Below, in pieces: positions 1 through 64,000 of a stretch of 64,000 nucleotides of DNA. The notes beneath the pieces are model-generated. The model saw only the letters and a list, made by a program, of their open reading frames with translations. It was not told the origin of the DNA and did no database searches. How positions within the stretch are numbered: the stretch's first letter is position 1; each line of letters begins with the position of its first letter. The DNA is from an uncultured Gemmatimonadaceae bacterium (lineage in GTDB: Bacteria; Gemmatimonadota; Gemmatimonadetes; Gemmatimonadales; Gemmatimonadaceae), in assembly GCA_963716745.1 (NCBI GenBank), contig OY970320.1:1888001-1952000 (forward strand), in the 5' to 3' direction. A program made the position numbers and the translations under genes.

Positions 1-210
1 TTCAACCAGATTGGTGAGAATATGCAACATAATTTGGCATATTTTCGTCGCCTGCTGATTAATTCTTGCATGATTGGAACAAAAAGTAGCAGTTTCGCCG
101 TTGCCGGGAATTGGCGCACGGTTCGTGCATTACAGCACTCCGCCCGGGGGCCACTCGGGCGAGGTTCGCTGTCCCAGGCAGCCGCTTCTCGAAGGGTTAT
201 TGGAGATGCC

Positions 211-796
211 ATGACGCGATCGAGCGATTCACCGAAGCGTGCCGGGTTCACCCTGATCGAGCTGATGATCGTCATCACGATGCTCAGCATTCTGCTCGGC
301 ATCGCGGTGTGGAAGGTGGACGTCGCGCGGTATCAGATCAACGGAGACCAACAGGTCGTCGGCACCGCGTTCATTTCCGCGCAGCGCCAGGCGATCGCCA
401 AGCAATACAACGTCATCGTCGTGTTCGATGATGTGAACAACACTCTGCGTATCATCGAAGACGCCAACAACAATGGTCAGCTGGATGGCGCAGAGCATGT
501 GCGAACGATCCCGTTGGGGGATCGGGTACGGTATGGGATCGGGTCTGCCAGCCCCCTCGCGTGGGGTGCGAGCCCGATCAGCTTCACGCAGACGGAGGGC
601 TCCACCGGCAAACTGGCGGTGACCTTCTTCCGGAACGGCAGCGCGAGTGAATCACGGGGCATTTATCTCGCCTCCACTCGCGCCCTGGTCGATCCGGCGT
701 TCGTGCAGAGATGTGCGCGCCATCCACGTCGAGCGGGCCACGGGCCGCGCGGAGTGGTGGCATTACGATGGTTCCACTTGGATCCGAGGCTTCTGA
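211..796 (+). CDS. Type IV minor pilin / pseudopilin, FimT/GspH-like (one frameshift near 705)
   Basis: Prepilin motif AG|FTLIELMIVITMLSILLGIA. A shifted frame continues DVRAIHVERATGRAEWWHYDGSTWIRGF* to a TGA overlapping the next ATG. Confidence 0.8.
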
Positions 797-1214
797 TGCG
801 CCTGACTGCTTCCCGCCGCGGGTTCTCGCTCGCCGAGATCATGGTCGCGCTGGTCATTCTGAGCGTGATCGTGATGGGGCTCGCGAGCACGACGATCACG
901 TTCATGCATGAGACCACGGTGGACTACAGCCGGGTGCGTGCATCGACGTCGGCCGATACGCGGATCGCCGAGATCCGCGGCTGGCCCGACTACACCGCCA
1001 TCTCCGACTTTTGCCGGCGTGCAGGCGAACTATCCGGAACCGGGCTGGACGCGCACGACTACGGTGGTCGCGCGATACCTCGGTCACGACCGGCTGCGGC
1101 TTTCCGACGTTCCCGGCATGCCCGAACAACGATATCACTCACGTGACGGTCACCGTCACCTCGCCGACGTTGTCGGCGCCGGTGAGCCGGTCGATCTCCA
1201 TCGCTGCGTTCTGA
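796..1214 (+). CDS. Type IV minor pilin, PilV-like (frameshift near 1010)
   Basis: RG|FSLAEIMVALVILSVIVMG prepilin motif. The C-terminus lies in ORF 1011..1214 (THVTVTVTSP..SRSISIAAF). Confidence 0.75.
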
Positions 1215-1225
1215 GGCTGACTCCT

Positions 1226-2378
1226 ATGCGCAACCGCCGTGCGATGTCGCTGCTCGAGCTGCTCATCGCGATCGTGATCATGGGTGTCGTGATGGGCGCG
1301 GCCATGAACTTCTTCATCGGCCAGTCCAAGTCGTTCCGCCGCGGCGCGAGTGATGTGACGCTGCTGCAGAATCTTCGCTTCGGCGCCGACTTGCTGAACC
1401 AGCACTTCCGTTCCGTGGGCGCGAACACGATCGCTGGCCAACCACCGGTCATCTACGCCGACGCGAATTCGTTCTCGTTCAACGCCGATTACGCGACCAA
1501 CACGCCGGGCGATCACAACGCCATCTACTATACGCCGAACGCACCGGCCTCCGAGGTCGATGCCATCACGGCAGGCAATCAGATCACGGTGCCGGGCGGC
1601 AGTTCGCTCGTGTACCCGACGTTCGACTATAAGATCGATTCCGTGATCATGAGTCCCGCCGAGATGATCACCTTCTGGTTCGCGCCTGACACCGAGACCG
1701 CGCGCACCGATGATTACGTGCTTTTCCGCCAGGTGAACAATTCGCCGCCGGAAGCCGTGGTCCGCAACATCCTCCAGGATACGGTGCCGTTCTTCCAGTA
1801 CATGTACCTGAAGGATTCCGCGAACCTCAAGAGCATCGACACCGTGAAGTCCGGTTCGCTGCCGTTCGAGTTCGATTTCACGTCCGACACCATCAAGACT
1901 CGGCTCATCACCAATCTGCGCGCCGTGATCGTGAGCTATATCGTCACGAACGGGCTCACCGGGCCCGACGGAGCGCACGCGTCCGATGTCGTTGATCGCG
2001 CCATTCCCGAACATGGATGACCGGCAGCTGGAGACGTGCGGTAATGACCCGGTCGCGATGTCGGCTCCGACGATCTCCACGTCGGACAGTCTCTCGGTGA
2101 GTGTCACGTGGACCGCCGATGGCGATGAGGCCTCGGGCGAGCGCGACATCATGAACTATCTGCTGTGGCGCCGGCGCGTCGGTGACTCGACGTGGGGTGC
2201 GCCATTCATATCGATCCCCGCCGGCAGCCCGCCGACCTACAACTTCCTCGATTCGTCGGTGCCCCAGGATACGGTCGATGTGAACTGGGAGTATGCTGTA
2301 GCCGCGCAGGACTGCACGCCGGCGTATTCGGATGCCGTCAAGACCGCTGGTACTGTCGTGATCAAGGCCGCCCCATGA
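1226..2378 (+). CDS. Type IV minor pilin, PilW-like, with a beta-rich (FN3-like) C-terminal domain (frameshift near 1975)
   Basis: RA|MSLLELLIAIVIMG prepilin motif. Continues in ORF 1986..2378 (VSVTW...YLLWRR...YNFLD...WEYAVAA). Confidence 0.7.
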
Positions 2379-2419
2379 AGAAGACCACGTCGCAGAACAC
2401 GTCCTCGGAGGTACGACCC

Positions 2420-4432
2420 ATGAAGAAAGCGCGCACCACGACCAAGCGTCGCGGCGCCGCGTTGATGGCGGTGCTGCTGGTGATGCTGGCCGTCATGGCC
2501 ATCATCGTCGTCGCATCGACCACCACGCTGAACGCCCGGTTGATCGCCAAGAACAGCGAGCGATCCGTCGTGCTCTACGATGCCGCCGAAGCGGCCGTCG
2601 AGGAGATCCGCAACCTGGTCAATACGCACCCGGGTGACAGCACCTTCTTCCAGGACAGCGGCGAAGTGCAGCTCGAGACGCACGTCCCGGTGAAGGACGC
2701 GAGCGGCACGATCATCCCGCACGTGTATCGCACCACCTGGGCAGGCCCGAGCTTCAGCACCACGGGCGAGTTCGGGATCTTCGGAACGGTCATCGCCAAG
2801 GTCGAGGATGACTACGGCAACGTCGTCTATCACCGCGGCACGATCTTCCAGGACACCTTCGCGAAGTACGCCTACTTCTCCAACAGCGAAGGCGGCATCT
2901 TCTTCGGCGGCGGCGACCAGATCTTCGGCCCCGTCCATTCGAACGACTTCATCAGCATCGCCGCGTCGGGCGCCGAGTTCCACGACAAGGTGACGACGGC
3001 CAAGACGATCGTGAACAAGCCGAACGGCATCTTCGACAAGGGTGTCACGCAGAAGGTGCCGGTGATCAAGATGCCGTCCACCACGCTGCTCACCCAGCTC
3101 AAGGGTCTGGCGACGGTGGGCAGCACATCGATCCTCGGCGACAATGTCGGCGGCGCAGGGCGAGGCGACGACCCGCATCGAGTTCATCGCGCTCGACCTC
3201 AATCAGGATGGCGACTCGAGCGACGATGATGAAGGCTTCATGCGCGTCTGGCAGGCGGACGCGCCCTCGACCGCGTGCGAAGGCGCAGTATGCGGTCGCC
3301 GCGAACACGGGGCCCGTGAATGCTGCGGGCGTGGTGACTGGAGCGACGCGCGCGAATACAACTGTGGTGCGGAAGTTCAGCGCCAGCAACACCTTCGAGA
3401 CCGTCAGCCAGGCGCCGACCTTGGCGCAGCGTCGCGCCCTCTTCAACAAGTTCCCCGGTCGCGGCCAGTGCTATCTGGGCGGCGATCCGATGCTGAATAC
3501 GGCCGGCAACCAGATGGGCGTGTTCATGCCGAATTCAGTTCACCTTCAAGCGGGCGTGGGTGAAATCGCCTATGGCGATCGATCCGCGTCTTGGGACCGC
3601 CGGCCTAAATCGCAAGGACAGCGCGTACCTCTGGCCGCTGAGCCACACGCTCAATCCGAACTTCAAGGGCGTGATCTTCGTGGACGGCAAGGTCGCGATC
3701 AGCGGCAAGGTGCGCGGCCGGTTCACGCTCGCGTCGCCGTACGATATCGTCATCGCCGACGACGTCACGCTGCAGGACAACGCCGCCAGCGATTGTGCCG
3801 ACTACCTCGGCCTCTTCTCGGGCGCGAACGTCGTGATGGCGGACAATCTGCTCAACTCGCCGCAAATGCTCGGGTCGGCTCCCGACTCGGTCATGCACTT
3901 GTCGTCGACCCAGGATGAGATCGTGCAAGCGACGATTCTCGCGCTCGGCGGCTTCGTCGTCGAGAACTACAGCTCCGGCGTGGCGCAGGGAGAATCCTGC
4001 GGCGCCGACTCGGCCGGTCGTGGATGCCTCTTCCTCACCGGCGGCATCATTCAGGGAACGCGCGGTTCGGTGGGCACTCTGAACGCCGGCCAGACCCAGG
4101 GCGTGTACGGCTACATCAAGCGGTACGCGTTCAACGTGTGCGGACTCACTTTCCCGCCGCCGTATTTCCCGACGACGGGCCGGTTCACTGCGAACCGTAC
4201 GTACGAGATGGATCCGGTGAACGCCGACATCCACCCGTACTACAAGATCCCGAAGCCGGTGTCGCTCGTGGCGCTGTACAAGAAGCCGCCACCGCCGCCG
4301 CCGGCTCCGCCGGGGCCGCCGCCTAAGCCAGCTCCACCGCCGCCGCCTCCGGTGCCGAAGCCGCCACCGCCGCCGCCGCTGCCGAAGCCGCCACCGCCGC
4401 CACCGCCGCCGCCGCCGCTTCCGAAGATCTAG
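2420..4432 (+). CDS. Large PilX-like minor pilin with a polyproline C-terminal tail (about 3 frameshifts)
   Basis: RG|AALMAVLLVML PilX-type N-terminus without Glu5, AAEA motif, GGAGG RBS. Assembled from ORFs 2192..3229, 3144..3563, 3208..3918 and 3560..4432. Confidence 0.7.
4284..4427 (+). repeat. Low-complexity (CCG/CCA)n repeat encoding K-P(n) polyproline blocks
   Basis: Translates as KPPPPPPAPPGPPPKPAPPPPPPVPKPPPPPPLPKPPPPPPPPPPLPK. Confidence 0.9.
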
Positions 4433-4453
4433 AGCGGAAGGCTGCATGAAAAG

Positions 4454-4492
4454 AAAGAGCCCGGGTGCGAAACTGCACCCGGGCTCTTTTCA
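4454..4492. terminator. Bidirectional intrinsic terminator
   Basis: aaagagcccgggtgc-gaaact-gcacccgggctcttt, flanked by A and T runs, between convergent genes. Confidence 0.85.
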
Positions 4493-4507
4493 TTGCGACC
4501 TGTGCGA

Positions 4508-5008
4508 CTACTGGACCGTGATCGTTCCCTTCATGCCGAGCGCGAGATGCGGGAAGCAATGGAATGCATACGTGCCGGGGGGAATGTTGGCGAAGGAGAC
4601 CGTGTACGTCTCGTTCGGCTGGATCAGGAGCGGTCCCTCGAGCGCGCCCATGCTGTGATCGCCCGGCATGTTCGCCGCGAGCGCGGTCTGAACGTTCGCG
4701 GGGATCGTCGTGGCGTCGAAGCCGACGTTGTGCGGGCCGCCGCTCACGTTGTGGAAGCGGATCGCGTCGCCGGCCTTCACGGTGATCGTGTTGGGGACGA
4801 AGTGATACGTGGTGCCGTCCATCTGCATGTTGACGTCGACCGTCTTGCCGGTCACCGGCGCGGGCGCCGAGGCCGGCGCAGCTGCAGGGGCGGCCGCGGG
4901 TGCGGCGGCCGGAACAGTGCTGTCAGACTTCGCAGCGCTCTTATCCGAACCGGCGCAGGCGCCGATCGCGAACACAGTCGCGATGAGTGCGAGGCTGTTC
5001 AACTTCAT
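4508..5008 (-). CDS. Plastocyanin/azurin-family blue copper lipoprotein
   Basis: Lipobox IGAC, Ala/Pro linker, type-1 copper ligands GPHNV and CFPHLALGM. Confidence 0.9.
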   Translation of the reverse strand: MKLNSLALIATVFAIGACAGSDKSAAKSDSTVPAAAPAAAPAAAPASAPAPVTGKTVDVNMQMDGTTYHFVPNTITVKAGDAIRFHNVSGGPHNVGFDATTIPANVQTALAANMPGDHSMGALEGPLLIQPNETYTVSFANIPPGTYAFHCFPHLALGMKGTITVQ

Positions 5009-5316
5009 TGCGTGGATTCTCCAGGATGGAGTGCGGGATTGACGCATTCTTCCGCGGTCGGCCGCGGAATTTGTGAACCTATTCACATGGTGCGACAAAG
5101 ACAATCGCGCGAGAGTCGAGAGCGCGTGGTACGACCCCGTGGAGATCTCGCCGTGCTCACTAACTTCGGTCGTCGCGTCACCCTCAAGGTCCAGAGTCAC
5201 TCGCCTCATAAACTATATTACAACTGTATTTACTGTTTTTATTGTATTTTCACCTGCTTCTCACTATACTATCCGAGTCACCCAGACTCACGGCCACCTC
5301 AGCCAACGAGATAAGT

Positions 5317-5986
5317 CTGTCGATTCCCAGCTGGTTGCAGCGCTCTCTCGGAACCACCCGCACGACGATCCTCTCGGAACTGCAGCGCGAGCCGATGACG
5401 GTCGAGCAGCTCGCGCGCATTCTCGCGATCGCGCCGAGCGCTGTGCGAACTCACCTCGCGCTCCTCGAGCGCGACGGCATTCATCGAACGGCTCACGGTC
5501 CACCGCGCTTCACCCGGCAAGCCAGCACACGCGTATCGGATCGCGGAATCCGCCAGCGTCTTCCTCTCGAGTGCCTACGCACCGGTGGCGCTGCATCTGC
5601 TCGAAGCGCTCCAGGAGAAACTCCCTTCGCACGAGATCTCCGGCATGCTCCGCAGCGCGGGGCGCCGTCTCGCTTTCCGCCACCGCACGAACAGTGTGCG
5701 TTTACGCGCACGCGTCGCCGATGCCGCCGCCGCACTCACACAGCTCGGCGGCGCCGCGCGGATCGCCGAACAGCCGGGAGCCTATGTACTCACGAGTGAG
5801 GGTTGCCCGCTCGCGGCGCTCACTGGCGATCACCTCGCCGCATGCGGCATTCTCGAAGCGTTCGTCGGCGAGATCGTCGCGGCGCCGGTGCGGCATCGTT
5901 GCGCGCACGGTGATCGCGCGCGATGCATCTTCGAGATCGCGAGCGAGCACGCCGCACCCGACGCCAGCGGACACTCCGGCGAATGA
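5317..5986 (+). CDS. ArsR/SufR-like winged-HTH regulator with a Cys-containing sensor domain (frameshifted near 5480-5580; start uncertain)
   Basis: HTH MTVEQLARILAIAPSAVRTHLALLERDG. C-terminus GCPL...ACGILE...RC...RCIFEI. Confidence 0.7.
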
Positions 5987-6687
5987 TCGTCATCCCTGCG
6001 CTCGACCTGCGGGCCGGCGCCTGCACCCAAGCATCGACGCTGCCGCTCGCCGCCGAGATCCGGTCAGACGACCCGATCGACGCCGCACATGTGTGGCAGC
6101 GACATGGATTCCATCGAATCCACGTGATGGATCTCGATAGCCCGGAATCGCACAACGGACGAAAGGAGATCGTGCGGGAGCTTCTCGCCGAGGTGCCGCT
6201 GGTGACACAGGTCGGGGGCGGTGTGAACAGCGGGGACCAGGTCGAGCAGCTCCTCGCCAACGGTGCGGCGTTCGTGATCCTGGGTGGGCGGGCGCTCACC
6301 GATCCCGATTGGCTCGCGGGGACCGCCGCGACTTTTCCGGATCGGCTCATCCTCGCGACGCGCGTGAGCGGGCGTTACATCGACGCCGGGGAGCGCCGCG
6401 CGGGTCAGACGGTGCTGGATCTTGCGGATGAGATCGGCGACTTGCCGCTCGCCGGCCTGTTGCTGGCGCCGGAGTTCCGGGGCGACCGCATCACGCACGA
6501 CGATCTCTTCCTGCTCGACGACCTCGCCGTGGCCTCCCACCACCCGATCCTGCTCGCCGGCGGCGTACGATCCCTCCAGGACCTTCGGGCCATGCAGGAG
6601 CGGCACGTCTCGGGCGTGATCGTCGGCCGCGCGTTGTACTCTGGAGCCCTGGATGCGCGTCTCGTAGCAGAGGAGTTCGGCGACTGA
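5983..6687 (+). CDS. HisA/HisF-family TIM-barrel protein (divergent HisA)
   Basis: IPALDL, HVMDLD, QVGGGV, LAGGV and VGRALY motifs. Some catalytic positions are altered. Confidence 0.75.
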   Translation: MIVIPALDLRAGACTQASTLPLAAEIRSDDPIDAAHVWQRHGFHRIHVMDLDSPESHNGRKEIVRELLAEVPLVTQVGGGVNSGDQVEQLLANGAAFVILGGRALTDPDWLAGTAATFPDRLILATRVSGRYIDAGERRAGQTVLDLADEIGDLPLAGLLLAPEFRGDRITHDDLFLLDDLAVASHHPILLAGGVRSLQDLRAMQERHVSGVIVGRALYSGALDARLVAEEFGD

Positions 6688-6732
6688 TGGCCTGTGCATT
6701 GCGCCTGCTCCGTCCCATCATTCAGCACCACT

Positions 6733-7422
6733 ATGCTTGACCTCTCGGGCCTCGATTTCGACAAGAACGGCGGCGTCGTCACGGTCGTGACGCAGGACGC
6801 GGCCAGCGGCATGGTGCTCATGGTCGCGCAGCTCGACCGCGAGGCCCTGCAACGCACGCTCTCGACCGGCGAAATGCATTATTTCTCCGAGGCGCGCGGC
6901 GCGTGGCACAAGGGGACGAGCAACGGCAACACGCAACGGGTGGTCTCGCTCGCGGCCGACTGTGATGGCGATGTCCTGCTCGCCCGCGTCGTCCCCAAGG
7001 GGCCCGCCTGTCATACCGGCTCGCTCTCCTGCTTCGTAGGCCCGGAAGGGATGAGCGACGCGCTCTCGGCGCTCGATGCCAGCATCGCCGGGCGCGCCGC
7101 GAACGCCGAGGTCGACCGCTTCGACGCCGCCGCAACGACCGCGTTGCCGGAGAGCTATACCGAGCAGCTGCTCGAGGACCGCAACCTTCGGCTGCGCAAG
7201 CTCGGCGAGGAAGCGCGCGAACTCATCTCCGCGTGCGCCGACGGCGATCTTCCGCGGGCCACCGAAGAAGTCGCCGACCTCTTGTACCACGCACTCGTCG
7301 CGCTCCGCGCCGCCGGTGGGTCGCTGTCCGACGTGCAGCGAGTCCTGGCGAGACGAGCGACTCCCGCGGTCGCGGCGCGGCCCATCAAACGCGAACCGTC
7401 GATCAAGGATCGCAAGAAGTGA
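6733..7422 (+). CDS. hisIE: Bifunctional phosphoribosyl-AMP cyclohydrolase / phosphoribosyl-ATP pyrophosphatase
   Basis: DCDGD and GPACHTGSLSCF (HisI). SYT...KLGEE...EVADLLYH (HisE). Confidence 0.9.
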   Translation: MLDLSGLDFDKNGGVVTVVTQDAASGMVLMVAQLDREALQRTLSTGEMHYFSEARGAWHKGTSNGNTQRVVSLAADCDGDVLLARVVPKGPACHTGSLSCFVGPEGMSDALSALDASIAGRAANAEVDRFDAAATTALPESYTEQLLEDRNLRLRKLGEEARELISACADGDLPRATEEVADLLYHALVALRAAGGSLSDVQRVLARRATPAVAARPIKREPSIKDRKK

Positions 7423-8342
7423 CCGGCCTCGCGGCGCGACTCGACCCACGGCGCCTGCGCCACCAAGAGTCGCTCGCACCGTACACGACGTTTCGTATCG
7501 GTGGACCCGCCGACCTCTTCTACGAAGCGACCACCGCCGATGATCTCGCGTCGGCGGTGGTCGCGGCGCGGGAGACCGGAATGCCCTATTTCGTTCTCGG
7601 GCTCGGCGCGAACATCCTCGTCGGCGATCGTGGTTTCCGCGGACTGGTCATCCGCAATGCTGCCGCCGCGATCCAGTGGAAGCCCGACGGACGCGTCATC
7701 GCCGAAAGTGGCGCGATCATGCGCGACCTGATCCTCGGTGCCGTGGAACGCGGATGGTCGGGGCTCGAACACTTCGTGGGGATCCCCAGCACCGTGGGCG
7801 GCGCGATCTGGCAGAATCTGCATTTCCTGTCGCCGGCGCCCGAGCGTGGACGCACGGTGTTCATCGAAGAAGTGTTCGCCTCGTGCGACATCCTGAGCGC
7901 GGAAGGCGCGCGGCGCACGGTCGATAAGGAGTATGTGAAGTTCGGCTACGATGACAGCGTCTTCCATCACCGCGACGACATCGTGCTGCGCGCCGAGTTC
8001 GCGCTCGAACGCGGTGATCCCGCGATCATGCATCGCGTGCTCCAGGAGAACCTGGCGTGGCGCGGCGCGCGGCATCCGTGGCTCGATTGGCATCCGAGCG
8101 CGGGCTCCATCTTCAAGAAGATCGATGGCGCCGGCGCCGGCCGGCTCGTCGATCAGTGCGGACTGAAAGGACGCCGGGTCGGGGATGCGCAGATCTCGCA
8201 TCTGCATGCGAACATCATCGTGAACCTTGGCCATGCCACCGCGCGCGACGTGCGCGAGTTGATCGGCATCGCACAGGAGGCCGTGCGAGCGCGGTTCGCG
8301 CTCGAGCTCACGCCGGAGATAAAATTCGTGGGAGAATTCTGA
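7419..8342 (+). CDS. murB: UDP-N-acetylenolpyruvoylglucosamine reductase
   Basis: YTTFRIGGPA, GIPSTVGGA, SAGSIFK, HANIIVN and LTPEI motifs. GTG start overlaps the hisIE stop. Confidence 0.92.
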   Translation: MTGLAARLDPRRLRHQESLAPYTTFRIGGPADLFYEATTADDLASAVVAARETGMPYFVLGLGANILVGDRGFRGLVIRNAAAAIQWKPDGRVIAESGAIMRDLILGAVERGWSGLEHFVGIPSTVGGAIWQNLHFLSPAPERGRTVFIEEVFASCDILSAEGARRTVDKEYVKFGYDDSVFHHRDDIVLRAEFALERGDPAIMHRVLQENLAWRGARHPWLDWHPSAGSIFKKIDGAGAGRLVDQCGLKGRRVGDAQISHLHANIIVNLGHATARDVRELIGIAQEAVRARFALELTPEIKFVGEF

Positions 8343-8352
8343 ACCTCGCCAC

Positions 8353-8703
8353 TCAGCGCGCGTCCACCCAGCGCTGCCACTCCTCCTCTGCGAGCCCGAT
8401 GGTGACGCGCTGCTGCTGCCTCACAAGCGGGAGTTTGAGCAGACCCGGCTCTTCGGCGAGCAGTTCCAACCAATGATCGTCCGAATAGCGGGAATGCTGC
8501 AAGCCGAGATCCTGATACCGGCGCGCCTCTTTGTCGATCATCGCCGTCAGGCCGAATTTCTGCGCGAATCGCCGCAGTTCGCCCAGCGCTGCCGCGCGCT
8601 TGTTCAGATCAACATAGTGAGTCTTCACCCGGCGCTCGGCGAAGAACCGGAGTGCTTTGCGAGTATCGGCGCTCTTGTTCACGCCGAAGATCTGGACTTC
8701 CAT
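8353..8703 (-). CDS. ArsC/Spx/YffB-family protein
   Basis: TRKALRFF..., ELRRF, EPGLLKLPLV pattern. Confidence 0.8.
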   Translation of the reverse strand: MEVQIFGVNKSADTRKALRFFAERRVKTHYVDLNKRAAALGELRRFAQKFGLTAMIDKEARRYQDLGLQHSRYSDDHWLELLAEEPGLLKLPLVRQQQRVTIGLAEEEWQRWVDAR

Positions 8704-8753
8704 CCCATGACGCTATCGCCACGGCAACAAAGCGGAAAGTGCCGGAGGGCGGC

Positions 8754-9758
8754 GTGACGAACGGCTTCCGCGCGCCTCTCTGGCTGCGCAACCCTCACGC
8801 GCAGACGCTCTGGGGGAAGTTCGTGCGCCGCACGAGTGTGCCGCCGACGCGCGTTGAGCGCTGGGAGCTTCCCGACGGCGACTTCCTCGATCTGTGTCGC
8901 CTCGATGCGCCTTCCGATCGCCCGCGCCTGCTCTTCCTGCATGGACTCGAGGGCACTCCGCGCTCGCATTATGCGCAAGCGTTCTTCGCGGATGCGCACC
9001 GCCGCGGCTGGGCCGCCGATCTCATGGTGTTCCGCTCGTGCGGCGAGGAGCCCAACCGCCTCCTCCGCTCGTACCACTCCGGCGAGACCGGTGATCTCGA
9101 TCTGGTGGTGAGCCGGCTCGTCGCCGCCGAGCCTCATCGAACATTGATGCTCGCGGGTGTTTCGCTCGGCGGGAATGTGCTGCTCAAGTGGCTTGGTGAG
9201 CGTGGCGCGAACGTGCCGGCACAGGTCGCCGGCGCAGCAGCGATCTCCGCGCCACTCGACCTCGCTCAAGGGAGCAAGTACCTGGAACGAGGTTTCTCAC
9301 GGGTCTACGCCGCGCATTTCCTGAGGACCCTGCGGGCTAAGGCACGCGAGAAGAGCGCGCGTTTCCCGGGCCAGGTTCGCTTGCCTGAGGTGGAGGCCGC
9401 GCGAACGCTGTGGGAATTCGACGATGTCATGACTGCGCCAGTGCACGGCTTTCGTGACGCCGCGGACTATTACGCGCGGTCGAGCTCGATCCGCTTCCTG
9501 CATGCGATCCGTGTGCCGACCCTGATACTGAACGCGGCGGACGACCCGTTCCTGCCCGCCGCGGTGCTCGATGCCGCCCGCACCATCGCACTCGACAATT
9601 CGGCGCTCCGCATCGAGTTTCCTCAACATGGCGGGCACGTGGGATTCGTCGGTGGCACGGTTCCGTGGCGCCTTCGATACTATGCCGAACATAGGGCACT
9701 CGATTTCGTGGAGGCGGCTTTGGCGGCGCGCGTTGATGGAGGCGCGCTCGCGCGGTAG
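8754..9758 (+). CDS. YheT-like alpha/beta hydrolase
   Basis: NPHAQT, HGLEG, GVSLGGN, DDPF and GGHVGF motifs. Confidence 0.9.
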   Translation: MTNGFRAPLWLRNPHAQTLWGKFVRRTSVPPTRVERWELPDGDFLDLCRLDAPSDRPRLLFLHGLEGTPRSHYAQAFFADAHRRGWAADLMVFRSCGEEPNRLLRSYHSGETGDLDLVVSRLVAAEPHRTLMLAGVSLGGNVLLKWLGERGANVPAQVAGAAAISAPLDLAQGSKYLERGFSRVYAAHFLRTLRAKAREKSARFPGQVRLPEVEAARTLWEFDDVMTAPVHGFRDAADYYARSSSIRFLHAIRVPTLILNAADDPFLPAAVLDAARTIALDNSALRIEFPQHGGHVGFVGGTVPWRLRYYAEHRALDFVEAALAARVDGGALAR

Positions 9759-9798
9759 GTTGCCTCGATAACTGTACTACTTCGCAAGGAGCGACATC

Positions 9799-10704
9799 AT
9801 GTTTCGTATCCGGTTCTTCAGTGCCGCATTCCTCGCTATCGCATGCGGCTCACTGGGCGCACAATCCGCGGCAATGCCGGCGGACATGCACCATGATCAC
9901 GCCGTCGCGACCGCGGTGCCCGCCGCTCCGGCGGACAGCATGCTGCCCGCGGACGCGGCTGGCGCTGCCGTGCGGCTCGCGGCATCGCCACGGCATCGCG
10001 AGTATGTGATGATCTCCGTTGGCGGCGCCGATTCGATCGGCGCGTGGATCTTCTATCCGCAGCGCAGCACGAAAGCGCCAGTCGTCGTGGTGGTGCACGA
10101 GATCTTCGGCATGTCCACGTGGGTCCGCGGCGTCGGCGATCAGTTCGCGGCCAATGGGTTCATCGCCATCGCGCCCGACCTCCTCACGGGCAAGAAGATC
10201 CCCGGTGGACCGGACAGCGTCACGGTGGATTCCGCGAGGAAGCTCATCGCGATGCTCAAGCCGGAGGATGTGCAGCGCGATCTGATCGCCGTCGCGACCT
10301 ACGCGATGCACCTTCCCTCGGCGCTGCCCCGCTACGGCATCGTCGGATTCTGCTGGGGCGGCGGCGTCTCGTTCCTCAATGCTGCCGCGTCGCCGAGCGT
10401 GCTCGCCTCGGTCGTGTACTATGGCGTGTCGCCCGACTCTTCATGGATCAAGAAGGTGCACGCGCCGGTGCTCGGCCTGTATGGTGGTATGGACAACCGC
10501 ATCACTTCAATGGTCCCCGCGACGGACAGCACACTGAAGGCGCTTGGTCGCACGTACCAGCCGACCATTTTCGCCGGCGCGGGTCACGGGTTCCTGCGCG
10601 ATCAGATGGGCATGAACGGGGCGAACATGGCGGCGGCGCAGACCGCGTGGCCGGCGACGATCGCGTGGTTCCGAAAGTACCTCGAGCTGCCTGCGTCGAA
10701 ATAG
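9799..10704 (+). CDS. Secreted dienelactone hydrolase-family protein
   Basis: Signal peptide, HEIFG, GFCWGG, AGHGF. Confidence 0.9.
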   Translation: MFRIRFFSAAFLAIACGSLGAQSAAMPADMHHDHAVATAVPAAPADSMLPADAAGAAVRLAASPRHREYVMISVGGADSIGAWIFYPQRSTKAPVVVVVHEIFGMSTWVRGVGDQFAANGFIAIAPDLLTGKKIPGGPDSVTVDSARKLIAMLKPEDVQRDLIAVATYAMHLPSALPRYGIVGFCWGGGVSFLNAAASPSVLASVVYYGVSPDSSWIKKVHAPVLGLYGGMDNRITSMVPATDSTLKALGRTYQPTIFAGAGHGFLRDQMGMNGANMAAAQTAWPATIAWFRKYLELPASK

Positions 10705-10705
10705 C

Positions 10706-11236
10706 ATGCTCTACGTGACGCTCGGCTTTCTGCTCGCGGGGCTCGTCGCCGGCGTCATCAGCATGGTCGGAGGCATCGATCAGCGCGAGCGATACAGCGT
10801 TCGCGTCCGGTACCTGAATCTGCCGATCTTCGCCGCATTCGCGACGGTGTTCGGCGTGGTCGGATACCCATTGTTCCGCTATACCGCGCTCAACCCCGCG
10901 GCGATCCTCGCGATCGCCGCGGCGAGCGCGTGTGCGGCGGCAGCCGGCATGGTCGGCGTCATCGCAGGGTGGGCCGTGCCGAGCGCGTCACGCGAGGTGA
11001 AGGATCCGCGCTACGATCTGCAAGGACATTTCGCGCGCGTGACGAGAGCCGTGGATCGCGGCACCGGGGAGATCGAGTACACCGCGGGTGACGTGGTGCG
11101 CCGCGCCGAGGCGCGGAGCCTCGATGGCGGCATGATCGACGCGGGAGTGGAGGTCGTGATCGAGCGCATCGAGGATGGCATCGCGCATGTGGAGCGCTGG
11201 AGCACCATCGCGGAACAGCTCGAGCTGCCGTCGTAG
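10706..11236 (+). CDS. NfeD-like membrane protein with C-terminal OB fold
   Basis: Three hydrophobic segments followed by GEIEY...ARS...VVIERIEDGIAHVE. Confidence 0.75.
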   Translation: MLYVTLGFLLAGLVAGVISMVGGIDQRERYSVRVRYLNLPIFAAFATVFGVVGYPLFRYTALNPAAILAIAAASACAAAAGMVGVIAGWAVPSASREVKDPRYDLQGHFARVTRAVDRGTGEIEYTAGDVVRRAEARSLDGGMIDAGVEVVIERIEDGIAHVERWSTIAEQLELPS

Positions 11237-11257
11237 CGCGGGCACTCGGGCAGTCGT

Positions 11258-11542
11258 TCAGCCGCCCTGCGCGAAGAGCGAAAGCCAGCCCGGCCAATTC
11301 CCCGATAGCTCGAAGAATTCTTCGAAATAGACGAGTCCGGCCTTTTCGAGCGCGCTCACGAGCAGTTCCAAATTCGCATCGTCAAAGATCGGTCCGATCG
11401 CGATGATCCCGCCTTCGACCCGGAACTCGTCGGGCGTGAGATTGAAGAGTTCGTCGATCGCGGCACGCGTGAGGCCGGAACGCTCCCAGGCCTCGCGTCG
11501 AACGAGTATTGTCGGCGTGTCGTGGTGGATGTCGAGTGCCAT
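11258..11542 (-). CDS. Hypothetical protein (94 aa)
   Basis: Clean ORF with protein-like composition and a GGAG RBS, divergent from mnmG. Confidence 0.65.
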   Translation of the reverse strand: MALDIHHDTPTILVRREAWERSGLTRAAIDELFNLTPDEFRVEGGIIAIGPIFDDANLELLVSALEKAGLVYFEEFFELSGNWPGWLSLFAQGG

Positions 11543-11623
11543 GGCTCCAGTTTGCCGAGCGCGCGGGCGATTGTCCACCCGATGCCCTTTCGCTGAGAGC
11601 GCCGTCGGGGGCATTCTTCGAGA

Positions 11624-13565
11624 ATGTCCGATTCCCTGCCCCGTGACGTCGAGTTGACCGCCGATGTGATCGTGGTCGGCGGAGGCCATGCCGGCACCGA
11701 GGCGGCGACGGCCGCCGCCCGCTTGGGTGCTCGCGTGGTGCTGGTGACCGCGGCGCTCGAGACGATCGGGCAGATGTCGTGTAATCCGGCGATCGGTGGC
11801 ATCGCCAAGGGGACCGTTGCCCGAGAGATCAATGCGCTGGGCGGCCTGATGTCACGCGCCACCGATCTGGCGGCGTTGCAGTTCCGAATGCTGAATCGAA
11901 GCAAGGGCCCCGCGGTGTGGGCGCCGCGAGCACAGTGCGATCGAGGATTGTATCGGCGCGCTGTACGATCGCTCCTGGAGCAGCACGCGCGCGTGCACAC
12001 CGTGCAAGCGACCGTCGCGCGCTTGATCATCGACGAGCGCGGCAATCAGGTGCTGGGCATCGAAACGCTGGAGGGGCGGCGGTTCGGCGCGCGAGCGGTG
12101 ATCCTGACGACCGGCACCTTCCTTCGCGGGCGGATCCATATTGGGACCGACACTCAAGTGCCCGGAGGAAGAGCGGGCGACGCGCCCTCGACGCACCTGG
12201 CCGAACAGCTTGACGACATCGGCATCACGCACGCGCGATTCAAGACCGGTACGCCGCCGCGCATCGACGGACGTTCGGCCGATCTTGCCAAGCTCCAAGT
12301 CCAGCCGAGCGAGATAGAGGAGTTCGACTATTCCTGGTCGCATTTCTGGCCGGATGCGCGTCGTGCTGAGGGCCGAACGCGCCATCCCGAGCAGATGCGC
12401 TGCTGGATCACATTCGCCGGCGCGGAGGTGAAGCAGATCGTCTCGGAGAACCTGCATCGTTCCGCGATGTATGGTGGCGCGATCGCCGGCCGGGGTCCGC
12501 GCTACTGCCCCAGCGTCGAGGACAAGATCGTCAAGTTCCCCGACGTTGCGCGCCATCAGTTGTTCCTCGAGCCGGAGGGGCACGACACGAGTGAGTTGTA
12601 TGTGAACGGTCTATCCACTTCCCTGCCCGCGGACGTGCAGATCGACATGCTCCGCGCGGTGCCGGGATTGGAGCGCGTTCAGATGACGCGCGCCGGGTAT
12701 GCCATCGAGTACGACTATTGCGATCCGACGCAGCTCGATGCGACGCTCGCCGTGAAGGCGATACGTGGTCTGTATTTCGCAGGACAGATCAATGGGACGA
12801 CGGGCTATGAGGAGGCGGCAGGGCAGGGTGTGGTGGCCGGCCTGAACGCGGCGCTGATGGTGCAGGGACGCGCGCCGCTCGTCTTCGGACGCGAGACATC
12901 GTACATCGGCGTATTGGTGGACGATCTCGTCATGCGCGGCGTGGATGAGCCGTACCGTTTGTTCACGTCCCGCTCCGAGTTCCGTCTGACCGTGCGACAG
13001 GACAACGCGCTGGCACGACTGGCGCCGGTGGCGCGTGAGTTGGATCTCTACACCGACGGCGAGGAGCGCCTGGTGGCGCGGCGGCTCGCGGAGGCCGACG
13101 CGGTGCGCGACGAAGCGGCGCAGCGAAGCATCACGCCGGAGCAGGCGGCGCCACTCCTCGAAGCGCTCGGCAGTACACCGCTGCCGCACGCGATGCGCGT
13201 GAGAGAAGTGGCGCGCCGGCAACACATCTCCCTGAGCGCGGTATTCGCGGCAGCGGGGCTCGAGCGCGAATTCACCTCGGATGCGATCGCAAGCGTCGAA
13301 CTCGAACTCAAATACGCGGGGTTCTTCGAGCGAGAGCGCGTACTCGCGGATCGTATGAGGCGATTGGGCGATCTCGCGCTCGCGCCGGATCTCCCCTATG
13401 GAGGAGATGCAATCGCTCGCGATCGAGGCACGCCAGAAACTGGCGCAGGTGCGCCCACGCACGCTGGCGCAGGCCGGCCGGATCTCAGGAGTGAGCGCGA
13501 GCGATCTGCAGAATCTTGCGCTCGAGGTGACGCGCGGTCGTCGCACGCTCGGCGCGGATATTTAG
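11624..13565 (+). CDS. mnmG: tRNA uridine 5-carboxymethylaminomethyl modification enzyme (frameshift near 13400)
   Basis: GGGHAG, SCNPAIGG, GPRYCPSVEDK and GQINGTTGYEEAA motifs. The shifted frame gives EARQKLAQVRPRTLAQAGRISGVS. Confidence 0.95.
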
Positions 13566-13825
13566 TAGCATTTCGCTCCTAAAATTGCAATCTTCTAGAC
13601 TTAGCCAGCGCGCGCGATCCTCGCTCGCGTTCCACTGAATCTTCGTTCAGCGGTGCGTCTTCACGCGCGACATGAACACTTGAGGCGGATATCCTGGAAG
13701 TATGCACACACTCAATACCGATAAAGTGCCAATATTGGCTCATTAATGTCGTGTTAATGTTGCTATATAAGCCTGGATGATGCCATGATTGTGGATTTTG
13801 TCAATGAATGTGCAGTTCGGATGTG

Positions 13826-13841
13826 TGTTTCACGTGAAACA
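13826..13841. promoter_or_regulatory. parS: parS centromere site
   Basis: Perfect consensus palindrome TGTTTCACGTGAAACA, about 110 bp upstream of parA. Confidence 0.95.
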
Positions 13842-13950
13842 TTGGCGGTGGCTACCGGGCTATTATGCCGCATTTTCTAGCTACCTGAAGAGCACGCACC
13901 TATATTGCCCCCTTCGTCGGCCTGGTCGGCGCACACTTCTCCGGAGCAAC

Positions 13951-14784
13951 GTGCCCAGAGTCATCGCGATAGCGAACCAGAAGGGCGGGGTGGGAAAGAC
14001 GACCACTGCAGTCAATCTCGCGGCTAGCCTCGCCGCCGCGGAACAACGCACGCTGTTGATCGACGGAGACCCTCAGGGGAATGCGACGAGCGGCATCGGT
14101 CTGGAAGGGGAGAGGGTCCAGCTCACGGTCTACGACGCGTTGATCGGCCAAGTGCCGCTCGAGAAGATCATCCTGCGATCCATTCAGTTCGCACACCTCG
14201 ATGTCGCGCCTGCAACGCCGGATCTCGCGGGCGCCGAGATCGAACTCGTCGACAGACCTCGCCGCGAACTCGCGATGCGCGAGGCCATCGCCCCAGTACT
14301 CGACCGCTATGACTATGTGCTCATCGACTGTCCCCCATCGCTCGGCTTGATCACAGTCAACATGCTCGCGGCCGCCGATGCGATTCTCATTCCTCTGCAG
14401 TGCGAATACTATGCGCTCGAGGGACTGTCGCAGCTCCTGAATACGGTCCACATGATGCAGCGCAGCGTGAATCCGACGCTCAATATCGATGGCGTGGTGC
14501 TCACGATGTACGATGCGCGATTGAATCTCTCGCGGCAGGTTGCCGCGGACGCGCGTGAATATTTTGGCGCGAAGGTATTCGAGACGATGGTGCCGAGGAA
14601 CGTCAGGCTTGCCGAGGCGCCGAGCTTCGGTAAGCCGATCATCCTGTATGACGTCGCTTCGGTCGGTGCGCAGGCCTACATGGGCATCGCGCGAGAATTG
14701 TTGCGCCGCCATGCTCAGCCCCAATCGACGCAATTAGATGAGCGCCCGCGCCCCGAGCCTGTCGTAAGCGAGTCGCGCGTTTGA
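13951..14784 (+). CDS. parA: Chromosome partitioning ATPase ParA/Soj
   Basis: NQKGGVGKTTT, DCPPSLG, QCEYYALEG and LAEAPSFG motifs. Confidence 0.95.
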   Translation: MPRVIAIANQKGGVGKTTTAVNLAASLAAAEQRTLLIDGDPQGNATSGIGLEGERVQLTVYDALIGQVPLEKIILRSIQFAHLDVAPATPDLAGAEIELVDRPRRELAMREAIAPVLDRYDYVLIDCPPSLGLITVNMLAAADAILIPLQCEYYALEGLSQLLNTVHMMQRSVNPTLNIDGVVLTMYDARLNLSRQVAADAREYFGAKVFETMVPRNVRLAEAPSFGKPIILYDVASVGAQAYMGIARELLRRHAQPQSTQLDERPRPEPVVSESRV

Positions 14785-14841
14785 GCGCGCATCCCACGAT
14801 CATCAATGGCCGCCGGCTTACTTTCGTTGAGGGCCGATAAG

Positions 14842-15753
14842 ATGACTCCTGAAAAGCCGCGAAGGCTTGGCCGCGGACTCGAAGCGTTGCTCTCGGGTCA
14901 TGCCGCGACCGCGGAAATCGCGCCCGAAGAGCGCAGCGCGCTTCGAAATCTACCGATCGCACGGATCAGGCCGAATCCATACCAGCCGCGAAAGGAATTC
15001 GACGCGGACGAGCTCGCGGAACTGCAAGCAAGTTTGCGGGAGAACGGACTGCTGAACCCGATCGCGGTTCGTTCCGCGCCAACCGGCGACGGATTCGAGT
15101 TGATAGCAGGGGAGCGGCGCCTGCGCGCCGCCGCCGCGCTGGGCTGGGCGGAGATCCCGGCCGTCGTCAAGGAGATCGACGACCGCGCGTTGCTCACTCT
15201 CGCGCTCGTCGAGAATCTTCAGCGGGCCGATCTCAATCCCATCGAAGAGGCGGAAGGCTATCGTCACTTGATGCGTGACTTCTCGCTGACCCAGGCCGAG
15301 GTCGCCGAAGTCACAGGAAAAGACCGTTCGACAGTAGCTAACATATTGCGGTTATTGCAGTTACCAGCATCTGTCCAGAAATTGGTTCATGCGAAACAAC
15401 TGACGCTGGGCCACGCGCGCGCATTGCTTGCGCTCGACGACGAGCGAAGGATCATCGCTCTCGCGCACGAGGTCATCGCGCAGGGACTCTCGGTGCGCGA
15501 TGTCGAGCGCCGAGTCCGCGACGGCGACAGCACCGCGCAGCGCGCGATCAAGAAGGGTTCGCCGAAACGCGAACAGCGCGCCGACATCGCCGTGAAGCAA
15601 ACGCAGGAGGAGTTGCGGCGATTCTTCCAGACCGATGTGCACGTGAGCGAGAGTTCAGCCGGTCGCGGAAAGATCGAGATCTCCTACTACTCGATGGAGG
15701 ATCTGGATCGGCTGATCGATCTGATCCTCGGCGCGAGGCGTATCGCGCTATGA
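14842..15753 (+). CDS. parB: Chromosome partitioning protein ParB/Spo0J
   Basis: LGRGLEAL, QPRK, GERRLRA, ENLQRADL motifs and an HTH. Confidence 0.95.
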   Translation: MTPEKPRRLGRGLEALLSGHAATAEIAPEERSALRNLPIARIRPNPYQPRKEFDADELAELQASLRENGLLNPIAVRSAPTGDGFELIAGERRLRAAAALGWAEIPAVVKEIDDRALLTLALVENLQRADLNPIEEAEGYRHLMRDFSLTQAEVAEVTGKDRSTVANILRLLQLPASVQKLVHAKQLTLGHARALLALDDERRIIALAHEVIAQGLSVRDVERRVRDGDSTAQRAIKKGSPKREQRADIAVKQTQEELRRFFQTDVHVSESSAGRGKIEISYYSMEDLDRLIDLILGARRIAL

Positions 15754-16553
15754 CCGAGCAGGACGAGGAGAAGGAGAAGGACGGGGGCCAGCGCGGCTAC
15801 GGCAACATCTATACGCCGCACGCAGGCGCGATGATCATCCACGTGCAGCGCGAGAGCGGTCTCGCGAACCGCATGATCATCTTGAGCGTGCGGCAAGTTC
15901 AGATGCTGCGCATCGGTGCGGTGCTCGCCGTGATCATGGTATTGCTCGGGGTAGGGAGCTGGCTCTATTTCGCGGGGAAGGCCGTGCAGGTGCAGGTGCT
16001 CACCCGTCGTCTCTCGGCGCTCGAGCACGATGCGCAACAGCTCGACACACTGAAGCGCGCGCTCGCCGAGGCGGAAGGGCGTTATCAGCAGGTGCAGAAG
16101 ATGATGGGAGCATCAGGGACCACCGCGCCGGCGACGTCGGGCGCGACAGACAGTGCCGGCTTGCCGAACGCGTGGCCGTTGCCCATCGCGGGGCAGCTGA
16201 TCGAGCCGACGAACGCGGAGGCGAAGCCCGTGGGCATCGAGATCGCGGTGCCTCGCGGCACACCGGTCAGTGCCGCGGGCGCAGGTTCAGTCGTCGAGAT
16301 ACGTGACGACGCGCAGTATGGGCGCGTCGTGCGAATACGGCACCGGCTTGGGTACGAGAGTCTCTACGGCAATTTGCTTCAGGTTCGCGTTCGCAACGGC
16401 GACCAGGTCGCTGCGGGAATGATCATCGCAATCTCCGGTGACAGCTCAGGTACGCTCCCCGCGCACCTGCATTTCGAAATCGTTCGCGACGGTACACAAG
16501 TCAATCCCGCCGCGATCGTGACCAAGGGACCAGCGCATGGCGATCTTCAGTAA
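15750..16553 (+). CDS. Membrane-anchored coiled-coil M23/LytM-domain protein (apparently degenerate active site)
   Basis: TM helix, coiled coil, WP...GIEIA...GTPV...HLHFE. Confidence 0.85.
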   Translation: MTEQDEEKEKDGGQRGYGNIYTPHAGAMIIHVQRESGLANRMIILSVRQVQMLRIGAVLAVIMVLLGVGSWLYFAGKAVQVQVLTRRLSALEHDAQQLDTLKRALAEAEGRYQQVQKMMGASGTTAPATSGATDSAGLPNAWPLPIAGQLIEPTNAEAKPVGIEIAVPRGTPVSAAGAGSVVEIRDDAQYGRVVRIRHRLGYESLYGNLLQVRVRNGDQVAAGMIIAISGDSSGTLPAHLHFEIVRDGTQVNPAAIVTKGPAHGDLQ

Positions 16554-16974
16554 GGAAAGCTCAGCACCGGACCAGACTCGCTCCGGGCCGCTCTCCGCCG
16601 GCACCTCTCTCTCGATCATCGCGGCCGGCACCACGATCGACGGCGACATCGACACCAATGGTGTGATCCGCATCGAAGGCAGGGTCGAAGGCGCGGTGCG
16701 CGCCGGCCGGCAGGTTCTCATCGGACGCCAGGGCGAGGTGCGCGGCGATGTGAGCACGCGTGAAGCCGTGATCGGAGGGAAGGTGCAGGGCGCCGTCACC
16801 GCATCGGAGCGGTTGGAGGTGCAGGGCACTTCCACGATCATCGGCAACATCACAACGAAGTCGATCGCCGTGATCGAGGGTGGGAAGATCAATGGCAATG
16901 TTCGGATCGTCGACGCGCGTGAAGGTGCGGTCGGCCAAACCGGATCGCCTGCATCGGTGGCGGTCGTGCGCTAG
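16537..16974 (+). CDS. Bactofilin (polymer-forming cytoskeletal protein)
   Basis: MAIFSK N-terminus and beta-helix repeats IDGDI...IEGRVEG...VRGDV...IEGGKING. Confidence 0.92.
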   Translation: MAIFSKESSAPDQTRSGPLSAGTSLSIIAAGTTIDGDIDTNGVIRIEGRVEGAVRAGRQVLIGRQGEVRGDVSTREAVIGGKVQGAVTASERLEVQGTSTIIGNITTKSIAVIEGGKINGNVRIVDAREGAVGQTGSPASVAVVR

Positions 16975-17083
16975 CCATCGCTCGCCGCTCACGCTCGCCG
17001 CCAAGGCGGCCGTCCCGCTTGCGCAGGATGGCCGCCTTTCAACATTCTCCACACTCATCCACCTAACGAGAACGTGAGGCGCC

Positions 17084-18118
17084 ATGTCCAGGATGCGGCG
17101 TAAGTTCCGCACCATCTCCACAGCGACGCACACGCTGATGTGCATCGTTGTGTTGGCATGTCGCTCCAATGCGCGGCCGCCGTCGGCCGGAAAGGGCGAT
17201 TTTCGCGTGGCGCTTCTGACGCCCGGACCCATCTCGGATCACGCTTGGAATGGCGGGGCGTATGAAGGTCTCCTGCGCATTCATGACAGTCTCGGCGCGC
17301 AGATCAGTCATATCCAGACGGCATCGCCGGCGGATTTCGAGGAGAACTTCCGCCAGTACGGATCGCAGGGTTACTCGCTCGTGTTCGGACACGGCTTCGA
17401 ATTCCAGGATGCCGCATCGCGCGTGGGGCCGGACTTCCCGCACACGGTGTACATCACGACTTCGGGAAATCAGGTTCGGGCGAACGTCGCACCGATCGTA
17501 TTCGGATTCGAGGAGCCCTCCTATCTCGCTGGAGTCCTGGCGGCGAAGATCACGAAGAAAAAATTGATCGGCGCCATCGGTGGCACCGAGTTGCCGCCGG
17601 TGCGCAGCAGCTTCCTCGCGTTCGAAGCGGGCGTCCATTCCGTGGATCCGTCGATCCAGGTCCTCACGTCGTACGTGGGAAGTTGGGAAGACGCGAGCAC
17701 GGCCAAGGAACAGGCGCTCGCGCTCATCCACCGCGGCGTGGACGTGATCTTCCAGAATGCCGACGCGGCGGGTCTCGGGATATTCCAGGCGGCCCGCGAA
17801 TCGAAGGGGGTGTACGTGTTCGGCGCCAACGCCAACCAGAACGACGTGGCGCCCGATGTCATCATCGCGAGCGTGGTGATCGACCTGCCGCACGCATTCC
17901 TGCTCGTGGCGCGCAGCGTGAAGGATGGGACGTTCAAAGCTGGCGTGCTGAGGCTGGGTGAGAGCGAGAAGGTGGTGGCGCTCGTGCTCAATCCGAAACT
18001 CGCCGGGGCGATCACGCCGGCCGCGCGTGCGGCGGTCGATTCGGCTCAGGCCGGGATCGCGAGCGGCCGGATCAAGCCGCCGCATCTCGAGTTCGTGGAC
18101 ACCACGGTGGCTCACTGA
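17084..18118 (+). CDS. BMP-family ABC substrate-binding lipoprotein (nucleoside type)
   Basis: Lipobox VLAC, GPISDHAWN, GHGFEF, GVDVIF. Confidence 0.9.
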   Translation: MSRMRRKFRTISTATHTLMCIVVLACRSNARPPSAGKGDFRVALLTPGPISDHAWNGGAYEGLLRIHDSLGAQISHIQTASPADFEENFRQYGSQGYSLVFGHGFEFQDAASRVGPDFPHTVYITTSGNQVRANVAPIVFGFEEPSYLAGVLAAKITKKKLIGAIGGTELPPVRSSFLAFEAGVHSVDPSIQVLTSYVGSWEDASTAKEQALALIHRGVDVIFQNADAAGLGIFQAARESKGVYVFGANANQNDVAPDVIIASVVIDLPHAFLLVARSVKDGTFKAGVLRLGESEKVVALVLNPKLAGAITPAARAAVDSAQAGIASGRIKPPHLEFVDTTVAH

Positions 18119-18119
18119 A

Positions 18120-18893
18120 ATGGCCGCCCTGCACGAGATCGCGGAATTCCTTGACACCATCTTGCACACCGCGACGACTCCGGACTCCTCCGGTGCGGTG
18201 AACGGGATCCAGGTCGAGACCGACGCGGACATTCGCCGCATCGCGGCGGCGGTCGATGCGCGTGAGCGCACCATCGAGATGGCGCGCGCAGCAGGCGCGC
18301 AGCTGCTCATCGTGCATCACGGGCTCTTCTGGGGCGGCGTGCAGCCGCTCCGTGGTCCATTCTTCCGGCGCATGCGCGCGCTGCTCCGCGAACGGATCGG
18401 CGTGTACTCGTCGCATCTGCCGCTCGATGCGCATCCCGATTTCGGGAACAATGCCCTGCTCGCGCGCGCACTCGGGCTCGAGCCCTCGGAGAAGTTCGCG
18501 CGCTACGAGACGATCGATATCGGTGTCGCGGGACGCTGTGATCTGCCGACCAGCGAACTCGTGCGCCGCGCCACAGAATTCGCGGCGAGGTACGCGACGG
18601 TCGTTCGCACGGCCGGGATATCCAGCGGCCGGACCACCCGGCACTGGGCGATCTGTTCCGGCGCAGGCGCGGGAAGTGACACGCTGCAGGAGTGCGCCGC
18701 GCGCGAGATCGACACGCTCATCGTCGGTGAAGGACCACACCACAGCGCGGTGGACGCCGACGAGCTCGGCATCGCGGTCGTTTACGCCGGCCACTACGCC
18801 ACCGAGGTGCTCGGCGTGCGCGCCATCGCGGAACATGCCGCCGCGCATTTCGGACTGGAGTGGTCCTTCCTGGACGCGCCCACCGGATTGTGA
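18120..18893 (+). CDS. Nif3/DUF34-family dinuclear metal protein
   Basis: NGIQV, HHG, HLPLDAH and GHYATE motifs. Confidence 0.92.
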   Translation: MAALHEIAEFLDTILHTATTPDSSGAVNGIQVETDADIRRIAAAVDARERTIEMARAAGAQLLIVHHGLFWGGVQPLRGPFFRRMRALLRERIGVYSSHLPLDAHPDFGNNALLARALGLEPSEKFARYETIDIGVAGRCDLPTSELVRRATEFAARYATVVRTAGISSGRTTRHWAICSGAGAGSDTLQECAAREIDTLIVGEGPHHSAVDADELGIAVVYAGHYATEVLGVRAIAEHAAAHFGLEWSFLDAPTGL

Positions 18894-20323
18894 GCAATGC
18901 GTCGGCGCTGACGCTCGAGCGGATCGCGAAGCGATTCGGCGAGGTGCAGGCGCTCGACGACGCGTCGCTCGCGGTGCGGCCCGGATCGCTCCATGCGTTG
19001 CTCGGCGAGAATGGCGCGGGCAAGACCACTCTGATGCGGATCGCGTTCGGCCTGATCCGGCCCGACGCCGGCAGCATCGCCGTGGATGGTCGCGCCCTCG
19101 TTCCGCGTTCCCCTCTCGATTCGATCGCGCGCGGCATCGGCATGGTGCACCAACATTTCACGATCGTACCCGCGATGACCGTGGCGGAGAACGTCGCGCT
19201 CGGCGGCAGCGGCCGATATCGCCGTGCCAATGCCGCAGCGACCGTCCGCCGGATCGGCGAGGAGACCGGGCTCGTTCTCGACCCCGACGCGATGGCGCGC
19301 GATCTGCCCGTTGGCGCACAGCAGCGGCTCGAGATCGTGAAGGCACTGGCGCGCGGCGCGCGCTTGCTCGTGCTCGATGAGCCGACGGCGGTCCTCGCGC
19401 CGGTGGAAGCGGCGGAGTTGCTGCGTGTGCTGCGCAAGTTCACAGCCGGTGGAGGCTCGGTGGTGCTCATCACGCACAAGCTGCGCGAGGCGCTCGAGGC
19501 AGCCGACGCGATCACGGTGCTGCGAAGGGGCCACAGCGTATGGACCGGCCGGCCCGCCGAGACCGACGAACGCGCTCTCGCGCGACTCACCGTCGGCGAG
19601 CTCGTGGATGCCGGCGCCCGCGCTCGAGCGACACCCGGTGCGATCGTACTCGCCGCACGCGATGTGCGAGCGCGCGATGCGCGAGGCGCCGTCAGTCTGC
19701 GCGGTGTTTCGCTCGAGGTGCGGGGCGGCGAGGTGCTTGGACTCGCCGGCGTGGAGGGTGCGGGGCAGCACGAGCTGCTCCGCATACTCGCGGGGAGACG
19801 TGTGGCCGATGCCGGCCAGGTGGAGCGCCCCGGTGCTGTCGGCTTCATTCCGGAGGACCGGCAGCGTGACGCGCTCGTCATGGATTTCTCATTGATGGAG
19901 AATGTCGCGCTGCGCGGAGCCGGCGTGGCGCGGGGCGTCATGCCGTGGCGCGCCATCCGGGACCGCACCACGCAGCTTTGCGAGCGCTTCAATGTGCGAC
20001 CCGCGCGCGCCGCGGCGATCGCGCGCGAACTTTCGGGCGGGAATCAGCAGCGGTTGGTACTCGCGCGCGAACTCGCGGACGAGCCAGCCGCCATCGTGGC
20101 GGAGAATCCAACGCGCGGGCTGGATGTCGCCGCCACGGCCGCAATGCATCGGCACCTGCTCGACCGGCGCGATGCCGGCGCGGCGGTGGTGATGTATTCG
20201 AGCGATCTGGATGAAGTACTCGAACTCGCGGACCGCGTGATCGTGCTCCACGCCGGGACCGCGCGAGAAGTCCCGCTGGACCGGGCGGCGATCGCGCTCA
20301 GCATGCTCGGAGGCACCGCGTGA
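18890..20323 (+). CDS. ABC ATP-binding protein with two NBDs (sugar/nucleoside type)
   Basis: GENGAGKTT, LDEPT, LSGGNQQ and PTRGLDV motifs. Confidence 0.92.
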   Translation: MSNASALTLERIAKRFGEVQALDDASLAVRPGSLHALLGENGAGKTTLMRIAFGLIRPDAGSIAVDGRALVPRSPLDSIARGIGMVHQHFTIVPAMTVAENVALGGSGRYRRANAAATVRRIGEETGLVLDPDAMARDLPVGAQQRLEIVKALARGARLLVLDEPTAVLAPVEAAELLRVLRKFTAGGGSVVLITHKLREALEAADAITVLRRGHSVWTGRPAETDERALARLTVGELVDAGARARATPGAIVLAARDVRARDARGAVSLRGVSLEVRGGEVLGLAGVEGAGQHELLRILAGRRVADAGQVERPGAVGFIPEDRQRDALVMDFSLMENVALRGAGVARGVMPWRAIRDRTTQLCERFNVRPARAAAIARELSGGNQQRLVLARELADEPAAIVAENPTRGLDVAATAAMHRHLLDRRDAGAAVVMYSSDLDEVLELADRVIVLHAGTAREVPLDRAAIALSMLGGTA

Positions 20324-21534
20324 CCGCGCGCCCACCGCTCGCTGCCCGGCAACTCGCAGTGACATCCGCCGCCGTCGTACTCGGACTCGCGCCGTGGTTC
20401 AGCACGACCGCAGTCGCGCCGGCAATGGTCGCGGAGTGGGGACTGTCCGGCGCCACAACGGCATGGCTCACAATGGCGGTCCAGCTTGGGTTCGTCGCCG
20501 GGACGCTCTTGAGTGCCGCCGCGATGTTGAGCGACCGCTGGAGTGCGCGGCGTCTCGCCGCATGGAGCTCGGCGCTGGCCGCGGCGAGCACAGGGGCGAT
20601 CGCGTGCTGCGTGCATTCGTCTGGCGCGGCCATCGTCTGGCGCGTGATCACCGGCATCGCGCTCGCGGGCGTCTACCCGCCAGCGATGAAGATCGTGGCG
20701 GGATGGTGGCGCGAAGGGCGGGGACTCGCTGTCGGCGTGCTCGTCGGCGCGCTCTCGATCGGGTCGGCGACTCCGCATCTGCTGCGCGTCCTGGTTCCGC
20801 AGGACGAATGGCGCACGGTGTTGTTCGCCGCCGCTGCGTCGGCACTCGTCGCCGCAGTGGTGTTCGCTTTGGCAGTGCGGTCCGGACCGTATGAGGCCCC
20901 ATCGTCGCCGCTCGATCGGGCCGCCTTCGCGCGCATCGTCCGGGACCGCGGCGTGATACTCTCGACGGCCGGTTATCTCGGGCACATGTGGGAGCTCTAT
21001 GCGATGTGGAGCTGGATCGCAGCGTTCTGGGCCGCGATCGCGATCGCGCGCGGTTTCTCGCCCGCGCTCCCCGCCCTCATCGCGTTCGCTACGCTCGCCG
21101 CCGGCGCGGCAGGATGCGTCGCAGGCGGATGGGTCGCGGACCGGAGTGGGCGCACGGCGCTCACGATCGGCGCGATGGCGATTAGCGGGATCTGCGCGCT
21201 CGTCATCGGACCGTCCGCGGGTGCGCCGTTCAGCGTGCTCCTCGTGATCACGCTCGTATGGGGCGCGAGCGTGATCGCCGATTCCGCGCAATTCTCCACG
21301 TGCATCACGGAACTGGTGCCACCTGAGTACACGGGCACGGCACTCACGCTCCAGACGTCGCTCGGTTTCTTGCTCACGATCATGAGCATCCGGCTGGTGC
21401 CGCTCTGGGTCGCGCAGTGGGGATGGACGTACGCGTTCATGCCGCTTGCGATCGGACCCGCGCTCGGTTGTGTCGCGATGTGGCGGCTTCGCGGACTTCC
21501 CGAAGCGCAGCGACTCGCTTCGGGACGGCGATGA
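20320..21534 (+). CDS. MFS transporter
   Basis: About 12 TM segments; SDRWSARR, ADRSGR, GHMWELY and DSAQFS motifs. Confidence 0.9.
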   Translation: MTARPPLAARQLAVTSAAVVLGLAPWFSTTAVAPAMVAEWGLSGATTAWLTMAVQLGFVAGTLLSAAAMLSDRWSARRLAAWSSALAAASTGAIACCVHSSGAAIVWRVITGIALAGVYPPAMKIVAGWWREGRGLAVGVLVGALSIGSATPHLLRVLVPQDEWRTVLFAAAASALVAAVVFALAVRSGPYEAPSSPLDRAAFARIVRDRGVILSTAGYLGHMWELYAMWSWIAAFWAAIAIARGFSPALPALIAFATLAAGAAGCVAGGWVADRSGRTALTIGAMAISGICALVIGPSAGAPFSVLLVITLVWGASVIADSAQFSTCITELVPPEYTGTALTLQTSLGFLLTIMSIRLVPLWVAQWGWTYAFMPLAIGPALGCVAMWRLRGLPEAQRLASGRR

Positions 21535-22628
21535 GCGGCGGCGCGCTGCGAACGATCGCGCAGCGAGCGATAGCTGTTGCTCTGTCCGCGGCGTTGGCGG
21601 TGGTCGTCACCGCGATCGTCCTCGCGCTCGTGGTGGCAGCCGGTGGACATGCCGTCGCGCCGGCACTCGCCGCGCTCTGGACGGGATCTTTCGGCAGCGC
21701 CTATGCGCTCACATCGGCGACGCTAGTCCGCGCCACGCCGCTCTTGCTCGCCGGACTGGGCGTGACGCTTGCGTTCCGGGCCGGCGTCTGGAACATCGGC
21801 GCCGAAGGGCAACTGCTCGTCGGTGCGACGGCGGCGGCGATCGTCGCGCTCCAGGGAACGCACGTCTTGGGTGTTGCGGCGTTGCCCGTCGCCCTTCTTG
21901 CCGGCGCCGCGGCCGGTGCGCTGTGGGCAGGCGCCGCCGCGTTCTTGCGCCAACGGTACGGCGTGCTCGAGGTCATCAGCACCATCATGCTGAATTTCAT
22001 CGCGATCTACCTCGTCGGATATCTCGTGCGCGGACCGTTGCAGGAGCCGACAGGCATCTATCCGCAATCGGCGAATATCGATGCGATCGCGCGGATCCCG
22101 CGACTCGTCGCTGGATCGCGACTGCATTGGGGCCTCGCCATCGCGTTGCTGGCCGCGCCGGCGCTCTGGTGGGCGCTCGATCGATCGGCCGCCGGTTTCC
22201 GTGTACGCGCGGTCGGTCAGAATCCCGACGCCGCCGCGAGCGCGGGCGGCATCGATGTCGCGAACACACGGGCACGCGCATTCCTCGCGAGCGGAGCGCT
22301 CGCCGGTCTCGCCGGCGCGGTAGAACTCACGGGGGTCACGTTCGCGCTGTACGAGAATCTCTCGCCAGGCTATGGATTCACCGCCATCGCCGTCGCGCTT
22401 CTCGCACGATTGAATCCGATCGCCGTCGTGTTCACGGCCGTGCTCTTCGGCGCGCTCGAGTCGGGCGCGCTCGCCATGCAACGCGAGGCCGGGATCCCGG
22501 CGGTGACCGTCTCGATCGTGGAGGGCGCGTTGATCCTTCTCGCGCTGGCCGGTTCCTCCGGCCGATTCGGCTCACCGGCCGCGTTCTTCGCGCGTCGCCC
22601 GCGGGCCGACGTCACCTCATCGGCATGA
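21531..22628 (+). CDS. ABC permease (nucleoside type)
   Basis: FRAGVWNIGAEGQ, EVISTIMLN, GFTAIAVALL. Confidence 0.9.
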   Translation: MSGGALRTIAQRAIAVALSAALAVVVTAIVLALVVAAGGHAVAPALAALWTGSFGSAYALTSATLVRATPLLLAGLGVTLAFRAGVWNIGAEGQLLVGATAAAIVALQGTHVLGVAALPVALLAGAAAGALWAGAAAFLRQRYGVLEVISTIMLNFIAIYLVGYLVRGPLQEPTGIYPQSANIDAIARIPRLVAGSRLHWGLAIALLAAPALWWALDRSAAGFRVRAVGQNPDAAASAGGIDVANTRARAFLASGALAGLAGAVELTGVTFALYENLSPGYGFTAIAVALLARLNPIAVVFTAVLFGALESGALAMQREAGIPAVTVSIVEGALILLALAGSSGRFGSPAAFFARRPRADVTSSA

Positions 22629-23542
22629 TGGCCATGCTCGCCGCCTTCCTCCAAGCATTCCTTCCGGCGACGATCCGCATGGCCACGCCACTCGCGCTCG
22701 CGGCGGTAGGCGAGTGCGTGGTCGAGCGCAGCGGTCTCATCAACATCGGTCTCGAGGGCGTGATCCTGGGCGGCGCATTCGGCGCGCTCGTCGGCGCGAC
22801 CGCCGGCGGCGTGACCACCGGATTCGTCGCGGGTAGCGCGAGCGGCGCGTGCATCGCGCTCATCTTCGGCATCTTCGCCATCGAACTCCGTTGCGATCAG
22901 ATCATTACCGGCACTGCGGTGAACCTTCTCGCGCTCGGGCTCACCGGCGCGCTGTACCGTGATCTATACGGCACGTCGGGCGCCGCGCTCTCGATCCCGA
23001 CGAGCTCCGCGCTCGCCGTTCCGCTGCTGTCGCGCATTCCGCTTGTCGGTCCGGCGCTCTTCGACCAGCCCTGGATCACCTACGCGCTCTATGCGCTCGT
23101 ACCCGCGGTCACGTGGTGGATGTTCCGCACGCATCACGGATTGGCGCTCCGCGCCGTAGGCGAGCGCCCGGCAAGCGCCGTCGTCGCGGGCATCTCTCAA
23201 CGAAAGGTGAAGTGGCAGGCGCTCATGTTCGGCGGCGTCCTCGGCGGGGCGAGCGGCGCCACGCTGGTGCTGGCGCAGGCCGGCACCTTCGCGGAGGGAA
23301 TGTCGGCAGGGCGCGGTTTCATCGCCATCGCGATCGTCGTGCTCGGGCGATGGCATCCTGCGGGCGTCGCGATCGCGTCGATCTTCTTCGGCGCGGCGAG
23401 TGCGCTGCAGTTCGCGTTGCAGGCAATGGGCCTGGCGCTCCCGTATCAGCTCTTTCTCGCGCTCCCATATCTGGTGACGCTCATCGCGCTGGCCGGCATG
23501 GGCGGCCGTCTCGCGGCACCGCAGGCGCTCGGTGAGCGCTGA
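22625..23542 (+). CDS. ABC permease (nucleoside type)
   Basis: ERSGLINIGLEG, AGRGFIAIA, LPYLVT. Confidence 0.9.
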   Translation: MMAMLAAFLQAFLPATIRMATPLALAAVGECVVERSGLINIGLEGVILGGAFGALVGATAGGVTTGFVAGSASGACIALIFGIFAIELRCDQIITGTAVNLLALGLTGALYRDLYGTSGAALSIPTSSALAVPLLSRIPLVGPALFDQPWITYALYALVPAVTWWMFRTHHGLALRAVGERPASAVVAGISQRKVKWQALMFGGVLGGASGATLVLAQAGTFAEGMSAGRGFIAIAIVVLGRWHPAGVAIASIFFGAASALQFALQAMGLALPYQLFLALPYLVTLIALAGMGGRLAAPQALGER

Positions 23543-23546
23543 CCTT

Positions 23547-23819
23547 TCAGCTCGGCGGAAGGAACGCGCCGACCAGATCCCAGTGCCATGCGTCGCGCCG
23601 CTCGCCTGTGCGCGGGTCGCGAAGTGGTTTGTACTGAAGTCGCTCGACCGGCAGTCCCACCGAGCGGCCGTAAGCGATCAATCGTTCGCGATCGGTCGAG
23701 ACGAGATGGGCCATCGCGTGTTCGCGATACACATGGCGATGCAACCAGAGTCCGCCTTCCATCGCGAAGATCATCCCATTGCGCCGCCGGTCGAACTCAC
23801 GGTAGGGCCGGTCGCTCAA
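23547..23819 (-). CDS. DUF4031-like small protein
   Basis: HLVS...L..GL...WHWDL pattern resembling DUF4031. Confidence 0.6.
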   Translation of the reverse strand: MSDRPYREFDRRRNGMIFAMEGGLWLHRHVYREHAMAHLVSTDRERLIAYGRSVGLPVERLQYKPLRDPRTGERRDAWHWDLVGAFLPPS

Positions 23820-23832
23820 AGCGAGCGTTGAA

Positions 23833-24219
23833 TCAGCCGCAGGCGATCTGTCCCTCGACCGTCGCGGGTGCGACCGGAGCCGCCGTGCCGAAGAAGACGG
23901 CGCAAGTGATCGCGCCCGCCGCTGGGCTGGAGGCGACCGCCGACCATCCGCCGGCAGTCGCTTCGGGGATCGCGATCGAAATGCCAGGCGAAGAGAGATA
24001 GTTCAGGCTCGGCACGCTCGTCGTGTACGCCGAGTTCGAGTAGTAGAACCCTTCCTCCGCTGATGCGAGGTTCCGCAAGTCGGAGATCATGGACGCATCG
24101 ATCGCTTTCCCTTTCGTGTTCGAAAATTTCGGGATCGCGATCGCCACCAGAACGCCCAGGACGACGACCACTACCATCAATTCCACGAGAGTGAAGCCGA
24201 TCCGGGGGGAGCGATTCAT
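23833..24219 (-). CDS. Type IVa pilin (major pilin-like)
   Basis: G|FTLVELMVVVVVLGVLVAIAIPKF, SDLRNL, C-terminal Cys pair. Confidence 0.9.
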   Translation of the reverse strand: MNRSPRIGFTLVELMVVVVVLGVLVAIAIPKFSNTKGKAIDASMISDLRNLASAEEGFYYSNSAYTTSVPSLNYLSSPGISIAIPEATAGGWSAVASSPAAGAITCAVFFGTAAPVAPATVEGQIACG

Positions 24220-24262
24220 TGGTGGTTACTTTTGGTCTGGGTTCACTGCTACTGTGCATAAG

Positions 24263-24280
24263 TGCAATAGCGAGTCCCCA
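24263..24280 (-). promoter_or_regulatory. Putative sigma54 (-24/-12) promoter of the pilin
   Basis: Minus strand GGGACTCGCTATTGCA has GG-N10-GC spacing with TTGCA. Confidence 0.5.
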
Positions 24281-24411
24281 CCAAAAAGAACAGCCAATGT
24301 ATTGTGGTATAAGGAATTACGGACTTTATGGGCGGTCGCTCGGTAATTCTGACCGCTTGAAATGCCACAGTCGCCGCAGAGTGCAATCCGCTGGCGAGGC
24401 CGTCCAGGCTG

Positions 24412-24795
24412 CTACTGGCAGCCGATGATGGATTTCGCCGTGGCTGGCGGAAGGATCGCTGCACTGCCGTAGTACACCGCGCAAACAGTCGTGTCATTCA
24501 CGTAATTTGCCTTCGCCGACCACCCGGTGCTGTCGGCCTCCACGAACGTGATCGAGACGGCGGCGGTGGGCACGAACTTCAACGCAGTGATGTCGTTCGT
24601 ATAGAAATCGGAGGCTCCGAAGTACGACTCCTCGGTCACGGCGAGATTATGCAGGTCCGAGACCATGGTCGCTACATAGAAGCGGTGCTTATACATATGA
24701 ATGCGCGGCACGGCGAGCGCGGTCAGGATGCCCACGATCACGAGCACGGTGAAGAGCTCGAACAGGGAGAATCCGGGCCGAGCGCGAAGTGGCAT
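24412..24795 (-). CDS. Type IVa pilin paralog, aromatic-rich
   Basis: G|FSLFELFTVLVIVGILTALAVP, SDLHNL, C-terminal Cys pair. Confidence 0.88.
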   Translation of the reverse strand: MPLRARPGFSLFELFTVLVIVGILTALAVPRIHMYKHRFYVATMVSDLHNLAVTEESYFGASDFYTNDITALKFVPTAAVSITFVEADSTGWSAKANYVNDTTVCAVYYGSAAILPPATAKSIIGCQ

Positions 24796-24877
24796 CGAAT
24801 GGCGAGAATTAGAGATGGTCAGGCGGACAATTCCGACTGACCCATGGTAAAGATGCTAACGCCGCAGAGTGATGAGA

Positions 24878-24893
24878 AGCAACATCCAGGCCG
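24878..24893 (-). promoter_or_regulatory. Putative sigma54 promoter of the second pilin
   Basis: Minus strand CGGCCTGGATGTTGCT has GG-N10-GC spacing with TTGCT. Confidence 0.55.
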
Positions 24894-24954
24894 TTCCACC
24901 GTGGCCAAGCCGAACGAAGACTGAAGCGTTGCTCGATGGCGATGTTCGCGCACC

Positions 24955-27783
24955 TCAGCTCTTCGCGTCCATCCAGTTGACGCCTTCGCCCAGGTCCACC
25001 ACCAATGGGACCGACAGCGCCGCCGCGTTCTCCATCTCGTGTTTCACGAGCGATCCGGCCGCTGCCAATTCTTCAGGCGGTGCCTCCAACACCAACTCGT
25101 CGTGCACTTGGAGCAGGAGTCGCGCGCGCAGTTTCTCTTCGCGCAACCGCCGGTGCACGCGGATCATCGCGATCTTGATCAGGTCCGCCGCCGATCCCTG
25201 GATCACGGAATTCGCCGCCGTGCGTTCGCCGAATGCGCGCGTGTTGAAGTTGGAATCCTTCAATTCCGGGATGTAGCGGCGGCGTCCGAACAGCGTTTCG
25301 ACGTACCCTTTGTCGCGCGCCGATTCGACGATCGCCGTCAGGAACGCGCGGACGCCAGAGAATCGCGTGAAATACTCATCGATGAACCGCTTCGCCTCGG
25401 CGTGCTCCACTTTGAGCTGGCGCGACAGTGCGTGGGCTCCCTGCCCATAGATGGTCGCGAAGTTGATGGTCTTCGCGCGGGCTCGCATCTCGGAGGTCAC
25501 ATCGGCGAGCGGCACCGCGAAGATCAGCGCGGCGGTCTGCCGGTGGATGTCGCCGCCGGCGAGGAACGCCTGCACGAACGCTTCGTCGCGGGAGATATGG
25601 GCCAGCAGTCGCAATTCGATCTGCGAATAGTCCGCCGCGATGAATCGCCACCCCTCTTCCGGCACGAAGCCGCGGCGGATATCGCGGCCGAGCTCTCGCG
25701 AATCGGAATGTTCTGGAGATTGGGATCCGTGGATGACAGGCGGCCGGTGCTCGCGACGGTCTGATTGAAGTTCGTGTGCAGCCGGCCCGTTTCCGGATTC
25801 ACCAACGCGGGCAGCGAATCGAGGTATGTGCTCTCGAGCTTCGCGAGCTCACGATACTCCATGAGCAACTGCGGGAACGCGTGGCCCTGATCGGCCAATT
25901 CCTGCAGTACGGACGCGTCGGTCGACGGGCCGGTGGGCGTCTTCTTGAGAATGGGGAGCTGGAGCGTTTCGAACAGCACGGTCCGCAGCTGCGCGTTCGA
26001 GTTGATGTTGAACTCGCTGCCCGCGGCCGCGTAGATCTGCTGCTCGACCTTCTGCCGGTCTGCCTGGAATCGCTCCTTGAGTTTCGCGAACCAGGCGCGA
26101 TCGATGCGGATCCCGGTCCACTCCATGTCGGCCAGCACGTCGATCAAGCGGGACCTCGATCTCGCGCAGCAGTTTCCCGACGCCCAGCGACTCGACGAGC
26201 GGCTCGAATTTCTGACGGAGCTGGAGCGTGACGTCGGCATCCTCGCCGGAGTATTCCCGCGCGGCCTCGATCGGCACCAGATCGAAGGTGATCGCGTCCC
26301 GCCCCTTGCCGGTGAGTTCCTGGTACGACGTGGTGCGCCGCTCGAGGAATTCGAGTGCGAGCATGTCGAGCCCGTGCGAGCGACGGCCGGGATCGAGCAC
26401 GTAACTCGCGAGCATCGTATCGAAGTCGAGGCCGCGCAGCGGCACCCCCGCGCGCCGCAGAACGAGCAGATCGTATTTCCCGTTCTGCGCCGTTTTCCGG
26501 ACGGCGGGATCCTCGAGCAGTTCACGCAGCGGGGCGAGCGCTGGTGAGGCGAGCGGCGGCAGGTTCGCCTTATCGATGGCCGGCGCCGTCTCCACCGGCA
26601 TGAGCTCCCCCTGGGCCGCGATGGTGCGAGTGCGGTGACCGAACGGGAAGTAGTACGCCTCTCCCGGAGCGACGGCCATCGAGATGCCGATGAGCGATGA
26701 GCGCATCGGGTCGACATCGATCGGGCTATCGGCTGCGACGATGGTCTCGGTGTCGATCGAGATGAACGGCGCAGCACGTGCGCGTGCGACCACTTCGCGA
26801 ACGGCGGCCGGCGAATCGACGGTCTTGAATGTCGACACCTTCGCCGCCGGCTCCGGGAGCGCTTCCTCCTTCGCGGCCTGCCCTTTCGCCGCATGCTCCT
26901 TCGCGAGCGAATGGAATTCGAGCTCGACGAACATCGCGCGCAGCCGTTCATGATCGGCATCCCGCGCCTTGAACTTGTCGAGCGTGAGCGACACCGGCAC
27001 GTCGCGCCGGATGGTCACGAGTTCCTTCGAGAGCCGCGCCTCGGCTTCGCGCGCGAGCAATGCTTCGCGCGGCCGCTTGTTGGTGATGCTCGCGGCGTTC
27101 GCGAGGATCTCGTCGAGGCCGCCGTACTTCGTGATCAGTTCCACCGCGGTCTTCTCGCCGATCCCCTTCACGCCCGGCACGTTGTCCGACGTGTCGCCCA
27201 CCAGCGCGAGATAATCGATGACGCGCTCGGGCGGCACGCCGAGGCGTTCGCTCGCGTTCTCCATGCCGACCCAATGCTCGTCCACCGCCGCGGGTCCGCC
27301 GCGTCCGGGGTTCAGCAGCCAGACATCGGGCGCGACGAGCTGCTGGAAATCCTTGTCGCCCGAGACGATCACCGAGTTGAGCGACGACGCCTGGGCGAGC
27401 GATGCGAGCGTGCCGATCACGTCGTCGGCCTCGTAGCCCTCGACCGTCACGACCTGGATATTGAACGCATCGAGCAGCGCGACGATCCGCTTGAGGCTGG
27501 TATCGAAATCCGCTTGCAGCTCATCGGTCAGTTTCTCGCGCGTGGCCTTGTACGCTGGGTACCGCTCGTGACGGAACGAGAGGCCGGCGTCGTGCACCCA
27601 CGCGATGTATTCCGGCCGGTGCGTCGTTTGGAGCCGGCGAAGGAAATTGACGATCCCCCAGCTCGCGGAGGTGTTCTCGCCGCGGCTCGTCTTGAGCGGC
27701 CGGGCGATGAGCGCGAAGAACGCGCGATAGATCAGCGCGTACCCGTCGATGAGGAAGAGCCGGGGCGAGGAAGGTAGCTGCAT
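24955..27783 (-). CDS. polA: DNA polymerase I (frameshifts near 26150 and 25690)
   Basis: 5'-3' exo LIDGYALIYRAF, 3'-5' exo DTET/YD/D, TGRLSSTDPNLQNIP, DYSQIELR, QVHDE. Confidence 0.95.
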
Positions 27784-27899
27784 CACAGAGGCTCAGCGTC
27801 GAGATGGGCCGCGATTCGATGCCCGGGGAACGGAAACGCGCTCCCACAAGATAATGGGAGCGCGCCCAGGACCGCTCACTGCCGGTGCTGCGCGGACGA

Positions 27900-29345
27900 T
27901 CAGTGCACCATCTCCTGTCCCGCCACCTGCTCGAACTCGGCTTCACTGCGCTGCGTGAGCCGCCACCGGCCGTATCCCGTCTGATCGACGAACTCGAGTC
28001 GAATGCCGTGGCGCGAATATGCCCAATACTGGCTCCGCCCAGTCGGCGTCAGCCCCTTTCCGTTCGAACCCATCACCTGATCCGGTTCGCCGAGCGTGAT
28101 ATAGACCTTGCCGCGGTCCGTGAGCCAGCCGGGCTCGCCGGGCTCCTTGAACTGGCGATTCGCGGATTGAATGCGATCGAAATAATCGAGCAGCGCCTCA
28201 TTGTCCGCGGTGGCCGGATTCGGGTCCGTCTCCTTCCAGAAGGCGTACCATGCCGCACCGCGCTGTGCCGGCGGCGTCGCGCGGAGCGTCTGCAGCCGTT
28301 CCGGGGTCGCGAAGTAGCGGAGGTAGCTGAGCAGTTCGTCGAAGCTTACGATGCCGATGCCGTCGCCGACCGTGATGAAAAGCGGCGAGCGCAGCGTGTC
28401 GCGCGCACCGACCACCATGGCCACTAGCGTACGCCGGCCGAGTCCGAGGCGAGGCATCGGCAGGTCGAACTCCGCGGCGGCTACCGGCTGGTGACGCGTG
28501 AGCGTGACCGTATCCGTGAGCAGCACGCTGTGGTCCTGGTTCTCGACACTAATCGCCAGACGCGAGCCCGGGGCGAGATCATACGCTTCGAGGTAGATGG
28601 GGGCAACCGAATCGCGCCCAAAAACGAGCGTCGAACGCGGGTTGGCGATCACATCCGGGAGCGTATCGCGCCGTGCGCGCGCGGTCGCGCTGAACACCGT
28701 GGTGGGCGACGAGAGTGCGCCTGCCCCGAGCGTGGGCACGCTGATGCTCGCCTGCACGGCCGAGGCGTTGTTAGTGGCGCGGTCCGTGATCGTGAGCGCG
28801 AGCTGATACGCGCCCGGAGGGATCACGATGTAGCGCTGGAACACGATCGTTTCGTCACCCCGCATCGTCTCTTTGAACGTCTGCACGGCGATCGTCTGCT
28901 GGTCCTCCGTGTGCGACACGACGTGCGTGCTGTCGCGCACCACGATCCCGACGCTGAATGCCGCATGATCGCCCTTGGTCCCTTCCGCCGTGAACATGAG
29001 GGACCGATTCGCCATGGAGACCGCGACGAGCGCGAGCGTGCTGTCGGCGGTGGCACCTGCGAAATAGTGCACCGAGCCCACGAAGGGGATCGGCTGCGCT
29101 TGCACCAGCATCCCGGCGGTGCGGTAGGGGCCGAAGCCATCGCCGGTGACGGGTGCGCCGGGCGGCGTCGCCTTCGCCGCCGGCGCGCTCGCCGGCGCAC
29201 TCGTGGGCGTGCCGGGCGCAGGGGCCGGCGCCGCGGGTTCGGAGAATGGCGGCGCGCCCGCGCATGCCGCGGCGAGTGCGATCGCGACCGCGCATGGAAA
29301 GAGCATGCTGAGCGTCTGTCGCGAGATGACCGACCGTTTCGCCAT
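27900..29345 (-). CDS. GWxTD-domain lipoprotein
   Basis: Lipobox LAAAC. C-terminus FW...DP...GWLTDRGKVYITLGEPD. Confidence 0.88.
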   Translation of the reverse strand: MAKRSVISRQTLSMLFPCAVAIALAAACAGAPPFSEPAAPAPAPGTPTSAPASAPAAKATPPGAPVTGDGFGPYRTAGMLVQAQPIPFVGSVHYFAGATADSTLALVAVSMANRSLMFTAEGTKGDHAAFSVGIVVRDSTHVVSHTEDQQTIAVQTFKETMRGDETIVFQRYIVIPPGAYQLALTITDRATNNASAVQASISVPTLGAGALSSPTTVFSATARARRDTLPDVIANPRSTLVFGRDSVAPIYLEAYDLAPGSRLAISVENQDHSVLLTDTVTLTRHQPVAAAEFDLPMPRLGLGRRTLVAMVVGARDTLRSPLFITVGDGIGIVSFDELLSYLRYFATPERLQTLRATPPAQRGAAWYAFWKETDPNPATADNEALLDYFDRIQSANRQFKEPGEPGWLTDRGKVYITLGEPDQVMGSNGKGLTPTGRSQYWAYSRHGIRLEFVDQTGYGRWRLTQRSEAEFEQVAGQEMVH

Positions 29346-29459
29346 GGTTCTATTCGCTCCCGAGAACATGATGATCCACTGCTCGAGACTCTACCCGTTC
29401 CGCGCGCGAAGGTTGCACTGCGCTTGCTCCGCCCCGCCGTGACCACTAACTTCGCCCGT

Positions 29460-30377
29460 GTGACTCCCGAGAATCTTTCCGGCTCATCGCTCGCCGGTTA
29501 CACGTTGCAGGAAATGGTCGGTGAAGGCGGCACCGCAGTCGTCTATCGCTCCGAGCATCCGCAGCACGGCACCGTCGCGGTGAAGGTCCTCCGAGAGAAA
29601 CTGCGCAACGACAAGACTGCGGTCGCGCGGTTCCTCCGCGAAGCGACCTACGGGACGCGCGTGACGCACCCGAATGTCGTACGCACGATCGATATCGGCG
29701 AAGCGCGTCCCGGTGTGCACTTCATCGCGATCGAATGGGCGCCCGGAGAACTCCTCGAAAAGTACGCGAAACGCAAGGTTCCGCTGAGTCCCGAAGAGAC
29801 GGCACTCATCATCGGGCAGATCGCGGATGCGGTGCACGCCGCGCATCTCACCGGCATCATCCATCGCGACCTGAAACCCGAGAACGTGATGTACGATCCG
29901 GAAGCGAAGCTGGTCAAGCTGCTGGATTTCGGGATCGCCGCCCAAGCCGACACCGCGCCCGAGGAGCGGCTCACACGCGCCGGATTCTTCGTCGGCACGC
30001 TCATGTACGTGGCGCCGGAAGCACTTTCCGGCCAGTTGGTGACGGCATCCGCCGATCAGTATAGCCTCGCGACGATCGCGTACTATCTGCTGTCCGGCTG
30101 CCTCCCCTACTCGGGTCGCTCCCAGCGCGAGCTCTTCACACAGTTGCTCTCTCAGCCGCCCATCGCGCTCGGCGCGGCGAAGAAGGGACTTTCGATCGAC
30201 CCGGGCGTGGAAGCGGTGATCATGAAAGGGCTGTCTCGCAATCCGGCGGACCGGTACGCGGACGCATTGGCGTTCGCCGCGGCGCTCAAGACCGCGGTCG
30301 AGACGCCTGCGGCGCCGCAAGCCGGCGGATTGCTCGCGCGCATGAAGTCGATGATGCGCCGCGGAGAGCAGCCCTGA
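29460..30377 (+). CDS. Hanks-type Ser/Thr protein kinase (cytoplasmic, kinase domain only)
   Basis: GEGG, VAVK, HRDLKPEN, DFG, YVAPE, DQYS. Confidence 0.92.
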   Translation: MTPENLSGSSLAGYTLQEMVGEGGTAVVYRSEHPQHGTVAVKVLREKLRNDKTAVARFLREATYGTRVTHPNVVRTIDIGEARPGVHFIAIEWAPGELLEKYAKRKVPLSPEETALIIGQIADAVHAAHLTGIIHRDLKPENVMYDPEAKLVKLLDFGIAAQADTAPEERLTRAGFFVGTLMYVAPEALSGQLVTASADQYSLATIAYYLLSGCLPYSGRSQRELFTQLLSQPPIALGAAKKGLSIDPGVEAVIMKGLSRNPADRYADALAFAAALKTAVETPAAPQAGGLLARMKSMMRRGEQP

Positions 30378-30943
30378 CCACCGAGACGGAGCGGCTCGTT
30401 CGGCTGCTCGCCGAACGCTCGACGCGCCGCGGTCGCTTCACACTGGCATCAGGGCGCGAATCCACCCTGTACGTGGACTGCCGGCTGACGACCATGAGCC
30501 CCGAAGGCCTCTCGCTCATCGGGCCGCTCGCACTGCGCACCATTCGGGACGCTGGATGGGATGCGCAGTCGGTGGGCGGCCTGACGCTCGGCGCGGATCC
30601 GGTCGCCTACGCGATCAGCTACGCGAGCGCACTCGATGGGCCGCCGCTGCGCGCGTTCACGGTGCGAAAGGAAGCGAAGCAACACGGCACCGGGAAGCTC
30701 ATCGAAGGTCCGTTCTTGGCGGGTGACCGCGTGGTCGTCGTCGAGGACGTGATCACGACGGGCGGATCGGCGCAACGCGCCGCGGAGGCGGTGCGCGCCG
30801 CGGGCGGCATCGTGTTGGGTGTGCTCGCCGTATGCGACCGCGAGGAAGGCGGCCGCGAGACGCTCGAGCGTGACGGCATGGCCGTGCGCGCGCTGGCGCG
30901 GTTGAGTGACATCGTCGGAATGCTGCCGCCTCTCGAGCAATAA
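30374..30943 (+). CDS. pyrE: Orotate phosphoribosyltransferase
   Basis: FTLASG, RKEAKQHG, VVEDVITTGGS. The apparent start codon is CTG. Confidence 0.92.
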   Translation: MTTETERLVRLLAERSTRRGRFTLASGRESTLYVDCRLTTMSPEGLSLIGPLALRTIRDAGWDAQSVGGLTLGADPVAYAISYASALDGPPLRAFTVRKEAKQHGTGKLIEGPFLAGDRVVVVEDVITTGGSAQRAAEAVRAAGGIVLGVLAVCDREEGGRETLERDGMAVRALARLSDIVGMLPPLEQ

Positions 30944-30956
30944 CGCGCGCCCAGGA

Positions 30957-31840
30957 TCACTCCAGACCGCGCAGCACGCCCGACCAACGCGAGCCCTTGG
31001 ACAGCGGATAGAAACGCCGCAGGATGCCAAGGTAGGGCAGCACGAGCTCCTCACGAAACCGTTGCAGCATGCCCTCGCCATCATACCGCGAGCGGAAGTC
31101 GAGCGCGGTCATGCCGAGCAGGGTGCGCACGTGGCGACCGAAGCTCTGCGGCGACGAATATTCGAGATGATTGGCGACGTTCGCGATCGATAGTCCGGGG
31201 TTCTCGAAGGCGCGCGCAGCATGCGTGAGGCGCGAATAGGCCAGGTATCGTTTCGGCGGCGGCAACTGTACGCGAAAGAAGCGGCTCATCAACGTGCTGG
31301 GCAGCACGTCCAGTTGCCGTGAGAGCCCGCGCACGGTGGAGCACGTGGCCGCCGGCCGGAACAATGCCTCGAAGAACCGCCAACAATCATCGGGCACGCC
31401 GAGCAGGTCGAGGGAGAGCAGGCCGAGCGCGAGCCGTTTAATGTCATCGCCTTGGCCGTTCGCCAGGACCTTTCGCAGATCGTGCCACCCGAGTCCTTCA
31501 CGTACATCCACGAGATCGCGCACCCCGCACTGGCCGAGCGTGAGGACTGCCTGCGCGGTCGCCGGTTCGATGCGCGAGAGCAGCGCGATGGCGGGCACGC
31601 GCGGGAATTCGCGCACGAGCTGTGCGATATGCGTGCAGGCGGCGGGATCACAGCGCGCGACCGAGACGAGGACGGCGCCGACATCCTGGGTGCGGAGGTC
31701 GTGGAGCACCTCATCGACGCTTTGGCGGTGGACGGCGTGGTAAAGACCATCGCCCGCGGCATCCACGCGTGCGCGTTCGGAGGGGATGGAGCACCGGTGG
31801 CGACGGTGCCGACGGGCCGGCGCACGTTCGGAAGCGGCAT
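30957..31840 (-). CDS. AraC-family HTH protein with a receiver-like N-terminal domain (5' frameshifts near 31780-31795)
   Basis: SIANVANHLEYSSPQSFGRHVR AraC helix pair; alpha/beta N-terminal domain. Confidence 0.8.
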
Positions 31841-32050
31841 GGGGACGTCCTGAGAGGGTGAGCGATGCGGATCGACGCTATGCGGCGCCGTCACCGTGGC
31901 GTCACGGCCGCGCAATGCAATGCGTGGTATCGCGCGGAAGTGATCTCGTTCTTCGTGCGGAGTTTGATTTCGTATAATAGTGACCACTAATTACTAAATA
32001 ATGATACGATGCTTGCGCGGCGCGTAGGGCCGCCGCATCTGTTCCCTCAG

Positions 32051-32427
32051 CGCATGGGCGCCGGACGGTCGCGGTGGGCTCGTCCCACCGAGGAAAGTCC
32101 GGGCACCACAGGGCAGATCGCCAGGTAACGCCTGGGCGCGCGCCGTCTCCGGATGTCGCGCGACGGACAGTGCCACAGAGAACAGACCGCCGGCGAGAGA
32201 TCGCCGGTAAGGGTGAAACGGCGGGGTAAGAGCCCACCGCGCATCTGGCAACAGGTGCGGCACGGCAAACCCCGGTCGGTGCAAGGCCAAATAGGTGGCG
32301 AGAGACGGCCCGTCTCGATCAAGACGCCACGGGTAGGCTGCTGGAGCACGCGAGCGATCGCGTGCCAAGAGAAATGATCGTCCCGGCCTCACGGCCGGAC
32401 AGAACCCGGCTTACAGGCGCCCATGTG
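32051..32427 (+). ncRNA. rnpB: RNase P RNA, bacterial type A
   Basis: GAGGAAAGTCCGGGC, AGTGCCACAGA, GGGTGAAACGG.GGTAAGAGCCCACC and ACAGAACCCGGCTTA motifs. P1 helix gcatgggcgcc/ggcgcccatgt. Confidence 0.97.
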
Positions 32428-32430
32428 ATC

Positions 32431-32463
32431 GAAGCCCCCGGCGGGATCTCCGCCGGGGGCTTC
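32431..32463. terminator. Hairpin terminator between convergent rnpB and dnaN
   Basis: gaagcccccggcgg-gatct-ccgccgggggcttc, a 14-bp stem. Confidence 0.8.
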
Positions 32464-32493
32464 ATCGTCGCACCCACTGTTACCGCGTCGGGA

Positions 32494-33607
32494 TCAGTCC
32501 ACGAGTCGCAGCGGCATCAACAGGCACAGGTACTTCCCGTTCTCATCCCACCCCACGGGCTCCACCGTCGCGGCGCGTTCCGGCGCCTTGAACGTCAATC
32601 GCACCTCCTCGGTGGGCATGTAGCGGAGGATCTCGAGCAGGTACGTCGCATTGAAGCCGATCTCGAGCGAGTCGCCTTCGTAATTGATCGGCAACTCATC
32701 CTGCGCTTCGCCCAGGTCCGGGGTCTGCACGCTCAGGCGCAGCAATCCGGAGTTGAACGCCATGCGAATGCGATGCGTCTGCTCGGACGCCACCACCGAC
32801 ATGCGCTTGAGCACCTGCATGAGGCCGTTCTTGTCGGCGAGCGCCACCCGATCGTTGTCCTTCGGGATCACCTGGTCGTAGTTCGGATACGGACCTTCGA
32901 TGAGCCGCGAGTACACCGCCGTGAACGGCGAGCGGAAGCCGAGGTGGTTGTCGCCGCGCGCGATCTCGAGTTCCTCCTCGGGTGGAAAGAGGCGACGGAT
33001 CTGTTCGAGCGCCTTCGGCGGCACGATGAAATCGCCAGCCGGCGCACCGGCCGTGCTGATCGGCAGCTCCATCTTGGCCAGCCGGTGGCCGTTGGTGGCG
33101 ACCATGCGCATCCGATCGGCCCGCAATTCCCACAACACGCCGTTCAGGATGGGCCGGCTCTCTTCGGTGGACGCTCCGAAGGCGGTGTGTGAGATCAACT
33201 TCTGCAGATCGGCCGATTTGACCCGCCAACTCTCGTTGAACCGCACCGATGGGAACGTCGGGAACTCATCGCGCGGAAGGCCCAGGAGCCGGAATCGTGA
33301 GCGGCCGCACTCGAGGCTCACCTTCTGCTCACCGGCGGTCGAGAATTTGACCGGCGCCGCCGGCAGCTCGCGAACGATCTCGCTCAGCTTCTTGGCCGGT
33401 ATCGTCGTCGCGCCCTGCGCATTCGACATCGGCCGTGAGCTCGGTGCTCACCGCCATGTCGAGATCCGTGGCCGACAATCGGATCCCGCGATCGGTGGTC
33501 TCCACCAGGATGTTCGCGAGCACCGGCAGTGTGGTCTTGGCCGGAACGCTCGCCGCAACCGCCAGGAGGCCGTCTTGGAGTTTCTCGCGTGCGATCGTGA
33601 AGCGCAT
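32494..33607 (-). CDS. dnaN: DNA polymerase III beta clamp (frameshift near 33420)
   Basis: LPVLANIL, ATDL, ATNGHRL, RLIEGPYPNY, LLMPLR. Confidence 0.95.
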
Positions 33608-33644
33608 CCGCTCTTGTCTCCCGTCTATCCCCAGCGAGTGAGCA

Positions 33645-33800
33645 CTCTAGTAGTTACTAGTCTATTAAAAGAAGAACAGCAGTAGTACTAGACCTTGGGC
33701 ATATGTGGAGCAACACCCGAACTCTGCACGGTGCAACGTAATGGCTCGAGATGCACCGCGTGGAATTCATGGGGAAGCGAAGAACTTCCCCCAACGGCGG
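33645..33800. other. oriC: Replication origin unwinding region (DnaA-trios plus DnaA boxes)
   Basis: dnaA-dnaN intergenic region. AT-rich tract, trios AAA GAA GAA CAG CAG TAG TAC TAG (33668-33691), then ACCT and tandem box-like TGGGCATA-TGTGGAGCA. Confidence 0.75.
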
Positions 33801-33836
33801 CGCATCAGATGTGACCGAATTGCGTCCGCGTGTTGA

Positions 33837-35219
33837 TCACTGTTGAAGTTGCTGCAACGTTCCACGTAGCGCGAGTACCCGCTGTCCGAACGATTCATCG
33901 GCCTCGAGCGAGCGCTCCACCTTCTCGATGCTGTGGATGACCGTCGAGTGATCCCGGCCGCCGAATGCGTTGCCGATCTCGACCAGTTGGGTTCCCAAGA
34001 GCTCACGGATGAGGAACATCGCCACCTGGCGCGGCACGGTGAGGTGCTTCGTGCGGCTCGCGGAGCGCAGGCCATCGACGGTGACGCCCCACGCCTGCGC
34101 AACGGTCCGCTGGATCACCGCGGCCGTGAGGGCCGGCGTTCCGGTGAAGCCCTCACCCTCGCGCATCTTGTCGCGGAGCGCCTCCTGCGCGAGCTCGACG
34201 CTGATCTCCTGGCGTTTGAGCGACGCGTAAGCGAGCAGACGGATGATCGATCCCTCGAGCTCGCGCACGCTCGACCGGACATGCTCCGCGATGAATCGGA
34301 TCACATCGTCCGGGATCGTCTGCTCGAGATGATCGAGACTCGCCTTGTTGTGCAGGATGGCGATACGGTGCTCGAAGTCGGGCAACTCGATGTCGGCGAC
34401 CATGCCCCATTGGAACCGGCTGACCAAACGGGCTTCGAGTCCGGGTATCTCGAATGGCGGCCGGTCGCTCGTGAGCACGATCTGCCGGCCGGCCTCGTAG
34501 AGCGCGTTGAACGTATGGAAGAACTCTTCCTGCGTCGCTTCCTTCCCGCGCAGGAAGTGCACGTCGTCGACGAGCAGGAGATCGGTCTCCCGATAGCGGC
34601 GCCTGAAGGCCTGCGTCGAGCGCTCCTGGATCGATTGCACCAGTTCGTTCGTGAATTGCTCGGAGCCGACATACCGGATCCGCGTCTCTGGGGCACGGAG
34701 CAGTATGTCGTGCGCGACCGCCTGCATGAGATGCGTCTTCCCCAAGCCGGTGTCGCCGTAAATGAAAAGCGGATTGTAGACCTTCCCCGGGGCCGCCGCC
34801 GCGCCCTGCGCCGCTGCCGCTGCCAATTCGTTGGACTTTCCGATGACGAAGTTGCCGAACGTGTATCGTTCGCTCAGGCGCAGCACTTCGGCCTCGCGTG
34901 CCACGCGAAGACTCTTCGACTCCGGGGTCGGCGCCACGAAGAAATCCATCTGCGGCCGAGTACGCCGCTCCTCGTCCACCCGGAACGCGACGCTCAGCGG
35001 ATGGCCGAGTACGATCGGCGCGTAGCTCGCAAGCAGCGTCGCATGTTTGGAGTCATTCCATTCCGCGGCGAACCGATCGGGCGCCGTGACGATGATCGTA
35101 TCGCCTTCGAGGCCAATCGCTTGTGTCGGTTCGAGCCACGTCCTGAAGGTTTGCTCTGGCAGCTCAGCGCGTGCTCGGCTGAGAAGAAGTGACCAGATTT
35201 CAGGAGCGCTCAATGACAT
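33837..35219 (-). CDS. dnaA: Chromosomal replication initiator
   Basis: YNPLFIYGDTGLGKTHL, QEEFFHTFN, RELEG, GGRDHSTV. Confidence 0.97.
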   Translation of the reverse strand: MSLSAPEIWSLLLSRARAELPEQTFRTWLEPTQAIGLEGDTIIVTAPDRFAAEWNDSKHATLLASYAPIVLGHPLSVAFRVDEERRTRPQMDFFVAPTPESKSLRVAREAEVLRLSERYTFGNFVIGKSNELAAAAAQGAAAAPGKVYNPLFIYGDTGLGKTHLMQAVAHDILLRAPETRIRYVGSEQFTNELVQSIQERSTQAFRRRYRETDLLLVDDVHFLRGKEATQEEFFHTFNALYEAGRQIVLTSDRPPFEIPGLEARLVSRFQWGMVADIELPDFEHRIAILHNKASLDHLEQTIPDDVIRFIAEHVRSSVRELEGSIIRLLAYASLKRQEISVELAQEALRDKMREGEGFTGTPALTAAVIQRTVAQAWGVTVDGLRSASRTKHLTVPRQVAMFLIRELLGTQLVEIGNAFGGRDHSTVIHSIEKVERSLEADESFGQRVLALRGTLQQLQQ

Positions 35220-35262
35220 TCGCGGCGAGTGAGTGCGGGGGGACGCGAACCTAGAGATACGA

Positions 35263-35271
35263 TGTGGAAAA
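35263..35271. promoter_or_regulatory. DnaA box upstream of dnaA
   Basis: TGTGGAAAA, one mismatch to TGTGGATAA. Confidence 0.55.
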
Positions 35272-35473
35272 GTCAATGCGACGTTTTGGCTCTATCACAT
35301 GACAAGAAAGATGTGGCGCGATTCTGCAACGTGAATGAAGATGGAAGCGACGCGTAACCGCATCGTCACCACTTCATCCGCCGATTTCATCGAGTATTGA
35401 CCCAACCGTTTGTCCCAACTACTTTTATAGGGTTGCACCTCAGACCGTCGATGATTTCCCGTGTGGAGTGTGT

Positions 35474-35638
35474 ATGGGCAAGCCAACTTATCGTCCCCGC
35501 AACAAGCGCCGTATCCGTACACACGGTTACCGCACGCGCATGGCGACCCGCTGGGGCCGCGAAGTCCTGAGCCGTCGTCGCAAGAAGGGGCGGAAGCGCC
35601 TCACTGTTCAGCTTCCTTCGAAGTACGCCGGCGCCTGA
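35474..35638 (+). CDS. rpmH: 50S ribosomal protein L34 (not in the ORF track)
   Basis: Hand translation [54 protein letters not shown]. Confidence 0.95.
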
Positions 35639-35666
35639 TCGCATCCGGTTCCCGCGATCGCGCCGT

Positions 35667-35993
35667 TTGGCGCGCTCGGCGGAGATCCGTCAGATCGCAC
35701 GAGAGGGGAAGCGTATCCGGACTGCGCACTGCGATGTGCGGGTCAGCGCTTCCCCTTTGTCGTTGGGGCGGGCCGGGATCATCGTGCCCAAATTCGGGCG
35801 AGACTCCGTCAAGCGGAATCTGGTGAAACGGCGGCTCTCGGAACTGGTGCGAAGCGACTTGCTCTCCGCTCTCCGGCATACCGACGTTCTCATCCGTGCG
35901 CGCCCGGAAGCATACGGCGCGAGCTTCGACGCGCTGCGAGAAGATGTGCGCGCGATCCGTCAGCGGATTGGAGCTCCTGACCCCTCGCCATGA
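35667..35993 (+). CDS. rnpA: RNase P protein component (true start probably slightly upstream)
   Basis: GIIVPK...[16 protein letters not shown]-like motif; synteny with rpmH and yidD. Confidence 0.9.
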
Positions 35994-36202
35994 TGCGTTG
36001 GCTTCTGATCTTCCCGATCCGGGCGTACCAAACGGTGCTCTCGCCGCTCTTGCCCCCGGCATGCCGTTATTATCCCAGTTGCTCCAACTACGCGATCGAA
36101 GCGATCGAGCGATACGGCGCCTGGCGCGGTGGGTGGATGGCGGCGCGCCGTATCGCGCGCTGTCACCCGTTCCGGCCTGGCGGATTCGATCCGGTCCCGT
36201 GA
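35990..36202 (+). CDS. yidD: Membrane protein insertion efficiency factor
   Basis: [22 protein letters not shown]. Confidence 0.95.
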
Positions 36203-36217
36203 CCTCACTGAGTCGAA

Positions 36218-37891
36218 ATGGATAAGCGCTTCTTCCTCGCGATCGCATTGGCGATCGGCGTAGTGCTGATCACTCCGAAACTCTTCCCGCCACCGCCGGC
36301 TCCCGTGCAGGTGACGGCGGATTCCGTTTCCACCCAGACGGGCGCGCCAGCCCCGGCTCCCGCACCGGCCGCGGCGTCGGCTGCCGGCCCGGCGTCGGCC
36401 CCGGCCGTGACGAGCCGCACGGTCGCGTCGCCCTCGACGTTCGAGCCTGAGACCACGAGCATCGAGACGCCGAAGGCGACGTTCCATTTCTCGAGCGCCG
36501 GCGCATCGCTCGTCGGCGCGACGCTCGACGACTACACCGTCTTGCCGAAGCGAGACCACCAGGTCGAGCTCGGGCGGCGCGGTGGCGCGCTCGTCACGTA
36601 TCGGCTGATCCAGGGCACCGACACGCTCGATCTGCGATCGCTGCGCTTCCGCGTGCAGCCGGGAACGGCATCTGCGACGACCGGGGTGCGCTTCGACGGC
36701 GACGCACCCAACGCCGCGCTCTCACTGCAGTACACGTTCGTCGCCGACAGCTATCTCGTGCACGTTGCCGGCGCGGTGACGTCGAAGGGAGCCTCCAAGA
36801 CGTCCGCGCTGATCGGGGTCGTGCTGCCGCAGGGACTCGCCTCCGCCGAGGCGGACACGATCGACGATCACCGCATGCTGGCATTCGTGGTGAAGCCCAT
36901 CGCGGACGATGCGGAGAGCGTGCCCTTCAGCAAGGTGGTGAAGAAGGGCGTCATCGAGCAGGCGGGGCCGTTCGATTGGGTCGCGAGCAAGAGCAAGTAT
37001 TTCCTGCTCGCGGTCATGGCTCCGCCGAAGGGACAGTTTGCCGGGCCGGCGCTGTTCACCGCGCCGCCGTCCACCGAGAAGGCGCCCTCGGTGGCCACGG
37101 GCGAAGTGATCGTCGCGCCGGATTCGGCGGGACGCTTCGCCTTCGAGATCTACGCCGGACCGCAGCAGTGGCGCCGCCTCGTCGCACTCGGTCACGGGTT
37201 GGAGCATGCGAATCCGTACGGCGGATTCCTGCGCGCCGTGGTGCAGCCGTTTGCGACATTCGTGATGACGGTGCTCCTGTGGATGCACGACAAGCTGCAG
37301 CTGAATTATGGCTGGGTGCTCGTGATCTTCGGCGTCGGCATCCGCCTGTTGCTGTGGCCGTTGAATCAGAGTGCGATGCGGAGCAGTCTGCGGATGCAAC
37401 GGATCCAGCCGGAGCTGCAGGCGTTGCAGGCGAAGTACAAGCAGAATCCGGAGAAGATGCAGGCGGAGTACATGAAGCTGCTCAAGGACAACGGGATGAC
37501 GCCGTTCAGTCAGTTCACCGGCTGTCTGCCGATGCTGATCCCGATGCCGGTGCTCTTCGCGCTGTTCTTCGTGTTCCAGAACACGATCGAATTCCGCGGC
37601 GTGTCGTTCCTCTGGCTCGCGGACATCTCGCAGAAGGATCCGTACTACATCCTGCCGGTCGCGATGGGCCTGTCGATGTTCCTCCTGTCGTGGATCGGCC
37701 TGCGGAACTCTCCGCCGAACCCACAGGCGAAGATGTTCGGCTACATGATGCCGGCGATGATGACGGTGTTCTTCCTGAATTTCCCGGCTGGGCTGAATCT
37801 CTACTACGCGGTGCAGAACCTCGCCGCGCTCCCCCAGCAATGGTTGATCGCCAAGGAGCGGGCGAAGAACCCGCGGCCTCAATCGCCGTAG
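36218..37891 (+). CDS. yidC: Membrane protein insertase
   Basis: YAGP, GCLP, DPYYILP and GLNLYY motifs. Confidence 0.95.
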   Translation: MDKRFFLAIALAIGVVLITPKLFPPPPAPVQVTADSVSTQTGAPAPAPAPAAASAAGPASAPAVTSRTVASPSTFEPETTSIETPKATFHFSSAGASLVGATLDDYTVLPKRDHQVELGRRGGALVTYRLIQGTDTLDLRSLRFRVQPGTASATTGVRFDGDAPNAALSLQYTFVADSYLVHVAGAVTSKGASKTSALIGVVLPQGLASAEADTIDDHRMLAFVVKPIADDAESVPFSKVVKKGVIEQAGPFDWVASKSKYFLLAVMAPPKGQFAGPALFTAPPSTEKAPSVATGEVIVAPDSAGRFAFEIYAGPQQWRRLVALGHGLEHANPYGGFLRAVVQPFATFVMTVLLWMHDKLQLNYGWVLVIFGVGIRLLLWPLNQSAMRSSLRMQRIQPELQALQAKYKQNPEKMQAEYMKLLKDNGMTPFSQFTGCLPMLIPMPVLFALFFVFQNTIEFRGVSFLWLADISQKDPYYILPVAMGLSMFLLSWIGLRNSPPNPQAKMFGYMMPAMMTVFFLNFPAGLNLYYAVQNLAALPQQWLIAKERAKNPRPQSP

Positions 37892-37892
37892 C

Positions 37893-39278
37893 GTGAACGG
37901 CCGCGTCGCCACTGCCGGGTGCCGAGGACACGATCGTCGCGCTGGCGACGCCGCCGGGCCGGAGCGCGCTGGCGATCGTTCGTGTGAGCGGCCGCGCGGC
38001 GCGAGAGATCGGCGCCGCGGTGCTCGACCCGTTCCACTGGGATGCCGGTCGCAGCTATCTCACGTTCGCTGCGCACGCCGGGTTCCGCCACCGCGATCGA
38101 TCGCGTGATGGCGAGCGTGCACGTCGCGCCGCACTCATTCACCGGCGAAGACACGATCGAGCTGACCACGCACGGCGGATCGTTCGTGCCCGCGCTCGCC
38201 TACGACGCGCTGATCGCCGCCGGCGCGCGCGCGGCGCTGCCCGGAGAATTCAGCCGTCGCGCCGTGGCCAACGGGAAGTTCGACCTCCTGCAGGCCGAGG
38301 CGATCGCGGATCTCATCGAAGCCCGCTCCGCGGTCGCGCATCGCATCGGCGCTGCATCAGCTCGACGGCGGCCTCACCCGCCGGATCGCGGCGTTACGCC
38401 AGGATGTCATCGCCCTCGAGGCGCTCCTCGCATACGAGATCGACTTTCCGGAAGAAGACGAAGGCCCGGCGCCGCGCGAACGCGCCACGGCGCGCAGCGA
38501 AGCGCTGCTTGCCGCGCTCGACCAGCTCCTTTCGAGCGCGCACACGGGCGAGATCGTTCGTGAGGGCGCGATTGTCGTGCTCGCGGGAGCACCGAACAGC
38601 GGCAAGTCCTCGCTCTTCAACGCGCTCGTGGGCGCCACGCGCGCGATCGTGACCGATGTACCCGGCACGACGCGCGATGCGCTCGAAGCCATGGTCGAGA
38701 TGGACGGTTGGCCGGTACGGCTGATCGACACGGCCGGCTTGCGCGACGCGACAGCGGATCAGGTCGAGCGGCTGGGCATCGAAGTGGCGCATCGGTACCT
38801 CGGACGAGCCGATGTGGTGCTCGTCTGCTCGGACGACCCGAGCGCGCTGCCCGGCGTGATGGAACAGATCGCCGGGCTGAGCGAGGCGCCGCGCGTCGGT
38901 CTGCGCACGAAGATCGATTTAGTATCAACAAGTGACTTAAAAGCATCCGCGGCGCGGGAATGTGTCGTGGTGAGCGCCGTCACGGGCCAGGGACTGCGTG
39001 ATCTTACGGAGGCGATCGCCGCGTTATTGGCAGCCGGTCTGCCGCCGGCGGAAGGCGCCGCCGGTTTGCTCACCCGCGAGCGGCACAAGCGATCGGTCGC
39101 GCGCGCACGTGCCGAGGTGGCGGCGTTCCGCGAGGCGTGGGTCTCGGGATCGCTCCCGGCGCCGGTGGCCGCGGTACATCTCCGGTCGGCCGCCGATGCG
39201 CTCGAGGAATTGATCGGCGTCGTCGAGCGGAATGAGGTGCTCGACGAGGTGTTCCGCTCATTCTGTATCGGGAAGTAG
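37893..39278 (+). CDS. mnmE: tRNA modification GTPase (several frameshifts)
   Basis: DTIVALATPPG, SFTGED, DLLQAEA, GAPNSGKSS, GTTRD, DTAG, FCIGK. Confidence 0.93.
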
Positions 39279-39283
39279 CGCTG

Positions 39284-39928
39284 CTACCGGGTTCCGAAGA
39301 GTCGGTCGCCGGCGTCGCCGAGGCCGGGAAGGATGTAGCCATTCTCATTGAGCTCGCGATCGAGCGCCGCGGTGACGATCCGGACGTCGGGGCAATCGGC
39401 CGCCATGCGCTGCACGCCCTCGGGCGCCGCGACGAGGCAGAGCATTCGGATCCGCACCGCCCCGACGCGCTGCAGCGACCGAACGGCGGACACGGCGCTC
39501 CCTCCGGTCGCGAGCATCGGATCGAGCAGGAAGAATTCGCGCTCCGCCGCATCGCCAGGGACCTTGAAGTAGTAGTCCACCGGTTGGAGCGTGTCGTGGT
39601 CGCGATACAGTCCGATATGTCCGACGCGTGCGGACGGTACGAGGCGCAGCACCCCCTCGACCATTCCCAATCCAGCACGTAGTATCGGAACGAGCGTCAG
39701 CTTCTTGCCGGCGACGCGCCATTGCGTCGTGGACTCGAGCGGGGTCTCGACCGTCGCCGCCTCGAGCGTGAGGTCGCGCATCGCGTCGTAGGCGAGGAGC
39801 ATCGCGATCTCTTCGACGAGCTCCTTGAACAGCTTCGTCGGCGTCGCGCGGTCGCGAAGGATCGCGAGCTTGTGCTTGACCAGCGGGTGATCCGAGACGG
39901 AGAGGTTCGGGAACGTCGATGCGGGCAT
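39284..39928 (-). CDS. upp: Uracil phosphoribosyltransferase
   Basis: [28 protein letters not shown]. Confidence 0.96.
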
Positions 39929-39987
39929 GCGGACAACTTACGGCGGGTGAGTCGATGAATGAATACCGGACGGCGGCGCGCTGAACG

Positions 39988-41370
39988 ATGGACATCACAT
40001 TCATCGGCGCGGCGCAGGAAGTGACGGGCTCGTGTCATCTCGTGCACGTCAACGGCAAAACGGTCATGCTCGACTGCGGGCTCTTCCAAGGGCGCCGGCA
40101 GGAGGCGCAAGCGAAGAACCTGCAAATGCCGGTGGATCCCGGGACGATCGACGCAATCGTGCTCTCACATGCGCACATGGACCACTCGGGCCGGCTGCCT
40201 CTGCTCGCGGGGCACGGATACGGCCAGAAGATCTGGTCGACACCGGCGACGCGGGATCTGTGCGCCCTCATGCTCCAGGATTCGGCGCGCATCCAGGAGA
40301 AGGATGCGGAGTTCCTCGCACGGCACCATCGCGACGCGGTGCCGCCGCTCTACACGGAGGCCGACGCGACGAAGGCCACCGGCCTGCTCTGCACTGTTCC
40401 GTACGCACAGGATTTCAGCGTCCTCGATGGCGTGCGCGCGAGCTACGTCGACGCCGGACACATCCTCGGCTCAGCATCCGTGATCGTCGACTGCGAAGAG
40501 GGCGGTCGGAACCGCCGCATCGTATTCTCCGGCGATATCGGCCGGAAAGGGATGCCGATCATCGCCGACCCGGTGCCACCCGAGGGCGCGAACGTCGTGA
40601 TCATGGAGTCCACCTATGGCGACCGGGATCATGGGCTGATCGACGAATCGCGCGAAGAACTGGCGCGGGTGATCCGGGACACCGCTGCCAAGGGGGGCAA
40701 GGTACTGATTCCCGCGTTCGCGCTCGGGCGCACGCAGGAGATCCTGTATGACCTGCGGAATCTGCAGCTCGCCGGTCGCGTGCCCGTGATCCCGGTCTAC
40801 ATCGACAGCCCCCTCGCGATCAGCATCACCGACGTCTTCCGGATGCACCCGGAGGTATTCGACAGCACCGAGAAGATGATCGCGTCCGCCACGAAGTTCC
40901 TCGACTTCCCGCTGCTTACGTACACGCCGACCGTGGAGGAGTCGAAGGCGCTGAACTCGCTGCACGGACCGGCGATCATCGTCGCGGCGTCGGGGATGGC
41001 GGAAGCCGGCAGGATCCTGCATCATCTCGCGAACGGAGCGGGGGATCCGAAGAACACGATCCTGATCGTCGGCTATCAGGCGGAGAACACGCTCGGGCGC
41101 CGCATCGTGGAGAAACAGCGCACGTTGAAGATCTTCGGCCAGGACGTCCCATTGCGGGCGCGCGTCGAGGTCCTCGATGGCTATAGTGCGCACGCCGACC
41201 GCACCGGGCTGCGAGAGTGGCTGCTCGCGGTGCGCGCGAAATCGCCCGCGCTGGAACAGGTCTATCTCGTACATGGTGAGCCGCCGGCGCAGGCGGCGCT
41301 CTCGGCGGCGCTCTCCGCCGACGGATTCAAGGTGTCCTGCCCGGCGCCGCACACCAAAGTGGCCGTGTGA
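39988..41370 (+). CDS. Metallo-beta-lactamase / beta-CASP ribonuclease (YSH1-like)
   Basis: HAHMDH, GHILGS, ESTYG, SAHAD, VHGE. Confidence 0.92.
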   Translation: MDITFIGAAQEVTGSCHLVHVNGKTVMLDCGLFQGRRQEAQAKNLQMPVDPGTIDAIVLSHAHMDHSGRLPLLAGHGYGQKIWSTPATRDLCALMLQDSARIQEKDAEFLARHHRDAVPPLYTEADATKATGLLCTVPYAQDFSVLDGVRASYVDAGHILGSASVIVDCEEGGRNRRIVFSGDIGRKGMPIIADPVPPEGANVVIMESTYGDRDHGLIDESREELARVIRDTAAKGGKVLIPAFALGRTQEILYDLRNLQLAGRVPVIPVYIDSPLAISITDVFRMHPEVFDSTEKMIASATKFLDFPLLTYTPTVEESKALNSLHGPAIIVAASGMAEAGRILHHLANGAGDPKNTILIVGYQAENTLGRRIVEKQRTLKIFGQDVPLRARVEVLDGYSAHADRTGLREWLLAVRAKSPALEQVYLVHGEPPAQAALSAALSADGFKVSCPAPHTKVAV

Positions 41371-41957
41371 CGAGCGGCACCGTGCACGGCCGCGGGACGG
41401 ACGACGGGATCGGCGCCGCCGAGCGGATCCTGCGCTCGGCGATCGCCGAGCTGGTGCTCCACGGTGCGGGCGCGCTTGCGATGCACGAGATCGCCGATCG
41501 CGCCGGCGTGAGCAAGGGCCTCATCCATTACCACTATCACGACAAGGACGCGATGCTGGCGCGCGCGGCCGAGCGGCTGGGCGATCGGATCGCGGCGCGC
41601 GGCCGGGGCGCGATCGTCCTCGCACGAGCGGGCACCATCGTGGGCGACATGCGTGAATGGCTGCGGTCCGAACTCCGGCTCGGTGAATGGCGCGCCCTGA
41701 TCTCTCTTGGCGAGTGGCCGGCGCCGGTGGTGCGGGATGCTGCGCACGCGGCGGTCGAGGCCCGGCGCGACATGATGGAGGAATTGGCCGCGACGATGTA
41801 TGCGCGGCTCGGCACCCGGCCTCGCATTGCGGCCGCACAGGCGGGCGAACTGCTCACTGCGCTCGTGAGCGGCCTCGCGGCCGAGCCCGATGCGGATCGC
41901 GATCCGAGCGACGCATTCGACGTGCTCATCCTCGCGCTGTTGCAACTGGCGGAGTGA
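41367..41957 (+). CDS. TetR-family regulator
   Basis: IADRAGVSKGLIHYHY HTH. Confidence 0.88.
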   Translation: MTSGTVHGRGTDDGIGAAERILRSAIAELVLHGAGALAMHEIADRAGVSKGLIHYHYHDKDAMLARAAERLGDRIAARGRGAIVLARAGTIVGDMREWLRSELRLGEWRALISLGEWPAPVVRDAAHAAVEARRDMMEELAATMYARLGTRPRIAAAQAGELLTALVSGLAAEPDADRDPSDAFDVLILALLQLAE

Positions 41958-42052
41958 GCGGTGACCGGCGAGCCTTGCCATCGCCGCGGCGGGTTCCGAC
42001 ATTCACGCACGTCGTCAACGGGCACGATGGACCGTCTCTCGGGGGATTCAGG

Positions 42053-43762
42053 ATGCGCATTGCGAGTGTGATCGCGATCGGAATGGGGATCGCAGCGTTG
42101 GCCGGTGCCGTGCGCGGTCAGGAGCAGGTGGCCGGCGCGACGAAGAAACCGGCGGTGAGAGCACCGACGTTCACGAGCGTCACGACCGAGATGCTCACCG
42201 GGGCGGCCAGAGATGGCAAGAACTGGACGACGTACGGCCGCGACTACTCGAATCAGCGCTGGTCGCCGCTCGCGCAGATCAACTCCGAGAATGTGAAAGC
42301 GCTCTCGGTCGCGTGGATCTACCAAACAGGGATCTCGCATCTCGGCTCGTTCGAGACGAGTCCGATCGTGGTCGACGGCGTGATGTATTTGACGACACCG
42401 TACAACACCGCGATGGCGGTCGACGCCCGCACCGGCCGGCAGCTCTGGCGCTACGAGCATAAGATGAGTATCGCGTCGCCGATCTTCTGCTGCGGGCCGA
42501 ACAACCGCGGCGTGGCGATCGCCGGAGGCACCGTGTTCATGGCGACGCTCGACGCGCGATTGGTCGCGCTGGAAGCCGCGACGGGCAAGGTGAAATGGGA
42601 CATCGAGATCGCCGACCCCGAGGCGGGTTACAGCGAAACGATGGCGCCGCTCATCGTGGACAACATGGTGATCGTGGGCGTTTCAGGCGCGGAGTACGGG
42701 ATCCGCGGATTCCTCCGCGCATATGACCGCAATGACGGTCATCAGCTGTGGAATTTCTACACGCTGCCGGACAAAGGCTGGGAGGGCGTGTGGGCGGAGA
42801 AGACGGGCGAAGGGGATGACCTCAAGCGGAACATCGCCGCGGAGAAGGCGGCGATGCCGCAATACGGCGACGCATGGCAGCGTGGCGGCGGGTCGGTCTG
42901 GATGACGCCCGCGTACGATCCGGCGACGAACATGCTGTACTTCGGTGTGGGGAATCCATCGCCCGATCTCGATGGGTCGGTGCGTCCCGGCGACAACCTG
43001 TTCACCGAGTCCGTGGTCGCGATCGACGCGCGGACCGGCGAGTACAAGTGGCATTATCAGGAAGTCCCACACGACGTGTGGGATCTGGATGTCGTGAGCC
43101 CGCCAGTGATCGTCACGCTCAGGGACGGCACCAAGGCGGTGGCGGAGGCGGGGAAGACCGCCTACGTGTATGTCTGGAATGCGGCGACGGGGAAGCTCAT
43201 CCGGCGCTCCGAGGAGTTCAACAAACACGAGAATTATTTCGCACCGCCCACCGCGGATGGCGTGCGCATGCTGCCCGGCGCTAATGGCGGATCGGAATGG
43301 TCGCCGACGGCGGTGAACCCCAAGCTCGGCTACATGTACGTGTTGGGGCTCGAACAGCCGATGATCTATCGCACGCATTCCGCGCCGCTCGACAAGGGCA
43401 AACTGTGGCTCGGTTCGGCGTTCAAAGCGGAGCCAGGCGGCGTGCAGTCGGGCACGTTCACGGCGATCGACTTGAACACGGGCAAGCGCGCCTGGCAGGC
43501 AAAGACCGAGCAGCCAATGATCGGCGGCGCGCTGGCGACGGCGGGCGGTCTCGTCTTCACGGGCGAAGGCAACGGCATGTTCAAGGCGTACGACGCGAAG
43601 ACCGGCAAAGTACTCTGGCAATTCCAGGCGGGTGCCGGATGCAATGCGCCGCCGGTGACGTACTCCCTTGATGGCAAGCAGTACATCGCGGTCGCCTGTG
43701 GCGGGAATTTCCAGATCGGCTACCCGCTCGGCGACGCGGTGCTCGTGTTCGCCATTCGGTAG
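42053..43762 (+). CDS. Periplasmic PQQ-dependent dehydrogenase, methanol/ethanol family
   Basis: Signal peptide, vicinal CC (CCGPNNRG), GAEYG, GNPSP, HDVWDLD, Trp docking repeats. No CxxCH. Confidence 0.92.
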   Translation: MRIASVIAIGMGIAALAGAVRGQEQVAGATKKPAVRAPTFTSVTTEMLTGAARDGKNWTTYGRDYSNQRWSPLAQINSENVKALSVAWIYQTGISHLGSFETSPIVVDGVMYLTTPYNTAMAVDARTGRQLWRYEHKMSIASPIFCCGPNNRGVAIAGGTVFMATLDARLVALEAATGKVKWDIEIADPEAGYSETMAPLIVDNMVIVGVSGAEYGIRGFLRAYDRNDGHQLWNFYTLPDKGWEGVWAEKTGEGDDLKRNIAAEKAAMPQYGDAWQRGGGSVWMTPAYDPATNMLYFGVGNPSPDLDGSVRPGDNLFTESVVAIDARTGEYKWHYQEVPHDVWDLDVVSPPVIVTLRDGTKAVAEAGKTAYVYVWNAATGKLIRRSEEFNKHENYFAPPTADGVRMLPGANGGSEWSPTAVNPKLGYMYVLGLEQPMIYRTHSAPLDKGKLWLGSAFKAEPGGVQSGTFTAIDLNTGKRAWQAKTEQPMIGGALATAGGLVFTGEGNGMFKAYDAKTGKVLWQFQAGAGCNAPPVTYSLDGKQYIAVACGGNFQIGYPLGDAVLVFAIR

Positions 43763-43769
43763 AGCGCGA

Positions 43770-45086
43770 ATGCGCGGCCTGAAACTCGCGGCCTTGGCTT
43801 CGCTGGCGCTGGTCGCTCCGAGCGCGGCGGCGCAGGGCATCGTGATGGGGACCGTGAGTGGATGGACGTTCTCCTTTTCGGGAAACGTCAACGCCTTCAT
43901 CGTCTACACCGATCCCAAATGCGCCGACGGCTCGCCGACATGTGATTTCGCGGGCAACCTCATCCCGACTGGCTCGGAGCAGAAGGTCCTTCGGGTACGC
44001 ACGGGACTCGCGCCAGCGTTCGCGATCTTCGAGGTAAAAGGGAAGGAAGCGGGCCTCGATGTCGGAGCCCATTTTGGGATCGCGCCGGAGATCCAATCTC
44101 TTGGGCAGTTACACGACAGTTGTGGGGCAGCATATGGTCAGTGCGGCGCCCAGATCGACCTGCGCGAGGCGTACATGACTGTTGGGGGGTCGTGGGGCCA
44201 GCTGCTCGCGGGTCGCGCGCTCGGACTGTACCAGCAACAGAATTACTTGACCGACATGACCATGTTCGGCGTGGGGCTGAGCGGCGGCGGCGCGGGATTC
44301 ACCGGCAATAGCACGACGCTTGGGCACATTGGCACCGGATACAGTTACCCGAATTTCAACGCACAGATCACGTTCAGCACGCCATCGAACCGGCCGTGGC
44401 AGCTCTCTGTAGGGCTGTTCGATCCGAGCGTGATCAATGCGGTCGATGGCGCCGTGCCTGTCGGCCAGTGTTGCTTCGATGTGACGCAGTCGCCTCGCAT
44501 TGAGACCGAGGTGACCTACATCAAGCACTCGGGCGGCATTGGTTCCGCCGACAAATTCATGTTCTACGCGAGCGGATTGCTCGCGAACGTGAAGAACGTG
44601 TCGTCAGGCGATTCCTGTGCGCCGTACTTCGGGGACCCGACCGGCTGCAAAGATGCTGTGACGCCGTGGGGACTCGCCACCGGGATGGAGTGGAACAAGA
44701 ACGGCGTGCAACTCGACCTCTCGGGCTTCTATCAGGAGGGAGTCGGCACGGCGCTCATGTTCACCGATGGGCTCGGCGTCGATTACGCCGGCGACCGGCG
44801 CGTCTCCTACGGCTACCTGCTCCAGCTGCAATGGATGCCGAAGGACAGTAAGTGGAAGTTCGGTGCGTCGTACGGCGACACCGACCTCGAGCGCAGTGGC
44901 GATGACGTGGACAACAGGAACGACTTCCTGATGAAGTACAACACGGCGACCGTCGGCGCCGTGACGTATCTGTGGACGCGCTCATTCCGGTCGGTGCTCG
45001 AGTATACCTATGGCGACAGCGAGGCGTACGACGGCACGAAGATCACTTCGAGCCAAGGCGCACTGGGAGTGATGCTGTTCTTCTGA
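43770..45086 (+). CDS. Outer-membrane porin-like beta-barrel
   Basis: Signal peptide, amphipathic beta strands, C-terminal Phe. Confidence 0.75.
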   Translation: MRGLKLAALASLALVAPSAAAQGIVMGTVSGWTFSFSGNVNAFIVYTDPKCADGSPTCDFAGNLIPTGSEQKVLRVRTGLAPAFAIFEVKGKEAGLDVGAHFGIAPEIQSLGQLHDSCGAAYGQCGAQIDLREAYMTVGGSWGQLLAGRALGLYQQQNYLTDMTMFGVGLSGGGAGFTGNSTTLGHIGTGYSYPNFNAQITFSTPSNRPWQLSVGLFDPSVINAVDGAVPVGQCCFDVTQSPRIETEVTYIKHSGGIGSADKFMFYASGLLANVKNVSSGDSCAPYFGDPTGCKDAVTPWGLATGMEWNKNGVQLDLSGFYQEGVGTALMFTDGLGVDYAGDRRVSYGYLLQLQWMPKDSKWKFGASYGDTDLERSGDDVDNRNDFLMKYNTATVGAVTYLWTRSFRSVLEYTYGDSEAYDGTKITSSQGALGVMLFF

Positions 45087-45098
45087 CCGGGGAGCGCG

Positions 45099-45953
45099 CT
45101 AGCGAAGCGCGCGCTCGATCCAGCTCCAATACAACTCGCCGCCGCTCTCCGACAGTCCGTTGTGGGCGCCGCCCGGGACGATCAACAACTCTCCTGGGTG
45201 TCGCGCCGCGGCGAACACCTCACGGCCCATCGACGCGGGGATGACGCGATCGTGATCGCCATGCGCGACCCACACCGGTGCGTCGACCAGTGCGATACGT
45301 GCTCGGGTGTCATACGGGATGCGGCCGATCAGCGGCCACGCCAATCGCGCGAGCGGCGTGCCGAATCGTGCCGCCATTCCACGCGCCGTCGTGAACGGCG
45401 ATTCCAGCACGAGCACGCTCGGAGGTGTCTCGCTCGCGAGTTCGGTGGCTACGGCCGTGCCGAGCGAGTGTCCGTAGTACGCGACGACTGCCCCCGTTCC
45501 GAACCGCGCGCGGACGAATGCGAGCGCCGCGCGCGCATCGAGGCGGACCCCATCGGCCGACGGCGGCCCCGGCAATCCGTTGTAGCCGCGATACTCGGCC
45601 AGCACCACGACATAGCCCGTACGCAGTGCGACTTCGCTGGCCCAAGGCGCGAGCCATGGTGCGATGTCCGCGTTCCCATGAAAAGCGAGCAGCACTCGTG
45701 CCGTGGCAGGTGCCCGCGGCGGGGTTCCGATCACCAGTGCATAGAGGCGCTGCCCATCGACAGCGACGAATTCGACGCGCTCAGCGCCCGTAGGCGTGGG
45801 CTCGATGACCCGTGGCGCTTGGAACGTGATGCGGTCCTGCGCGATCCAGAAGAACGCGAGGAGGGCCAAACCGACCGCGACCACGACGATGACGAGTGTG
45901 ATCAACACTCGCCGGACCCAGTGAGCGATGCGATCCCCGCCGCCGCTGCCCAC
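45099..45953 (-). CDS. Alpha/beta hydrolase (ABHD13/YfhR-like)
   Basis: TM anchor, FHGNA, EYRGY, GHSLG, HGDHD, HN. Confidence 0.88.
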   Translation of the reverse strand: MGSGGGDRIAHWVRRVLITLVIVVVAVGLALLAFFWIAQDRITFQAPRVIEPTPTGAERVEFVAVDGQRLYALVIGTPPRAPATARVLLAFHGNADIAPWLAPWASEVALRTGYVVVLAEYRGYNGLPGPPSADGVRLDARAALAFVRARFGTGAVVAYYGHSLGTAVATELASETPPSVLVLESPFTTARGMAARFGTPLARLAWPLIGRIPYDTRARIALVDAPVWVAHGDHDRVIPASMGREVFAAARHPGELLIVPGGAHNGLSESGGELYWSWIERALR

Positions 45954-45957
45954 GCCG

Positions 45958-46488
45958 TCACGTGAGCCAGCGAGTGAGCGCGGAGCTCGGGAATCGTGCT
46001 CGCAGCCACGCGTCGCATCCCCACACCCTGCCCGCGCGGCTGCCGAAGAAGATGATCATCGAGGTCGCGAGCATCACGTGAAAGCCGAGCTGCCCCGAAC
46101 TCATGTGCTGGACGGCCAGCCCATACAGCAATGTGAGCGCCATGCCCACCACTGCGCCGAGCGGCGTGAGCAAGCCAGCGACGAGCGAGATCCCGACGAA
46201 TACTTCGCCGAGCGCGGTCAGGTTCGCGTAGAGCCCGGGGTCGGGGACGACGCTCTCCAGCAGGAACGTGCGGTAGGCGGGAAACGGATTTTCGGCGGCG
46301 TATTTCGCCAACAGTTTCGGCATCGTGTTCACCCAGCGATCCGAAGCCGCTGGCAGCGGCAGAAATCCCCACGCGAGCCTGATGGTGAGTTTGGTGACCA
46401 CCCCCTTCACGAACCACGCGCCAACGACCAACCGCAGTACAGCGAGCCAGCGCGCCGGCGCGCGCATGCCCGTCGACTCAACGGCCAT
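45958..46488 (-). CDS. DoxX/DoxD-family membrane protein
   Basis: LRLVVG...GE...GLLT...AGRVWGCD pattern. Confidence 0.8.
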   Translation of the reverse strand: MAVESTGMRAPARWLAVLRLVVGAWFVKGVVTKLTIRLAWGFLPLPAASDRWVNTMPKLLAKYAAENPFPAYRTFLLESVVPDPGLYANLTALGEVFVGISLVAGLLTPLGAVVGMALTLLYGLAVQHMSSGQLGFHVMLATSMIIFFGSRAGRVWGCDAWLRARFPSSALTRWLT

Positions 46489-46846
46489 CGTCGCCTTTGA
46501 CGAAGGGACGCGTGGTGCCGGTGAGACCCTCCGGCCGCGTGGCGGGCGGCCGCCAGAGCGCGACGTCCTCGATCTTCCGCGCGAGCTCGAGATCCTTCTC
46601 GGTGAGGCCGTTCGCCGAGTGCGTGCGCAGTCGCACGGTGACGCTCGGCCACGAGACCGCGAGATCGGGGTGATGGTCCGCGGCCTCGGCGACGAAGCCG
46701 ATCGCGTTCACGAGCATGAGCGTCGTGGGCCAGCCGTCCGTCTTGTAGCGCCGGGTGAGCCAGCCGTCGACGACCGACCATCCCGGCATCTTCACGACGA
46801 ACGCGGCGACCTCGGCGTCGGGGATCATGCGCTCCTGGCGTGCCAT
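46478..46846 (-). CDS. Pterin-4-alpha-carbinolamine dehydratase
   Basis: AEAADHHPDL, THSANGLTEKD. Confidence 0.92.
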   Translation of the reverse strand: MARQERMIPDAEVAAFVVKMPGWSVVDGWLTRRYKTDGWPTTLMLVNAIGFVAEAADHHPDLAVSWPSVTVRLRTHSANGLTEKDLELARKIEDVALWRPPATRPEGLTGTTRPFVKGDDGR

Positions 46847-46860
46847 GGCGAGCTCCGGAT

Positions 46861-47358
46861 TCAGGTCATCAGTTCGCGATACGCGGCCGCTTGTCCGAAA
46901 TTCTCCTCGACCTCGACCTCAACGGCCGTGAGCGTCGCGGTCTTCTGCGTCTTGAATTCTGCGAGGACGCGCTGCGTGAGATACTGCGCGAGCATCTCCA
47001 CGGTGGTGTTCGGAATCGGCAGGAGCGCGCACTCTTCGCGCGGGAAGACGTACTTCGGTTTTCCCTGGAAGGCGACGTGCACGGCATCGCCGCGGGTCTC
47101 GATCGCGAGCTTCGGGTTCTCCATCGGGAGGAGCATCTTGTGATCCAGCTCCTCGCAGAGCTTGCGCATCATCTGTTTCACGACCGAGAAATCCACGACG
47201 TACCACGATTCCTCGTCCACCGTGCCGTCGAGCGTGACCGCGACGCGATAGTTATGCCCGTGCAATGGTTCGCAGCGGTGACCGGCGAAGGTGATGAAAT
47301 GCGCGGCCGGGAAGACGAGATAATCCTTCGTCACCGCGACCCGAAAAGTGCCTCGCAT
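46861..47358 (-). CDS. 6-pyruvoyl-tetrahydropterin synthase / QueD family
   Basis: AAHF, CEPLHGHNY, DF, LDH, TTVE, VEE motifs. Confidence 0.88.
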   Translation of the reverse strand: MRGTFRVAVTKDYLVFPAAHFITFAGHRCEPLHGHNYRVAVTLDGTVDEESWYVVDFSVVKQMMRKLCEELDHKMLLPMENPKLAIETRGDAVHVAFQGKPKYVFPREECALLPIPNTTVEMLAQYLTQRVLAEFKTQKTATLTAVEVEVEENFGQAAAYRELMT

Positions 47359-47516
47359 CCGCATGTGCATCCTCGCCCGTGCGATCCGCGTGAACGCCGG
47401 GAGGCGCGATGCGGATCGATACCCGCAAGATCGCCGCCGCACCGAGGCGGGGTCAAGCGCGGCGCGCGGCAATGCCCAGGGTACCGCTCCTCGCGCGCAC
47501 CGACCAATTTTCCCGC

Positions 47517-48803
47517 ATGCGAATCCCGGTCGAAAGTTTCGAGCTCGCGAATGGGCTGCGTGTGACGCTCTCGGAGGACCACACGGCGCCGATCGTCGCC
47601 GTGAATCTGTGGTATCACGTCGGCTCGGCGAACGAGCGTCCGGGGCGCACGGGGTTCGCGCATCTGTTCGAGCACATGCTCTTCCAGGGCTCGGAACACG
47701 TGTCGTCGAACGAGCATTTCGAGTTGATCCAGCGCGCGGGCGGCACGCTCAACGGATCCACATGGCTCGACCGGACGAATTACTTCGAGACCGTGCCCTC
47801 GAACCATCTCGCCACCGCGCTCTGGCTCGAGGCGGACCGGATGGGCTTCCTCATTCCCGCGATGACGCAGCAGAAGCTCGACACGCAGCGCGATGTCGTG
47901 AAGAACGAGCGCCGGTGGAGCATGGACAACCAGCCGTACGGCACGTGGTGGGAGAAACTGCCGGCACTCGCCTTTCCGCCGGAGCATCCGTTCCATCACT
48001 CACTGATCGGTTCGATGGAGGATCTTTCCGCGGCGAGCCTGGCCGACATCGAGGCGTTCTTCAAGACGTACTACACGCCGGACAACGCGGTGCTTTCCAT
48101 CGCGGGCGATGTCGATCCTGCTGAGGCGCGCATGCTCGTCGAGCGCTACTTCGCGCCGTTGCCGCGCGGCAGTGCGCGTCCGGCGCTGCCCGATATGCGT
48201 GTGCCGCCACTCTTCGGCGACTGGCGGCGTGAGACGGTCCTGGATGAGGTCGCTCTGCCGCGTCTCTTCCTCGCCCTGCGTGCGCCGGTGTTCGGCAGCG
48301 AGGAATATTACGCCGCGAGCACGCTCGGCGCGGTGCTCGGCATGGGCAAGGCGAGCCGCCTGCAGCAGCGACTCGTGCGCGATCGCGAGATCGCCTCGGA
48401 CGCGACAGCGTTCACGCTCGATCTCGCGAAGGGCACGGACTTGTTGGTGGCCGACGTGACCGGCCGGCCCGGCGTCGCGGCGGACCGTTTGGAAGTCGAG
48501 ACGGCTCGCGAACTGGACGCGCTTCGTCGCGAGGGCGTGCGGCCTGATGAAGTGGAGCGCGCGCTCGCGATGATCGAGACCGCGCTCGTCCAGTCGTTGC
48601 AATCGGCGAGTGAGCGCGCCGACAAACTCTCACAGTTCGCGACATATCTCGGCGATCCCGCTCTCGTGAACGTGCAGGCCGAGCGCTACCGGGCGGTGAC
48701 TGCGGAACATGTGAACGCGTTCGCGCGACGCGCACTGGGCGAGGACAACCGCGCGAGTCTCCTCTACGTGCCGCGCGCGAAGGCGGAGGAGGCCGCCGCG
48801 TGA
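47517..48803 (+). CDS. M16 (pitrilysin-family) peptidase, catalytic subunit
   Basis: HLFEH zinc motif, DRTNY. Confidence 0.93.
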   Translation: MRIPVESFELANGLRVTLSEDHTAPIVAVNLWYHVGSANERPGRTGFAHLFEHMLFQGSEHVSSNEHFELIQRAGGTLNGSTWLDRTNYFETVPSNHLATALWLEADRMGFLIPAMTQQKLDTQRDVVKNERRWSMDNQPYGTWWEKLPALAFPPEHPFHHSLIGSMEDLSAASLADIEAFFKTYYTPDNAVLSIAGDVDPAEARMLVERYFAPLPRGSARPALPDMRVPPLFGDWRRETVLDEVALPRLFLALRAPVFGSEEYYAASTLGAVLGMGKASRLQQRLVRDREIASDATAFTLDLAKGTDLLVADVTGRPGVAADRLEVETARELDALRREGVRPDEVERALAMIETALVQSLQSASERADKLSQFATYLGDPALVNVQAERYRAVTAEHVNAFARRALGEDNRASLLYVPRAKAEEAAA

Positions 48804-50176
48804 CGAGCGTATTCGCGACACGCCCCGCGCCGACCGCGCCGCGGCCGTATCGCTTTCCGGCATTCGAGCGCCAGGAGCTGAGCAACGGACTGCGACTCGT
48901 GGTGGCCCCGATGCACAAGCTGCCGCTCGTCACTGTGACGCTCGTGGTGGACGCGGGCGCGATGATGGAGCCGGCGGGGCGCGATGGCGTTGCGAGTCTC
49001 ACGGCGCGTGCGCTGCTCGAGGGGACATCGCGTCTCAGTGCCGCGGAGCTGACCGGTCGCCTGGAGCGGATCGGCGCATCGGTCTCGTCCGACGGCGACT
49101 GGGATACGGCAGGCGCGGGCGTGACCGTGCTCCGCGCGCATTTGGAGGAGGCGGTCGCGCTGCTGGCGGAGATCATGCTCACGCCGGCGTTCCCTTCACG
49201 CGAAGTCGAGCGGCTCAAGTCCGAACGATTGGCGGACATCATGCAATCGCGCGCGGAGCCGCGGGGGTTGGCCGATGAAGTGTTCGCACGGGCGATTTAC
49301 GCGCCCGAATCGCGGTACGCGCGCCTGGATCGTGGCAGCGCCGAGTCCGTGGCGAAGCTGGACCCGCACTCGATCGCGACGTTCCATGCGGCACGCTACC
49401 GGCCCCGCGGCTCGACACTCATTATGACTGGTGACATCACCGTGGCGGACGCGGCGAAGATCGCAGAGCGAACATTCGGTGGGTGGAGCGGCGATGCGGC
49501 GGGATCCGTGCCGCTGGCGGACGGGGCGGCACGGACGACGAGAGCGCTCCATCTCGTGGCACGTCCTGACGCGCCGCAGTCCGAGATCCGGCTGGGGCAC
49601 GTAGGTCTCCCGCGCTCGCATCCCGACTACTTCCCGGTGCTGTTAATGAACGCGATCCTGGGCGGGCTCTTCTCCTCGCGGATCAATCTCAATCTCCGGG
49701 AGCGGCACGCGTACACCTACGGAGCGCACTCGGCGTTCGAGTGGCGGCGCGGAGCGGGGCCGTTCGATGCGTCGACCGCGGTGCAGAGCGACGTGACCGC
49801 GGCCGCCGCGCGCGAGATCCTGAAGGAGATCGACACGATCCGGAACGTGCCGGTCGCGGCCGATGAACTGGAGCTCGCGAGCAACTATCTCGCGGGTGTC
49901 TTTCCCATCAAATACGAGACGACGGACGCGGTCGCGCGCGCGCTCGCGGCGATGGTGGTGTTCTCGCTGCCGACCGACTACTTCGACCGCTACCGCGATA
50001 GTGTGCGGAGCGTGACCGTCGCCGACGTGCAACGCGCCGCGCAGACGCACATCCATCCCGACGCACTGCAGCTCGTGGTGGTGGGCGATGCGTCCGCGAT
50101 CCGTGCGCCGCTCGAGGCGCTTACGTTCGGGCCGCTGATCGAGTACGGCCGCGACGGCGCACCACTCGCGCCGTGA
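48800..50176 (+). CDS. M16 peptidase partner subunit (no HxxEH)
   Basis: LSNGL and SRINLNLRE...YTYG motifs; coupled to the catalytic subunit. Confidence 0.9.
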   Translation: MTSVFATRPAPTAPRPYRFPAFERQELSNGLRLVVAPMHKLPLVTVTLVVDAGAMMEPAGRDGVASLTARALLEGTSRLSAAELTGRLERIGASVSSDGDWDTAGAGVTVLRAHLEEAVALLAEIMLTPAFPSREVERLKSERLADIMQSRAEPRGLADEVFARAIYAPESRYARLDRGSAESVAKLDPHSIATFHAARYRPRGSTLIMTGDITVADAAKIAERTFGGWSGDAAGSVPLADGAARTTRALHLVARPDAPQSEIRLGHVGLPRSHPDYFPVLLMNAILGGLFSSRINLNLRERHAYTYGAHSAFEWRRGAGPFDASTAVQSDVTAAAAREILKEIDTIRNVPVAADELELASNYLAGVFPIKYETTDAVARALAAMVVFSLPTDYFDRYRDSVRSVTVADVQRAAQTHIHPDALQLVVVGDASAIRAPLEALTFGPLIEYGRDGAPLAP

Positions 50177-50721
50177 AGCCTGGAAGAGTCGACGGCGAGC
50201 GGAAGTACACCGGCCGGGTGATCAGCCTCGACCTCGATCGGGTGCGTTTTCCGGATGGCACCATCGGCGAGATCGAGATGATCCGGCACCCCGGCGCGAG
50301 CGCGGTCGTTCCGTTGTTGAGCAGCGCGGATGCGGCCGACCCGCAATTGCTGCTCATCCGTCAGTACCGCTACGCGACCGAGGGCTTCGTGTATGAAGTG
50401 CCGGCCGGCCGGCTGGAACCCAACGAAACGCCGGACGCGTGTGCAGGCCGCGAGTTGCGCGAGGAGACCGGTTGTACTGCGGAACACATCGAGCATGTGT
50501 TCACGATGTTCACGACGCCGGGATTCACCGATGAGAAGATCCATGTCTTCCTCGCCACGGGGCTCACGCGCGGATCGCACGCGCACGAGGGGGACGAATT
50601 CATCGAACTCGTGCCGGTGCTCCTCTCGCGAGCGCTCGAGATGATCCAGAAGAACGAGATCGTCGACGCGAAGACCGCCCTCGCCATCCTCTATGTGGCG
50701 GGGTTCAAGCTCGGGAAATAG
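50173..50721 (+). CDS. NUDIX hydrolase (ADP-ribose pyrophosphatase-like)
   Basis: Nudix box GRLEPNETPDACAGRELREETG, RQYR, DAKT. Confidence 0.92.
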   Translation: MKPGRVDGERKYTGRVISLDLDRVRFPDGTIGEIEMIRHPGASAVVPLLSSADAADPQLLLIRQYRYATEGFVYEVPAGRLEPNETPDACAGRELREETGCTAEHIEHVFTMFTTPGFTDEKIHVFLATGLTRGSHAHEGDEFIELVPVLLSRALEMIQKNEIVDAKTALAILYVAGFKLGK

Positions 50722-50774
50722 CCCGGTGCGGGTCATGCGCCACGTACCCCGATGTCCTACCCGATCCCGTACTG

Positions 50775-50811
50775 CGTCCCACACGGAGGACAAGTCGTCC
50801 CATACGGAGGA
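50775..50811. repeat. 16-bp direct repeat, two copies, 21-bp period
   Basis: cgtcccacacggagga (50775-50790) and cgtcccatacggagga (50796-50811). Confidence 0.8.
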
Positions 50812-50890
50812 GGCTCCGGTGATCGAGGTGTGCTATGGAATCTCTTATATAGCATGCACTTAGCAATCAGTTGGTACGGAGGGCCATCTC

Positions 50891-50906
50891 CGGCACGGCA
50901 TCTGCC
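50891..50906 (+). promoter_or_regulatory. Putative sigma54 promoter of the ECF sigma gene
   Basis: CGGCACGGCATCTGCC has GG-N10-GC spacing with a GGCACG core. Confidence 0.55.
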
Positions 50907-50992
50907 AGTGATAGTGGCCGCAACCTTGGGCGATTCGCGCCCCGCATCTCTGCGGGACGAACGGACGCTCGAGGCCGACCGGGGAGACTGCC

Positions 50993-51655
50993 ATGCAGAG
51001 TGCCGCCGTCAGCCGCAGGATCGCGCCCGCGCTTCTCGAGACGCTTCCCGTGCCGCCGCTCACGCGGCGTGAACAGCTCGCTGCCCTTGATGATGGCGCC
51101 CTCGTCGCCGCCTTCAGCGCCGGCGACGACCGGGCCTTCGAGACACTGGTGCTTCGCTATCAAGCGCGCCTGCTCAATTTCATCTGCCGCACGATCGGCG
51201 ATCGCGAACGCGGCGAAGACTTGGTGCAGGAAGTGTTCATCCGCGTGCACCGGCATGCGCACCGCTTCGATCCATCGAAGAAGTTCTCGACGTGGATCTA
51301 TACGATCGCTTCGAACCTCGCGAAGAACGAGCTGCGCAATCGCTCGCGCAATCCACTGGTGCTCTTCCAGGCACTCCAGCAGAACTGGGATGATGAGGAC
51401 CGCCCGCTCCAGTTCGAGGACCACCAGTCGCGGCCGGATGACATGTACCGCCGCCGGTATCTCCGCGAGAAGGTGGAGGATGCGATCACGCGGCTGCCCG
51501 AACATCATCGCCAGGTCTTCGTGCTGCGCGAACTCGAGGGGAAGCCATACGAGGAGATCGCGGTGATCACGGGCTGCAACTTGGGCACCGTGAAGTCCCG
51601 CTTGAACCGGGCGCGCGCGGCATTCGCGGAGATCATCGAGCCGGCACTGGTCTAA
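50993..51655 (+). CDS. ECF RNA polymerase sigma factor
   Basis: EDLVQEVF, FSTWIYTIASN, YEEIA...GTVKSRLNRAR. Confidence 0.95.
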   Translation: MQSAAVSRRIAPALLETLPVPPLTRREQLAALDDGALVAAFSAGDDRAFETLVLRYQARLLNFICRTIGDRERGEDLVQEVFIRVHRHAHRFDPSKKFSTWIYTIASNLAKNELRNRSRNPLVLFQALQQNWDDEDRPLQFEDHQSRPDDMYRRRYLREKVEDAITRLPEHHRQVFVLRELEGKPYEEIAVITGCNLGTVKSRLNRARAAFAEIIEPALV

Positions 51656-51715
51656 GGGTCCGGCCGAGGCCGCCAGGCGGCGGGGAACCGTGGAGGGAAC
51701 TCCGCGCGGGGAGAC

Positions 51716-52039
51716 GTGTACCCTGTCGCGGTGCTTACTCCTGTCTGGGATTGTCCCGAGTTCCGAGACCGCCATCTCGATTACACCGATGGCTCGCTCG
51801 CCGCGTCCGACACGGCCGCGGCGGAAGCGCATCTGGAACGGTGTGCCGACTGCGCGCGATTCGATGTGAGAGTCCGCCGCGCATTGCTCGTGATCCGAAA
51901 TGTCGCGCCGGCACCGGGATCGGCGGACCTCTTCGCCCGCATCATGGCGCGCGTCGCCCGCTCGCCCGCTGCGCACCGGCACCAGCCCGCGCCGCGCTAC
52001 GAGCGCCCACGCCTCGCCGCGGGAATGCCCGCGAGCTGA
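51716..52039 (+). CDS. Short soluble zinc-finger (zf-HC2) anti-sigma factor
   Basis: HLERCADC (HxxxCxxC) directly after the ECF sigma gene; no TM segment. Confidence 0.8.
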   Translation: MYPVAVLTPVWDCPEFRDRHLDYTDGSLAASDTAAAEAHLERCADCARFDVRVRRALLVIRNVAPAPGSADLFARIMARVARSPAAHRHQPAPRYERPRLAAGMPAS

Positions 52040-52042
52040 CCG

Positions 52043-52597
52043 CTACTTCGCCGGCCCCGCTCCCGGCGCGAGGATCGCTCTGATCGCCGGCAGGTTCTTC
52101 TGAACGAACGAGATATTCTCGAGCATGGCCGGCGACAATCCGGCGGGTAGCGGCTTGCCCGACGCGATCATCTGCAGTCCTTGCATCGATTGCGTGATCG
52201 CCATACCGGTCACGATGAACTTCTGTGGAGTACTCCCGGTCGAGATGATCGTCGAGCGCAACTTCGGCTCTTTCTCCAGGCCCGAAACCACATCGTCCAG
52301 CGTGCCATTCTGCGGGCGTTGCCGGAGCGCGGTGAGCAACGCGGGATCGGCCTTCGTCACGCGATCGAACGCCGCCTGCGTTTTCCCGAACTGCTGAATG
52401 GCCGGCATGGTGAGTTTGAATTCCTTGAGCACGATCGCGGCAGAATCATCGGGAACCGGACCGAGGGGCAGGAGCGGCGCGGCTGGCGCGGCCGCCACGG
52501 GCGATGCGGCCGCAGCGGGCGCAGCGTCCGGCGTCTTCGTGGCCTTGCACGCGGTCGCGAGCATCGCGGCCAACAGGAACAGGAGCGAGCGACTCAC
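52043..52597 (-). CDS. Hypothetical lipoprotein
   Basis: Lipobox LATAC, Ala/Pro linker, helical domain. Confidence 0.7.
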   Translation of the reverse strand: MSRSLLFLLAAMLATACKATKTPDAAPAAAASPVAAAPAAPLLPLGPVPDDSAAIVLKEFKLTMPAIQQFGKTQAAFDRVTKADPALLTALRQRPQNGTLDDVVSGLEKEPKLRSTIISTGSTPQKFIVTGMAITQSMQGLQMIASGKPLPAGLSPAMLENISFVQKNLPAIRAILAPGAGPAK

Positions 52598-52734
52598 GCG
52601 AAGACGCGGGCGAACTGTAAGCACGGGATCCTCGAACAGCGGGGGTGGGATCGGCGCGCGCGAACGGCGCGCACGAGCGTGGCCTGAGTCTAGCCGCGCG
52701 CTGCGCCGGTCACAACCAGCGCTATATTCTCGGC

Positions 52735-53751
52735 ATGGCCGCCTCCGCCGAGCGCACTCTCCGGAAATCGATCCAGACACGCGCCTTCGAGCGCGCGTAC
52801 TACTTGTATGGCGAAGATGACTTCCTGAAGGACGATGCGCTGCGTCAGCTGATCGAAGCGGCGGTGGATCCCGCGACGCGCGACTTCAATCTCGATCTCC
52901 GCGACGGTGCGTCGCTTGACGCGGAGACGCTGGGTTCTCTCCTCGGCACGCCACCCATGATGGCGGAACGCCGCGTGGTGATCGTGCGGAACGCGCCGGC
53001 CCTTCGGAAGGATGCGCGCGCGGCGCTCGACCGCTTCTTCGCGCGTGAGACGCCGTCGGCCGATCTGTTGCTCGTCCTCGTCGCGCCGGCTGGTGAGCTC
53101 GCGGCGGCGGACAAGACACTCGCGAAGCGCATGACCGATGTCGAGTTCGAGCCGCTGTCCGGCGATCGCGTGGCGAAATGGATCGTGCACCATGCCGGAG
53201 AGCTCGGCGTTTCGCTCACCCCCGGCGCCGCCGAACTGCTGCAGCGCGCCGTGGGCAATGACCTGCCGTCGCTCGCCACCGAGCTCGACAAACTCGCGAG
53301 CTTCTCCAACGGTGCGCCGATCGACGAGGATGCTGTGACGGCGGTGGTGGGCGTTCGCCGCGGCGAGACCGTGGGCGACCTCATGGATCGCGTCGCCGCG
53401 CGCGATGCGGTCGGTGCGCTCGCGATCCTGCCGCACATCCTCACGCAGCCAAAGACCAGCGGCGTCACGATCGTGATGGGCCTGGCCACGCAAACGCTCG
53501 CGCTCGCGTGGGGTGGCGCGGTCAAAGGGCGCGCCGATTACTTTGGTCTGTTGAAGGAGAGCAAGGCGTATCCGGGCCGCTCGTGGAGCGATGCGGCGTC
53601 CGCGTGGCAGCGGGCGGCCGGCACGTGGTCCACCGCCCAGCTGGATGCGGCGCTCGAAGCCTTGCTTGCCGCCGATGCCTCGCTCAAGGACACGCGCGGC
53701 TCGACCGATGAACAACTGCTCACGACGCTGGTCCTCTCGCTCTGCGCGTAG
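52735..53751 (+). CDS. holA: DNA polymerase III delta subunit
   Basis: YYLYGEDDFL, DFNL, PMMAERRVV, ELDKL. Confidence 0.9.
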   Translation: MAASAERTLRKSIQTRAFERAYYLYGEDDFLKDDALRQLIEAAVDPATRDFNLDLRDGASLDAETLGSLLGTPPMMAERRVVIVRNAPALRKDARAALDRFFARETPSADLLLVLVAPAGELAAADKTLAKRMTDVEFEPLSGDRVAKWIVHHAGELGVSLTPGAAELLQRAVGNDLPSLATELDKLASFSNGAPIDEDAVTAVVGVRRGETVGDLMDRVAARDAVGALAILPHILTQPKTSGVTIVMGLATQTLALAWGGAVKGRADYFGLLKESKAYPGRSWSDAASAWQRAAGTWSTAQLDAALEALLAADASLKDTRGSTDEQLLTTLVLSLCA

Positions 53752-53779
53752 CGGAGCCGCCCCCTCTTCCTTCGCATCG

Positions 53780-54750
53780 ATGCTGACGAAACGTCTCCTG
53801 TTCGCCATCCCGCTCGTGATGCTGGCGCTGCACGCCGGCGCGCAAACGATCGACAGCGCGCTCACGACCGATACGGTCTTCCTGCGCGTGCAACGGCTCG
53901 CGGCGAACGGGCAGGGTGACGCCGCGCGCGCGCTGGCGCAGGAACAATTCGAAGCAGCGCCCACGGCATCGCCGCGCTTCGTAGAAGCGCTGTACTGGCG
54001 CGCGGTCGTCGCGTCCACGGCCGCCGATGCGGAGCGCGATCTCCGCACGATCATCGTGGACTATCCGCTGTCTCCGTGGAGCGTCGAGGCGCTGATGCGT
54101 CTCGCGCAGCTCGAGATGACGCGCCGGGACATGGACCAGGCGCTCGCGCATCTCAACCGGGTGATGGTGGAACATCCGAACAGTCCGTCGCGGCCGAAGG
54201 CGAGCTTCTGGATCGCGCGCGTGGAGTTCGAACAGGGCAAGCTGGCGGACGCCTGCCGCCAACTTGGCGACGCCGCGCGCTCGGCGCCGGTGAACGACGT
54301 CGAGCTGAAGAACCAGATCGAATACTGGGCGACGCGATGCGCTCCGGCGGACACTGCCTTCGCTGTGGACCCGCGGACTGACAGCGGCAAGTCGAATCCG
54401 AAGGCCGCAAGTGAGGCCTTCACCCCCGCTCCGGCAGCCGCGGCGCCAGCCGCCGCAACGACTGCCGTCGCCGCGCCGACGAAGCCGGCCGCCGCACCGG
54501 CGAAACCGGCCGCCGCACCGGCGCCCAAGCGGCAGTACACGGTGCAGGTGGGCGCGTATAACACGAAATCCGCGGCCGACGGGCTCGCGAAGACGCTGCA
54601 TGACCGCGGCTACGACGTGCGCGTGTACGGCACGAACGCGCCCTTCCGCGTGCGCGTCGGCCGGTACGACAAGCAATCGCAAGCCAACGCCGAGGCGGAC
54701 AAGCTGAACGCGAAGAAGATCGCGGCTTTCGTCACGGAGGCGGAGCCGCA

Positions 54751-54754
<4 letters not shown>
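53780..54754 (+). CDS. Periplasmic TPR + SPOR domain protein
   Basis: Signal peptide, TPR helices (DYPLS, EHPNS), YTVQVGAY...FRVRVG SPOR domain. Confidence 0.85.
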
Positions 54755-57344
<2,590 letters not shown>

Positions 57345-57348
<4 letters not shown>

Positions 57349-58466
57349 CTCCGGGTCAGCTCGCGGCCAGGAGATCTGGCGGCACGACGACCGCGCACTC
57401 GGCGCGCGCGATCATCTCCACGCAGCCAATCCGATTCCATGGGCAGCGACCGGCGCTCCTCGCGCTCGAGGCGGCCGAGGTGCTCGAGCGCGGTGCGCGC
57501 GGCCGTAACGCCGCCGGTGAAATCGCCGGCGGCGAGCATCACGGCGGCTGAGGCGCGACCGACGGCGACCGGGCACGCCGGGCGGCGCGCCGCCGCCTCA
57601 TCCAGCCACCGCTGAGCCGCCGCGGCGTCATCGTGGATCCGTGCCTCGAAATACGCGGCATCCGCAAGCAGCGCGCAGGCGGCACGGGCCGGCAACACTG
57701 CCCGAAGCGACAGCGCGCGATCCAGCAACGCCGCCGCGCGCTCATGCGCACATCCATCGAGTGCGCGGCGGAATGCGGCGGCGCACCCCAGCGCTTCGGC
57801 CTCGGTACCGTCGTGGAGCGCGATCGCGTCCGCCGTCCACCGGTCGGGCCACGAGCGCGGCCGCTGGCCGACGCGCTGCGCGCCGGCGATGCGGAGGAGT
57901 GCCAGGAACCGGTCCGCCGCGGCGCCGCCGCTCGCGAGCAGGAGCAATTGCGCGCCATCACTCGGTTCGCCGCGCACGCCGATGGGCAGCGCCGAGAGCG
58001 TGAAGCGCAGCAAGGATGCGATCGCGATGACCGGCGCGATGGAGATCGTCGCGATGCCGACGGCCAGACTCGCCGCAGGTCCGGCGGCCGCGACCAGCGC
58101 CCAGCGCGAATTCATTGGACGCTCGCCATGCGGCTCCACGAGCACGCCGCCGCGCAGTGCCGGCCACGTCATCACCGCGCGCAACGACAGCCCGCGCCGC
58201 GATGGCGCGAACACGAATGGGCCGATCGTCGCTTCGACGGTGCGGAAGCCGGCGGCGCGCGCCGCGATCCAATGGGCGGCGTCATGTGCGACGAGCGCGG
58301 CGACCGCGGCCGAAAGCACGAGGTCGAGCCAACCCGCGGCGCGCGACAACTCCGGCGGCACGCCCGGCGCGAGCAACGCCGCGTTCGCGATGATCGCGAG
58401 CGCCGCGAGCACGGTGATGGGGGCGAAGAGGACCGCGACGATGCGCCGCGAGACGGGACCCAGCAT
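57345..58466 (-). CDS. Membrane protein, M50/site-2 protease-like N-terminus with a helical C-terminus
   Basis: HDAAH, AGP and SDG motifs within TM segments. Confidence 0.6.
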
Positions 58467-58579
58467 ATGGACGATGCGATGCCGATTAGAGGGCGCTAAC
58501 ACCTGATACACGAGCTACGGGGCCCGTCGTCACCCTGGCATCGCGAGTGCAGGCAAGCGCCGCCGCCGCGGCGCCACGT

Positions 58580-59977
58580 TCACCGCGCCATCAGATACTC
58601 GAGCACGTCGCTCCGCGTCACGATCCCCTGGATGCCGGTCTCGCCGCGCACCAGTACCGCGGGATTCATCTTGGTGAGGAGTCGCACGACGCTGTCCACC
58701 GGCTGCGTGCCTTCCACCAGCGGGAAGGGTGCGTCCATCACTTCGCTCACCGACACGTCGAGCAGCTTCGGGTCCTCGAGCGCCCGGGCCGACACGCTGG
58801 CCTCGCTCATCGCGCCCACACAGTCGCGCCCATCGAGCACGGGCAGCTGCGAGATGTCGTGCAGCGCCATCAAGCGAAGCGCCTGCCGCACGCTCGCGCC
58901 CGGCGATGTGCTCACGATCACCGGCGCGTCGCCGCGCTTCTTCGCCAGCAGTTGGGCGATCGAGATGCGGTCGCCCTCGAGCATCTGGTTCTCGCGCATC
59001 CACTCGTCGCTGTAGAGCTTCGAGAGGTAGCGCTCACCGGTGTCGCAGAGGAACGTCACGATGAACGCCTTCGGATCATCGACCTCCGCGGCGACCTGCA
59101 GCGCGACGTGCGCGATCAGGCCGCTCGACCCTCCCACGAACAACCCTTCTTCGCGCGTCAGCCGGCGCGCCATCGCGAACGACTCGCGGTCGGTGACGGT
59201 GCGGTAGTCATCCACCAGCGACAGATCGAGCGTGCCCGGCAGCTTGTCCTGCCCGACGCCTTCGACTTTGTACGGCACGCCCTCGCCATGCGTCTTCCCC
59301 TGCGAGCGCCAGAGTTCGGCGAGGATCGAGCCCTGCGGATCGCCCGAGATCACGCGGATCTTCGGATTCTTCTTCTTGAGATAGCGCGCGACGCCGGTGA
59401 TGGTGCCGCCCGTTCCGGCGGCCGCGACGAGATGCGTGATCCGTCCTTCGGATTGCTCCCAGAGCTCCGGACCCGTGGTTTCCTCGTGCGCCTGTGGGTT
59501 CGCGTCGTTATAGAACTGATTCGCGAGGATCGCATTCGGTGTCTCCTCCGCGATGCGCTTGGCCACCATCACGTAGCTGTCCGGATGGTCGGGCGGCACC
59601 GCGGTGGGCGTGATGATCACTTCCGCGCCGAAGGCCTTGAGCAGACGCACTTTCTCCTGGGACATCTTGTCGGGCATCGTGAAGATGCACCGATAGCCCT
59701 TGAGCGCCGCGGCGATGGCGAGCCCGACCCCGGTATTGCCGCTCGTGCCCTCGACGATGGTGCCGCCGGGTTTGAGCGATCCGTCCTTCTCCGCGCGCTC
59801 GATGATCGGGAGCCCGATGCGGTCCTTCACACTGCCGCCGGGATTGAAGAATTCCGCCTTGCCGTATACCGGCGTGCGGAGCCCGCGGGTGACGCGGGTC
59901 AGGCGGATGAGCGGCGTCCAGCCGATGGTCTCGATGACGCTCGCATACGGCCGCCGGTTCCGCTCGACGCCACTCAT
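58580..59977 (-). CDS. Cystathionine beta-synthase (PLP enzyme with a CBS-domain pair)
   Basis: NPGGSVKDR, TSGNTG, GTGGT, YLSK; C-terminal CBS domains. Confidence 0.9.
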   Translation of the reverse strand: MSGVERNRRPYASVIETIGWTPLIRLTRVTRGLRTPVYGKAEFFNPGGSVKDRIGLPIIERAEKDGSLKPGGTIVEGTSGNTGVGLAIAAALKGYRCIFTMPDKMSQEKVRLLKAFGAEVIITPTAVPPDHPDSYVMVAKRIAEETPNAILANQFYNDANPQAHEETTGPELWEQSEGRITHLVAAAGTGGTITGVARYLKKKNPKIRVISGDPQGSILAELWRSQGKTHGEGVPYKVEGVGQDKLPGTLDLSLVDDYRTVTDRESFAMARRLTREEGLFVGGSSGLIAHVALQVAAEVDDPKAFIVTFLCDTGERYLSKLYSDEWMRENQMLEGDRISIAQLLAKKRGDAPVIVSTSPGASVRQALRLMALHDISQLPVLDGRDCVGAMSEASVSARALEDPKLLDVSVSEVMDAPFPLVEGTQPVDSVVRLLTKMNPAVLVRGETGIQGIVTRSDVLEYLMAR

Positions 59978-60426
59978 GGTTTCGCGGGGGGCGTCGCCTT
60001 CTTCTGGAGGACGCTGTCGCCGGGCAGCGCGCCGACACCGGGGTGACGGAAGAACACCGGGAGCTGGAGCGCGACGCCGATCGGCTTCTTCTGGAACTTC
60101 GCCGGAATGAAATGCAGTTCGGGCGCACCGCGTACGGCCGCGGTGTCGAACTCCGGGTAGCCCGATGATTTCAGCACGAACGTCGAGTCGGGCCACACAG
60201 CGCCGGCGCTATCGATGTAGATGCGGAGCACGACGTTCGCCTGCACCTTCGATGCGTACAGCTTCTCGGGATAGCGGAACGGCAGCTCGGTGTTGAGCAG
60301 CACCGGCATTTCGTCCGGCTTCTGGCCGGCGGCAGTGAGCGCGTCCATCGCCTGCTTGGTCGTGTCGGCGGAGGGACAGGCGGCGGTGATCAACACGCCC
60401 GCGACGAGTGCGGTGAGATAGCGCAT
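59974..60426 (-). CDS. TonB C-terminal-domain lipoprotein
   Basis: Lipobox ITAAC, YP...SSG...FDTAA...FIPA...LPVFF. Confidence 0.8.
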   Translation of the reverse strand: MRYLTALVAGVLITAACPSADTTKQAMDALTAAGQKPDEMPVLLNTELPFRYPEKLYASKVQANVVLRIYIDSAGAVWPDSTFVLKSSGYPEFDTAAVRGAPELHFIPAKFQKKPIGVALQLPVFFRHPGVGALPGDSVLQKKATPPAKP

Positions 60427-60544
60427 GGTGAGTCTGAATATCACCTGGAGACGAACGGCCGGATAGAGGGCCGGCGGCCGCCGGCGCGCGAGGACGCCGT
60501 CCCCCTGTCCCCGCCTCGCCGCCGCCGCCATCTTGCCCTATCTC

Positions 60545-61582
60545 ATGCGTATCACACTCCTACTCGGCGGCGCCTCGGCGGAGCGCGATGTCTCGCTCGC
60601 ATCGGGGCTTCGCATCGCTCAAGCGCTACGCGAGCGGTCGCACGCCGTGACGCTCGTCGATCCCGCGAGCGGAGTGATCACGCCCAAGCAGGAAGCCGCG
60701 ATGCGGAGTGCCGGCGTGCTGCATCCGGCGCCGCCATCGCTCGAGTCGCTGCGCACCTTCCGCCAGGGCGCGCTGCTCCCATCGCTCGGGACGCTGGCCG
60801 AAGTGCGCGATGCGGAGGTCGTGTTCCTCGGACTGCATGGTGGCGAGGGAGAGGATGGCACGCTCCAGGCGATGCTCGACCTCGCCCGCATTCGGTACAC
60901 GGGCAGCGGACATCTCGGCAGCGCGATCGCGATGGACAAGGACCTCTCGAAGAAACTCTTTCGCGCGGCCGGTGTCGGAACTGCCGACTGGATGATGACT
61001 GGGCGGTATGCGGGCGCGCCGCCGGACGGCGCGTCCGTTACGAGAACGTTGGGCATGCCGGTGGTGGTGAAGCCGTCGAAGCAGGGGTCGACGGTGGGCC
61101 TGTCGGTGGTGAAGGATCCGTCGGGCCTCGACGCTGCGGTGGCCGAAGCCGCGCAGTATGATGATGAAGTGATGATCGAGAAGTTCGTGCCAGGCCGCGA
61201 ACTGACGGTGGCGATCCTGGGTTCGGAAGCGCTCCCCGTGGGAGAGATCATCCCGAAGCACGAGCTGTATGATTATGAATGCAAGTACACCGCCGGCATG
61301 GCGGTCGAGGAGTTCCCCGCGCGGTTGCCGGCGGCGATCGCGGCCGAAGCGCAACGTCAGGCGCTGGTGGCGTTCCGGGCGCTCAAGCTTGACGGCTACG
61401 CCCGCATCGACTTCCGTTTGACAGCGGGCGGCGAGCTCTTCTGTTTGGAGGCGAACACGTTGCCGGGAATGACGGAGTTCAGTCTGGTGCCGCAAGCCGC
61501 GGCGGCGGCGGGGATCGAGTTCGGCGCGCTGTGCGAACGGATCGTGCAGCTCGCGCTGTCGCAGTCACATCGGGAGGCATGA
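60545..61582 (+). CDS. ddl: D-alanine-D-alanine ligase
   Basis: GGASAERDVSL, LHGGEGEDG, GSTVG, YDYECKY, EANTLPGMT. Confidence 0.96.
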   Translation: MRITLLLGGASAERDVSLASGLRIAQALRERSHAVTLVDPASGVITPKQEAAMRSAGVLHPAPPSLESLRTFRQGALLPSLGTLAEVRDAEVVFLGLHGGEGEDGTLQAMLDLARIRYTGSGHLGSAIAMDKDLSKKLFRAAGVGTADWMMTGRYAGAPPDGASVTRTLGMPVVVKPSKQGSTVGLSVVKDPSGLDAAVAEAAQYDDEVMIEKFVPGRELTVAILGSEALPVGEIIPKHELYDYECKYTAGMAVEEFPARLPAAIAAEAQRQALVAFRALKLDGYARIDFRLTAGGELFCLEANTLPGMTEFSLVPQAAAAAGIEFGALCERIVQLALSQSHREA

Positions 61583-62241
61583 TGGCACGAAGCACCGGAC
61601 CGACGGCGGCGATCGCGGGGATCACACCCGGCGTCCAGGGGCAGGGCGTGTGGACCGGGCGGCGGCAGCTCTTCGTGCGCTTCGCCGGCGAGGCCGAGAC
61701 GGCGGTGCTCTACAACGGGGAGATGCTCGCGAAGCAGGTGGATCGCGCCGTCGGACATACCGCGCTTCATTCGATCGCGCTCGCCGGGCGCGATCCACTG
61801 GGCAGTGGGCCGCTCATCGCCGATGCGTTCGCGCGGTGGAAATCCAGTCTCCCGGTGATGCTCGACTGTGACGGACAGCGTCCCGACGATCTGGCGCCGG
61901 TGCTGGGGTCGCTCGCGATGGTGCAGGTGACATTCGAATTCGGCGATGCGCCGGCGGTCGCCGAGCGCGCGCTCACGTCGCTGCGTCACGCGGCCGCCGC
62001 GAAGGTGGGGCATGCGCTGGTGCTCGCGCCGCGCGATGCGACGAGCGACGGGCAGATCCTGCGGCTGGTGGAGCAGGCCCACGGCGCGGTGCCGGGCATG
62101 CAGATCGTGCTCCATCCCGCGCCGTCGGGTGACAAACCGCCGCTCGATCGCCGCTATGCCACGCTCATGGACCAGGCGATGGCGATCCATCGCGATATCA
62201 CGTTCACGATGCGCGTGCCCGGGCCCGTCGGGGTGCGGTAG
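61579..62241 (+). CDS. QueE-like protein lacking the radical-SAM cysteine motif
   Basis: VQGQG.WTG...FVRFAG followed directly by EAETA; GRDPL in place of GGEPL. Confidence 0.7.
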   Translation: MMARSTGPTAAIAGITPGVQGQGVWTGRRQLFVRFAGEAETAVLYNGEMLAKQVDRAVGHTALHSIALAGRDPLGSGPLIADAFARWKSSLPVMLDCDGQRPDDLAPVLGSLAMVQVTFEFGDAPAVAERALTSLRHAAAAKVGHALVLAPRDATSDGQILRLVEQAHGAVPGMQIVLHPAPSGDKPPLDRRYATLMDQAMAIHRDITFTMRVPGPVGVR

Positions 62242-62253
62242 CGGAGCGCGACG

Positions 62254-63160
62254 ATGGACTTCACGAGCACTGAGGAGCGGCTGCCGCCGCCGATGACACC
62301 GGTCGTGCGGGCGATCATCGCGCTGAACGTTGCGGTGTTCTTCCTTCAGCTCGGATTGGTGGGCGACCCCGACATGTTCCGCGCGCTCGCGTGGCACAGC
62401 GGCGGTGAGCCGTGGACGATCATCACGTACAGCTTCGTGCACGGCGGCATTCTGGCACCTCGTGTCGAACCTCTGGCTGCTGTTCGTGTTCGGTCCGCGC
62501 GTGGAGCAGGCGTTCGGCGCGGCGCGATTCACCGCGTACTATCTCTGGTGCGCGGTGGGTGGCTGGCTCGCGCACGTGATCTTCGTGCCGCAGGGCGGTT
62601 ATCTCCTGGGAGCCTCGGCGGCGATCCTCGGCGTGTTGCTCGCGTATGCGATGCGCTGGCCCGACGATGAGGTCGCGATCTTCCCGTTCATGGTGACGGT
62701 GAAAGTGCGGTGGCTGGTCGCGTTCATGGCGGTGATCAACCTGCTCTTCGGCATCAGCACGGCGAACGGCGCGGCGGGGATCGCGTACTTCGCGCACCTG
62801 GGCGGACTCGTCGCCGGCTACATCTTCCTCTACGCTGCCGCGGCGCCCGGACTCGACCGCATGCGCCAGCGCGTGGCGAGCGTGCCCGATGAACCGGACG
62901 AACCGCCGCGCGCCATCCCCCGCTCGCCGACGCGCACGCGCGAGCGCGTCTCGGAGGCCGACGATGCGGTGGCGCGCAGCAACGCCGCGATCGCGCAGCC
63001 GCCGGCGCGTTCCGTGCCGCTCGCGACGCGCGTGGGCCGGCGCAAGACCGAAGAGCTAGATCTCGTGCTCGACAAGATCTCCCGTCTGGGCATCGACAGC
63101 CTGACGGCGGATGAGCGCTCGCTGCTCGTGGAAATGTCCAAGCAGCTGCGCGACCGCTGA
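62254..63160 (+). CDS. Rhomboid intramembrane serine protease with a C-terminal LDKI domain (frameshift near 62445)
   Basis: H...WHLVSN, GASAA, AHLGG; C-terminus LDLVLDKISRLGIDSLTADE. Confidence 0.9.
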
Positions 63161-63170
63161 CGATTCCGGG

Positions 63171-63205
63171 AAAGTAAGAGCCCCCCGGGGAGATCCCCGG
63201 GGGGC
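63171..63205 (-). terminator. Intrinsic terminator facing the minus strand
   Basis: gccccccgggg-atct-ccccggggggc followed by tcttacttt on the minus strand. Confidence 0.75.
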
Positions 63206-63262
63206 AGTGCCGCCACGCCGTTCCCGCGGCGGCAGTGACCGGCGCCAGAGCGCGTCGGCCGA
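63171..63262 (-). ncRNA. Candidate small RNA of about 90 nt with three hairpins
   Basis: TTACCG-N17-TATTAT promoter-like element, two hairpins, then a terminator with a U-rich tail. No ATG-initiated ORF. Confidence 0.45.
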
Positions 63263-63397
63263 TACCTGATAATACGGAAGTGCCGCGGCGCCGGTAAGGG
63301 GGTGAAGCGGAGGTGAGAACGGTCTAACGGCGACGACTGGACTTACGGCGCGCGTAACTCCAAGATGGCGCAACCTCTCCAAGGTGAAGTGGGTCCG

Positions 63398-64000
63398 ATG
63401 AGATGGCGATCCGCAAGCTCTCTCCTCATGGCATTGACGGCGTCCGCCTACGCTCAACAGTCGTCGTCGGCGATCCTGGAACGACCGCATCTCAAAGCGG
63501 GCGCGGACACGAACGATGCCGCGGCCTACTATTCGTACGGCACCATCACGATCGCCAAGGCGCCGGCGGTCGCGCGCTCCGCGTTCTACTGGGCGAGCCG
63601 GCTCGATCCCGAAATGGCGGATGCGTACTACGGTCATGCGATCGCGATCGTACTGGCGTTCCGCGATTCAGTGCATGAACGGCAGATGTCCGGCGGGAAC
63701 AGCGAAGCCGATCCCACTCGGGCCCAACGGATCGAGTTCGACTCCTTGATGCACATGGGGTTCGCGCGCGAGCCTTTCCTCGACCCGCGCTACAACTTGC
63801 TGCTCTTCCCCGCATGGGTGCGTCAGGCGTTACCCCGCAGCACCGACCCCGAACTTCGCGGCGATTATGCGTTCGCGATGCACGAATACACTCACGCCGT
63901 CGCGGAATGGGCGGCGGCGTTCAAGAAGGAGCCCCAGCGTCTCGATCTCCGCCTCAGTCGAGCGCGCGCCTTCTACTACATGCAGGCGTACGATAGCGCA
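63398..64000 (+). CDS. Secreted TPR-repeat protein (runs off the window end)
   Basis: Hand translation MRWRSASSLLMALTASAYAQ...AFYWASRLDPEMADAYY...; open to 64000. Confidence 0.75.
   Translation, partial: MRWRSASSLLMALTASAYAQQSSSAILERPHLKAGADTNDAAAYYSYGTITIAKAPAVARSAFYWASRLDPEMADAYYGHAIAIVLAFRDSVHERQMSGGNSEADPTRAQRIEFDSLMHMGFAREPFLDPRYNLLLFPAWVRQALPRSTDPELRGDYAFAMHEYTHAVAEWAAAFKKEPQRLDLRLSRARAFYYMQAYDSA

Follow-up and report, generated by a model that had tools for sequence, protein, structure and literature searches.

Gene X, which lies between ddl and a rhomboid protease gene in a soil Gemmatimonadaceae bacterium, derives from a radical-SAM QueE of the CxxxCxxC (B. subtilis-like) type; purifying selection on it is strong, and it is a genuine gene that is not decaying. 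The family to which it belongs is unannotated and is without a Pfam or NCBIfam model. Our preferred reading, which we consider plausible but hold only tentatively, is that X has a rebuilt, non-radical pocket for ligand binding or catalysis and works beside Ddl. The evidence for this comes from the window (the whole stretch of 64,000 nucleotides that was analysed), from comparison of X with its homologs and with QueE, from a structural model and from the arrangement of the locus in related genomes.

The ddl-X-rhomboid locus

The gene upstream of X codes for D-alanine--D-alanine ligase (ddl, 60545..61582, plus strand), with Pfam matches to Dala_Dala_lig_C at 4.7e-55 and Dala_Dala_lig_N at 4.5e-21, and its product is the genome's top Dala_Dala_lig_C match. 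The longest ddl reading frame opens at a TTG at 60533, and the similarity to relatives begins at residue 5 of this frame; ATG 60545 is the likely start. Gene X itself (61579..62241, plus strand) codes for a cluster-less QueE-like protein of 220 residues, as assigned by translation, 1017 homologs, hhalign, fold and dN/dS. The coordinates that the first-pass annotation had given hold on the window sequence: X is full length, its start codon (ATG 61579) and the stop codon of ddl (TGA 61580-61582) interlock in the sequence ATGA, and its TAG at 62239-62241 lies 12 nt upstream of the rhomboid ATG at 62254. The ribosome binding site that was also claimed is there in the form of a Shine-Dalgarno-like GGGAGG within the 3' end of ddl (61572..61577, plus strand, by direct sequence reading), but it stands only 1 nt from ATG 61579. 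An alternative in-frame start, ATG 61582, would give 219 residues and is spaced by 4 nt from the same motif, and most relatives of X have a single start methionine that aligns with this second ATG. Because of the spacing and of this single methionine, 61582 may be the true start of X.

The gene downstream of X codes for a rhomboid intramembrane protease with a C-terminal DUF6576 (62254..63160, plus strand; Pfam PF01694 at 1.9e-23 and PF20216 at 2.4e-8). Its earlier identification is borne out by PF01694, but as a reading frame it is broken in this assembly. One surplus T near 62450, placed by DNA alignment with the two related loci L004 and L005, splits it into the frames 62254-62451 and 62450-63160. 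Contigs of two soil runs from two different studies do not have this letter, and alr elsewhere in the genome is likewise split over two frames, which together make an assembly indel the most likely source of the extra T. Directly after the rhomboid stop there is a GC-rich hairpin with an 11-bp stem (63180..63205), found by a terminator-like scan and by direct reading, and this is the probable end of the operon. The scan placed it on the minus strand, where it has a T-rich tail, and the palindrome can be read on both strands.

We considered X as a replacement for alanine racemase and dropped the idea. The alr gene is present, though split, so X fills no obvious gap in the supply of D-Ala. The genome also has the separate intact queE that the first-pass annotation had suggested looking for, a canonical copy which adjoins queC at another place.

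Descent from a cluster-bearing QueE

The motifs reported earlier in the 220-residue frame, namely the N-terminal QueE signature, the absent CxxxCxxC loop and the exchange of GGEP for GRDP and of ETNG for DCDG, were all seen again on the window sequence, and the change of QP to HP can be added to them. Residues 18-37 of X, GVQGQGVWTGRRQLFVRFAG (61630..61689), would form the QueE-type N-terminal hairpin and strand beta1, as judged from blastp against the genome's own QueE, from hhalign and from their near invariance in the family. This segment is directly joined to EAETAVLY, of which EAETA (residues 38-42; 61690..61704) stands in place of the CxxxCxxC cluster loop and an insert of about 25 residues, according to motif counts and a gap placed by hhalign. 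By hhalign columns and motif counts GRDP (residues 70-73; 61786..61797), within AGRDPL (69-74), is found where QueE has its GGEP motif; the GGE-type motif after beta2 of radical-SAM enzymes serves in SAM binding. Similarly, DCDG (residues 96-99; 61864..61875), within LDCDGQ (95-100), takes the place of ETNG by hhalign columns and conservation, and HP (residues 179-180; 62113..62118) that of the QP motif after beta6 by hhalign and motif counts. All of these features lie on the plus strand.

The similarity of X to QueE is significant only with profiles and structure. Among the curated QueE models TIGR04508 alone responds to X, at E 0.22 over residues 17-37 and with 11.3 bits against a cut-off of 240, whereas the genome's own QueE scores 348 bits. 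Pfam has no family that matches X at E <= 1, and a PDB sequence search with the X profile gave nothing meaningful, the best hit being a methyltransferase at E 0.17. In a phmmer search of 1.8 billion representatives, the matches of X to QueE-like radical-SAM proteins have E-values between 1e-7 and 1e-3. The HMM comparison with QueE that had been proposed gives a link through hhalign, by which the X family matches CxxxCxxC QueE-like radical-SAM proteins with a probability of 99.8 % and E 1.6e-28 to 2.8e-29 over 201-205 columns, although X itself stays below every curated QueE model. An HMM built from these CxxxCxxC QueE-like proteins matches the X of relatives directly at E about 2e-16, and BsQueE (5tgs) at 8e-22. 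We count the homology to QueE and the loss of the cysteines as established, and likewise the fold, which comes from the model described below.

The closest cluster-bearing relatives of X are of the B. subtilis type. A recent duplication of the resident Cx14CxxC QueE was rejected as the source of X (hhalign probability 28 %, E 6e-4), and no cluster-bearing CxxxCxxC QueE-like ortholog was found in the phylum among the 201 genomes searched, where the top matches (about 79 bits) appear to be resident QueEs. In QueE the Thr that follows the third Cys (CDT) binds Mg. The idea that the ET of EAETA is this Mg-binding DT gains no support from hhalign, which does not align the two. The same alignment sets PQxH of QueE against MRVP, and X is without the substrate-binding His of that motif.

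The AF2 model of X (pLDDT 79, pTM 0.79) predicts a QueE-like (beta/alpha)6 partial TIM barrel, as the first-pass annotation had expected. By VIA-align it is nearest to BsQueE (Z 16.5, 202 residues aligned, rmsd 3.7), with PFL-AE at Z 16.4, EcQueE at 13.9 and BmQueE at 13.7, and each of the best 29 rows (Z 16.5 to 10.4) is an entry of radical-SAM type. The top Foldseek matches are all radical-SAM cores. A first search of the ESM Atlas returned X's own clusters, then radical-SAM/QueE clusters and nothing else, and a search without the radical-SAM families revealed no alternative family, all scores being 0.82 or lower.

Constraint, gene order and distribution

The X family comprises 1017 hits of the same length as X. 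Its members are annotated as 'hypothetical protein' or, in some sources, as 'organic radical activating enzyme', a label that is wrong; precomputed PF04055 marks are found on 2 of the 120 relatives listed. A literature search found, in the papers it covered, no description of a cluster-less QueE-like family, nor of a ddl-rhomboid operon in Gemmatimonadota. The deletion is shared by the orthologs: CxxxCxxC occurs in 0 of 121 family proteins examined and [GAS]EAETA takes its place in 121 of 121. Certain of these 121 proteins contain no Cys, and across 30 sequences with identity down to 36 % no Cys is invariant. At the GGEP position 116 of 121 proteins matched the pattern, including GRDP in 87, GRDA in 19 and GGDP in 1, and HP is found at the QP position in 117 of 121. 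Residues Q20, R34, D98 and G99 are conserved in at least 90 % of sequences and T41 is invariant, while position 22, the equivalent of E15 of QueE, is a Q in X and variable across the family.

The dN/dS of X, which the first-pass annotation had proposed to compute, is far below 1, with a median of 0.09 and a range of 0.03-0.33 over 16 pairs, next to a median of 0.12 for ddl. These results bear directly on the view that would make X a queE copy in decay or an artefact of the assembly. The assembly does have indel errors, as the split rhomboid and alr genes attest, but the X frame is open over its full length, and its same-length homologs, its low dN/dS and the presence of the replacement motif in every protein examined have already refuted this view, to which we give practically no chance.

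The ddl gene lies upstream of X in 79 of 80 loci and the rhomboid gene downstream in 77 of 80, the misses being loci without enough flank, and the order recurs in 8 of 8 further, more divergent loci (down to 42 % identity). The expected synteny is thus conserved in all loci with enough flank. Of 73 scored loci, 50 have a 4-nt overlap between the ddl stop and the X start, and in 59 this overlap measures 1-8 nt; the 4-nt form is kept to about 46 % identity, so that we regard the coupling of X with ddl as established. Orthologs that keep the cysteine motif, a neutral dN/dS, unconserved synteny or another fold would have spoken against the first-pass annotation, and we found none of these.

The family is confined to Gemmatimonadaceae, where X is present in 31-32 of 69 family genomes sampled; one X-like match in genome G216 (E 3.8e-4) was judged spurious, being arginine-rich and off-frame. 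Among family members that lack X, all 5 that were examined have the rhomboid gene immediately after ddl. Since the pair occurs without it, X is dispensable for the pair, and the order of the genes may merely reflect their history. X could then be an operon passenger, a real and constrained protein whose function is unrelated to Ddl or the rhomboid and whose order is kept by inheritance in one family. It is in keeping with this that X occurs in a single family, which gives its synteny limited evolutionary depth, and that the ddl-rhomboid pair pre-exists or survives without X. However, an overlap and an order kept to the identities given above exceed the needs of simple adjacency, and we find such a passenger rather unlikely.

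The same gene order could also reflect a true pseudoenzyme that acts through protein-protein contact only. Such a protein would bind no ligand of its own and, as a stoichiometric subunit, would regulate or stabilise either Ddl or the rhomboid's cytoplasmic tail. The ATGA overlap and the invariant synteny would suit such a subunit, as would the C-terminal tail ...P.P.G.R, which is strictly conserved in the family. Nevertheless, there are related genera in which Ddl and the rhomboid are paired and X is absent, and no longer, fused forms of X were found among 8000 scored candidates, which is weak evidence. The conserved residues, moreover, are mostly charged, occupy active-site-type positions and do not make up one obvious surface stretch. 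A role through protein contact alone is unlikely in our view, though it deserves to be kept in mind.

A putative pocket, and comparison with known systems

The location of the conserved residues points to the reading that we prefer, that of a rebuilt pocket. With the [4Fe-4S] loop and most SAM-binding motifs lost, X would be unable to do radical chemistry; the QueE barrel and N-terminal lid have been retained. New invariant polar residues are found on the lid and just after beta1, beta2, beta3, beta5 and beta6, as located by conservation and the AF2 secondary structure, so that 'pocket' here means conserved residues mapped onto secondary-structure elements and not a clustering in 3D. At the C-terminal strand ends, the place of the active site in QueE, there are now new invariant charged residues (the EAETA loop, D72, D98, R101, D157 and H179), with R28, R29 and R34, from the lid and strand beta1, as further charged residues of the putative pocket. 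From such residues at active-site positions we infer that the most likely partner of X is a small charged ligand, perhaps bound along with a divalent metal that the carboxylates hold, and X may be either a non-radical enzyme or a ligand-sensing subunit. These residues fit a rebuilt pocket better than a dead one, and the term 'pseudo-enzyme' used in the first-pass annotation is not borne out.

Translational coupling would tie the synthesis of X to that of Ddl, and this suggests that X functions within or next to the metabolism of D-Ala-D-Ala and peptidoglycan precursors. Such tight coupling in a widespread soil lineage is a testable lead to a peptidoglycan-precursor step or control point. The cell-wall link as it had been drawn before has the gene order as its sole basis. 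There are also points that weigh against the rebuilt pocket: the AF2 model gives the EAETA loop a pLDDT below 50, X has another residue for the His of PQxH, and the ddl-rhomboid pair exists without X. The occurrence of X in only part of the family and the presence of alr count against it as well. A bolder form of the proposal would have the radical-SAM barrel turned into a non-radical metallo- or acid-base enzyme or a ligand-gated subunit, with EAETA, D72, D98 and H179 at the former [4Fe-4S]/SAM site, which together with Ddl would act on a peptidoglycan precursor, be it D-Ala-D-Ala or another. We find this improbable; if true, Gemmatimonadaceae would have a new activity of their own that is linked to the cell wall.

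The ligand could instead belong to 7-deazapurine or pterin metabolism. X would then use the QueE lid to bind CPH4, CDG, preQ0 or a pterin, and it would have no connection with the cell wall, whether it is a carrier, a sensor or a non-radical enzyme. The substrate-binding residues of QueE are Q13, E15 and R27 in EcQueE/BmQueE numbering (from the portion of PMC11142719 used here), R27 being the carboxylate-binding arginine (from a portion of PMC5347944). Blastp against the genome's own QueE sets Q20 of X against Q13 and R34 against R27, and no other QueE-like part of X is as well conserved as the N-terminal lid. However, the equivalent of E15 varies and the PQxH histidine is gone. X is never beside que genes in the 88 loci examined, the queC-queE pair lying elsewhere, and canonical QueE is present with or without X (it scores over the cut-off in 62 of 71 genomes, a set in which one genome, G320, is unpublished). 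A ligand of this kind is distinctly improbable.

The first-pass annotation had taken X for a catalytically dead QueE paralog that keeps a QueE-type moonlighting function on septation or the envelope. X has lost the cluster and lies beside ddl and a rhomboid gene, and it shares a homologous scaffold with E. coli QueE, which blocks septation independently of catalysis (PMC11142719, in the portion used here). In the same portion, though, this block needs C31, C35 and the helical E45-W67 insert beside the cluster, and it belongs to enterobacterial QueEs only, those of B. subtilis and P. aeruginosa causing no filamentation. By hhalign the C31/C35 region and the insert are deleted in X. The nearest cluster-bearing kin of X is Bs-type, the resident QueE is only remotely similar to it, and the ddl-X-rhomboid operon has no divisome gene. 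We therefore did not uphold an E. coli-like division role for X, which is very unlikely, and the case is a caution against carrying the E. coli moonlighting story over to distant homologs.

Comparison with other known systems helps to place X. With QueE of the CxxxCxxC/B. subtilis type it shares the predicted (beta/alpha)6 partial TIM barrel, the length and the order of elements, the N-terminal xQGxG...FVRFxG hairpin and strand beta1 with the equivalents of Q13 and R27, and the motifs HS..G.(D/E)PL and L(D/E)x.G at matching places. It differs from QueE in being without the cluster cysteines and the insert of about 25 residues, in the loss of the D.K motif of beta4 and in having GRDP for GGEP, DxDG for ETNG, HP for QP and MRVP for PQxH. 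It also scores under every QueE model, including the NCBIfam equivalog cut-off, does not adjoin que genes and has no queC/queD association. PFL-AE (3c8f) and the COG0602-type activases tie with QueE as a fold match (Z 16.4, Foldseek E 1.9e-5), but X has no cluster and no glycyl-radical partner in its genome context, and the sequence profiles favour QueE-like proteins, not activases. The NCBIfam family TIGR04347, 'pseudo-SAM/SPASM protein', is a cysteine-less, SPASM-type, haloarchaeal member of the radical-SAM superfamily and is a precedent for a radical-SAM fold that persists without the canonical motif, although it belongs to a different branch and is likened to X at the superfamily level only. 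Of the traits of the superfamily (PF04055), X has the barrel core in its AF2 model, and it does not have CxxxCxxC, the GGE motif or a score over the Pfam threshold. The radical-SAM superfamily is defined by its cluster, and here a large and strongly constrained family has retained the barrel without the cluster, whose place is taken by a new invariant motif, which makes the X family a clean natural case of scaffold re-use.

The ddl-X-rhomboid locus and its gene parts

Three co-oriented genes make up the region: ddl (60545-61582, from sequence and Pfam), the 220-aa ORF of the cluster-less QueE-like protein that we call X (61579-62241, plus strand) and a rhomboid protease gene with a C-terminal DUF6576 (62254-63160). 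A GC-rich hairpin with an 11-bp stem (63180-63205) lies 3' of the rhomboid stop. The genes 5' of ddl are divergent and encode a TonB_C protein, a PALP+CBS cystathionine-beta-synthase-like protein and an M50-like peptidase. The ORF listing starts ddl at TTG 60533; similarity to relatives runs from ATG 60545, the start in the first-pass annotation.

The motifs which that annotation quoted for X are all found in the translation (VQGQGVWTGRRQLFVRFAG, then EAETAVLY, GRDP and DCDG), and its ATGA overlap with the ddl stop and 12-nt spacer before the rhomboid gene are correct. The ribosome-binding site it reported corresponds to a Shine-Dalgarno-like GGGAGG, located 1 nt 5' of ATG 61579 and 4 nt 5' of ATG 61582; most relatives have a single start methionine, aligned with the second ATG (61582). 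The C-terminal tail of X (residues 207-220, 62197-62238) has a conserved R.P.P.G.R, and most family members end in Arg. The C-terminal tail of QueE extends to its active site.

The rhomboid gene is split by one extra T at about 62450 (62445-62455), reading GGCATTCTGG as against GGCATCTGG in the relatives' loci L004 and L005, the former being the closer (96 % identical to X). Because this letter is missing from contigs of two soil runs, from two studies, the split is probably an assembly indel rather than a pseudogene. Selection on the gene shows no relaxation (dN/dS 0.11 versus L004). The alr gene, outside the window (G000:C1:79339-80386; L095/L096), is also split, with TIGR00492 matching in two pieces in different frames; we read this likewise as an assembly indel, and it suggests further indel errors in the single-contig assembly (completeness 89.8 %). 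Residues 4-66 and 59-220 of one X ortholog (L107, G040:C2:920749-921400) fall in different, overlapping frames; this copy may be broken, or the assembly may contain an indel here too.

Homology of X to QueE

Pfam has no match to X, TIGR04508 gives E 0.22 over residues 17-37 alone, and a profile of X found nothing among PDB sequences. The proposal that X is a QueE relative is nevertheless established by three independent lines. With phmmer against 1.8 billion representatives, the X family comes first and is followed at E 1e-7 to 1e-3 by proteins of 233-297 aa, which are QueE-like radical-SAM proteins by NCBIfam with scores under the equivalog cut-offs. The QueE-like set, in which CxxxCxxC, GGEP, ETNG, QP and PQxH are all invariant, has a profile that matches B. 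subtilis QueE at 8e-22. In hhalign the X family aligns to this set over 201-205 columns (probability 99.8 %, E 1.6e-28 to 2.8e-29), and the HMM of the set matches X of relatives at about 2e-16. Finally, the AF2 model of X (pLDDT 79, pTM 0.79, the EAETA loop poorly modelled) has as its nearest neighbours among 48,161 chains BsQueE (Z 16.5, 202 residues aligned) and PFL-AE (Z 16.4), followed by NifB (Z 14.2), EcQueE (Z 13.9) and BmQueE (Z 13.7), and Foldseek agrees.

In the alignment the QueE-like proteins have the cluster loop and an insert of about 25 aa, whereas X shows a clean excision with EAETA instead; hhalign does not equate the ET of EAETA with the DT of QueE. In the X family GGEP has become G(R)DP, LETNG L(D/E)xDG, QP HP and PQxH MRVP, and the D.K motif of beta4 is lost. 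Although homologous to QueE and the radical-SAM superfamily, X fails their defining features (cluster motif, GGE motif, model thresholds), and neither QueE nor activase is an appropriate annotation for it. The family is new and without an existing model, a cluster-less radical-SAM barrel; the papers covered by our literature search contain no description of a cluster-less QueE-like family.

X is a paralog and does not replace QueE. A separate, intact queE is present in the source genome, its canonical Cx14CxxC product scoring 348 bits (cut-off 240) and its gene adjoining queC. Of 71 family genomes, a tally that takes in the unpublished genome G320, 62 have a canonical QueE above the cut-off, whether X is present or absent. 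Since X resembles this resident QueE only marginally (hhalign probability 28 %, E 6e-4), we rejected a recent duplication of it. A search of 201 genomes of the phylum gave no cluster-bearing ortholog of the CxxxCxxC type (A2-type).

Conservation of the family and of its gene order

Loss of the cluster loop is a family trait under selection. The X family has 1017 proteins at E <= 1e-3, and the length is 213-229 aa in 116 of the 120 matches listed, the other four being 181 and 183 aa or partly covered. The deletion is common to the orthologs examined: among the matches listed plus the query (n=121), CxxxCxxC occurs in none, some having no cysteine at all, [G/A/S]EAETA in all 121 and HP in 117. 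Across 30 sequences, down to 36 % identity, A10, G23, G27, Q30, F35, A36, T41, A42, H64, S65, G70, L74, D157 and R192 are invariant, and the residues kept in at least 90 % include Q20, W25, R28, R29, R34, E38, E40, R56, D72, D98, G99, R101, Q116, H145, H179, D190, H204, D206 and R220. On 16 non-independent pairs (dS to about 0.9), Nei-Gojobori dN/dS has a median of 0.09 for X (range 0.03-0.33), compared with 0.12 for ddl (range 0.07-0.19).

Within its own family X turned up in 32 of 69 genomes, counting a hit in G216 that we judged spurious, whereas 231 genomes from 11 further families of the phylum gave none; public X loci are labelled Gemmatimonadaceae. Two loci in bins labelled Planctomycetales and Omnitrophota (L054, L056) are nearly identical in ddl-X-rhomboid to L053, from a Gemmatimonas-labelled MAG, and their contigs are probably mis-binned.

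The synteny is conserved as well. In the 80 loci retained from 216 relatives, ddl lies upstream of X in 79 and the rhomboid gene downstream in 77, the four misses being loci with no room left, and the order is the same in all eight further, divergent loci (42-49 % identity). Of 73 scorable loci, 50 have a 4-nt overlap of ddl stop and X start and 59 an overlap of 1-8 nt; between X and the rhomboid gene the spacer ranges from -4 to 238 nt. In the five X-less family genomes examined (L090-L094, from G067, G103, G036, G072 and G216) rhomboid directly follows ddl, and therefore the pair is conserved independently of X. A quick, midpoint-rooted Ddl tree, from which the fifth X-less row was dropped for an internal stop, groups the other four as a single clade (SH-aLRT 93) within X-bearing lineages, weak evidence that X was lost rather than gained late. 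Elsewhere in the source genome, outside the window, three adjacent minus-strand pieces match Dala_Dala_lig_C at 94, 55 and 51 bits (G000:C1:2348604-2350228; L098, L099, L101) and may be a second ATP-grasp ligase, fragmented or multi-domain.

Possible role of X and comparison with known QueE proteins

A division role like that of E. coli QueE had been suggested for X. According to PMC11142719, E. coli QueE blocks septation through C31, C35 and an insert next to the cluster (E45-W67), all of which are required; Salmonella and Klebsiella QueE have the same effect, B. subtilis and P. aeruginosa QueE do not. X has no such determinant region and descends from a Bs-like lineage. The analogy lends the division role no support, and what links X to the envelope is only gene order.

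The view of X as a pseudo-enzyme is not supported. Radical chemistry is excluded, since X lacks the cluster ligands and has changes in three or more of the motifs that contact SAM. The pattern of conservation also looks unlike that of a dead site. By the secondary structure of the model, conserved polar residues lie in the QueE-type N-terminal lid (Q20, W25, R28, R29, Q30), on strand beta1 (R34) and in the loops right after beta1 (E38, E40, T41), beta2 (D72), beta3 (D98, R101), beta5 (D157) and beta6 (H179). Because these are QueE active-site positions and many of the residues are new relative to QueE-like ancestors, we favour a rebuilt pocket that would take a small charged ligand, and in which carboxylates may hold a divalent metal. 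X, made in concert with Ddl, would then be either an enzyme of non-radical type or a subunit that senses a ligand.

We regard X as a clean evolutionary case and its coupling to Ddl as suggestive. In QueE the positions that carry the conserved polar residues of X bind the cluster, SAM, Mg and substrate; X Q20 corresponds to QueE Q13, and X R34 to QueE R27, which is carboxylate-binding according to PMC5347944 and PMC11142719.
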